Positions 1-64,000 of a stretch of DNA of 64,000 nucleotides are shown piece by piece. Every line of letters starts with the position of its first letter. Within the stretch, counting starts at the first letter, position 1. The notes under the pieces are model-generated. The model saw only the letters and a program-made list of their open reading frames with translations. It was not told where the DNA came from and made no database searches. Origin of the DNA: Scyliorhinus canicula (Eukaryota); the NCBI RefSeq assembly GCF_902713615.1, contig NC_052147.1, forward strand, positions 157,702,771 through 157,766,770, in the 5' to 3' direction. Position numbers and translations under genes: made by a program.

Positions 1-2447
1 GAGGTAGTTATATTTGACTTCACATCAAAGCTATTAATGACCTTTTTTACAGCGGACACCTGCCTCACACCAAGACGAGAGAATTAAGCTTGAGTAATAG
101 CCCGTTATTTTTTAAAGAAAAATGTAAATAAAGTAGCAATCTCAAATGTAATGCCGTTTTAATAAACATGAGTCAAACAATAGAGAAATTATTCCATTAA
201 GTATTGCTTTAAAATAATGTCTATTATTAATAACAGGAGGGTGGAACTTGGCAATAAGAAAGAAAAATGATTTAACTTGCCAGCCTTGGCAATGTGCTTG
301 GAAAAATATTGTTCCACTTTTTCTTCTCTTCCCCATGCTCAGTTTTTGCAAAGGTCTGTTATTTTTACTGCAAGAATTGTTGCGATTGAACTTTGCGCCA
401 GGGCGCAGCCCAGGATGAAAGAAATTATTTTGCCAGTATGGGGCACACTTGAATGTCAAAAGCTTTGTGACTCATGGATCTCCAGTTTTTATAATGTCAG
501 CAAGGCAGATCAGCCAGGGTATGCTCACAGATTGAAAGGGCACAATTTAGCCGTGTTCGCGTCTGCTTTGAAAGTTCTCCTTCCCTATAAGCTACCGCCC
601 AAACACCAAACTTCACTTGATAAATGCTCATGTGGTGCAGTTTTCCAAAGATACAACCGTTAGTCTCTGAGCCATGCCAAGCTGGCCGCTTTCTGAGAGA
701 ACAGTGCCCGACGTATTGCTGTAGCACCCTTCAGAACTCCAGGATGCCCCAAGGCACAAGTCAGTGAAGTACTTTTGAAGTTTGATCACTGTTATAATGT
801 AGGAAGTGCACCAAATTCCAAGTTCACACAAGTATTCTGAGTATTGTGTAGTATAATTTATATGGATGCCCATGAATACTATTGCGGTTGAAAATGAGGT
901 CTTCCACCAAACACATTTGAGAGCTACACTGAGTTCAGAGGAAAGGTCATGGACTGTTTCTCTCTCCACCCTTATTGCCTCTTCTGTTGAGTATTTTCAG
1001 GACTTTCTGGCTTGATTTGAGAAGCATTGTGTTTGAATATTGTTTGTGGTCATTGGCCACAATGAGGTCCCCTTTGATTGACCTTCACTCGGTTCATTCC
1101 TGGGAGCTGGTACCTGGGTGTTGCACAATTGCTGATGCCCATTGCATTGGAATTCAGTAAGACTCATTGATTGGTGAGGATGGAAGAGAGGAAACGCTTT
1201 CATCCTCTCGAGCCTCTCTGAAATGTCTCACAGCCCTTCAGGTTCAGGTGAATGAGTTTCGAAGTCTGGTGGGATGTATGACCTGTAGCTCTCGTTTTGG
1301 TGGCGTTGTTTGTAGGAGGGAATTTTGATGTGGAACGGGCGAATGGCAAAGTCATTGTCAAATAGTTCCCTGGGATCATTTAAGATTCGCCTGAAGCACT
1401 ACTTCTTAACTGAAGGGTGACTCGGCTATCAATGCTGCACTTCCTCTGTGGCATTGGAATGGCTCAACGCCCAGGAGGCGGCTTGAGCCGAGAAGCAAGT
1501 GTTCTATTATCAAAGGAGAATGCTACAGAAGGAATTTTCTCCACTGTGTGGCCAACATTGAGTTGGATTATCAGTTTGTGCCTCAAAAAAGAACATAATC
1601 GGAATAGGCCATTTGGCCCCTCGAGGCTGTCCCATCTTTCAATCAGAACATGGCTGTATCTCGGCTCCACCTTCCGCACTACTCCCATATTCCCTTTGTA
1701 TCCAAAAATCTATCAATCTTATTCTTGAATATACTCAGCAGAAGAGAATTCACAACTCTTCGAAGGTAGATAATTCCAAAGATTCACAACTTGTATGTTC
1801 TATGTCCATGAGTCAAGGCACTTCTCCTCTTTTGAACCCTGAAAAACTGACCTATTTTCCTGAGATCTTGAACCCTTTCCAGCAAGGGTAAATGCCCTCC
1901 CAGGATCTGCCAATCCCTTTAAGAATCTTACCGGGAGATGTAAATTCTGGTCCCTTGCTGAATTTACTAGTCTTGGTTTCAAGTTATTTGATAAGGTGAG
2001 CCCAGAACATGAGATGGTGATCATCTAGTTGTGCGTCTTTGAGGTTAAGATCCAACAACAGAATACTCATTGCTTAAATAAGACATTCTCAATGCATCAC
2101 CTGGGTGTTGACATGACCCTCTGTTTGTGTATGCACCCAAATTAATTATCTCCTTTGTATGCATAGGCTGCAACCCATTCATTCTCTGTAAATGTGGTTT
2201 CGGGAGTTACCATATCCACTGGACTCTGGAACCTTTCACCAGAAGATGCAAAAACATCAGGACTCAAACCTAGCGTTGGAGCCGGGACAGTTACTTTTTT
2301 ATTCAGTTGAGCAGTTAGCTCTCCCAATGCTCCGAGTGTTAAATCAATCCTTATTATCAGTGATATCTTAGTCATGGTCACTTGTCCACGGGTCGTGTTA
2401 CGTCTCTCTCCCTCGCCACTTAAGTAAAGTTTGACTCTAGTGTTCCA

Positions 2448-2677
2448 GGGCAGCACGGTGGCACAGTGGTTAGCATTGCTGATCTCGAAAAGTGGTTCGA
2501 ATCTCGGCCCTGGGTCACTGTCCGTGTGGAGTTTGCACATTTTCCCCGTGTCTGTGTGGGTTTCACCCTCATAACCCAAAGATGTGCAGGGTAGGTGGAT
2601 TGGCCATGCTAAATTGCCCCTTAATTGGAAAAAATAATTGGGTACTCTAAATTTAAAATAAATTAATGAATTAATTA
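2448..2677 (+). mobile_element. tRNA-derived SINE, short A-tailed type
   Basis: GGGCAGCACGGTGGCACAGTGGTTAGC head (A box), GTTCGAATC B box, conserved core and AT-rich tail. Degenerate flanking duplication aaagtttgac(t/a)ctagt. Confidence 0.85.
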
Positions 2678-3042
2678 AAAGTTTGACACTAGTCTCCCTG
2701 TGTGATATTATACTGTATTTATGATCCCTAATAATCCTGCATTGAATAAAAGAATTGAGGCTTTACTTTAATCAGTGAGCTGGCAAATACCATCTTGCAG
2801 ACTGAGTTATTGAGTGTGAATTTAACCATAATTTCAATGTTGATTTAGGTTCACCAATATTGAAGGAAGGTCTCAGATTGACATATTGCAGTTGGTGAAT
2901 CTACCTTATTCCCAATCTTCTCATCCACATCTTTACTGGCCAAACTGGATTGATGCACACACCTGATGTGGTTTCTCTGAGATCATTATTTTCCAGTTTG
3001 CACTGGTGACTAATGTCCATTTCCATTTTGCTTCTCCTCTAG

Positions 3043-3132
3043 GCTCTGAATGGGTTTGTCCTGGTTGTCACAGCAGATGGACTTATTTTCTATGTTTCTC
3101 ATACAATTCAGGATTATCTGGGATTTCACCAG
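3043..3132 (+). CDS. ahr1: Aryl hydrocarbon receptor (fish AHR1/ahr1b-like), exon equivalent to mammalian exon 4 (PAS-A start)
   Basis: Pyrimidine tract plus AG at 3041-3042. Reads [30 protein letters not shown], then donor CAG|gttag. 90 bp, phase 0/0, as in vertebrate AHR exon 4. Confidence 0.95.
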
Positions 3133-4523
3133 GTTAGTAGCAAAATGTCACAGAAACTACTCTTGTATTCCGTCTAGTTTAAAGAGCGAGTCTTTGATGA
3201 CTTGGCAAGAATAGGAATTACTGAAAAAGAAACTGTCGTTAACAGTTAGATCTCCCTGATGCATGTCCTGCTGGATAGGTGTGTTGTAGGGAGTGGAATG
3301 GAGCAAAGTGTGAGCTCTGGCCTGTACGGCATTTCCTGCTCTCAGAAGGAAATGACGTTGATGTATAAGAGTTGGCCATGGGCTGGAGAAAGGAGGAATC
3401 AGCCATGTTACTCACTGTTGATTATTATGTGATAACCACACTGAAGGGCTGCATACCCCCATGCTGGTATGCGGTTATGTTTTTGTGGCGCATGCTTATG
3501 CACCAGGTAAGGACAGATCATGTTCTCTTACGATGACCCCACATTTGTATCCTAGTATCCACATAAAGAATTAGCTCAAATCAGTCCAACTTGAGTGCTG
3601 TACGCGTGAGCATTTGTCCATATCTTCAGGGGAGAAACTTCAAGAAGGAAGACGATGAATTGATTGATTCTGTCGTTTCAGGCAGCTGTCACACCCAATT
3701 AAATTGTGACTGCTTAAAATTCAGTGACGGATAGGCGAGACACAGAGTTGGGAGTTCGGCAGTGTCGTTCCCGAAACAAAAGAACCTGAATGACTCTTAT
3801 GAGTTGAACGGGTTACCCATTTCTGTCCCCTTTCTTTCTAACCCAGCAGTTTCAGACACACAACCCTGACCTTATCTGGATGTTGGCCACCTCTTAGATT
3901 GAGAATGTCACTTGTCGGCATGATTTGGGCGTGACTGGGTGTCTGAATGTTTCCGATGTGTGAATCAAAATCTGTGACTGTCTAATATTTAAAATATCTG
4001 CAACTTCTATGTTTTAAAAACAATATGTAGTCATTGGTTGAGGATACCATCCTTTACATTAGAGTCGAAACTGAAGCTTTCTGCTTCCTGTTCAATTTCG
4101 GCCTTCAGAGGAGCCTTGCGCTGCCTGACGCTCATGTTTTCCAATATTTAAGTGAGTGACTAGACTGGATTTTAATAATGTACATCCGCATGCTTTTTAT
4201 TTGAGCAATAAAAATTAGCCTGACTGGAGTTTCCATTGCTGGTGAAATGTAACTCAGTGGCAGCAACAGGAATGCCCTACATATTCCCTCCTGCTGGCCT
4301 TAAATTAATTACAGATTTCTCCAAGGCTTTCTATGGTTGAAATATTTGCATAAGTCGTTAATAATGCCACATATAATTTTAGTTTAATGGTATTTGGTTA
4401 TGAAACTGAGAGTGTGAAGTTTATTGATTTTCTACAGACCTGCAAACCTCCTGGGCTGAGTTACAGGGGTCAGGCCCCTTACCGGGTCACAGGCCCCAGA
4501 CTCCCTTGCCACTGCAACCCTTA

Positions 4524-5990
4524 GGGCGCATTTCTCAGTAAAAACTGTGGTAGCGAGTGGGAATTGCCGCGAGCTTCCTGGCACTCGGCCCAGCGAGGCC
4601 GGCAATGCAACGTTTTTTGGTCCACTTAGCGAGGCCTCACGGGCCTCTCACCACAAATAAAGGTTCGCCAGCCGATTCGCCGGGACCACGCTCACCAGCC
4701 CCCAGCTAACAAGGTCAAGCAGCACTTAAACTGCACTTGCTCAGCCAGCTCACAACAATGACGCCGAGGAAACCAGCCCCAAGGTTCGGGGACGCTGACC
4801 TGTGGAGGCTCCTGGATGCGGTGGAGGCCAGGAGGGGTGTCCTCTTTTCTGGAGGATGAACCATAGGGCAGGCAGTGCTGCCTGGGATGAGGTAGTGGTT
4901 GCCGTAAGTTCAAACAGTGTGACCAAGAGGACTCACCAGCTGTGCAGAAAGAAGGTGAACGACCTACACCAGGCAGCATGGATGAGTAGACACCAAAGGC
5001 TCACACCTGCGCCTCCCCCCCCCCAACCAACCCTTCATCACCCTTCCGCCCCCATGGAAGCATCCACCCCACAACTCTCCAAGCAACCCCCAGCCCTCCC
5101 TCCTCTCTCCCCCTCATCCCACCCCTGCCCCTCCCCCCCATCCCCAACTTCACACCCCCTCGCCCACCACTGCGAACCACACATGTGGCTAACAACGCCC
5201 CCTCTGTGTCTCGCCAGACTAGCGGAGGGGTGCCAGACATAAGAATCCTCACCTCCTTCGAGGAACGGGTGGCTGAGGACTGGGTGGTCACCCATGCGGA
5301 GGCTTGTGAACGATGCAGAGGTGAGGAACCACCGGGCTCCACCCGGGGGACCCGTCAAATGTGAGTTTTTATTGCCTTACTGGCTGACCCATTCCTCCCA
5401 CTCACCAAATGTCCATTCTCCCGCAGATCCTCGAGTCGACAGCGCCTGCCCATCCTGGATGACCCCTTCTCCTGACACCGGGGAGAACACCTCAGACGAG
5501 AACTCGGCAAGGATGCAACCGTGGTGCAGCACAGCTGTCATTCCCACCCCCCACCAGCGCAGAGACACACACATCGGTGGGAAATATTAGTGATCAGGCT
5601 TCTGAGGCACAATCTGGTGTGCATCACACTGCTGCTGATGTACATCAGGTGGAGGTAGGAACTTCCAGGCGAGGCAGCAGTCAGGGGGCTGCTGGATCCC
5701 AGGACCAAACCGGGTCCCAGCTGATGCTGCGTCTGTGGAAGTGGGTTACCCGGAGCTGATGGAGACAATCGGGAGAAGCCGGAACATTCTGAGGGAGATG
5801 TCAGCATCGCTCTAGCAGATCCATAGATGATTGGAAGAGTACCAGAGGCTACAGGCGCAGAAGATTGGCGCTGGCAATGAGTGTCACCGTGGCAACACTC
5901 CGCAGTGTCCACAGAGTGGGGGAGAACTTAGGAGAGCTGATGGCCACCCTTCCCACTCCATGGGACGAGTCCAGCCTGGCACTTAGCAAC
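4524..5990 (+). mobile_element. PIF/Harbinger transposon terminal fragment with a decayed Myb/SANT (NAIF1-like) DNA-binding gene
   Basis: TTA|GGGCGCATTTCTC terminus. From ATG 4758: MTPRKPAPRFGDADLWRLLDAVEARRGVLF, frameshift, then AAWDEVVVAVSSNSVTKRTHQLCRKKVNDL. Homologous to the minus-strand gene near 50270-50750. Confidence 0.75.
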
Positions 5991-5994
5991 CCCT

Positions 5995-8866
5995 CCCCGG
6001 ACGGCTACCCAGTAGAATTTTACAAGAAGTTCTCTGGGATGCTGGGCCCGCTGCTGGTGAGGGCATTTAATGAGGCAAGGGAGCGAGGTGCTCTTCCCCC
6101 AACAACGTCACAGGCTTCGAATTCATTGATCCTGAAGTGGGACAAGCACCCAGAGTAATGTGGGTCATACAGGCCAATCTCCCTATTAAATGTTGATGCC
6201 AAATTGCTGGCCAAAATCCTGGCCTCGAGGATAGAGGACTGTGTCCTGGGGGTGATAGGGGAAAACCAGACGGGATTTGTTAAAGGTAGGCAGTTAACAG
6301 TCAATGTTAGAAGGCTCCTGAATGTGATTATGATGCCCTCCGACGGTAGGGAGGCGGAGGTGATGGTTGCTATGGACGCAGAGAAGGCCTTCGATTGGGT
6401 GGAATGGAAATATCGCTGGGAGGTTCTGGGACGGTTCGGGTTTGGGCAGGGCTTCATTGACTGGGTTTGGTTGCTGTACCAGGCACCGATTGCGAGCGCG
6501 CGGACAAACCAGGTGAGCTCGGACTATTTTAGATTGCACTGGGAGAACGAGGCAAGGATGTCCCCTCTCCACGCTGTTGTTTGCCTTCGCTATAGAACCA
6601 TTTGCGATGGCAATGAGAGCGTCAAAGGACTGGAAGGGGCTAGCCTGGGGGAGGGTGAAATGCAGGGGTTCACTATGTGCAGACAATCTACTCATATATT
6701 TCCGACCCGTTTGGGGGATGGGGAGATTATGCGGATCTTGGGAAAATTTGGCCGGTTCTCGGGGTACAAATTGAATGTGAGTATGAGTGAAATTTGTGTG
6801 GGGGCAGGAGAGGAGACTGGGGGAGTTGACGTTTAAGGTGGTGGGAGGGAGTTTTCGTTATCTGGGTATTCAGGTAGCAAGGAGATGGGAGCAGCTACGC
6901 AAATTAAATCTGTGGGCCGGTTAGTGGAACAAATGAAAGAGGACCTCCGGAGGTGGGACATGCTCCTGTTGTCACTGGCGGGGAGGATACAGACCGTAAA
7001 GATGATGGTTCTCCCAAGATTTGTGTTTGTTTTTTCAGTGTCTCCCTATTTTTATTCCAAATGCCTTTTTTAAGCAGGTGAACAGGGTGATATCTGGGTT
7101 TTTGTGGGCGGGTAAAACCCCGCAAGTGAAGAAAGTGTTGCTGGAATGGAGCTGAGGGGAGGGAGGGCTGGCACTGCCGAACTTTAGGAACTACAACTCG
7201 GTGGCGAATATAGCCATGATTAGGAAGTGGGTAATTAGGGAGGGGTCAGTGTGAGAGCGGGTGGAGGCGGCATCATGTAAGGGCACAAGTTTGGGGCATT
7301 GGTAACAGCTCCTCTGCCGTTCTCGCCGGCCCGGTACTCCACAAGCCCAGTGGTGGTGGCGACCCTGAGAGTCTGGGGGCAATGGCGGAAGCATATGAGA
7401 GTAGAGTGAGCGTCGGTGTGGGCTCCAATCTATGGTAATCACCGGTTTGTGCCGGGGATGATGGATTGGGGGGGTTTTGGAGGTAGCAGAGCAAATATTG
7501 AGAGGCTGGGGGATCTGTTTATTGATAGAGCTTTCCCGGTCTGGAGTATCTGGAAGGGAAGTTTAAATTGTCGAGAGGGAATGGGTTCTGATATCTCCAG
7601 GTAAGGGATTTTATGCAAAGGCAGGTTTTTACCTTTCCGCTCCTTCTGCCACAGGGGTTACAGGACCAGGTAGCTTTTAGAACCGGGGTGGGGGAGGGGA
7701 AGGTTGCAGAAATTTACAAAGAACTGGGCAGCAGGGTAGCATGGTGGTTAGCATCAATGCTTCACAGCTCCAGGGTCCCAGGTTCGATTCCCGGCTGGGT
7801 CACTGTCTGTGTGGAGTCTGCACGTCCTCCCCGTGTGTGCGTGGGTTTCCTCCGGGTGCTCCGGTTTCCTCCCACAGTCCAAAGATGTGCGGGTTAGGTG
7901 GATTGGCCATGCTAAATTGCCCGTTGTGTCCTAAAAAGTAAGGTTAAGGGGGGGTTGTTGGGTTACGGGTATAGGGTGGATACGTGGGTTTGAGTAGGGT
8001 GATCATGGCTCGGCACAACATCGAGGGCCGAAGGGCCTGTTCTGTGCTGTACTGTTCTATGTTCTATGTTCTAACTCATGGAGTGGGAGGAAACCCAGAT
8101 AGGGGAGAGAAAACGTAAATGGGAAGATGAGTTGGGAAAGGAGGAGTTAGAGGCGGGTCTGGGGAGGATGCCCTGAGCAGAGTCAACACGTCCTCATCAT
8201 GTGCCAGGCTCAGCCTGATACAATTCAAGGTGGTTCACCGGGCACACGCGACGGTGGCCTGGATGAGCAGGTTTTTTTGCGAAGAGAACAGGTGTGGGCA
8301 ATGTGCAGGAGGGCCCGCATATCATGTCCACCTGTTTTGGGCATGCCCAAAGCTCGGGATTCTGGCAGGGATTTGCAGATGTCATGTCCAGGGTGTTAAA
8401 GGTGAGGGTAGCACCGAGTCCAGAGGTGGCGGCTTTTGGAGTGTCAGAAGTCGCGGGAGTCCAGGGGGCGAGGGAGGCTGATATTTTGGCCTTTGCCTCG
8501 AGACGGATCTTACTAGTGTGGAAGGACCCGAAGCCCCCGAAAACAGGGGTATGGTTACTGACATGGCTAGGTTTCTCAGGCTTGAGAGAATCAAGTTCAC
8601 CTGAGAGGTTCATCATCAGGGTTCATCCGGAGGTGGCAAACTTTTATCGACTTCTTCGGAGGAAATTGAACCGTCAGCAGATTCACTAAAGGAGAGGGAG
8701 CAGGTTAGGGAGCAAGGGGTGGGGTAGGGTGGAGGGAGTTAGACTATGTCGGTCTAGCTTGGGCGAGAACTGTGGGAGATGGAGGGGTGAGCTATGTTTA
8801 TATCTGTACTTATGTCTTTTGTTATTATAAAACCATAAATGCCTTAATAAAATGTTTTTTAAAAAA
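5995..8866 (+). mobile_element. 5'-truncated L1-clade LINE, ORF2 RT region with frameshifts and stops
   Basis: Motifs PDGYPVEFYKKF, YRPISLLNVDAKLLAKILA, QTGFVKGR, DAEKAFDWVEW, FSGYKLN. C-terminal cysteine-rich region, then AATAAA and an A-rich tail at about 8845-8866. Confidence 0.9.
7726..8073 (+). mobile_element. Young tRNA-derived SINE with CR1-type (TTCTATG)n tail, inserted into the L1
   Basis: Near-identical to copies at 21815 and 44228. The L1 sequence resumes after it, with a short aact duplication. Confidence 0.9.
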
Positions 8867-8949
8867 CTAATCGGAATATGATGACTATTGATACCACAGA
8901 GGAGAGAGAGAGAAAAAAATTCCCTTGATCCAATTTTCCCAGTAACAGG

Positions 8950-9119
8950 AGGCTGGATTCTCCACCCCGCCCCGCCACATTTGTGCTCCGACCCGCCGAC
9001 GGGATTCTCCATTACGGCGGCTGGTCAATGGGGTTTCCCATTGTGGGGCAGTCCTACACCGTCGGGAAACCCCTGGGCACCGGCAAAACAAAGAAATCCG
9101 CCGGTGGAGAATACCGCCC
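8950..9119. mobile_element. Short Harbinger-type MITE
   Basis: 14-bp imperfect TIRs AGGCTGGATTCTCC / GGAGAATACCGCCC, flanked by AGG on both sides. Confidence 0.7.
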
Positions 9120-9223
9120 AGGGTGTCTGTCCCTTTCCTACTCAAATAGTTTAGGAATCACCATTATTTTTAATGGAAGGCATTTTAACTGGAAAGTAAC
9201 TAGATGCCAATTTCACAGTTCAG

Positions 9224-9957
9224 GGCCGGGATTCTCCCCTACCCGGTGGGGAGGGGGGTCCCGGCGGGATGGAGTGGCGTGAACCACTCCGGCGCCGGGC
9301 CGCCCCAAAGGTGCTGAAGTCTCCGCACCTTTCAGGGCCAAGCCCTAACATTGAGGGGCTAGGCCCGCGCCAGAGTGCTTGGCGTTCCGCCGGCTGGCGG
9401 GAACGGCCTTTGGCGCCATGCCAGCCGGGCCGAAGGGACTTCGCGGGCCGGCGGAAGTCCGCGCATGCGCCAGAGCATCAGCGGCTGCTGATGTCATCCC
9501 CGTGCATGCGGAGGGGAGGGGGTCACTTCCACCTCCACCATGGTGAAGACCATGGCGAAGGCAGAAGGAAAAGAGTGCCCCCACGGCACAGGTCCGCCCG
9601 CCGATCGGTGGGCCCCGATCGCGGGCCAGGCCACAGTGGGGGCACCCCCCAGGGACAGATCCCCCCCCCTTCCCCCCCCCCCCCCAAGGACCCGCACGCG
9701 CCGCCTGGTCCTGGCAGTAAGGTAGGTGGTTTGATCCACGCTGGCAGGACCAGCATACGGCGGGGCTTCGGCCCATCGCAGGCCAGAGAATTGCCGGGGG
9801 GGGGGGGGGTGGGGGGGGGGGGGCCACCGACCGGCGCGGTGCGATTCCCGTCCCCGCTGAATCTCCGGTGCCGGACACTTCAGGACACGGCGGGGGTGGG
9901 ATTGACGCCGGCCCCCGGCTATTCTCCGACCCGGCAGGAGGTCGGAGAATCCCGCCC
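9224..9957. mobile_element. GC-rich Harbinger-type MITE
   Basis: TIRs GGCCGGGATTCTCC / GGAGAATCCCGCCC; 3-bp TSD CAG; no coding capacity. Confidence 0.85.
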
Positions 9958-10136
9958 CAGGTGCTTTCCAAGTTGAAGTGGAGGACATTAATCATTTGGG
10001 AAAGTCCTTGGCAGACTGTTTTTCCTTGTTTTACCAATGCAGAATGTAAAATGCTTACAAAAGATATCATAATGCATGTGTCTGATGACACCATCATGAA
10101 AGTGTAAGGCTCTTCTGATTTGATAAAACAACGAGA

Positions 10137-11320
10137 CCGAAGAACAGAAGTAGGCCATTCGGCCCATTGTGTCTGCTCCGCCATTCAGCGAGATCAAGGC
10201 TGATCTGATATAATCCCTAACTCCACTTTCCTACCTTATCCCCATAACCTTTGATCCCCATACCCCTTGATCCCTTTCTAATTAAAAATCTGTCTATTTC
10301 AGCCTTGAACGTACTAAAGGACCCAGCCTTTCAGCCCTCTGCATCAAAGAATTCCACAGATTCACTACCCTCTGAGAGAAGAAATTCCTCCTCATCTCTG
10401 CCTTAAATGGGCGACCCCTTACTCTCAGATTATACCCTCTGGCCTTAGACCCTCCCACCAGAGGAAACAACCTCTGAGTCTTCACCCTGTCAAGCCACCA
10501 AGAATCCTTTATGCCTCAATAAAGTCACCTACTCAACCTCTCCTCATCAGAAAATCCCTCCATTCCCGGGATCAACCTAATAAACCTTATCTGGACTGCC
10601 TCCAATGTCAGCATGTGTTTCGTTAGATAAATCATCCAAAACTGTTCATAGTATTCCAGGTGTGGTCTAACTCGTACCTTGCATTGTTTCAGCAAGACGC
10701 CTCCATTTTTATGCTCCATTCTCTTTGAAATAAAGGCCACCATTCTATTTGCCTTCCCAATTACCTGCTAAACCTGCATGCTAGCTTTTTGTGATTTATG
10801 CATGCGAACCCACAAATCCCTCTGTACTGCAGTCTTTCTCCATTTAAATAATATTCAGATCCTTTATTTTTCTGACCAAAGTGCTCTTTCCAAGGGCCGG
10901 TGCAGACTCGATAGACCGAATAGCCTCTTTCTGCACTATAAATTCTATAACTCCACATTTTTCGACATTGTATTCCATCTGCCAAGTTTTTGCCCACTCA
11001 CTTAACCTGTCGATATCTCTCTGTAGACTCCTTGTACCATCCTAACCACTTACCTTCCCACCTATTTTTGCGTCATCTGCAAACTTGGCAATAGCACATT
11101 CACGTCCCTCGTCCAAGTTATTAATATATATTGTGTAAATAATTGTGGCCCCAGCATGAATCCTTGTGTCACTCCACTAGATACAGGTTGCCATGCTGAA
11201 AATGCCCTCTTTTTCCAACCCTCTGCCTTAGATCAGTTAGCCAATCTTCCATCCACGCTACTGTACTACCCCAACACCATGGGCTCTTTTCTTATTAAGT
11301 AGCCTTTTTTGTGTGGCACC
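10137..11320 (-). mobile_element. Decayed CR1 LINE 3' fragment
   Basis: Minus-strand ORF pieces RPHLEYYEQFW and RRNFFSQRVVNLWNSL, typical of the CR1 ORF2 C-terminus. Confidence 0.85.
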
Positions 11321-12013
11321 TAATTGCAAAATAAAATGCTTTCCAACTATATTGCAATGAAGGCCATCTGATGTTGAGATTCAGGAGGAGAGGGAAGGCC
11401 ATCCTATGAGGAGAGATTGAGCAGAGCTCGCCCAGGGAGTTTAGAAGAATGAGTGGTGATCCCATTCAAATGTGTAAAATTCTTAGATTGTTTGGCAGAG
11501 TTGACGCTGACAATGTCCGTCCGTCCCCTAATCCCCCCCCCCCCCACACACACACACACACACACACTGGCTGGAGAACCTAGATCGGGATCATCAACTC
11601 AGAATAAAGTGGGGTGATCATTGCTCGGCACAACATCGAGAGCCGAAGGGCCTGTTCTGTGCTGTACTGTTCTAAATCTTCTAAATCTAAAGGGTCAGCT
11701 ATTTCTGACTGAGCTGAGGAGAAATGTCTTCACTCGGAGGATGGTGAATCTTTGAAATTTTGGATGCTCAATGATTGGGTATGGTCACGCTGAAGAACGA
11801 TAGATATTTGGGTAGTTAGGGAATTAAGGGGCTTGGGGAGCTGGAGATAGATGAAGTTCAAGTTAAAGATTAGTCATGATCTCGGTGAACAGCGGAGAAA
11901 GGTGTGGAGTCCGAATGGCCTACTCCTATCTGTTAGCTTCTAATGTTTGAGAATGAGTCCGCGCTAAGCTTGTTTCATCAATCTGAAGGGTTTGATGTAT
12001 TTTGTATTGTCAG

Positions 12014-12137
12014 ACTGATGTCATGCACCAAAGTGTGTTTGAACTGATTCATACTGAAGACCAGCAGGAATTTCGCAGGAACCTTCACTGGGCCTTGAAC
12101 CCGCCAACCATGACCGAGGCAGAGAAAACTCTCGCAG
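12014..12137 (+). CDS. ahr1: AHR exon 5 equivalent (PAS-A), ending at a GC donor
   Basis: tgtcag|ACT, then [42 protein letters not shown]|gcaagt. 124 bp; phase 1 matches the next exon. Confidence 0.92.
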
Positions 12138-13223
12138 GCAAGTGGTGGAAATATTTCTCTTCACACTTTCATCTTTCTTTCTTTCGCGATCTTTTGGATA
12201 AAGTCCATATTGCAAAAGAGTAGTCGGAGACGAGGCCAACCAAACGGGGACATTTAGAGAATGCTGCATTTCGGGTTTTAAAAGCTGTGAGATGGAGCGG
12301 TGCGGGAGGGGTGGTTGAGGTAGAACAATGAGAAGGGGAGTGGGATATTCTTTTAAAATTTATTCTTGGGGTGTAAGCATCACTGGCAATGTCGGCATTT
12401 ACCACCTCTTCCAAACTGCCATGTGCCACTGGCATTGGGCTTTTCTACTTCAGCTGAGTGGCTTGTTCAACCATTTTGGAGGGCAAATGAAACTCAACCC
12501 AAGTTCATGTGAAATTGTTCACATGTTGACTCGATGGAGATGGACTGCAGGTTTCCCACCCCAAAAGGTTGTCGGTGAATCAGTTTGGGTTATAAAAGTC
12601 TGACCGTTTCAAGGCAATCTTTGTCAATACTGACCATTTGTTCCCAGAATTTTCATCAGCTGATTTCCAAATCCTTAAACGAGGATCTCATGGCGGGATT
12701 TGAACTCACTCTTCCTGGATTAGTAGCCCAGACCTTTGGTCAGGCAATACAACCACTGCACCAGCATGAACAGCTGAGGACTTGAATGGAGGAAGGATAG
12801 GTGGAATAAAGATCAGGGGAATGATTGTGAGTGTGAGACATTGGGAATGGGAAAGGGAGGGAGGGTTAATATTACCTGATAATCTTGTAAAACTTGGTGT
12901 CTTTTACATGACCCCGGACGATGATCAAAATGATTTGGTCTTCCAGGCATTGGTAATAGTTAAAGAGATCCTCAAAGTTTTCTCTGCAGGACAATGGGTT
13001 TCTTTTGGGCTCATTATTAACATGGAATATTTGTAAATCCAGAAAATATATGACTCCTGAATTATTTTGTGCCTGATCAATGTGCTTGAAGTGAATGGGG
13101 CGTTTGGGGAAGGATTGGTCACTTCAAGTACTTCTAAAAATTATTCCAGGCCATTATTTGTTTCTGCTGAAACACCATCTGTTGAAGGAAATGCATGGAC
13201 CCATGTGCATGTTCAAAAACTGT

Positions 13224-24848: not shown

Positions 24849-25569
24849 GGGCGAAATTCTCCCAAACGGGAGAAATCGTAAAACTGCCGTAAAACCCGGG
24901 CGGGTTTTACGGCAGCGCGCCCCTTCCCGACGGGGGACCAATTCTGGTCCCCCGTCGGGGCTAGCAGCCCGACGTCGGAGGCTCCGACAAGTCGGGCTTA
25001 ACGAAAATCGTTAAGCCCGCTTGCCGGAGTTAGCGCCGGCTGACGCGTCATATGATGTCAGCCGCGCATGCGCAGGTGGGAAGACTCCACCCGCGCATGC
25101 GCGGGTGACGTCATCGCGTTTTTGCGCGAAACCCGCGCATGCGCGGGCCGGGTTGCCCCTCAGCCGCCCCGCGTATCGATACTGCGGGGCGGCGGAAGGA
25201 CAAATAGTGCGCGGGCATCGGGCCCGCTGCCCGCGATCGGTGCCCACCGATCGCGGGCCCATGGCACCCTTGGCACGGCCGTGGTACTGCCGTGCCAATC
25301 GGTGCCATGGTTATTTTTTGCGAGTTTGTCACGACGTTTTTACGAACGGCAGGACCAGGTGTGTTTGCCGTTCGTGAAAACGGCGGAAAGGGCTGGGACT
25401 TCGGCCCATCTAACAGCTGTGAATCGCTGCCGGCCGTAAAAAAACGGCGGCAGCGATTCGTGTCGGGACTTCGGCGGGGGGGTGGGAGAATAGCGGGAGG
25501 GCGGGAAAAATGTCGGGAAGGCCCTCCCGCTATTCTCCCACCCGTCGTGGGGGGCGGAGAATTTCGCCC
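24849..25569. mobile_element. Young CpG-rich Harbinger-type MITE
   Basis: Perfect TIRs GGGCGAAATTCTCC / GGAGAATTTCGCCC; TSD ATA. Confidence 0.9.
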
Positions 25570-25925
25570 ATAATGTCTGACATTAGATGTGATTCTGCAG
25601 TTGGACAGCACTTACTGAACAATGTGCGAAAAATTACACTAACAGCCAATTTAAGATTATCGATCAATCTCTCAAAGTGACTCATTTATGCTTGCTGGAA
25701 ACTACATCTGTTCATTCACAGGGCACTGTCCTCTGGGGGAAAAAAGAACATGTCCAGACATTGCACCAGCTTTTGAATTAAACAAAATCAAATTAAGTAA
25801 GACAGTAATTCCCTGGTGCCTTCCGTGTGCTGACGCCGCGACCAGAGTCAATTTGCCAATCAATCAGCTCCCTGCTCCCATGCTGTATGAATTGTTGCTC
25901 CCTTTTGAATATGGCATTCTTTAGA

Positions 25926-25961
25926 CTATCCTGATGAGTGCAAGATGAAAAGCTTTGACAG
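25926..25961 (+). ncRNA. Minimal type-I hammerhead ribozyme motif, slightly decayed, in the Penelope pLTR
   Basis: ctatc-CTGATGA-gt(gcaag)at-GAAA-agctT-T-gacag. Palindromic stem III AAGCTT; stem I ctatc/gacag with one mismatch. Confidence 0.7.
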
Positions 25962-26504
25962 CATGTCTCTTTTTTTCAGCAATATTCAATTTCTGTGCTG
26001 CCAAGCGACTGCTTATAATAGCATTTCATGTGGGAAGATTAATGATTGGTGTTATTAACGGCAAGTTACAGAAGATTGATTCATTTTGACAGTATGTTAT
26101 ACAAAAATCATTTCTGAATCAGGTTATTCTCCATGCAGTTTGTGTTCTGTTCCTTTGCAAATTGCTGCTTCATTAATCCGCAGTGTTTTCATACAGTTCT
26201 GCACCATCTTTATCTGGTGCCTAGGTACTGTGCAGCCAGCTTCACTAATCAATAACCCACATTGGAGTTATCAGTGGAAATAAGCCAGAGTGATTTGGTG
26301 AAATGATGGTTATAGACTCTAGGAGGGAAAGAACATATTTTCATCAGGCTTTCCTTGGGGAAATCCTATATGGATCTCCAAATCTGGAGAAACCCACTAG
26401 TTTGTTCAGAATGTCAGCTTGTAAACTTAAAGCAGGGGTTTGAAGCACCCAGTTTAATAATGCTGAGGGTTACCTTCATGATGTGAGACCCAGTCCTTGT
26501 TAGT

Positions 26505-27325
26505 CATAGAGGTTTACAGCATGAAAACAAGCCTTTCGACCCAAGTTGTCCATACCACCCAGTTTTTACCACTAAGATAATCCCAATTGCCCGCATTTGG
26601 CCCATATCCCTCCATAACCATCTTTCCCAAATAACTGTCTAAATGCTTTTTTAAAGTCAAAATTGTACCCGTCTCTACTACTGTCTCTGGCAGCTCGTTC
26701 CAGACACTCACCACCCTCTGTGTGAAAAAATTGTCCCTCTGGACCCTTTTGTTTCTCTCCCCTCTCACCTTACACCTATGTCCTCTACTTTTAGACTCCC
26801 CTGAGAAAAGCTGTTGACTATCTACCTTATCTATGCCACTCATGCACTCTTTCAAGTTTAATAATATCCTTTCTATAATGGGGTGACCAGAACTGTACAC
26901 AGTATTTCCAAGTGTGACCGTACTAATGTCTTGTACAACTTCAGCAAGATGTCCCAACTCCAGTATTCAATATTCTGAGCAATGAAGCCAAGCATGCTGA
27001 ATGCCTTCTTCACCACCCTGTCCACCTGTGACTCCACTTTCAAGGAGCTATTAACCTGTACATCTAGATCTCTTTGTTCTATAACTCTCCCCAACACCCT
27101 ACCTTAACTGAGTAGGTTCTGCCCCGATTCGATCTACCAAAATGCATAAACTCACATTTATCTAAATTAAACTCCATCTGCCATTCATCGGCCCACTGGT
27201 CTAATTGATCAAGATCCCGTTGCAATCCTAGATAACCTTCTTCACTGTCTACTATGCCACCAATCTTGGTGTCATCTGCAAACCTACTAACCATGCCTCC
27301 TACATTCTCATCCAAGTCATTACAA
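26505..27325 (-). mobile_element. CR1 LINE fragment
   Basis: SRFADDTKIGG, LYKTLVRSHLE and FFTQRVVSVWNELP on the minus strand. Confidence 0.88.
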
Positions 27326-27676
27326 CACACACCCGCCCCCCCCCCCCCCCCCACGCCCCGGCATCAAGGCTAATCTATCGCAACTGGCAATCACTGTGCC
27401 CCCTGATTTAGTGAAGGACCTTCTGTAGATGGAGAAACAGGTCATTGCCTATTACTTTTTGAAGAAGGGATTTTACCTCCCACTAAGGGTTTGCTCCTAA
27501 ATACTTTGATCAGATGCCCCGTCATTGGGAGAAATGTTCATGACCCAGCACATTGGGAGGTAGGTGGTGGGGGGTGCTATTGGAGGGGGGATCTAAAAGC
27601 AGCTGGTTATTTTTCAATGTGGTCCTGTTTTATGAGTTTCTGCCTGCAATAGTTAACCCTTTCCTCTTTGTATTAG

Positions 27677-27786
27677 GGGGAAAATTGTCCTGGGATACAC
27701 AGAGGCTGAGCTACGGGCACGTGGAACTGGATACCAGTTTATCCATGCTGCTGACATGCTGCACTGCGCAGAAAATCACGTGCGAA
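27677..27786 (+). CDS. ahr1: AHR exon 8 equivalent (PAS-B ligand-binding domain)
   Basis: tattag|G, then [37 protein letters not shown]|gtaagt. 110 bp. Confidence 0.95.
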
Positions 27787-30008
27787 GTAAGTGTCCCAGA
27801 CTGCGCTGCTGTCTTAGCCTTCAATCTATGCATTGTGTTTTTTACTTACAGGAGGTAGGCCTTTCAGCCCATTACATGCAGCTGATCCTGGAGAAAACGT
27901 CTCACGCTGGTACCTCATTGGTTCAAATAAATAAAAAAATTATTCTTGGAAGTCCAAGGGAGGAAGTTTAGGAAACAGAAATGTTCAAAGCATGTCTATT
28001 CCGCATAGCCGTGTTGCGACTGGGATGTGAGGAATGTGCAATTGATCTAGCCTCACTACTTTGCAGGTCACAACATTAGTGCAAATGTTTAATTCAATCA
28101 CCAAAATGGCCAATTATTTATCTTTGCTGCTGTTAGACCCAGAATAAAAACGACTTTAATCAGGCTTCTTTCAATAAACTCAAAATGATTGATTTATTAT
28201 AAAAGACCCATTTATTTCTACTCTGTTTCCTGCCTGCTAACCAATTCTCAATCAATGTCAGTATATTACTCCTGATCCCATGTGTTTTATTTTGCACACT
28301 AACCTCTTATGTGGGACTTATCAAAAGTTTCCGGAATATCCAAATACACCACATCCACTAGTTCACCCTTATCTATTCTACTAGTTACATCCTCAAAAAA
28401 CACCAGTAGACAAGTGAAAGATGAAGGGTGCTAGAGGTTTTTAAATTATGAAGGGTTTTATAGAGTTGACACAGAGAATATGTTTCCACTCACATGGAAG
28501 TTTAAAACCCATAAATGTAAGAGAGTCACTGATGAATCCAATAGGGAATTCAGGAGAAATTTTGTTCAAGAGTGCAAGAATGTGAACTCGCAGGAGTGGT
28601 TGAGGTGAATATTACAGATGTATTTAAAGGAAAGCTGGATAAATACATGAGGTAGAATGGAATGGAAGGGTATGGCGATAGGGTAAGATGAAGCATGGAT
28701 AGGAGGAAGCTCATGTGGAGCATAAATCCCAGCATGGGACAGGTTTGTCTGAATGAGCTGTTTCTGTGTTTTAGTTTCAATGTAACCTCAATGGAACTCT
28801 CCCAATGCATTTTATGTATCAGTGAATCAGACTTTGCCAAATGCATGCCGTTTTATACAGTTGGCCCATTCACACTAACAGCTAAGTTGGGACTATGCCA
28901 AACTCAATCTGCATTAAAGTTTTCACAGCCATCGGAAAAGGGGCTTCCTTCCCGTCAGCGTGGGCTGCACTTGCATCCCAGGTCACAGATGCGAAGTGTT
29001 AAGTTTTCATTCAGAGGTCCAGAGCCTGCCGCTGGGATGAAATGCAGCCGGGAACCTGGAACTGCTGGCGGCGTGACTCCTGACCCCTGTCCAATTAAGG
29101 ATGGCAGACAGGATCCTGCGTCTGGGGGTCTAATCAGAGGCCATCTGGCAATGAAAGATCGGCAGCCCCACTGTCAGAGGTAGGAGATGCCAACGTAGGT
29201 TGGAGAACTAGAGGGTGCCTCACAATGGAGGGAGGCACACTCTGAAGAATGTTTATACATCCTGAGGTAAATGTCATCACAGCTGCCAGAACATCTTTGT
29301 GGAAGGGGAATTCTTCCATGGGGTAGCATGGGTCCATAGCTGGAATCCTCTGGCTTTATTTGGGCTCCAGGAGAGTAGAGGGGGAAAATACATGCCAACC
29401 AAAGTAAGAAGATTCCTGTAAATCCCTATGGCTGATTTAATAGGTTGGGTTGCAAACATATTTCTTGACAGTGAACTGGGCAGTGTAATCACTCAAATAA
29501 ATGGGGAGGAATCAAAGTTGAAATTCTTCTCTCTGCTCGTAAATAGCAAATTATGTTTTGAATTCACTCGATCTCCGCCCAGGAACCTGGTTCGCTCAGT
29601 GCGGCTGTTCTCTCTCCCCAGGCTGCTTCAGATTTTTTTGGAGATGTGTCACGTCAGGAAAATTAAATGCTATCCCCGATGACCTTCCCTGATATTAGGC
29701 CCCAAGTTCCTCCTCGAGCTTTTTCCCAGGCTTCTGCTATTGCAGCAACTAAACCTCCAGCTGGGCTGTTAGAAATTGGAAGGGAACTTAACCATGGATT
29801 TACCGCCACAAATTCACATCCTCCCACTCTGATGAGACTGAGCTTTTTAACGACACATAGTGATAATGTTCACCGTGGGGATTTGGAAATGAACCCAGAT
29901 GAGACTGATGGTATATGATGATGCAAGAGGGCTGAGGGTGGCAAAGCAAAATCATCTTTACTGTGACCCTAGTTAACATTTAAAAAAATACAAATGCAAA
30001 GAACATTC

Positions 30009-30275
30009 TTCATAGAATCCCTACGTGCAAAAGGAGCCCATCGGCCCATCGTGTCTGCACTGATACCCTACCTAGGCCCACTACCCCCGCCCTATCCCCA
30101 TAACACCACCTAACCTGCACATCTTTGGACTGTGGGAGGAAACCGGAGCACCCGGAGGAAACCCACGCAGACATGGGGAGAAAGTGCAAACTCCACACAG
30201 ACAGTCACCCTAGGCCGGAATTAAACCTGGGATCCTTCCCCGTGAGGCAACAGTGCTAGCCACTGTGCTCCCCCA
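30009..30275 (-). mobile_element. tRNA-derived SINE (CR1-tailed)
   Basis: Reverse complement of the SINE core and tail. Confidence 0.8.
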
Positions 30276-32661
30276 AGGTTAGGGCTCTGGAAAGATTGCA
30301 GGAGAGGTGCTGACATCGTGGTATTGTTTCTTGATTTGATCACGAGGCCCAGTCTAATGCTCCAAAGCCACTGGTTCAAACCCCACCGTGGCAGTTGGTG
30401 AAATTTAAATTTGGACAGTGAAACCTGGAAGCTAAAAGTTAGCCTCAGTAATGGTGACCATGAAATTATCATTGATTGGCGTAAAAACCCATTTCATCGA
30501 TAGGAAAGGAAATCTGCCGCCCTTACCCGGTCCGGCCTACATGCGACTCCAGAACTGCAGTAATGTGATTGACTCTGAAATATTCAGTTCCAGGGCAAAA
30601 AATGCTTGCCTCGCCAGTGACATCCCAGGAAAGAGTAACGATTAGTGAGATGGAGTGGAGGGTGTTCAACTGTGTGACTAACTTTCCTAAGATTGATTTG
30701 GACATGCTAGATATTCTTCTGATGTTGAGTTTAAGATATATCATCAAGGCAAAGTAAATCTTGTTTGGCAAAGATAGCTCTGTATTGCTCCTTACTTGAG
30801 AAGGGTGATGACAGGAGCTGAAATAGGTACATACTGAATCATATAAACTACAGTGGTCAACAGTCTATTCCTGATCTGGTGGTGTTAGCTAATGGAGGTT
30901 AATTGTGGCACCTACACCATCACTCCTCATGCACTGTTCCTCTGGGGTATATGGCTGTTTATCTTGCAAGGTATAGTTTGGTAGGTCCTATAAGGATATT
31001 TATAGTTTTGGGTACTTCAATAGGAAGTACGTATTAATTACTAGAAACCATAACCAGAAGATTTATGAGGATGTTGTGCAGACTGGGAAATTGCAGCTGA
31101 GGAAAGATTAGATAGGGTGGGGATGTTCTCCTTGGACCAGAGGACAGGGAGGGGAGATTAGAGTGAGATGTACAAAATTGTGAGGCGACTGGATGGAGCG
31201 GATGGGAAGGGCCTGTTTACGTTAGCTGAGAGGTCAGTGACTGGGGGGGGGGGCATATATTTAATGTGACGAGTGGAAAGATGAGAGGGGAGATTTGGAA
31301 AAACTTTTTTCATTTATGAGGTTGTGGGCTCTGAAAGGGTAGAAGCACTCAACTCATTTGAAAGGTGCCTGGATACGCATCTCAAGTGTCATAACCTGCA
31401 GGCCTACGGGCCAAATGCTGGAAAGTGGGATGAGGCTGGGTGCCTCATTTCTCAGCCGGCGCAGATGTGATGGGCTAATTGGCCTCTTTCTGTGCCATAA
31501 ACTTTTTCTTCCATTATTCTGTGATAATCAGTACAGTAAATGTCCAAGCTAGAATCTGTCTCCATGCCTGCTTCTACACACAGCTCTGTCCAACACTACA
31601 CTAAACTCCGAGGTGTGGGTCATGTGTTCTCTTACATCACTGTGTGGCCGATACTGCACTCAGTCCTACATTAACCCTTTATGGGCCAGATCCTTATACA
31701 ACAGTGTTTACCCCTTCCCCATTCCAAAATCACAATTGCTGATCACAGCTTCAGTACACAGATGTGTGAGGATGAGACTATCCTGTCCTGACTCCCATAA
31801 TTTAAGAAATACAAAGCTCGCTGCTTAGGTATCAGGTAATGAATAATAGCCAATGTGGGAGATACAAGGGAATGTCTGGCTCCCAAATCAACTCTACCCC
31901 AGCATGGGTCAATATTTTCAGAAGAAACGGTTGGGGTAGGGGGGCTGCAGTCGGCAGTTGAAATCACAGTCAATTGAGAACAAAGTAAACGTGTTTAATA
32001 ATTGTATAAGTGTTATGACTCCCTGGGCCAGTGCGCGGTCAGTTCCAGGCCAACTTGTCCCTGAGTTGCAACACAATTGAAATCAATAAATAATTCTTAG
32101 AAAACACCCAAAGTCTTTGGCCCTTAGCTGCTCAATAACTACAGTCACCGGGTTTGTAAATTTAAACACAATTAATTTTTAATAATAACAATAACTACAA
32201 TACACTGTGCAGCAAATGCAACTTGCTAACTACGATCTAATTCCTAGCCCACCCTCTTAAACTCACCCCACCCTCTATAAACATACACAAGGCAGATAAA
32301 CACAGAAGAGGGGTGTAAAAATAATAAAGTAAAAAGATAAGAGTCTTTGTTTGAGATGGTTGTTTCCAGAAGACCTTCCTTCAATTTAGGTTTTCAGATC
32401 GACATTTCTGTTTCCAGTCTGTAATGATTTTCACTGTAGATCTCAGGTCACAGCAGTTTCAGAAATACGGCAGCTTGTCTGGAGAATACATGAGGGAAAG
32501 AGAGAGAGCAGGTCCTTTCCTCGGAGTGTCCAGCAGTCAAACTGCTGCCCCAGGCTCTCTGGAAATCATCCCACTCAGGCAGGATCCAACCACCGCCTGT
32601 TACCCGGCAGAATACAGCATTTTGGCCAATTCATTGGCCACCAGCCAACCAATTGAACCGA

Positions 32662-32911
32662 GTGTGCGGGGTCTGCACGTTCTCTCCGTGTCTGCATGGG
32701 TTTCCTCTGCGTGCTCTGGTTTCCTCCCGAAGTCCAAAGATGTGCAGGTTAGGTAGATTGACCATGATTAATTGCTCCTTAATGTCCAAAGTTGAGCAGG
32801 TTAGGTGGAGTTATGGGGATAGGGCTGTGGAATGGGCCTAGGTCGAGTGCTCTTCCCGAGGGTCAGACTCGATGGGCCAAATGGCCTCCTCTGTCCTGTA
32901 GGAATTCTATG
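32662..32911 (+). mobile_element. 5'-truncated SINE (CR1-tailed)
   Basis: Core tctgcacgttctctccgtgtct through gggccaaatggcctcc. Confidence 0.75.
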
Positions 32912-33039
32912 ACAGTACATGTGCAGAAAGTGCATCCCAAGAATCTATCCAAATGACAATTAACAACATATACTTCCAATCAAGGCCATAATTCCTTTCC
33001 TCAGAATTATAATGAGCCATCCTTAAGATCTCTTCCTCA

Positions 33040-34190
33040 ATGACAAAGTCCCCATAAGAGATTATTGTGTAAAATTAAAGCGCATGGGATTGGGGGAAGT
33101 ATATTGAGGTGGATAGAAAACTGATTGGCAAAGAGGAAAAGAGTAGGAATTAATGGGTCCTTTTCAAATTGGCAGGCAGTATCTAGTGGGGTGCCACAGG
33201 GATCGGTGCTGGGACCCCAGCTATTCACAATATATATTAATGATTTGGAAGAGGGAACAAAATGTAACATCTCAAAGTTTGCAGATGATACCAAGTTGGG
33301 TGGGAGCGTGAACTGTGATGAGGATGCAGGGATCCTGCAGCATGATCTGGACAGGTTGGGCGAGTGGGCAAATCAATGGGAAATGCAGTATAATTTACTT
33401 TGGAAGCAAAAACAGGAAGGCAGATTACTACCTGAATGGTTGTAAATTGGGAGAGGGGAGTGTGCAGCGGGACCTGGCTGTCCTTGTGCATCATTCACTG
33501 AAGGTAAGCATGCAGGTGCAGCAGGTGGTAAAGAAGGCTAATGGTATGTTGGCCTTCATTGCGAGAGGTTTTGAGTATAGAAGCAGGGATGTGTTGCTGC
33601 AATTATACAGGACCTTGGTGAGGTCACACCAAAAATATTGTGTGCAGTTTTGGTCTCCTCTGAGGAAGGATGTTCTTGCTCTCGATGGAGTGCAGCGAAG
33701 GTTTACCAGACTGATTCCAGGGTTGGCGGGACTGTCATATGTGGAGAGATTGATGAGGTTAGGATTGTTCTTGCTGGAGTTCAGAAGAATGAGGGGGGAT
33801 CTCATTCTTATAATATTCTAACAGGACTAGACAGGGTAGATGCAGGGAAGATGTTACCTATGATGGGTGTGTCCAGAACCAGGGGTCACAGTCTGAGGAT
33901 TCAGGATAAACCATTTTGGACAGAGATGAGGAGACATTTCTTCACCCAAAGAGTGGTGAGCCTGTGGAATTTATTGCCACAGGAAGTAGTTGATGCTAAA
34001 ACTTTGAATATATTCAAGAGGCGGCTAGATATAGCACTTGGGGAGAATGGGATCAAAGGCTACGGGGAGAAAGCAGGATTAGGCTATTGAATTGGATGAT
34101 CAGCCATGAGCGTGATGAATGGTGGAGCAGGCTCGAAGGGCCAAAAGGCCGCCTCCTGCTCCTATCTTGTATGTATGTATCTACGTATGC
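33040..34190 (+). mobile_element. CR1 LINE 3' portion, frameshifted
   Basis: [40 protein letters not shown]; (TATG)n tail. Confidence 0.9.
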
Positions 34191-34699
34191 CAGGTGGAGG
34201 AGAAAATCCACTGTTAGTTAGTTTTGGTTCACTGTGTCAGTGAGACTTTATCCACTCATTGTAGATCAATCTTCCTCGATTTGGCACTCTGACAAGACAG
34301 GCTTTTAAGACTCGCTGAAGAGTACTCGTTCAAGATGATTTCCTAGTTTTACTGAGGTCGGGAAGTTGCCCCATTCATTTATCTCAGATTTATCAAGAAA
34401 TCACACTTGAGAAAAATATCCTATGGATTGGGAGGGCAAATTTAAATGTTCCAAACCTATGCGTATTCATCTGTTTCAATTTAGTGGATGAAATATTGCT
34501 AAAGTGCAAACCTGCAATTTAGTGACAGACGTGAGCAAGCAGTAGGATGTTTTCCATTTATTTTTTAAATATGTATCATGATTTCCTTTCTCAGACTAAT
34601 TTAGCCGATCCTTGCCATAATCTGTTTCCTATAAGCGAGGTCCAGGAGCAAATCGTTGACTGAGAAACATTAAAATGGTTGAGCACATCCTACTTGGGC

Positions 34700-35345
34700 A
34701 TCTTTTGGGCTTCACCTGTTGAACACGACGAAAACCAAGTTTATTCTCTTTAATAGGACAAAGTCTCACTCTACCTGTGATCACAAAATGTTAACGCTCG
34801 ACAACTCCGAACTTGAGCAAGTTTCCACATGCTCCTATCTGGCTGGACCATGGTTTGACTTTTAATTCCCACACTGACATTTTACAAGCTAAGGTTATGT
34901 CTAGACTTGTTTATCTGAATTGGAACAAGACCTGTTTTACTCACTGTACCAAGTGCACCCTAATTCCAATGCCTGCATTTAATTACGACGACCCACATTT
35001 ATAAAATGGTCTCGTAAACCTTTCTTGGTAAGTTAGACACACTCTGCAATTGGATTTGTGACCGGTTCCCCTTTTCACACCCATCACTGTGACCCATACT
35101 CCCTGATTAACTGGCCCTCATTGCGCACAAGGCACCAACTCCACTGGCTTTGGTTAATTTATCGATCCTTGCTCGGGAAAACGCCATGGTTACATTTACC
35201 TGTCACTTCGTACAATCTGAAGTCATGTGACTTGATCAAATCAGTCGCTGCAAGAACGAGCAGTATTTGGTCCTAATTAATTTCAGTTTGGGGCTGCAGG
35301 TGACTGGAACGGATTACAACTAAAGCTGAAGCAAGCTAATTTTAT
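34700..35345 (+). mobile_element. Decayed L2-group LINE ORF2 C-terminal fragment
   Basis: IWLDHGLTFNSHTDILQAKV and TGSPFHTHHCDPYSLINWPSLRTRHQLHWLWLIYRSLLGK. Confidence 0.65.
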
Positions 35346-35390
35346 GCCTTCTGCCATAGGGGTAAAGACTGTGTTGACTGATACTTGTTT

Positions 35391-35699
35391 GGGCGGCATG
35401 GTAGCACAGTGGTTAGCACTGTTGCTTCACAGCTCCAGGGTCCCGGGTTCAATTCCCGCTTGGGACACTGGGCGGAATCTGCACGTTCTCTCTGTGTCTG
35501 CGTGGGTTTCCTCCACATGCTCCGGTTTCCTCCCATAGTCTCGAAAGACGTGCTGTTCGGTGAATTGGACATTCTGAATTCTCCCTCTGTGTACCTGAAC
35601 AGGCGGCGGAATGTGGCGACTACGGGATTTTCACAGTAACATCATTGCAATGCTAATGTAAGCCTACTTGTGACAGTAATAAAGATTAAAGATTATATT
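35391..35699 (+). mobile_element. tRNA-derived SINE with a different (L2-type) 3' tail
   Basis: Same head and core as the other SINEs, then tail cggaatgtggcgact..ttttcacagtaac..aagcctacttgtgac..aataaagatta. The tail also occurs at 39105-39180, 42052-42135 and 62775-62853. Confidence 0.75.
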
Positions 35700-35967
35700 G
35701 TTGGATTAACTGTCACTTCTCTTCCAGGACTGTGCAGGTACAGTGGATGGCCATGTTAAATTGCCCTTTAGTGTCCAGCGCATACAATGACCCACTCATT
35801 AGTCCATTGATCTTGTAACAGATATTGGGCAGCATTCTCCAGTTCCCCAGCTGCGTGTTTCATGGTTGCGCACCATTCGCTGGCGACAGGATTCTATCTT
35901 TCTCCCGCTTGTGCGGGCAGGGATGAACTGCCGGCGGGCAAAGTGAATCACAGTGGCAGGGGAAGAA

Positions 35968-38188
35968 GGAAGGTAGAATCAGATGTAAAGGTTTTACAGT
36001 TAAATAAAGGTAATTACAGGCGCATGAGGGAGGAACTGACGAAAATCGACTGGAAGCAGAGCCTAGTGGGAAAGACAGTAGAACAGCAATGGCAGGAGTT
36101 TCTGGGAGTAATTGAGGACACAGTGCAGAGGTTCATCCCAAAGAAAAGAAAGGTTATCAGAGGGAGGATTAGGCAGCCATGGCTGACAAAGGAAGTCAGG
36201 GAATGCATCAAGGCAAAGAGAGAGCCTATAATGTGGCAAAGAGTAGTGGGAAGTCAGAAGATTGGGAAGGCTACAAAAACAAACAGAGGATAACAAAGAG
36301 AGAAATAAGGAAGGAGAGGATCAAATATGAAGGTAGGCTAGCCAGTAACATTAGGAATGATAGTAAAAGTTTCTTTAAATACATTAAAAACAAACGGGAG
36401 GCAAAAGTAGACATTGGGCCGCTCCAAAATGACGCTGGTAATCTAGTGATGGGAGACAAGGAAATAGCTGAGGAACTTAATAAGTACTTTGCGTCCGTCT
36501 TCACAGTAGAAGACATGAGTAATATCCCAACAATTCAGGAAAGTCAGGGGGCAGAGTTGAATATGGTTGCCATCACAAAGGAGAAGGTGCTAGAGAAACT
36601 AAAAGGTCTGAAAATTGATAAATCTCCGGGCCCAGATGGGCTACATCCTAGAGTTCTAAAGGAGATAGCTGAAGAAATAGTGGAGGCGTTAGTTATGATC
36701 TTTCAAAAGTCACTGGAATCAGGGAAAGTCCCAGAGGATTGGAAAATCGCTGTTGTAACCCCCCTGTTCAAGAAGGGAACAAGAAAAAAGATGGAAAATT
36801 ATAGGCCAATTAGCCTAACCTCGGTTGTTGTCAAAATTTTAGAATCCATCGTTAAGGATGAGATTTCTAAATTCTTGGAAGTGCAGGGTCGGATTAGGAC
36901 AAGTCAGCATGGATTTAGTAAGGGGAGGTCGTGCCTGACAAACCTGTTAGAGTTCTTTGAAGAGATAACAAATAGGTTAGACCAAGGAGAGCCAATGGAT
37001 GTTATCTATCTTGACTTCCAAAAGGCCTTTGACAAGGTGCCTCACGGGAGACTGCTGAGTAAAATAAGGGCCCATGGTATTCGAGGCAAGGTACTAACAT
37101 GGATTGACGATTGGCTGTCAGACAGAAGGCAGAGAGTTGGGATAAAAGGTTACTTTTCGGAATGGCAACCGGTGACAAGTGGTGTCCCGCAGGGTTCAGT
37201 GTTGGGGCCACAGCTGTTCTCTTTATATATTAACGATCTAGATGACGGGACTGGGGGCATTCTGGCCAAGTTTGCCGATGATACAAAGATACGTGGAGGG
37301 GCAGGTAGTATTGAGGAGGTGGGGAGGCTGCAGAAAGATTTAGACAGTTTAGGAGAATGGTCCAAGAAGTGGCTGATGAAATTCAACGTGGGCAAGTGCG
37401 AGGTCTTGCACTTTGGAAAAAAGAATAGAGGCATGGACTATTTTCTAAACGGTGACAAAATTCATAATGCTAAAGTGCAAAGGGACTTGGGAGTCCTAGT
37501 CCAGGATTCTCTAAAGGTAAACTTGCAGGTTGAGTCCGTAATTAAGAAAGCAAATGTAATGTTGTCATTTATCTCAAGAGGCTTGGAATATAAAAGCAGG
37601 GATGTACTTCTGAGGCTTTATAAAGCACTAGCTAGGCCCCATTTAGAATACTGTGAGCAATTTTGGGCCCCACACCTCAGGAAGGACATACTGGCACTGG
37701 AGCGGGTCCATCGGAGATTCACACGGATGATCCCAGGAATGGTAGGCCTAACATACGATGAACGTCTGAGGATCGTGGGATTATATTCATTGGAGTTTAG
37801 GAGGTTGAGGGGAGATCTAATAGAAACTTACAAGATAATGAATGGCTTGGATAGGATGGACGTAGGGAAGTTGTTTCCATTAGCAGGGGAGACTAGGACG
37901 CGGGGGCACAGCCTTAGAATAAAAGGGAGTCACTTTAGAACAGAGATGAGGAGAAATTTCTTCAGCCAGAGAGTGGTAGGTCTGTGGAATTCATTGCCAC
38001 AGAGGGCGGTGGAGGCCGGGACATTGAGTGTCTTTAAGACAGAAATTGATAAATTCTTGATTTCTCGAGGAATTAAGGGCTATGGGGAGAGAGCGGGTAA
38101 ATGGAGTTGAAATCAACCATGATTGAATGGTGGAGTGGACTCGATGGGCCGAATGGCCTTACTTCCGCTCCTATGTCTTATGGTCTTA
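35968..38188 (+). mobile_element. Young 5'-truncated CR1 LINE with a 643-aa uninterrupted RT ORF (36179-38110)
   Basis: [49 protein letters not shown]. One frameshift near 36220; 3' tail tcttatggtctta. Confidence 0.95.
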
Positions 38189-38768
38189 ATTACGGCCGCT
38201 GTTTACAATTTATTTCTGTCATACAGTATTTTGAAATTGCAAAAATGACTTTTGTTCAAACATTTTAAATGTTTTATACTTGTTCTTTTTTCTCCTGTTC
38301 TGTCCCTTCCACCCCCCCCCCACCTTCTATTTTTAAAAATTAATTTTAGTAACATTGTTCCTGTGTAGTCCAACTCACCTTATTATTCCTGGTTTTATTT
38401 CATTTCGAAAGTCAAAATTTCAATTCCTGTTTTTTTTTTCTGCTCCCAGTCCTCTATTTTGAAGGGTGGAAGCAAATTCGGAATATTCAGACTTTCATTG
38501 CGTGGAAGTTGGTTTCAAAAGATGCTTTTTCAGCCAATCAGAAGCCCTGAAGAGTTAGAAGATGACATGGTCATTTCAATCCAGTCTGTCTTTGACACAT
38601 TTTCATGCATCAAACATACAAGTCTCACTTTTGTAGTTGGGTGCATTTCTGAGGGAGGTCGGGGCTTTAGCCTATTTCAGTGATGTTCTCCAAACTGCTC
38701 TCAAATTCCACCATTAGGGTCACTAGCGTGTGGACAATGGGTTCCTTCATCAGGAATCAAGCTGAATA

Positions 38769-38996
38769 GGGCAGCACGGTGACACAGTGGGTTAGCCCTG
38801 CAGCCTCACGGCGCCGAGGTCCCAGGTTCGATCTCGGCTTTGGGTCACTGTCCGTGTGGGGTTTGCGCATTCTCCCCGTGTTTGCGTGGGTTTCGCCCCC
38901 ACAACCCAAAAGATGTGCAGGCTAGATGGATTGGCCACGCTAAATTGCCCCTGAATTGGAAAAAACGAATTGGGTACTCTAAATTTATAAAAAGAA
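38769..38996 (+). mobile_element. tRNA-derived SINE, short A-tailed type with 16-bp TSD
   Basis: aggaatca(a/c)gctgaat at 38752-38767 and 38997-39012. Confidence 0.9.
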
Positions 38997-39937
38997 AGGA
39001 ATCACGCTGAATGTGGACATGGCAAAATTGTGCCCATGCAGGCCATGATGGTAAAGAGAGAGAGAGACTGTCTCTGTTTCAGTCGCCCAGCAGGCATTAA
39101 TAACAATATAATAATAATCTTTATTGTCACAAGTAGGCTTACCTTAATACTGCAATGAAGTTGCTGTGAAAAACCTAGAGAATGATTCACCTTCTGTACT
39201 GACCATTGATACTCAAGACCTAAACCTAACAGGAGGCAGAATTGGCAGGCGATAGATACCAGGCTGTGTTACCTTTATTCAAATTCTATTATATGCATAT
39301 TGAGCTACGTAACCTTTAGGCTGAAGGGTTTGCCCACTGGGAATGGACAGTGAGGTGGCCTGAGTCACAACAGTAATACATGCGTATGTGGCGATGAAAT
39401 CCACTCCAGAATTACTGCTACTAGTAAATAAATATAGCCATGGCACTTAAACAAGCTAATACCTGTGAAAGTATTGCATTCAAAATGGTTGCCAAATTTC
39501 AGATTTGTTCATCAGAATTATATTTACTTCGCCAAATGTATTCTCACACTTGCCCACAAAAGACATGAAGAACCATTCTCTTTTTAAAATTATTGTGAAG
39601 CTGCGTCCACTGCCCTTTCCGGCAACACATTCCAGATCACAATGCCTCGCATCTCCCCAATGTTTATCTTGTTGATGATCTTAAATCCACAGCCGCTGGT
39701 TACTGACCAGGCCCCTCAGTGGAAACAGTTTTTCTTAATTTACTCTATCATAATTTTGAACATCTCTATTAAATCTCCTCTTGGCCTTCTCTGCACAATT
39801 CCAGCATCTTCAGTCTCTCCACATTAACTGAGGTCTGAGGTTCCTAGCACCACTCCAGGACATCTCCTCCACCCTGTCTATTAGAGGCCATCTGGGCAGA
39901 ATGTCTGTTCTCACACTGGCTTTTGTTTCTGTTTTAG

Positions 39938-40079
39938 TGATTAAAACCGGAGAGAGCGGCCTGACTGTCTTCCGATTGCTCACCAAAGAAAACCGCTGGG
40001 CCTGGGTTCAGGCAAACGCAAGGCTGGTATACAAAAATGGAAAACCGGATTACATCATTGCAACACAGAGACCTCTAGT
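39938..40079 (+). CDS. ahr1: AHR exon 9 equivalent (PAS-B/PAC)
   Basis: gttttag|TG, then (M)[48 protein letters not shown]|gtgagt. 142 bp. Confidence 0.95.
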
Positions 40080-40179
40080 GTGAGTTACCAGACCATAAGG
40101 TTCAATCTGTCTCTGTTATCATTCCTTTCTTGACTTCTGTTTCCCTTTCAACGCTACATTCGCATTCTTTAGTTCTTGA

Positions 40180-41200
40180 AGAATGGACGGTTAGTTAATG
40201 GACAGAAAGCAGACAGTGGACATAAATGGGGCATGTAATGAACAGTGAAGCTATTTACATATTAATGGCTGCGATAAAGAGACAGTGAGTAATGTATCTA
40301 GGTTTGCTGATGACACCAAACTTGGTGGGAAGGTAAGCTGCGGTGAGAACACAGAGAGGCTGCAAAGAGTTTTAGACAGGTTGAGCGAGTGAGCAACAAG
40401 ATGGCAGACGGAAGACAATGTACGGAAGTGAGACGTTACACACTTCGGCCGTCAGATTAGAAAATCAGAATTTTGTTTTCAACTCTGGAACATGTAAGCG
40501 TTGATGTTCAAAAAGATTTGGCTGTGTTTGTACAAGGAATTCAGAAAGTTATCATACGGCTGCAGCAAGCAATTGAGAAGGTAAATGGCATGTTGGCCTT
40601 GATTGTGGGGAGATCGGAGTGCAGGAATACAGATGTCTCACTACAGTTGTACAGAGTGAGATCGCATTTGGAGCATTGTATAAATTTTTGGTCTCCACAT
40701 TAAAGAAAGGATGTACTTGCATTGTAGGTAGTACAAGGAAGGTTCACGAACTTGGTCCCTGCAACAAGGACGTTGTCCAATGATGAGAGGCTGAACAAAT
40801 TGAGTTTATATTCTCTGGAGTTTAGAAGAATGAGAGGTAATCTCACAGAAACACACAAGATGCTGAAGGAGTTTGATAGGATGTTTCCGTTGGCAGGGGA
40901 ATCTTTACCACGGGGGCACAAGTCTCAGGATAAGGGCTTGATCATTTAAGACTGAGATGAGGGGGAACTATTTCATTCAAAGGGTTGGGAATCTTTGGAA
41001 TTTTCCACCCCAAAGGTTGTACATGCTCCATCATTGAACATATTTAAAGAGGGATAATCAGATTTTTGCTCTCTCAGGGAATTAAGGGATATGGGGAGGG
41101 GGCGGGAAAATGAAGTTGAAGCCCAAGATCAGCCATGATGGTATTGAATAGTGGAGCAGGGTCAATGGGCTGTGTGGTCTACTGCTATTCCTATCTCTTG
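40180..41200 (+). mobile_element. Decayed CR1 LINE fragment
   Basis: SRFADDTKLGG and YSLEFRRMRGNL, with many stops. Confidence 0.82.
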
Positions 41201-42036
41201 TTATTTTCATGTGCATGTGTCAGTATGATATTGCTTCCTACTTTTTAATGCAGAGCAGTGAAAGGTCTTCGTGTGTCAGATAATCATTTGCAGGAGTGGT
41301 TTCTAAAGCTGACAAAATGAAAGACATGGCAGAGTCTGTGAGATACTAAAACTTACGCTCATCTTTGGTAGACGGGTGAGGAGGAGCCTACATCTTTCTG
41401 GCACACCGGAGGAGGGAATTCTCCTCTGAATTCTCCTGGAATCATGAGGCTTAGCCCTGCCTCACCATTCAATGGGGGTTTCCCTTCCCCCGCCCCCTCC
41501 TGGTAATTGCCCCTTTCTACTCTATATGATTGCGAAGGTTAGCAGCGCAGGTTGCTGATCCCCCTCCAGATTTAATGGCCCTGTTCCCCGGGTGAAAGGA
41601 GAGGAGGGTTTATAATGGCATCCATTCCTTGGCGTTAGCTGAAGGTCACAATCCCGCCCGAGATGACTGGAGATGTACGAGGCAAGTTTTTTACAGAGAG
41701 GGTGGTGGGAGCCTGGAACACTCTGGAGGGGAAGGTAGTGGAAGCAGATACGATAGTGACTTTTAAGGGACGTCTTGACAAATACATGAATAGGATGGTA
41801 ATAGATAGATATGGTCCCTGGAATGGTAGGGGTTTCAGTTCACACAGGCAGCATGGTCAGTGCAGGCTTGGAGGGCTCTGTTCCAGTGCTGTAATTGTGT
41901 TTGTTCTTTGAGACACTCAGCAGCTGCTTTAATTTCGATCTTTGGAGGGCATCTATGCCTCACTTGCCTCTTCTGATATTGCAGTAGTTTCCTTTTTTAC
42001 AATCACGCACTCCCCTATGATGGTAGAAATGGTGGA

Positions 42037-42509
42037 TGATGCACCATCAATGAAATGAAAATCGCTTATTGTCACGAGTAGGCTTCAATGAAGTTACTGT
42101 GAAAAGCTCCTAGTCGCCACATTCCGGCGCCTGTTCGGGGAGGCTGGTACGGGAATCGAACCGTGCTGCTGGCCTGCTTGATCTGCTTTAAAAGCCAGCG
42201 ATTTAGCCGAGTGAGCTAAACCAGACTCAAGTCGTAGTGAAGTTCCAAACAACAGGCTTTAATATGCTAGATGTGAGCCAGGCAGTGGTCGTACAGAGAA
42301 AGGCCGACTGCCAGCCAGTATGAGCTCTTATACCCCGCCTTGTAGGCGGAGCTACCAACCTCTCAGCCAATCGGCGGGGAGTCACATGACCAGCCACAAC
42401 CAATTGGCAGAGAGGCACATGACTTGCCTGGGCCAATGGGCAGCGAGGCTGCTGTACCAATGGCAGCTTGGTTCTTTGATAATATGGTCTCTCTAGCCAT
42501 ACTACCACA
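42037..42509 (-). repeat. 3' LTR, interrupted by a ~170-bp insertion
   Basis: tgatgcaccatcaat|insert 42052-42223|actcaagtc...tactaccaca. Confidence 0.92.
42052..42223 (-). mobile_element. Short SINE with L2-type tail inserted into the Gypsy 3' LTR
   Basis: Minus strand shows a tRNA-like head (tggtttagctcac..ggttcgattccc) and the tail tcacagtaacttcattgaagcctactcgtgacaataagcgattttcatttc. Confidence 0.78.
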
Positions 42510-44227
42510 TTCACCCCTTGTTGAGAAAGAAGCGGGGGGGGGCGGTGGGAAGGAGAGACGGGGGGGGGGGGCAGTGGTGGGGGTGTAAAACTGGTAGTAT
42601 GACTAGAGACCTTCTCGGGTAGTACCGAGGTAACTATGGCTGCCCACTGGCCTGCGACGAACGTGTAAGAAAACCATGCAGTATACAGTGTACAAGAGAG
42701 AAAAACAACAATAACCATCGTAATAATAATGAGAACAAAACAAAAACAACACAGGCAAGGAACATATGCAGAGCGTGAAAAAGGTCCATCAAATTGACTC
42801 GATCAGCCGGATGGGTGCCTTCGGTGTCTTGCCGGACCTGCGCAGCGGCGCCGGTGACGTTGGAGCGATGGTCGTCCGTGACTCCGGGAGCTGTGGTCGC
42901 GGTCCTGTGTCCGTACTCCTGGTCAGAGCTGGTGGTAGCCGGGCCGGGGGGAGGGGTTCCTGTGCGCTGGGTTGCGGGGGCACTGGGGGCGGTCGGGACT
43001 GGGGGAAGGGTGTTGGTGCTGGGGGGTGTGGCCGCACTCCGGCGGGTGCCAGGTCCCAAAGGGAGACCGTGTCCTGTCGTCCGTCGGGATAGTCCACGTA
43101 CACGTACTGCGGCTTCACGTGGAGTAACTGGACTCTTTCAACCAACGGGTCGGACTTGTGCACCCGCACATGCTTCTGGAGCAGAATGGGCCCGGGAATG
43201 GCCAGCCAGGTCGGGAGTGGGGTCCCAGAGGAAGACTTCCTGGGGAAAACAAGAAGACGTTTATGAGGTGTTTGATTCATGGCAGTACAGAGGAGAGACC
43301 GAATAGAGTGGAGGGCGTCTGGGAGGACCTCTTGCCAGTGGGAGACTGGGAGATTTCTGGACCGTAGGGCCAGCAGGACGGTCTTCCAGACCGTACCGTT
43401 CTCTCGCTTGACCTGTCCGTGACCCCGGGGGTTATAACTGGTCGTCCTGCTAGAGGCGATGTGCCTGCTGAGCAGGAATTGACGCAGTTCGTCACTCATA
43501 AAGGAGGACCCCCGGTCACTGTGGATGTAGCGGGGTAACCGAACAGGGAGAAAATGGAGTGGAGGGCCTTGATGACAGTTGAAGTGGTCATGTCGGGGCA
43601 GGGGATGGCGAACGGGAAGCGGGAGTACTCGTCAATCACATTTAAGAAGTATGTGTTGCGGTTGTTGGAGGGGAGGGGACCTTGAAGTCCATACTAAGAC
43701 GTTCAAAAGGGCGGGAAGCCTTTTTCAGATGCGCCTGCTCGGGGCGGTAGAAGTGCGGCTTGCACTCCGCGCAAATGTGGCATTCCCAGGTTACAGTCCT
43801 GACCTCCTTGATGGAGATGGGCAGGTTGCGGGTCTTGATAAAATGAAAAAGTCGGGTGACCCCTGGATGGCAGAGGTCTGCGTGGAGGGAGCGGAGGCGG
43901 TCCACCTGTGCGTTGGCGCAAGTACCGCGGGACAGGGCATCAGGAGGCTCGTTGAGCTTCCCAGGACGATACAAAATATCATAGTTGTACGTGGACAACT
44001 CGATCCGCCACCGCAAGATCTTGTTGTTCTTGATCTTGCCCCTCTGTGCATTATCGAACATGAAGGCTACTGACCGTTGGTCTGTGAGGAGGGTAAACCT
44101 CCTGCCGGCCAGATAGTGCCTCCAATGTCGCACAGCTTCGACAATGTGCCTCCTGTGCCTCCTTTTCCACCGAGGAATGGCGGATTTCGGAAGCGTGGAG
44201 GGTTCGTGAGAAAAAGGCCACAGGTCT

Positions 44228-44552
44228 CACGGTAGCATGGTGGTTAGCATCAATGCTTCACAGCTCCAGGGCCCCAGGTTCGATTCCCGGCTGGGTCACT
44301 GTCTGTGTGGAGTCTGCACGTCCTCCCCGTGTGTGCGTGGGTTTCCTCCGGGTGCTCCGGTTTCCTCCCACAGTCCAAAGATGTGCGGGTTAGGTGGATT
44401 GGCTGTGCTAAATTGCCCGTAGTGTAAGGTTAATGGGGGGATTGTTGGGTTACGGGTATACGGGTTACGTGGGTTTAAGTAGGGTGATCATTGCTCGGCA
44501 CAACATCGAGGGCCGAAGGGCCTGTTCTGTGCTGTACTGTTCTATGTTCTAT
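44228..44552 (+). mobile_element. Young CR1-tailed SINE inserted into the Gypsy RNase H region
   Basis: gtct duplication; near-identical head and core to the 7726 and 21815 copies. Confidence 0.9.
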
Positions 44553-47053
44553 GTCTGCCCGCTTGGTTGAGGGTGGCCGCCAGAGATACATCGGACGCGT
44601 CGCTCTCGACCTGGAATGGGAGGGACTCGTCGATAGCGCGCATCGTGGCCTTTGCAATGTCAGCTTTGATGCGGCTAAAGGCCTGGCGGGCCTCTATCGA
44701 AGGGGAAACGTGGTGGATTGGATGAGGGGGCGGGCTTTGTCGGCGTAGTTAGGGACCCACTGGGCATAATAAGAAAAGAAGCCCAGACAGTGTTTGAGGT
44801 CTTTGAGGGAGTTGGGAAGGGAGAGTTGCGTTAGGGGGCGCATGCATTCGGGGTCGGGGCCTATCACTCCGTTACGCACTACGTAGCCGTGAATGGCTAG
44901 ACGGTCGGTGCTGAACACGCACTTATCCTTATTGTCGAGGTTAAGGAGTTTTGCGGTTCGGAGGAATTTACGGAGGTTGGTGTCGTGGTCCTGCTGGTCA
45001 TGGCCCCAGATGGTGACATTGTCGAGTTACGGGAAGGTGGCCCGTAAATCGTATTGGTCAACCATTCGGTCCATCTACCTTTGGAAGACCGAGACCCTAT
45101 TCGTGACACCAAAGGGAACGCTTAAAAAGTGGTAGAGTCGCCCATCCGCTTAGCACGCAGTGTACTTTCGGTCACCCGTGCGGATGGGGAGCTGGTGGTA
45201 GGCGGACTTAAGGTCCACAGTGGAAAAAACTGTTGTACTACGCGATCCTGTTAACCAGGTCGGAGATACGGGGAAGAGGATACGCGTCCAGCTGTGTAAA
45301 CCTGCTGATGGTCTGACTGTAGTCAATGACCATTCGGTTTTTCTCCCCAGTCTTATCTACCAGCACTTGTGCCCGCCAGGGACTGTTGCCAGCCTCGGTA
45401 ACCCCTTCCTTCAGGAGCCTTTGGACCTCGAACCTGATGAAGGTCCTGTCCTGGGCACTGCACCGTCTGCTCCTGGTGGCGACGGGTTTGCAATCCGGGG
45501 TGAGGTTCGCAAACAGGGAAGGGGGGTCGACCTTGAGGGACGCGAGGCTGCAGACAGTAAGGGGGGGAATAGGGCCGCCGAATTTAAAAGTTAGGCTCTG
45601 CAGGTTGCACTGAAAGTCCAGTCCAAGAAGTGCCGGTGCGCAGAGGCGGGGGAGAATGAGAAATTTATAATTTTTTAAAACCCTTCCCTGGACCGTGAGG
45701 TCCGCCACGCAGCACCCGGTGATTTGGACGGAGTGCGAACCAGATGCCAGAGCGATTTTATGCTTTACGGGATGAACGGGGAGCGCGCAGCGTCTTACCG
45801 TGTCGGGGTGGACGAAACTCTCCAGAGTCCAGTCGGCAGCTTGTTTCACGACCGTTGAGGTGGATCTGTGTGGTCGCCGTGGAAAGCGTGCGGGGCCGTG
45901 ACTGGTCCAGTGTCACCGAGGCGAGTCGTGGCAGGAACGCGGAATCGTCATCCAGGACGGAGTAATCGCTTGCGGGGTCCTCCGTGCCGATCCAAGATGG
46001 CGGCGCCCGTCGGCCGCATGTGGTGGGGGATGAACAAGATGGCGGCGCCCTGGAGTCAAACGTGGAGTCGGGTGCCCAAAATGGCGGCGCCCGGGGCTCG
46101 CACGTGGCATCGGGAGCCCAAAACGGCGGCGGCCGTGGATCACTCGTGGTGGTGGGGGGGGGGGGGGGGGGGGGGGGTGGAGGCAGCGAGGTCCGCAGGC
46201 CACACGGGGCCCTAGAGGAGTGCGGGGGGGGGGGGGGGGGGGGCGCGGTCTCTGTCTGGAACGGCAGCGACCGACTTGGAGAGGCAGACGGCTGCGAAAT
46301 GGTCATTGTTGCTGCAGCTCTTGCAGACTGCAGTGCGGGCTGGGCAGCGCGGGCGGGAGTGCTTGGTCTGCCCGGAGAAATAGCAGCGGGGGCCCGTGGG
46401 CTTGTCTGGGCATCCTGCAGCGCAGGTCTGGGGGTCCAAGTCGGCAGGGGTGAGGGGGCTGTGCCACGCTGCCCAAGGGGCTGCCGCGCGGCTGGGGGCA
46501 TATGCGCGCGCGTTGCGTTCAGCGACTTCCAAAGAGGATGCAAGGGTCCGTGCCTCAGTGAGGCTGAGAGCGTCCTTCTCTAAAAGTCTCTGCCGTATTT
46601 GGGGTGACTGCATGCCCGCCACAAAGGCATCCCTAATCAAGAGTTCGGTGTGCTCCGCAGCTGTGACCTGCGGGCAGGCGCAGTTTCTCCCTAGGACAAT
46701 GAGGGCCCGATATGATTCGTCGAGGGACTCACCGGGGAACTGTTGCCTTGTTGCCAGGAGATGCCGCGCGTAGACTTGGTTTACTGGCTTGGTGAAGTGC
46801 CCTTTTAGGAGATCCATGGCGACATCATAGTCCAGTTCGTCCTCTATCATCGAGTAAACGGCGGTGCCCACGCATGAGTGGAGGATGTGGAGTTTCTGCT
46901 CCTTTGTTGGTCGATTTTCTGTAGTAGTGAGATAGGTATTGAAGCACGCCAGCCAATATTTAAAAGTTGCTGACGCGTTTGCAGCATGCGGGCTGATTCG
47001 GAGGCATTCTGGCTTAATCCATAGTTCCATTTTCAAAGTCTAGCGTATTAAAT

Positions 47054-47356
47054 TGATGCACCATCAATTGGACTCGAGTCATATTGAAGTTCCAAACAAC
47101 AGGCTTTAATACGCTAGATGTGAGCCAGGCAGTGGTCGTACAGAGAAAGGCCGACTGCCAGCCAGTACGAGCACTTATACCCCGCCTTGTAGGTGGAGCT
47201 AACAACCTCTCAGCCAATCGGCGGGGAGTCACATGATCAACCACAACCAATTGGCAGAGAGGCACATGGCTTGCCTGGGCCAATGGGCAGCGAGGCTGCT
47301 GTACCAATGGCAGCTTGGTTCTTTGGTAATGTGATCTCTCTAGCCATACTACCACA
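47054..47356 (-). repeat. 5' LTR (303 bp)
   Basis: Minus strand reads TGTGGTAG...TGCATCA, with CCAAT boxes, TATAAG and ATTAAA. About 14 mismatches to the other LTR by eye. Confidence 0.93.
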
Positions 47357-47479
47357 GTGGATGGTTAAAAGGACCAGGGATTTCCTGGAAAATGAGCGAA
47401 CGTTGGACTGGTTACAACACAATTGCATCTCCCCTGCTTCCCTCCCCTGTTAATAGCCACTGGATGGCATGAACAACCT

Positions 47480-50400
47480 GATCGATGCCAGAATCGGGAA
47501 ACACAATTGGGCGGAAAATCGTGAGTCAGACGAAAATCATGGCCTGGGCGGGGTGCCCGACGGATTGCCAGGCTCCGGTACCTCGACAGCGGTGTCAATG
47601 CATTCTACTCTGTACACACTGTAAATGATGTTGGCATCTCGTTACCGGGCCTGTCCCGCGATGCTCTGCCTCCACCAGGATGAATTATGGACGGCGAGTT
47701 TCACTGTGCTTTTAAAAATTGGGAAATAAGCACCATGGCTGCTGAAGGAGAAAGAGGAGGTAGGACATGTTCCCAGAGGTGCAATCGTGGGCTGCCAGTC
47801 CTGCTGCTGGCATGGCTGGCTGAGGGGGAACGTGGGGGGGGGGCATCTACCAGGGCCAGGAGGGAGTAGCAGCGGTGACCAGGATGGGCCATGGGGGTCA
47901 GGGTGAGCCCCCCGTGACCGTTGTGTCCTGGCATGGACCGTTATTTCTGTGGCCTGCAAGGCAGCCATCTTGCTGCGCACCCCACTGACCATCCTACCGT
48001 GGCCCCTAGTTGAGCAGAATGACACCAGCCATGTGGATACCCCCGCACTCCACAACCCCCTCCTCAGAAGCGGGCGCCAACCGCTGGTGGGGCATCACGT
48101 GGTCCATCCAAGGGGGACACCCACATTAGCCCCCTACAGGTGGGTGCTGGACAGGGGCTGCAGAGCTGGCATGGGTAGCACTATCCACTGGCGCACCTGC
48201 TAGCAGGGACAGGTGCTGGAGACAGAGGTCTCCACTGTGCCAGGTACAGACAGGGTGTGGAGGGCAAAGTTCCGGGGCAGCGGCCAGTGGTGGGTTTGGG
48301 GACGGGGGAGGAGAGAGAGGAGGACATGCAGAGGCGGGGGCTGCAGTGCAGGCAGGGGCCACCATTGCCCGTTGGACCTGGTTGGGCATGGGGGTAAACA
48401 CCATGCTAACGTGTCTGCCTTTCACCTCCTGGAGACAATGGACTTCAGAATCCAACCAGGAATGGTGGCCTTCAATCTGGCCGCTGCAGCCTTGGGCACT
48501 GAGGCTGTACGAGCAGGAGCCGCTCAGGGAGGGCCGTGTAACAGCGAAGCCTGGCCCAGAGGAACAGGAGCTAGCCAGTGAGGATGGAGAGCCGGCCGTC
48601 CAACAGACCGAGGAAGAGGAGGTGGGAAAGAAGCGCCACATAAGGCCTCGTGTCCAGGCATGCCGTCGAAGACTCCGGCGAAGCAGGGGGAACCATACGC
48701 TATATCTGCAGAATCATGCCACACCTGGCACCGCAGGGGTATGGGGAGTGCACCCACTCAAGGTCATGGTCGTCGTGAACCTTTACTCCTTGGGGTCCTT
48801 CCAGATGCCAAGCGGCAACCTGTCCATGATCTCACAGACCTCAGTGCACAGGTGCAACCATCCTGCCACGAAGGCCCTGTAAGCCTGCCCAGCACAATAT
48901 ATCAAATTCAATGTGGACTGAGCCCACCAGGATGCCCGGGCAGCGGGATTCACGGCCATTGCCAGGATGCCCCAGGTCCAGGGGGTGATCGACGGGATGC
49001 ATGCCCCCCATGAACACCGTCCCATGACACATAGGTCTTCACAAACTGAAAGGGGTTCCACTTGATGAACGTGCAAGTGGTGTGTGACCATGAGCTGCGC
49101 ATCATGCACGTCTGTGCCCGATACATGGGCAGTGTGCATGACGCCTTCATCCTGGCACACTCGATGATTCCTGGCACCTTCGAAACACAGCCTCCCCCTT
49201 CAGTCCAAAGATGTGCATTGTAGGTGGAATGGCCATGATAAATTGCTCATAGTGTCCAAAACTTGCCCTTAGTGTTGGGTTGGGTTGTGGGGATAGGGTG
49301 GAGGTGTTGACCTTGGGTAGGGTGCTCTTTCCAAGAGCCGGTGCAGACTCAGTGGGCCGAATGGCCTCCTTCTGCACTGTAAATTCTATGATAATTCAAG
49401 CTGTTAGATTGACTCATGGGCAACAGGGGTTATCCGCTGCAGTCGTGACTGATGGCGCCTATCTGGGGGGCCACAAACCGTCGCGGAGACCCACTACAAC
49501 AACACCCATACAGTGACCAGAGGTGTGATCGCATGTGCATTGGCATCCTGAAGATGCGGATCAGGTGCCTGGGCCGCTCTGCAGGGGCCCTCCAGTATAG
49601 AGCTAGGTGGGTCTCTCACATCATGGAGGCCTGCTATGTCCTCCACAACATCGCACAGGAGAGGAGACGTACTGGAGAAGGGGGATGAACACCGGGCCTC
49701 ATCCGACAAGCAGGATGTGGAGGAGGGCCAGGTGGGAAGGGCACATGGCCGGGCAGGCACAGAAAGCTGCACAACGCGTGCACCAAGGTCAGCGTGCACG
49801 AGACACTGTAATCGCCACCAGGTTTGACAAGGGGGCCAGGCTGACAGCACGAACATCCCATCTCACCCACCCCCTTCCAATCGACCACCCGCTCCTGTGT
49901 TCACCCTCCGTGATTCCTACCTGCCTCACTACATGGGTGCAGGGCCTGGGTTGGTAGTAACAGAGGGTCTGGGCCATGGGATAGAGGATGATGATGACCT
50001 GCTCTAAAGCTATGTCGAGGTGGAGCCGCAGATGGTACATCAGGAGTAGAGGGGGCCTGCTCTGATTTCCACCCTGCGACCCATGTCCCCTTTGGTGGCC
50101 GTCCTCTGGAGCGTCCAGGCCTGGATGGGTCCAGCAGTTGCTCGGGTGTCCCAGATGGTGCGGTGCCACTTGGTTGCCCGTTGTCGACCTCTGCCTCTGT
50201 GACTGACCTCTCTCCGGGCCAACCAACCATGTCTAGTGCCCGCTGCTCCATGGCGGTGAGGGCCACAAGTCCGGTGGTCTCCTCTCTCTGTGATTATGCA
50301 CCGCGTTCTCCTGGAAGGGGGGGGGAAGACAGAAGGCGCAGTGTGAGGCAGTCAGACTCGAGCAGCATAGGGTGTGGGCAGCTGGTGGTCGTTGTGAGAA

Positions 50401-51011
50401 GGGCTCCGGCCATGGCGAGCAGTATGGGTGCTGGCCTGAGTGCAGGGTGGGAAGCAAGCTCACTGCCTGCGTGGGGGGTTCGGGGGAGGGGATATTTATG
50501 GCTGTGTGCGATGAGGTTTAATACTAGGGGAACGGTACTGCCTACTCACCCTGGCTGCCTTGAGGAGGTCATGCAGCTTCTTCCTGCACTGTTAGCCGGT
50601 CCTGGTGGTGGCCTCTGCCACCTCACCCACGCCTGGTGTATGGCGGCGGGTGGCAGCCTCTTTCCCATCCCAGGGAACAGAATGGAGCGCCTCTCCTCCA
50701 TGGCATTCAGCAGATCTCCAGCTTTGTGTCCGTGATCTGGGGTGCCATTCTTTGTGCTGCCACCTTGTTGGCTGGGATGAGTGTATGTGGGGAGTGGAGT
50801 GCTGATATGCGGCTGCAACTTGTTAGTCTCTCGAGTGGCAATCCCGACCCAGGCAAATCAGACTCCGTTATCATTGGAATCGCTCGAGTTCCCCAGTGCT
50901 AGCCAGTGCTAGCCCCTTAATGGATCATGAATTGCTCTGGAACCAGCGCCAATTTAGTTGCTGTGGAAGTCCACTGACTCAGCTCCGGCGTCAAAACAGA
51001 GAATCCCTCCC
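47480..51011. mobile_element. Decayed autonomous-type PIF/Harbinger transposon: HARBI1-like DDE transposase (+, about 48440-49820) convergent with a Myb/SANT gene (-, about 50180-50750)
   Basis: Transposase pieces NLYSLGSFQMPSGNLSMISQTSVHRC, QVQGVIDGMH, NVQVVCDHELRIMHVCARYMGSVHDAFIL and IGILKMRIRCL..ACYVLHNIAQ. Myb pieces LLNAMEERRSILFP and QQCRKKLHDL. Right TIR AGAGAATCCCTCCC at 50998-51011; left TIR not clearly visible. A SINE piece is inserted at about 49200-49392. Confidence 0.85.
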
Positions 51012-51639
51012 CTGTTTTTGTTCCCAGTTGTTTGCGTTCTGAAGGCCGAGCAGTTGCTGGACTTGGTCCCTTTGCAAATGGTCATTCTTCATGTGAACTG
51101 GATAGCAAGATATTTCTGGAGGCACCACAGACAAGCATCTCTTGGTGTGTCCACAGAAACAGAGGATGGAGAAATGAAATGGCATTCCTGAGTGACGATT
51201 CCACCCTCACTCTGCCCTGTGAGGAGAGCATACTCAACCACAGGAGTGATAACACTGACCAATAAGTATATTTTATGATTTTAAAAAACTTTAAAGTAAA
51301 CACAGAGTTAACCATATTAACAGCAAAGATATAGCTATAAAGTTCTTCAATAGAAGTGCAAAAAACTTTAACTCCCTACCTACACCTGTCAATATACATT
51401 CCAATTAAGCAACCCAATGCAGTTTAAATGCCACTTGTAAATAAAGTTAACAATCAGGTTCAATTGCATTTCTGTGCAGACCTTTGGAGAGAGACCCTTT
51501 CAGGAACGACCTGAAAGCCTTCTATCTTGTCAGGCTAAAACTCTATGGCAATCTGCAAAACCACACACAAAAAATGCCTTTAATTTTTGATCTGATTTTG
51601 AAAGCAAATTATGGTGAACCTGCATAAAACACTAATTCA

Positions 51640-52190
51640 GCCACAACTAGAGCATTGTGTCCAATTCTGGGCACTGCATTGCAGGAAGTAGGTGCCAGAA
51701 TTGGAGACGGTGCAGAAAATGTTCATGAGAATGGTCCCAGGGATGAAGGATTTTGGTTGTGTGGATAGATTGGAGATGCTGATCTGGTTCCCCTTCGAGG
51801 CGAGATAGCCGAGAAGAGATTTGATAGAGTAGTTCCAGATACTGAGGGTTCTGGAGAGTGTAGATGGGGAGAAACTGTTCCCATTGGTGGAAGGCTCAAG
51901 AATCAGAGGGAACAGATTTAGGGTGATTGGGAAAAGAACCAAAGACAAAGTGAAGAAAAACATTTCACACAGCGAGTGGTTAGGATCTGGAATTCACTGC
52001 CTCAGAGGGTGGTGGCTGCAGGTTCAATTGTGGCTTTAGAAGGGAATTGGATAAGCATCCACGAAGAGTGAATTTGTAGTGTTACGGGGAGAAACCATTG
52101 TAGTGGGACACGGTGAATTGATTTTACAGAGAGCTGACACAGACACAATGGACCGATTGGCCTCTAGTGCTATATCCATTCTGTGATTTA
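51640..52190 (+). mobile_element. CR1 LINE 3' fragment
   Basis: PQLEHCVQFWA and SERVVRIWNSLP-like motifs, followed by a CR1 3' UTR. Confidence 0.8.
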
Positions 52191-52810
52191 AACAGAAATG
52201 GAATGACTATCTGATGTGGTTGAAGGGTTTCCAGGTCAGTGCAGTGGGGATTATTTACCATCTTGCATTATGAACACGATCCAGCCTGGACAATGGATGA
52301 ATTGGGAGCGTTCAATGTTGTTCATTGCTCTGTTTCCAGCATCTGATGTCCCTCAAACAAATTCACCTCACTCCTTAGCCCTAATCATTTGATCATTTAA
52401 ATAACCCAAGTTGTGTAGTTCATCTGCTTATTTTATTCTTCATCTTTTCCCCTCTTTGTCTCCCCTGAAAGACATTGGTTCCACGTGATGCTGTTCGTTG
52501 CTAGAGAGTCCAGACTCAGTGTATTGGGAGGTTATTCATGAGAACCCTGCCTTCGCACCCTTTCCCCTCGCCTGAGGTGTGGTGACCCTCAGGTTAAATC
52601 ACCACCAGTCAACTCTCCCCTCAAAGAGGAAAGCAGCCTACTGTCATCTGCGACTTTACCTTGCCTATTGTGAGATTACCCAACCATGGTGGTATCACAG
52701 CCCACCCTGACACTGATCTTTATCCTGTTCCTGGGCATGTTCCATTTTCAGGAAGTGATCTAAAGTGGGAATCCTCGCTCATATTGACTCCCTCCAAGTT
52801 CAGGAATGTG

Positions 52811-53350
52811 GGCCGGGATTCTCCCCTATCTGGCAGGGTGGGGGGGTCCTGGCGCACCTTTAGGAGCTAGGCCCGCGCCGGAGTGTTTGGCGCCCCGCTG
52901 ACCGACGCGATCGGCCTTTGGCGCAACGGCTGGCCGAAAGGAGTCGGCGTGAGTCCGTGCATGCGTCGGAGGATCAGTGGCCGCTGACGTCACCTCGGCG
53001 CATGCGCGATGGAGGGGGTCTCCGCCTCCGCCATGGTGGCCCATGGCACAGGCCTGCCCGCCGATCGGTGGGCCCCGATCGCGGGCCAGGCCACCGTGGG
53101 GGCACCCCCCCGGGGTCAGATTGCCCCTCCCCCAGGACCCCAGGGCCCGCTCGCCCTGACAGCGGCGGGAGAGGCCTGACAGCGGCGGGACTTCGGCCCA
53201 TCGCGGGCCGGTGAATCGCCGCGGGGGCCCGCCGACCGACGCGGCGCGATTCCCGCCCCCGTCGATTCCCGGGTGGTGGAGAATGCCAGCCACGGCGGGG
53301 GCGGGATTTACGCCAGCCCCGGGCGAATCTCCGACCCCCGAATTCCGCCC
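52811..53350. mobile_element. GC-rich Harbinger-type MITE, same subfamily as 9224-9957
   Basis: Left TIR GGCCGGGATTCTCC, partial right TIR GAATTCCGCCC; flanks gtg/atg. Confidence 0.8.
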
Positions 53351-53637
53351 ATGATCTTGTCTCTAAGTCCAACCTAACTTGATCACCTAACTGGAGATGG
53401 ACCCTGGATGTGTTTTAAATTGTGCATGGTGGCACATCACACTGTGTGGTGCATTTTCGCAATGAGCAATAGTGTTGTAAGGGGGTGGTCGATTTTAAGT
53501 CTTTGATGATGTTTGATTTCACATTTTCCAAGTACTGAGCTGATGTAACTACCTGAAGCCTAATCTATACGCCCATATGATATTTTAGGCATTTGAGGTG
53601 ACTAATTTTTTCTTATTGTTATTTTCCACTTACACAG

Positions 53638-55081
53638 GGATGAGGAAGGTGGGGAGGAGCTCCGGAAACGTTCGCTCCATCTGCCATTCACCTTTGCCAC
53701 AGGAGAGGCCTTGCTGTACCAAGCAGCCTGCTCCAATCCGGGACTCCCTGACCCTTGCCAGGCCAAAGGGAGAAGAAGAAAGAATGCCTCGAGTAAAACT
53801 GAGAAGGAACAGAGAAATGTGGATCCCAGTTCCCTTTTAGGTGCGATGATGCAACAGGACGAGTCTGTGTACGTGTGCCACCCTGCTTCGGAGCCCAAGC
53901 ATTCTTACAGCAGCAGTTTCTTCAGCGAGGCTGGTGGCTCTGGATGCACAGCAGGGGATACCTGGCAGAGCGATACAAGTGAGCTCGGCCAGCAGGGGGT
54001 TAATGCTGGGCAGCTCGATCCCTTGCTGTCCACACTGGACTCCCTTAATCTGGCCGGGGAAGAGAACTGTTTAAATAGCGACTTATTCAGTGCACTTGAA
54101 AATCTGGGACTTGGTGCAGACGACTTGGAGCTCCTGCTGTTTGATGAGAGGATGGTGAGGTTGGATACGAACCCGGAGTACATACCGTCATTAAATGACA
54201 TTTTGACAAATGGGGAGATTTTATCCTATGTCCATGACTCGATTGTGACTAAAAATGATCAGGAACTCCCTGGAATCCAGCAACCATATTCAACACAGGA
54301 TTCTTCCCAAACGTTGGCCACAAACCTCTTGGTATATTCACCCAAACCTCTGGAAAAAGAGGCTCAGTATTCCTCCCAACATTTGCAACATCACCAGCAG
54401 GCATTCCATTCAGCCCATCAGGTACTCCAGCAGCAAGACCTCCTGCTACAGGCCCAGCAGGATGACCAACCCTGGAGTCAGCACTTAGAACCCAGTAATG
54501 GGCAGCCTCAAATGACTCAGGAGGAACCCCTTCAACAGCTCAAAGTGCACCTGCACACACAGTGCCAGTTTAAACCAAAAAGCCACGAGCAGCTTCTAAT
54601 CAATGGGATGCATTCCCACTCCCCAGCAAACTCCCCGTTGAGAGCTAATCATCGATGGCCCAATTACAGTTGCCAGTCAGCAGCCGATCAAGTCGCTTCT
54701 TACAAACTGGATCACCTCGCTGGCTATTGTGCTGGTCAGAACCTGGATTCCTATCAGCAACCTCAGTCCACATGTCCGCCTCTTGCTCCAAGTGGGATCA
54801 TTCCAAGCTCAGGTTCTCACATGAGTGGGGCACCTTGCATGGGGTTAACAATGAATGGAGGAAGCGGTGAGGATGGCCAGTATCAGGGTTTTCTAACCAC
54901 ATCATCTACTTATCAGACTTTCCCACAGAAGCAGCAGATTCAGGGAACACCACTCTGCCAGTATCAGCCCTTGAATCCTTCCAGTAATCACTTTGCGGAT
55001 CTATCTCCAGAACAACTGCAGCCTGCGGTGGACCCTTATGGGTTCTTAGCAGCTTTGGTATCTCAGGACAGCTCCCACAAG
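53638..55081 (+). CDS. ahr1: AHR exon 10 equivalent (transactivation domain: acidic, Q-rich, P/S/T-rich)
   Basis: tacacag|G, then DEEGGEELRKRSLHLPFTFATGEALLYQ, continuing into ORF 53711-55111. Contains the AHR motifs DPSSLLGAMMQQDESVY and SLNDILTNGEILSYVHDS. Likely donor AAG|gtaacc after 55081; the in-frame stop at 55109-55111 applies only if unspliced. Confidence 0.9.
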
Positions 55082-55149
55082 GTAACCAGCCTACAGCTGC
55101 CACCCAGCTGACAGACTTATTTATTCACATCTGTTGGAGCAGGAATCTG

Positions 55150-55416
55150 GGGTGGGATTCTCTGCCCCACATCAGGTTGGGGAATCCCCGGGGGGGCGGC
55201 GTGAATCCCACTCCGACGCCGGCTGCCATATTCTCCGGTGCCGGTTTTCAGGCGGGGTTTCGCCGCACCGCGGGAGCCATTGGCAGCGGCCCCCCTGGCA
55301 ATTCTCCAGGCCCCGTTGCGCCGAGCGGCCGTCATTTCCTGGCCAGTCCCGCCAGCGTGAAATGACCGTGGCCCATCTCGGCGGAACCTGGCTTGTAGGT
55401 CGGCTAGGTGAGTCCT

Positions 55417-55450
<34 letters not shown>

Positions 55451-55750
55451 TTCGGGCCCCCACGGAGGCCTGGTCCGCGATCGGGGCCCACCGATCTGCG
55501 GGTGGGCCTGTACCATGAGGGCACTCCTTCCTTCCATACCGACTGTAGGGCTCCGCCATGGCCGGCGCAGAGAAGGACCCTCCCCTGTGCATGCGCAGGA
55601 ACACACTGGCCGGTCTGCACATGCATGGAACCCCTCCGCTTCCGGCCTAGGAAGATTCCGCACCTTCCGGTCAGCCCGACGCCGGAGTGGTTCACGCCGC
55701 TCTTGGTGCCGGCGTCGGGCCATCCGGCCAGTTGTGGGAGAATCCCGCCC
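55150..55750. mobile_element. GC-rich Harbinger-type MITE about 70 bp downstream of the exon-10 donor
   Basis: TIRs GGGTGGGATTCTCT / GGAGAATCCCGCCC; TSD CTG. Confidence 0.85.
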
Positions 55751-55915
55751 CTGATGGTTCTAGGGGGAAGGATAGGATAAGATTAGTTCCTGTATTGGTG
55801 GGGCAGGAACAGAGGGTTTGCAGTTCATTAAGTACTCGGGTATACTTGTTAACATTCGGGAGTATACTTGCAAAGTATTTTAGCAGCAGATTAAAGAAAT
55901 TGGAGTGACTTAAAT

Positions 55916-56962
55916 GAAATAAAAGCAGCAAGTGCTGGAAAAACTCAGTAGGTCTGGCAGCATCTGTGGAGAGAGAAACACAGTTAATGGGCAGTGTCTA
56001 CCGGCCACGTTACACTCGAGCAAGAGCGCAACGCGGCTGGTAGATCCCAGGAGAGGCCTCCACGGCCTTCCTGGCAGTCTTTACACCTTGAGGGATATAC
56101 CCAAGTCACACGAGGTGTCAAAATCAGAATACTGTCGAAAGGGGGCATGACCAAACAGTGCCTAAGGCTGTAGCTGGGCGCCCTTCAGTACAAGTCCATA
56201 CAAACATGGACCAGGTGGAGCGGCACCTGGGGGGGGAGGGGGGTCTCCTGGGCTATTGGAGGCCTCTTGGTGGGTAAGCATAGTGCAGGGCCTATCTGGC
56301 CCTCTTCCTGTAATGTGGGCACCTTGGCACTGCCCAGCTGGCACTTTGGCATTGCCATCCTGGCACTGCCAATATGCCCAGGTGGCACTGCCAAGCTGGC
56401 AGGAGCACTGTCAGGGTGGCAGTGCAAGGGTGGCTGGGTGGCACTGCCAAGGGTCAGGACCCGAGGATGGCCATGCCCATGAAAGGCAGGTTGGCGGTGG
56501 TTTGAAGTTTGGCGGGGGTGCAGGGCAGGTAAGTAGGGGCCTTTGGGAGATTTGTGGCTGAAGGGTTGGGGTCCTGAAGGGGGGGTGCCTGTAAGGGGGT
56601 GTGGGGAGACCTGAAGAGCTTAGTGAGGTGTCTTCACTTGGCGGGTATGGGGTAATACCCATTTGTGTGGGGTGTGACATTGCCCATGGGTGGAGGATGG
56701 AAGCTCACTTAAAGATCGGGCACCCTTTCAAAATGCTGGCCCGATTTCTGAGTTCAGCCCCCCAGTGCTAAAAAAGTGATTGAGTGTCGTTTGATAGCGG
56801 TGGAGAACGCGCCAACAAAACCCACCACAAATGAACTTAGAAATGTTTCTGTTAAATTCCACCCAATGTTTCTGTCGATAGCCATATGGACTAGAAACTG
56901 TTTCTCTCTCTGCAGATACTGACAGACCCCCTGAGCTTATCCAGCATTTTCCGTTTTTATTT
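55916..56962. mobile_element. Palindromic Penelope-type terminal-repeat remnant, split by a Harbinger-type non-autonomous element (55989-56864, TSD AAT)
   Basis: Arm 55916-55980 is the reverse complement of about 56900-56962. The insert is bounded by aat|GGGCAGTGTCTACC and GTTAAATTCCACCC|aat. Confidence 0.7.
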
Positions 56963-57104
56963 CAAATTTCCAACATCTGCAGTATTTTGCTTTTATTCGA
57001 CAGGAATATTCCTTCCTTATTCATAAGTTTCCACTGTTCTGAATTTAGGATTTCTGGCAGAGCCTGACCATTCAGCACAACATCTCGTATGTGTGGTTGA
57101 CTGG

Positions 57105-57390
57105 CCATAGAATCACTACAGTGCAGAAGAAAGACATTCGGCCCATCTAATCTACATCAATCCTCCAGAAGAGCACCCTACCTAGGTCAACTCCCTGGCC
57201 CAATCCCTCTCACCCCATAACCCCAGCTAACTCGCACATCTTTGGACTGTGGGAGGTACTGGAGCACCCGGAGGAAACCCACGCGGACACGGGGAGAACG
57301 TGCAAACTCCACAGTCACCCGAAGCCGGAATTAAACCCGGGTCCCTGGTGCTGTGAGGCAGCAGTGCCAACCACTGTTCCGCTGTGTCGC
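57105..57390 (-). mobile_element. tRNA-derived SINE (CR1-tailed)
   Basis: Reverse complement of the head, core and tail. Confidence 0.8.
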
Positions 57391-59361
57391 TCCAGGGAAA
57401 ACTATGCAGCAAAATCTTGCTCATCCAGTTAGGAAGGAAGACTGAGGGAAAACTTTATTGGAAAATACTGGATGGATTTATACCCCACCTGCTATTATTC
57501 TACAGGGTTTAATGGAGATTAAATTTGGGAATGAGGCAGTATTTTCCCAGATCCTGCCAATTTAGAGACGGGTGAGTTAGAGTAACATTGCCCAGGATTG
57601 AGATGGGCCCCAGAATCATTTTGCATGGAACCTTTCCCACAAGAAATAGGAAGGGACTTTTAATTCCAATTCTGATGCTATATTTCTCAATATTTCAGCC
57701 AGTTGTGTCGTTCGGTTACAAAAAACGTTGATGTCTCCAAAGGAGCCAGTAGATGAGGGATAGAGGAGAAAGCAGAAGGACCAGATCATGGGAGTATCCC
57801 AGATGTGATGGTGCAGGATTTGGAAAAATATGTTTGATTGGTGTAGAAGTGTGCTGCTCCCAAGCACAGAACTGCATTCCAATGACAGCCGAGATTCAAC
57901 TTGTACCTCTAACATAATAAAACACCTCAGGGTGCTGCACAGGAGTATTATAAAGCAAAAATAGCTAGCCACCCATAGGAGGGGATATCAGGGCAAATGG
58001 ACAAAAGTTTGGCCAAAGAGGTAGATTTTAAAGAGAGTCTTAAGGGAGGTATAGGTTTGGAGAGTGAAATGTTTTGCGAGGGAATTCCCAGCTTGGGTCC
58101 CAAACAGCTGAAGGCACGGTGAAGATATTAAAATTGAGAATTAGTGGATTGCAGATATTTTGAGTGTCGTGGAGCTGGAGGAGATTCCAGAGATAGGGAT
58201 AGGGTGAGGCCATGGAGGGATTTGAAAATAAAGATATGACTTTTAAAATAAAGGAGTTTGTGCCCTCGTTAAATGCAGCTGGAATGAAACATTTTTTTTC
58301 CCATTTGCTGGTGGGGACAGTTCCGTGTAAAATGATTCTGGAGTTAATCACGGTCTAGTCCCTGGTGCGAAACTGTCTACCACATCAAACTGTCTAACAC
58401 AGCACTAAATCATCATACTGAAGAGGGAGCCACATTTCACTTGGTGTGCAGAGTGTCAAGATGTCACAGCCTTGGATTTTCCCGATCCTGCCAACAACGG
58501 GCATCATTCCAGGTGAGTTGGGAAATTTGGAATGCGGCAAAATTGGCTTTTGGCTGCTCTTCAAATGTTCCCATCCCACCTGTGATGATGCCCGCCATTG
58601 GCAGCTTCAGGAAAATCCTGCTATTTGGAGGGTTCAGGGCTTTTGTGACGCAGTATTGAAAGAGCGTCAGTCAATATCTAACCTGGGCTATCTCTAATCT
58701 GAAACCTCTCTTTAGCTTCCTCCGAACTCAAATGTTTGCCAGAGTGGGGCTAAGATCAGCAGTTCTCATAATTGTGTGATTCCAAATAAAAATGGCCATC
58801 AATTAACCTTCTATTTTTTAAAGTTAGTGTTCTGAGGACTGACAGTGTTGTGTGGCACACAGGCTAGCCTCAGGTTCCCTGAGTGAGTGGTGGCTCAGAA
58901 CATGAGGAAAGTGGTCAAGGTTCCAGTTGCTGTTCATTCTCTATGGCTGGGAGGTTTGCGTGGACTTGTACAGGTTTGGATTGTACTAGAACAGCACCCT
59001 CTGTCAACTCTCCTGCAAAAGCAACTGTCACTGAGGTGAGGGACCTGAGGGAATGTTGACTCTCACAAACCCCAGTCAGCACCTGGGGAAGAGAAAACTG
59101 GGACTGAAAAGGAGAGCATTTTACAATGACCTAAATGGTGTCATAACACAAAACACCCATTCACCAGACTGATCCAGCAACATCAACCCATAATATCCCA
59201 GATGTTACGGAACATGCTGATGTTAAATGCGACAGCATCCCAAAACCCAGAAGGGTAGATTGGAACGCTGGTTCTTACTGATGTATGTGTTTCTTTCTGG
59301 TATAATGGGAGGAATGATGTACAACCCAATGAGCACCAGCCCAGTCGTTGTCTGAACAATT

Positions 59362-59589
59362 TTTAAAAATTAATTTAAATTGCCCAATTCCTTTTTTTTT
59401 TCAATTAAGGGCAATTTAGTGTGTCCAATCCACCCAACCCGCACATCTTTGGTTTGTGGGGGTAAGACCTACGCAGGCACAGGGAGAGTGTGCAAACTCC
59501 ACAAGGACGGTGACCCAGGGCCAGGATCGAACCCGGGTCCTCAATGCCGTGAGGCAGCAGTGCTAACCACTGCGCCACCGTGCCGCCCT
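59362..59589 (-). mobile_element. tRNA-derived SINE, short A-tailed type
   Basis: Reverse complement of the 2448 family; tgaacaatt flanking duplication. Confidence 0.85.
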
Positions 59590-59889
59590 TATGTGTGAAC
59601 AATTAATAAAGTTATTTGTTAACTTAAAAGAAAGACAAAGACACATATGGAACGAAAGACTATAATACACTCTCACACTTAGGTATACTGATGACTGTAC
59701 ACACATCATTTTAGATGAAACTATGCCTTGGTCACCAACTAACTACGTTTACCTGAACTCTGAGACACTCGTTTTTCTAAAGAACATCCAATGTTAAGTA
59801 GCTTTATGAGCTAAAATCAGCAAATAATCACCACAACCAGGTTAAGTGGCCACCTTTGGGAAACCTACTGTTTTCTTTCAGGAGACTAT

Positions 59890-60034
59890 GGATGGAAATT
59901 TCCATTTCTCCCAGCCGCGTATTTCTCTGTCAATGGGAATACCCATTGAAGTCTCCCCACGCTGCCAGGAAAGCCCTGGGCGGGGGTGCGCTGCCGGCAA
60001 GAACAGACCCTCCTAAAGACAGAGAATTCTGGCC
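59890..60034. mobile_element. Short old Harbinger-type MITE
   Basis: tat|GGATGGAAATTTCC ... AGAGAATTCTGGCC|tat. Confidence 0.6.
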
Positions 60035-60099
60035 TATAAGTGCAACTTACTGCATTTCTGGTGTCAGCTAGCTCTCTCCCCCCTTAATTATTGTGCCCT

Positions 60100-60830
60100 C
60101 CAAGCCTGAGCCGACCATGCTGCCCATCTAAACTAAAACCTTCTACACTTCCTGGGTCCATATCCCTCTATTCCCATCCTATTCATGTATTTGTTCAGAT
60201 GCCCCTTAAACGTCACTATCGCCCCTGCTTCCACCACCTCCTCTGGCAGCGAGTTCCAGGCACCCACTACCCTCTGTGTAGAAAACTTGCCTCGTACATC
60301 TCTAAACCTTGCCCTCGCACCTTAAACCTATGCCCCCTAGTAATTGACCACTCTACCCTGGGGAAAAGCCTCTGACTATCCACTCTGTCTATGCCCCTCA
60401 TAATTTTGTAGACCTCTTATCAGGTCACCCCTCAACCTCCGTTGTTCCAGTGAGAACAAACCGAGTTTATTCAACCGCCCCTCATAGCTAATGCCCTCCA
60501 TACCAGGCAACATTCTGGTAAATCTCTTCTGCACCCTCTCTAAAGCTTCCACATCCTTCTGGTAGTGTGGCGGCCAGAATTGAACATTATACTCCAAGTT
60601 TGGCCTAGCTAAGGTTCTATACAGTTGCAACATGACTTGCCAATTCTTATACTCAATGCCCCGGCCAATGAAGGCAAGCATGCAGTATGCCTTCTTGACC
60701 CCCTTCTCCACCTGTGTTGCCCCTTACAGTGACCTGTGGACTTGTACACCTAGATCTCTCTGACTGTCAATACTCTTGAGGTTTCTACCATTCACTGTAT
60801 ATTCCCTACCTGCATTAGACCTTCCAAAAT
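60100..60830 (-). mobile_element. CR1 LINE 3' fragment
   Basis: ORF 60376-60711: LYRTLARPNLEYNVQFW and ERVQKRFTRMLPG. Confidence 0.88.
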
Positions 60831-61049
60831 GTCATTAGACCTTTCAAAATGTTAGCAAGAAAGGTAAAAAGGTACCACATCTAGCACTGGTTTATAAATG
60901 CACTGCACAGGCTGTGTGTAGTCTCTTCCGATGCTTACTCACCAAACTTATGGTCCTTCAGGAAAAAGAAAACACTGAAAGGCTTGTATTTCTGTCATAT
61001 GTTTCACTGTCTCCAGCTGTCCCAAAGTGGTTTATAATGACTGGAGCAC

Positions 61050-61330
61050 TGACGTGTAGCCACTCTTGTGGGAAATGCAGGAGTTATTTTACGCCAGATG
61101 CCACAAGCAGCAAAGTGATAATGGCCAGAGAATCTGATTTAGTGATATTGATTGACGGATAAATATTGACCACGATGCTGGGGAGACCGTCCCCTTTTCT
61201 TTGAAAGAGTGCCATGGGATATTTTACATCCTGTGAGAGGGGAGGTGGGAATTAGGTTTAGCACCTTACCTGAAGGATGGCACATCTGGCAATGCAGCTT
61301 CTGCACAGTGTCAGCCTAGATTTTTGTGTT
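61050..61330 (-). mobile_element. Ancient Deu-domain SINE (SacSINE1/AmnSINE1-like) remnant
   Basis: ggataaatattgaccacgatgctggggaga...gtgccatgggatattttacatcc resembles the Deu core as I recall it; not aligned to a consensus. Confidence 0.55.
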
Positions 61331-61339
61331 AGAACTACA

Positions 61340-61594
61340 GAATAAAATCCCTACAGTGCAGAAGGAGGCTATTCAGCCCATTGAGTCTGCACTGACCCTC
61401 TCAAAGAGAACTCTACCTTGCCCATTCCCTCGCCCTATCCCTGTAACACCACCTAACCTGCATATCCCTGGACACTAAGGGCAATTTATCGTGGCCCACC
61501 ACCTAGCCTGCATATCTTTGGACTGCGGGAGGAAACTGGAGCACCCGGAGGAAACCTACGCAGACACGGGGAGAATGTGCAAACTCCACACAGA
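61340..61594 (-). mobile_element. SINE (CR1-tailed), 5'-truncated
   Basis: Reverse complement of the core and tail. Confidence 0.78.
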
Positions 61595-62979
61595 TAAGTT
61601 CAAGTTTCAAGTGTGGGACTTGAACGTTCTGACTCAGGAGATGGGAGTGTGACTAAGTGAGACGCGGCTGAGACCAGAAAGATTCAGTTTCATTGTGAAG
61701 CCGGTAATAATCGATGAAACTGGCAGCCCAGTTTGCCAGGGTGCTGCCATTGGCAATTCCTAGGTACTGTGCCCCAATCCTAACTTCACCTCTTACCCTG
61801 CAACCAGCATAAATATATCTGATTTTCACAGAGCGAATTCTTCTACCTCTTGGAGTTAGACAATTGTTTTCATGCCGATTGCATCCACATCATGGGCAGA
61901 TTTGTGCTGTATAGTTGCACCTGATGTTGAGACAGCCCAAACTGATTTTAATTGAGATTGCAATGCAAAAAGGACCCTCATTGGTTGGTTGGGCTACATT
62001 TGAACTCCGCCCTAGTTTACATCAGGGAAAGTGCCGCCAGATTTCGCAGGCACTTTGTGGTGGCGAGGTTTCTGCCGGATTTGGATCCCAGAGCTACATG
62101 CTCTGTCTTCCAAGTGCAACGGAAACAGCAGCTTTCACACAGTGACAGCATCTGGTGTGTATTGAGCATGAGCAGGACGCACCAACATTTCCATTCTTGT
62201 GTTGGGCTGGTTCAGTCTAAAGAGGACGCAAGAAAACAACACAAAGCTGTGCAGCAAATCCCACTCTCCACTCCCCTTAAAGTGGGAGAGATCACTCCTT
62301 TTCTCTCAGAGACTCGGGAGTTCGGGAGGGTGAACTGAAGTCTTTGAGTGTGTGGACCACTCCCTACCCAGGATAGGAGGGGAGAACGTGACTGGTAAAT
62401 CATTCTGTCTCGTGTTCAGTTCCAGCTCACTGCTGATTTGAGTCCTCAAGGGAACATGTTTGGAGCCACCATCAGAGAGTGGGTAGTGTAGCACGGCACA
62501 GCTGGAGGAAGAAGCCTCCCATTGAATAACCCCAGAGCTAGACTGAACCATCCAGTCTGGGGAAAGCTGGGCCCAGTTCATTCATCTCAGCTGGACAGTG
62601 CAGTGACTCTGAATGCCCTTGGTTAATGGGGAGGGGTATTAAGTCAGTCAGAGCTACCATTCCTGACTGACTGCTGCACCCACATCAACAGCTACAGCAA
62701 CTTCAACACTCATCAGCTAAAGGTTCCATTCTGATGACCCTCAACATTGACTAGACTTTCTATCCAATCCCACATGTGGCGACTAGGGGCTTTTCACAGT
62801 AACTTCATTAAAGCCTATTCGTGACAATAAGCGATTTTCATTTTCATTTTTCATAAGTAGAATGGTAACTAAGGCGACAGCAGGATGTTGCCAACAAATT
62901 GGTGACGGGGCATTACTTTCTTGGAGGTAGTGGCTGAACACAGAATTTGCAAAGCCTCAAGAAAAGGATAATCCTAGGC

Positions 62980-63545
62980 AGGCAGGGGGTTTGGGTCTCC
63001 TGAACCTGATGTACTACTACTGGGCGGTGAATGTGGAGAAGGTCAGAGGGGTTAATTCCCAGTGGGTCAGAATGGAGGAGAGTTTGTGCAGGCGGTCGGG
63101 ACTGAAAGCACTAGCAACAGCGCCGCTCCCGATAGCTCCGGGGAAATACTCTGGGAGTCTGGTTATAATAGCTTCATTGAAAAGCTGGAGGCAGTTTCGC
63201 CAACACTTCAGGTTGGGGGCAGGGTCAAGGGAAATGCCGATTCGGGGGAACCACAGATTTGAGCCAGGGAGGTGGGATGGAAGTTTTCAGAAATGGGAAG
63301 AGAAGGGGATTAAGACGCTAAAATATTTCTTTCTTAGGGGTCAGTTTGCAGGATTGAGGGAGCTGGAAGCGAAGTATGGGCTGGAGCAGGGAGAAGTGTT
63401 TAGATATATGCAGGATCGGGACTTTGCCAGGAAGGAGATACAGAGCTTCCCGGAGGGACCGGCCTCCACATTGCTGGCGGAGGTGCAGACGACAAGGGGA
63501 CTGGAGAAGGGAGTAGTGTCAGCGGTGTATGGAAGAGGATAAGGC
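62980..63545 (+). mobile_element. L1-clade ORF2 fragment, related to 5995-8866
   Basis: GGLGLLNLMYYYWAVN and PIRGNHRFEPG, parallel to PIYGNHRFVPG at about 7425. Confidence 0.8.
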
Positions 63546-63548
63546 ACC

Positions 63549-64000
63549 ATAGAACATAGAACATAGAACATAGAACGATACAGCGCAGTACAGGCCCTTC
63601 GGCCCTCGATGTTGCACCGACATGGAAAAAAAAAAACTAAAGGCCATCTAACCTACACTATGCCCTTATCATCCATATGCTTATCCAATAAATTTTTAAA
63701 TGCCCTCAATGTTGGCGAGTTCACTACTGTTGCAGGTAGGGCATTCCACGGCCTACCACTCTTTGCGTAAAAAACCCACCTCTGACCTCTGTCCTATATC
63801 TATTACCCCTCAATTTAAGGCTATGTCCCCTCGTGCTAGTCACCTCCATCCGCGGGAGAAGGCTCTCGCTGTCCACCCTATCTAACCCTCTGATCATTTT
63901 GTATGCCTCTATTAAGTCACCTCTTAACCTTCTTCTCTCTAACGAAAACAACCTCAAGTCCATCAGCCTTTCCTCATAAGATTTTCCCTCCATACCAGGC
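63549..64000 (-). mobile_element. Young CR1 LINE 3' end (continues beyond the window), same subfamily as 21061
   Basis: (TTCTATG)n tail; SYEERLMDLRLFSLERRRLRGDLIEAYK. Confidence 0.9.

Follow-up and report, generated by a model that had tools for sequence, protein, structure and literature searches.

A candidate self-primed Gypsy clade without a chromodomain, and its predicted internal primer, in the genome of Scyliorhinus canicula

The stretch of Scyliorhinus canicula DNA analysed here (the window; 64,000 nt of contig NC_052147.1) carries on its minus strand a decayed Gypsy retrotransposon, whose primer-binding site (PBS) is the perfect complement of a segment, or arm, of its own long terminal repeat (LTR). 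The pairing and its polarity, the fixed 1-nt spacer between LTR and PBS, the compensatory change of both partners across families and the absence of a PBS starting with TGG are observed. Judged from sequence, self-priming in some form is highly likely, and the explanation that we favour, with moderate confidence, is that the element belongs, as a decayed copy, to a widespread Gypsy clade without a chromodomain, in which a cut after the AAA of the arm in the 5′ copy would release a self-primer of about 44 nt. The full picture is put forward more tentatively, as one that may well fail in some of its parts: a pan-animal, non-chromovirus Gypsy clade with an internal self-primer from the R segment, produced by a cut between AAA and RCC that would leave a long capped primer (or else a primer from the 3′ repeat), in which the arm would mimic a tRNA D-arm, alternate between local-stem and PBS-duplex forms and, in sharks, carry the poly(A) signal.

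The element is full-length and runs from 47356 to 42037. It has the features of Ty3/Gypsy elements, namely TG...CA LTRs, a 5-nt target-site duplication (TSD), a polypurine tract (PPT) and the order protease, reverse transcriptase (RT), RNase H and integrase. The LTR boundaries are set independently by the 3′ LTR and by the TSD (47357-47361 and 42032-42036), and the two LTRs are identical at 272 of 286 positions. The reading frames are broken by stops and frameshifts, and dispersed SINE-like repeats have inserted in the RNase H region and in the 3′ LTR. The features, in the order of the element, are as follows.

47357-47361, no strand: left 5-nt TSD
47054-47356, minus strand: 5′ LTR, 303 nt, TG...CA
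47174-47179, minus strand: TATA box (TATAAG), preceded by GC and CCAAT-like boxes; putative promoter
47146-47149, minus strand: transcription start predicted from motifs (TATA+32/33); initiator-like motif degenerate in this copy
47123-47163, minus strand: predicted hairpin centred on the predicted start, spanning U3/R and ending a few nt before the arm
47105-47118, minus strand: LTR arm, putative self-primer, with the 3′ end ATTAAA (47105-47110), then GCC
47054-47104, minus strand: loop, made up of the rest of R and U5; a predicted second helix, with mixed support, starts right behind the arm
47053, minus strand: 1-nt spacer (A) from the LTR-terminal CA to the PBS
47039-47052, minus strand: primer-binding position, perfect complement of the arm
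46212-47030, minus strand: gag remnant, ATG 23 nt past the LTR, tandem CCHC knuckles (the first degenerate here)
42789-45912, minus strand: broken pol, with protease, RT (YLDN motif), RNase H and an integrase with a proline-rich tail and without a chromodomain
44228-44552, no strand: dispersed repeat, probably a SINE, inserted in the RNase H region
42510-42519, minus strand: PPT and AA ahead of the 3′ LTR
42037-42509, minus strand: 3′ LTR, broken by an insertion (about 42051-42223); a single G>A change in its copy of the arm (42258-42271)
42032-42036, no strand: right 5-nt TSD

In the window copy, the terminal CA of the 5′ LTR is followed by a single A (47053) and then by 47039-47052. This segment is perfectly complementary, in reverse, to 47105-47118, from which 52 nt separate it. 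The initial annotation, which had pointed to this 14-nt LTR-complementary PBS and its arm, had the coordinates right. Among 3000 dinucleotide shuffles of the LTR, no complement exceeded 9 nt, where 14 nt are observed, and the fold of 47020-47160 (-38.9 kcal/mol, z -2.9) was equalled by none of 200 shuffles. The match is intact at 14/14 nt in 19 of the 30 closest copies, the window copy included, with departures that are mostly CpG-type changes. As only 23 nt lie between the LTR and the ATG, the leader has no space for another PBS.

In the host genome (4.2 Gb), a first look gave 3838 candidates for the window LTR and about 34,000-54,000 for pieces of gag and RT, which are lower bounds and not copy numbers. 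Four protein queries and one DNA query were used to pick 121 loci, one of them without gag and six without the alignment anchor, leaving 114 mutually related copies for analysis, two of which repeat another locus. The alignment was anchored on the LTR end and the TAAA-RCC context, so that positions 1-4, numbered starting at the arm's 3′ end, are partly selected by the anchor and positions 5-12 are free of it. Watson-Crick pairing is found at positions 1-12 in 97-112 of the 114 copies, at positions 13-14 in 85-86 and beyond these in 7-57. Across the many families represented, positions 5, 7, 8, 9, 11 and 12 each show two to four pair types, with both arms changing in step, and positions 5-12 are perfectly paired in 63/114 copies compared with a mean of 12.4 (maximum 23) for shuffled partners. 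Eleven different, fully self-paired 12-mers are present in the host genome. The spacer is an A in 113 of the 114 copies and none of the 114 PBSs begins with TGG, in agreement with the earlier claim that a PBS for a tRNA 3′ end is lacking. Mag-like elements of the same genome have CA, one base and then TGG, and the longest self-complement in five Mag-like and three Gmr1-like control elements is at most 5 nt.

One shark family (16 copies) has a fixed mismatch at position 13, and in some families this position does not covary. An independent-pairs test within families gave just one or two supported pairs, too few for power. In one family, arm and PBS are discordant at position 7 in 8 of 75 copies. 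Recombinant mapping in one family, with 88 copies typed and 33 of them with both LTRs, found arm position 7 discordant in 4/32, not clearly higher than the 0-3 of about 32 seen at other polymorphic non-CpG columns. As a separate observation, the 5′ and 3′ LTRs of a single provirus can carry different, otherwise recurrent arm alleles (L304, L306, L337, L352, L378, L392, L411 and L420); the PBS follows the 5′ arm in five of these and the 3′ arm in two, and such split alleles could come from gene conversion or intermolecular strand transfer.

A search with RT-RNase H, at a threshold of E 1e-20, returned 2269 proteins. Those listed, 120 homologues, are 58-92% identical and include sequences from rays, corals, insects, a tunicate and a nematode, the closest named ones being from catsharks and rays. 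An alignment of 50 sequences led to 88 loci from metagenomes and metagenome-assembled genomes (MAGs), loci that carry no host assignment; 43 of these were testable, having the start of gag preceded by 110 nt or more. A perfect inverted repeat of at least 10 nt lies just upstream of gag in 34 of the 43, compared with 19 of 1613 random positions. These metagenome and MAG loci fall into 23 families that are about 45-65% identical in RT-RNase H and have one fixed arm-PBS geometry: in 19 of them the arm pairs at 11-12 of 12 positions with the sequence one base past CA, perfectly so in 17. All 19 differ in PBS sequence, shuffled partners reach 7 at most and the random-position null gives 3/599; an LTR pair gives an independent definition of the LTR end in about ten families. 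The other four families fail this anchored test, one having a shorter loop (12-13 nt perfect in the inverted-repeat scan), one 10 pairs and a G-U, and two nothing. The compensatory covariation that the initial annotation had proposed as a check is thus found twice, among the shark copies and in 19/23 of these families, and the arm-PBS pairing is real, a clade-wide trait and very probably functional.

Such a pattern is highly unlikely to come from chance or from an inverted duplication that became fixed in a single family. Copies of one family are not independent and the independent-pairs test had too few pairs, which leaves some room for it, but 19 different paired sequences share one geometry among families that are this divergent. 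The inverted-repeat scan, the covariation in the shark and the result for 19/23 families refute it.

Several further observations concern the sources of these loci. One metagenome assembly (L047:4800-9300 and L084) holds at least three young families of the clade with LTR pairs that are 96-100% identical. Eight contigs of bacterial MAGs from GTDB (L127-L134) carry these animal-type retrotransposons, several with LTRs and a TSD, probably as host contamination. A search of IMG/VR found no relative.

None of the host tRNAs sampled fully complements the PBS, whether by its 3′ end or internally; a full match would have told against the earlier proposal. Mature tRNA ends are excluded as primers, since no PBS starts with TGG. 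In the nuclear sample, which is small (109 genes, 52 distinct, 10 anticodon labels), the best match is 5 nt, and none of the 52 distinct genes fully matches any of the eleven 12-mers. The window PBS pairs with at most 6 nt of any host mitochondrial tRNA. In one other shark family the PBS pairs over 11 nt with mt-tRNA-Met and in another over 10 nt with mt-tRNA-Ala, both in the D-arm; none of the 11 PBS types matches a host mt-tRNA at all 12 nt, and all of them match their own LTR. Because each PBS tracks its own LTR, an mt-tRNA is probably not the present primer. The arms themselves lie closer to mt-tRNAs than expected, with a mean mismatch of 3.06 compared with 4.0 and 4.3 in two nulls that ignore relatedness and the constraint of a local stem. 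The arm together with the next two bases (47103-47116 in the window, and homologous arms) resembles a tRNA D-arm, as seen against the mitochondrial loci L473 and L474, and one shark family has 13/14 nt in common with the D-arm of the host mt-tRNA-Met. In the non-shark families, position 10 can pair with +2 in 18/19 and position 9 with +1 in 17/19 (T-A, C-G, T-G), and the resulting local stem and the PBS duplex are mutually exclusive. We read the D-arm likeness as mimicry, ancestry or a common small-stem constraint, and not as the mark of a present primer.

For the shark copies, the position of the arm within the RNA can be predicted from the promoter. The first T of the TATA box lies 73-77 nt before the 3′ end of the arm in 95 of 114 copies, and 18 copies have no TATA box. 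Among the 96 TATA-bearing copies, an initiator-like YYAN[AT] has its A at TATA+32/+33 in 56, and such a motif occurs elsewhere between +26 and +37 only 9 times. We therefore predict that transcription starts about 31 nt past the TATA box and about 44 nt before the end of the arm, which would make the shark arm internal; TATA spacing and initiator position thus lend support, as a prediction, to the earlier estimate that the arm lies about 30 nt inside the transcript. In assembled RNA contigs, two LTR stretches showed no transcript starts, ends or poly(A) junctions. The argument is made for sharks only, as the invertebrate LTRs show no obvious TATA box. An inverted repeat centred on the predicted start is found in the window copy (47123-47163) and 15 other representatives of families, in LTRs whose sequences are unrelated; folding of these 16 representative copies gave z values from -4.4 to +0.7 (-0.7 for the window copy). 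Since the hairpin spans U3/R, it would be restricted to the RNA's 3′ copy. In several non-shark LTRs (L101, L108, L121 and L129), a pyrimidine tract followed by AG, resembling a splice acceptor, can be seen by eye shortly upstream of the arm.

The end of the arm is conserved beyond sharks. It reads AAA in 17 of the 19 non-shark families and is followed by RCC in 16 of the 19, and a second helix often starts at this AAA/RCC junction, and at roughly two thirds of the 23 loci examined its pairing probability is clearly above that given by shuffling the loop. A canonical poly(A) hexamer (ATTAAA or AATAAA) is found at the arm end in 100/114 shark copies and in 9/19 other families (10 if a shifted one is counted), and three loci (L050, L054 and L130) have a separate poly(A) signal further downstream. 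With the canonical hexamer in just 9/19 and AAA/RCC in most non-shark families, the conserved trait is the junction and not the poly(A) signal. The suggestion in the initial annotation that the hairpin hides the 5′ poly(A) signal fits the shark copies but just half of the other families.

In the mechanism that we favour, transcription would begin about 31 nt past the TATA box and the arm would lie at about +31 to +44 of the RNA. Arm and PBS would pair while the leader is made, and the second helix would stack at the AAA/RCC junction, as in the three-helix fold of Tf1. An element-encoded nuclease, by analogy RT/RNase H, would then cut at this junction; the capped primer left behind, about 44 nt long, would have its 3′ A paired with the first base of the PBS. 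The strong-stop DNA would span U5 and the remnant of R and jump to the 3′ LTR, and plus-strand copying of the primer would rewrite the PBS from the arm. The lock-step change of arm and PBS would follow from this rewriting in each cycle, as expected from standard LTR reverse transcription. In copies whose arm has a poly(A) signal at its end, that signal would in addition be masked by the duplex at the 5′ LTR. Priming is read from the duplex because its polarity, its spacer and its position are those of a primer:PBS pair, because the leader offers no other site and because the PBS tracks the LTR; the covariation shows selection for the duplex and not that the duplex primes. Against a 44-nt primer stand its roughly 30 unpaired 5′ bases, before which plus-strand synthesis must stop, or which must be trimmed, and we know of no stop signal for this copying in the 5′ copy. 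The fixed mismatch at position 13 in the family of 16 copies implies that copying is not retained past position 12. A primer made by splicing was also considered and set aside as unneeded, the arm being contiguous in the DNA.

Three other functional readings bear on these points, all of them unlikely. The one that fares marginally best is of plain Tf1 type: the replicative RNA would start at or just before the arm and so provide a primer of 12-14 nt, with the TATA-directed start belonging to another transcript or being mispredicted. The duplex of 12-14 nt resembles the 11 nt of Tf1 (PMC7175516), the absence of covariation at position 13 in some families suits a short primer, and initiator-like bases are seen by eye at the arm start in L053 and 3 nt upstream of it in the window family; the constant TATA-arm spacing of 73-77 nt in 95/114 copies and the clustering of initiator-like motifs at TATA+32/33 in LTRs of unrelated sequence speak for a start further upstream. 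Slightly less probable is that the arm's 3′ copy supplies the primer: the 3′ end of the RNA would be trimmed to AAA and pair with the PBS, the U3/R hairpin forming a structured primer body. Such a primer would yield the sharp boundary at 12-14 nt, and most of the 16 representatives can fold the start-centred hairpin, which stops a few nt short of the arm and could form in the 3′ copy only. Its z value is nevertheless weak (above -1.5) in 7/16, no upstream poly(A) signal places a natural 3′ end at the arm, and the 5′ arm, just 52 nt from the PBS, should pair first.

The duplex might also be a structural switch, acting in poly(A) masking, packaging or translation, with something else as the primer, for example a tRNA 5′ fragment ending in the D-arm; we consider this improbable to much the same degree as the 3′-copy primer. 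The hexamer at the arm end in 100/114 shark copies and the resemblance of the arms to mt-tRNA D-arms (up to the 11 nt with mt-tRNA-Met and 10 nt with mt-tRNA-Ala, and the mean mismatch of 3.06) speak for this reading. A fixed external primer, however, would reset the PBS in every cycle, half of the non-shark families are without a canonical hexamer, and the nulls behind the mismatch comparison ignore relatedness and the local stem; the window PBS pairs over only 6 nt with any mt-tRNA, and the 11 PBS types match their own LTRs in full and no mt-tRNA. The self-primer cut from the 5′ copy of the arm thus stays our preferred reading.

As to the placement of the clade, no match to a chromodomain (PF00385) or SH3_Tf2-1 was found in five clade polyproteins and one more shark ORF, nor in the Pfam annotation of the 120 homologues listed; the chromodomain positive controls (L155 and L156) matched at 2e-15 and 3e-13, and both also matched SH3_Tf2-1. 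The host genome, searched with Pfam Chromo and SH3_Tf2-1, gave no chromovirus, and the SH3 matches that were fetched are Gmr1-like. In the best tree (421 RT-RNase H columns and 51 rows; a quick tree without bootstrap and with no named Tf1, sushi or Mag sequence), the clade has an SH-aLRT of 100 and lies in a non-chromovirus branch (97) as sister to a Mag-like family (86), and 15 rows, including all chromodomain-bearing ones, group apart (90). A position as sister to all chromoviruses is not rejected by the AU test (p 0.41), nor, narrowly, is a grouping with two fungal chromoviruses (p 0.059; p 0.59 in a smaller set), and smaller trees are unresolved at depth, with a long-branch warning. As the stem of the clade is long and a sister position stands unrejected, its self-priming may share an origin with that of Tf1/sushi. 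The earlier label of an apparently non-chromovirus lineage fits the missing chromodomain and the best tree, and is weakened by the AU tests.

Among Gypsy elements, self-priming is taken as characteristic of Tf1/sushi (PMC10085805, PMC6317226), and the literature links it to this group and Tcn1, the primer being located at the RNA's 5′ end. Tf1 uses an 11-nt pairing, a cut between bases 11 and 12 and a three-helix fold (PMC7175516, PMC10085805). Tf1, Tf2, Tj1, Tosmo1-3 and the Tf1/sushi group share with the clade an LTR-complementary PBS, the independence from a tRNA, a duplex of 11-14 bp and a helix flanking the predicted cut (PMC10085805, PMC4600332, PMC7175516). Unlike Tf1/sushi, the clade has no chromodomain or SH3_Tf2-1, has a tandem-CCHC gag and a YLDN RT, and its arm often overlaps the poly(A) signal; it is 26-34% identical in RT-RNase H to two chromoviruses. 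The Tf1 primer is the very 5′ end of the RNA, whereas the arm of the clade is predicted to lie 31-44 nt inside it. Outside chromoviruses, self-priming has been proposed for the plant Copia TAR lineage, with Houba and Osr-1 (PMC6317226), so that 'non-chromovirus' alone is not unprecedented. These elements and the Conserved Hairpin Site of fungal GalEa are likewise signatures of tRNA-less priming (PMC6317226, PMC5445492); TAR and GalEa belong to the Copia superfamily, unlike the Gypsy clade, and the hairpin of GalEa is located entirely downstream of its LTR.

A candidate among described relatives is Cigr-1 of Ciona intestinalis. In the Llorens 2009 supplement (PMC2774666), the Cigr-1 clade is given two CCHC arrays, an ILG protease motif, an integrase after RNase H, a lost GPY/F, no chromodomain and no env. 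All of these marker states match our clade, and some of the Osvaldo clade has the combination too. Among the matches listed is a homologue from a tunicate, at 60% identity. The clade's one ORF, about 1200 aa long, and its short LTRs also fit Cigr-1. Published supplements, searched for motifs of the clade, gave none, and no mention of the Cigr-1 primer turned up. The identity of the two clades is a lead only, as the comparison was made by marker description and not with a Cigr-1 sequence. Tandem CCHC in gag, compact size and the 1-nt spacer are also common to the Mag lineage (A, B and C clades). The family of the host that we take to be Mag-like from its motifs has a PBS beginning with TGG, lacks a self-complement and is 27-33% identical to the clade in RT-RNase H. 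Among the full-text literature, no report of self-priming in this clade was found, subscription papers and Repbase lying outside that coverage; Repbase Reports may contain entries on self-primed Gypsy elements in marine invertebrates, and an earlier description may thus exist.

The self-priming mechanism is already known in Tf1/sushi, and the new part would be the predicted internal primer, which, if true, would require both a cut and a stop in copying, neither of them needed by Tf1; its predicted end is one single defined position. A second abundant animal clade (more than 30,000 gag candidates in the host genome at first look) with a covarying self-complementary PBS would mean that tRNA-free priming arose again or is older than thought. 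Such elements would probably escape silencing by tRNA 3′ fragments, and they are missed by annotation that requires a tRNA PBS.

Two other families stand out in the same genome, an abundant Mag-like one with a TGG PBS (L135-L142) and a Gmr1-like one, with the integrase before RT, whose PBS starts with AATTGG (L145-L154). Finally, the window has long plus-strand ORFs at 36173-38110, 33180-34090 and 53606-55111, the first two amid LINE-like dispersed repeats.
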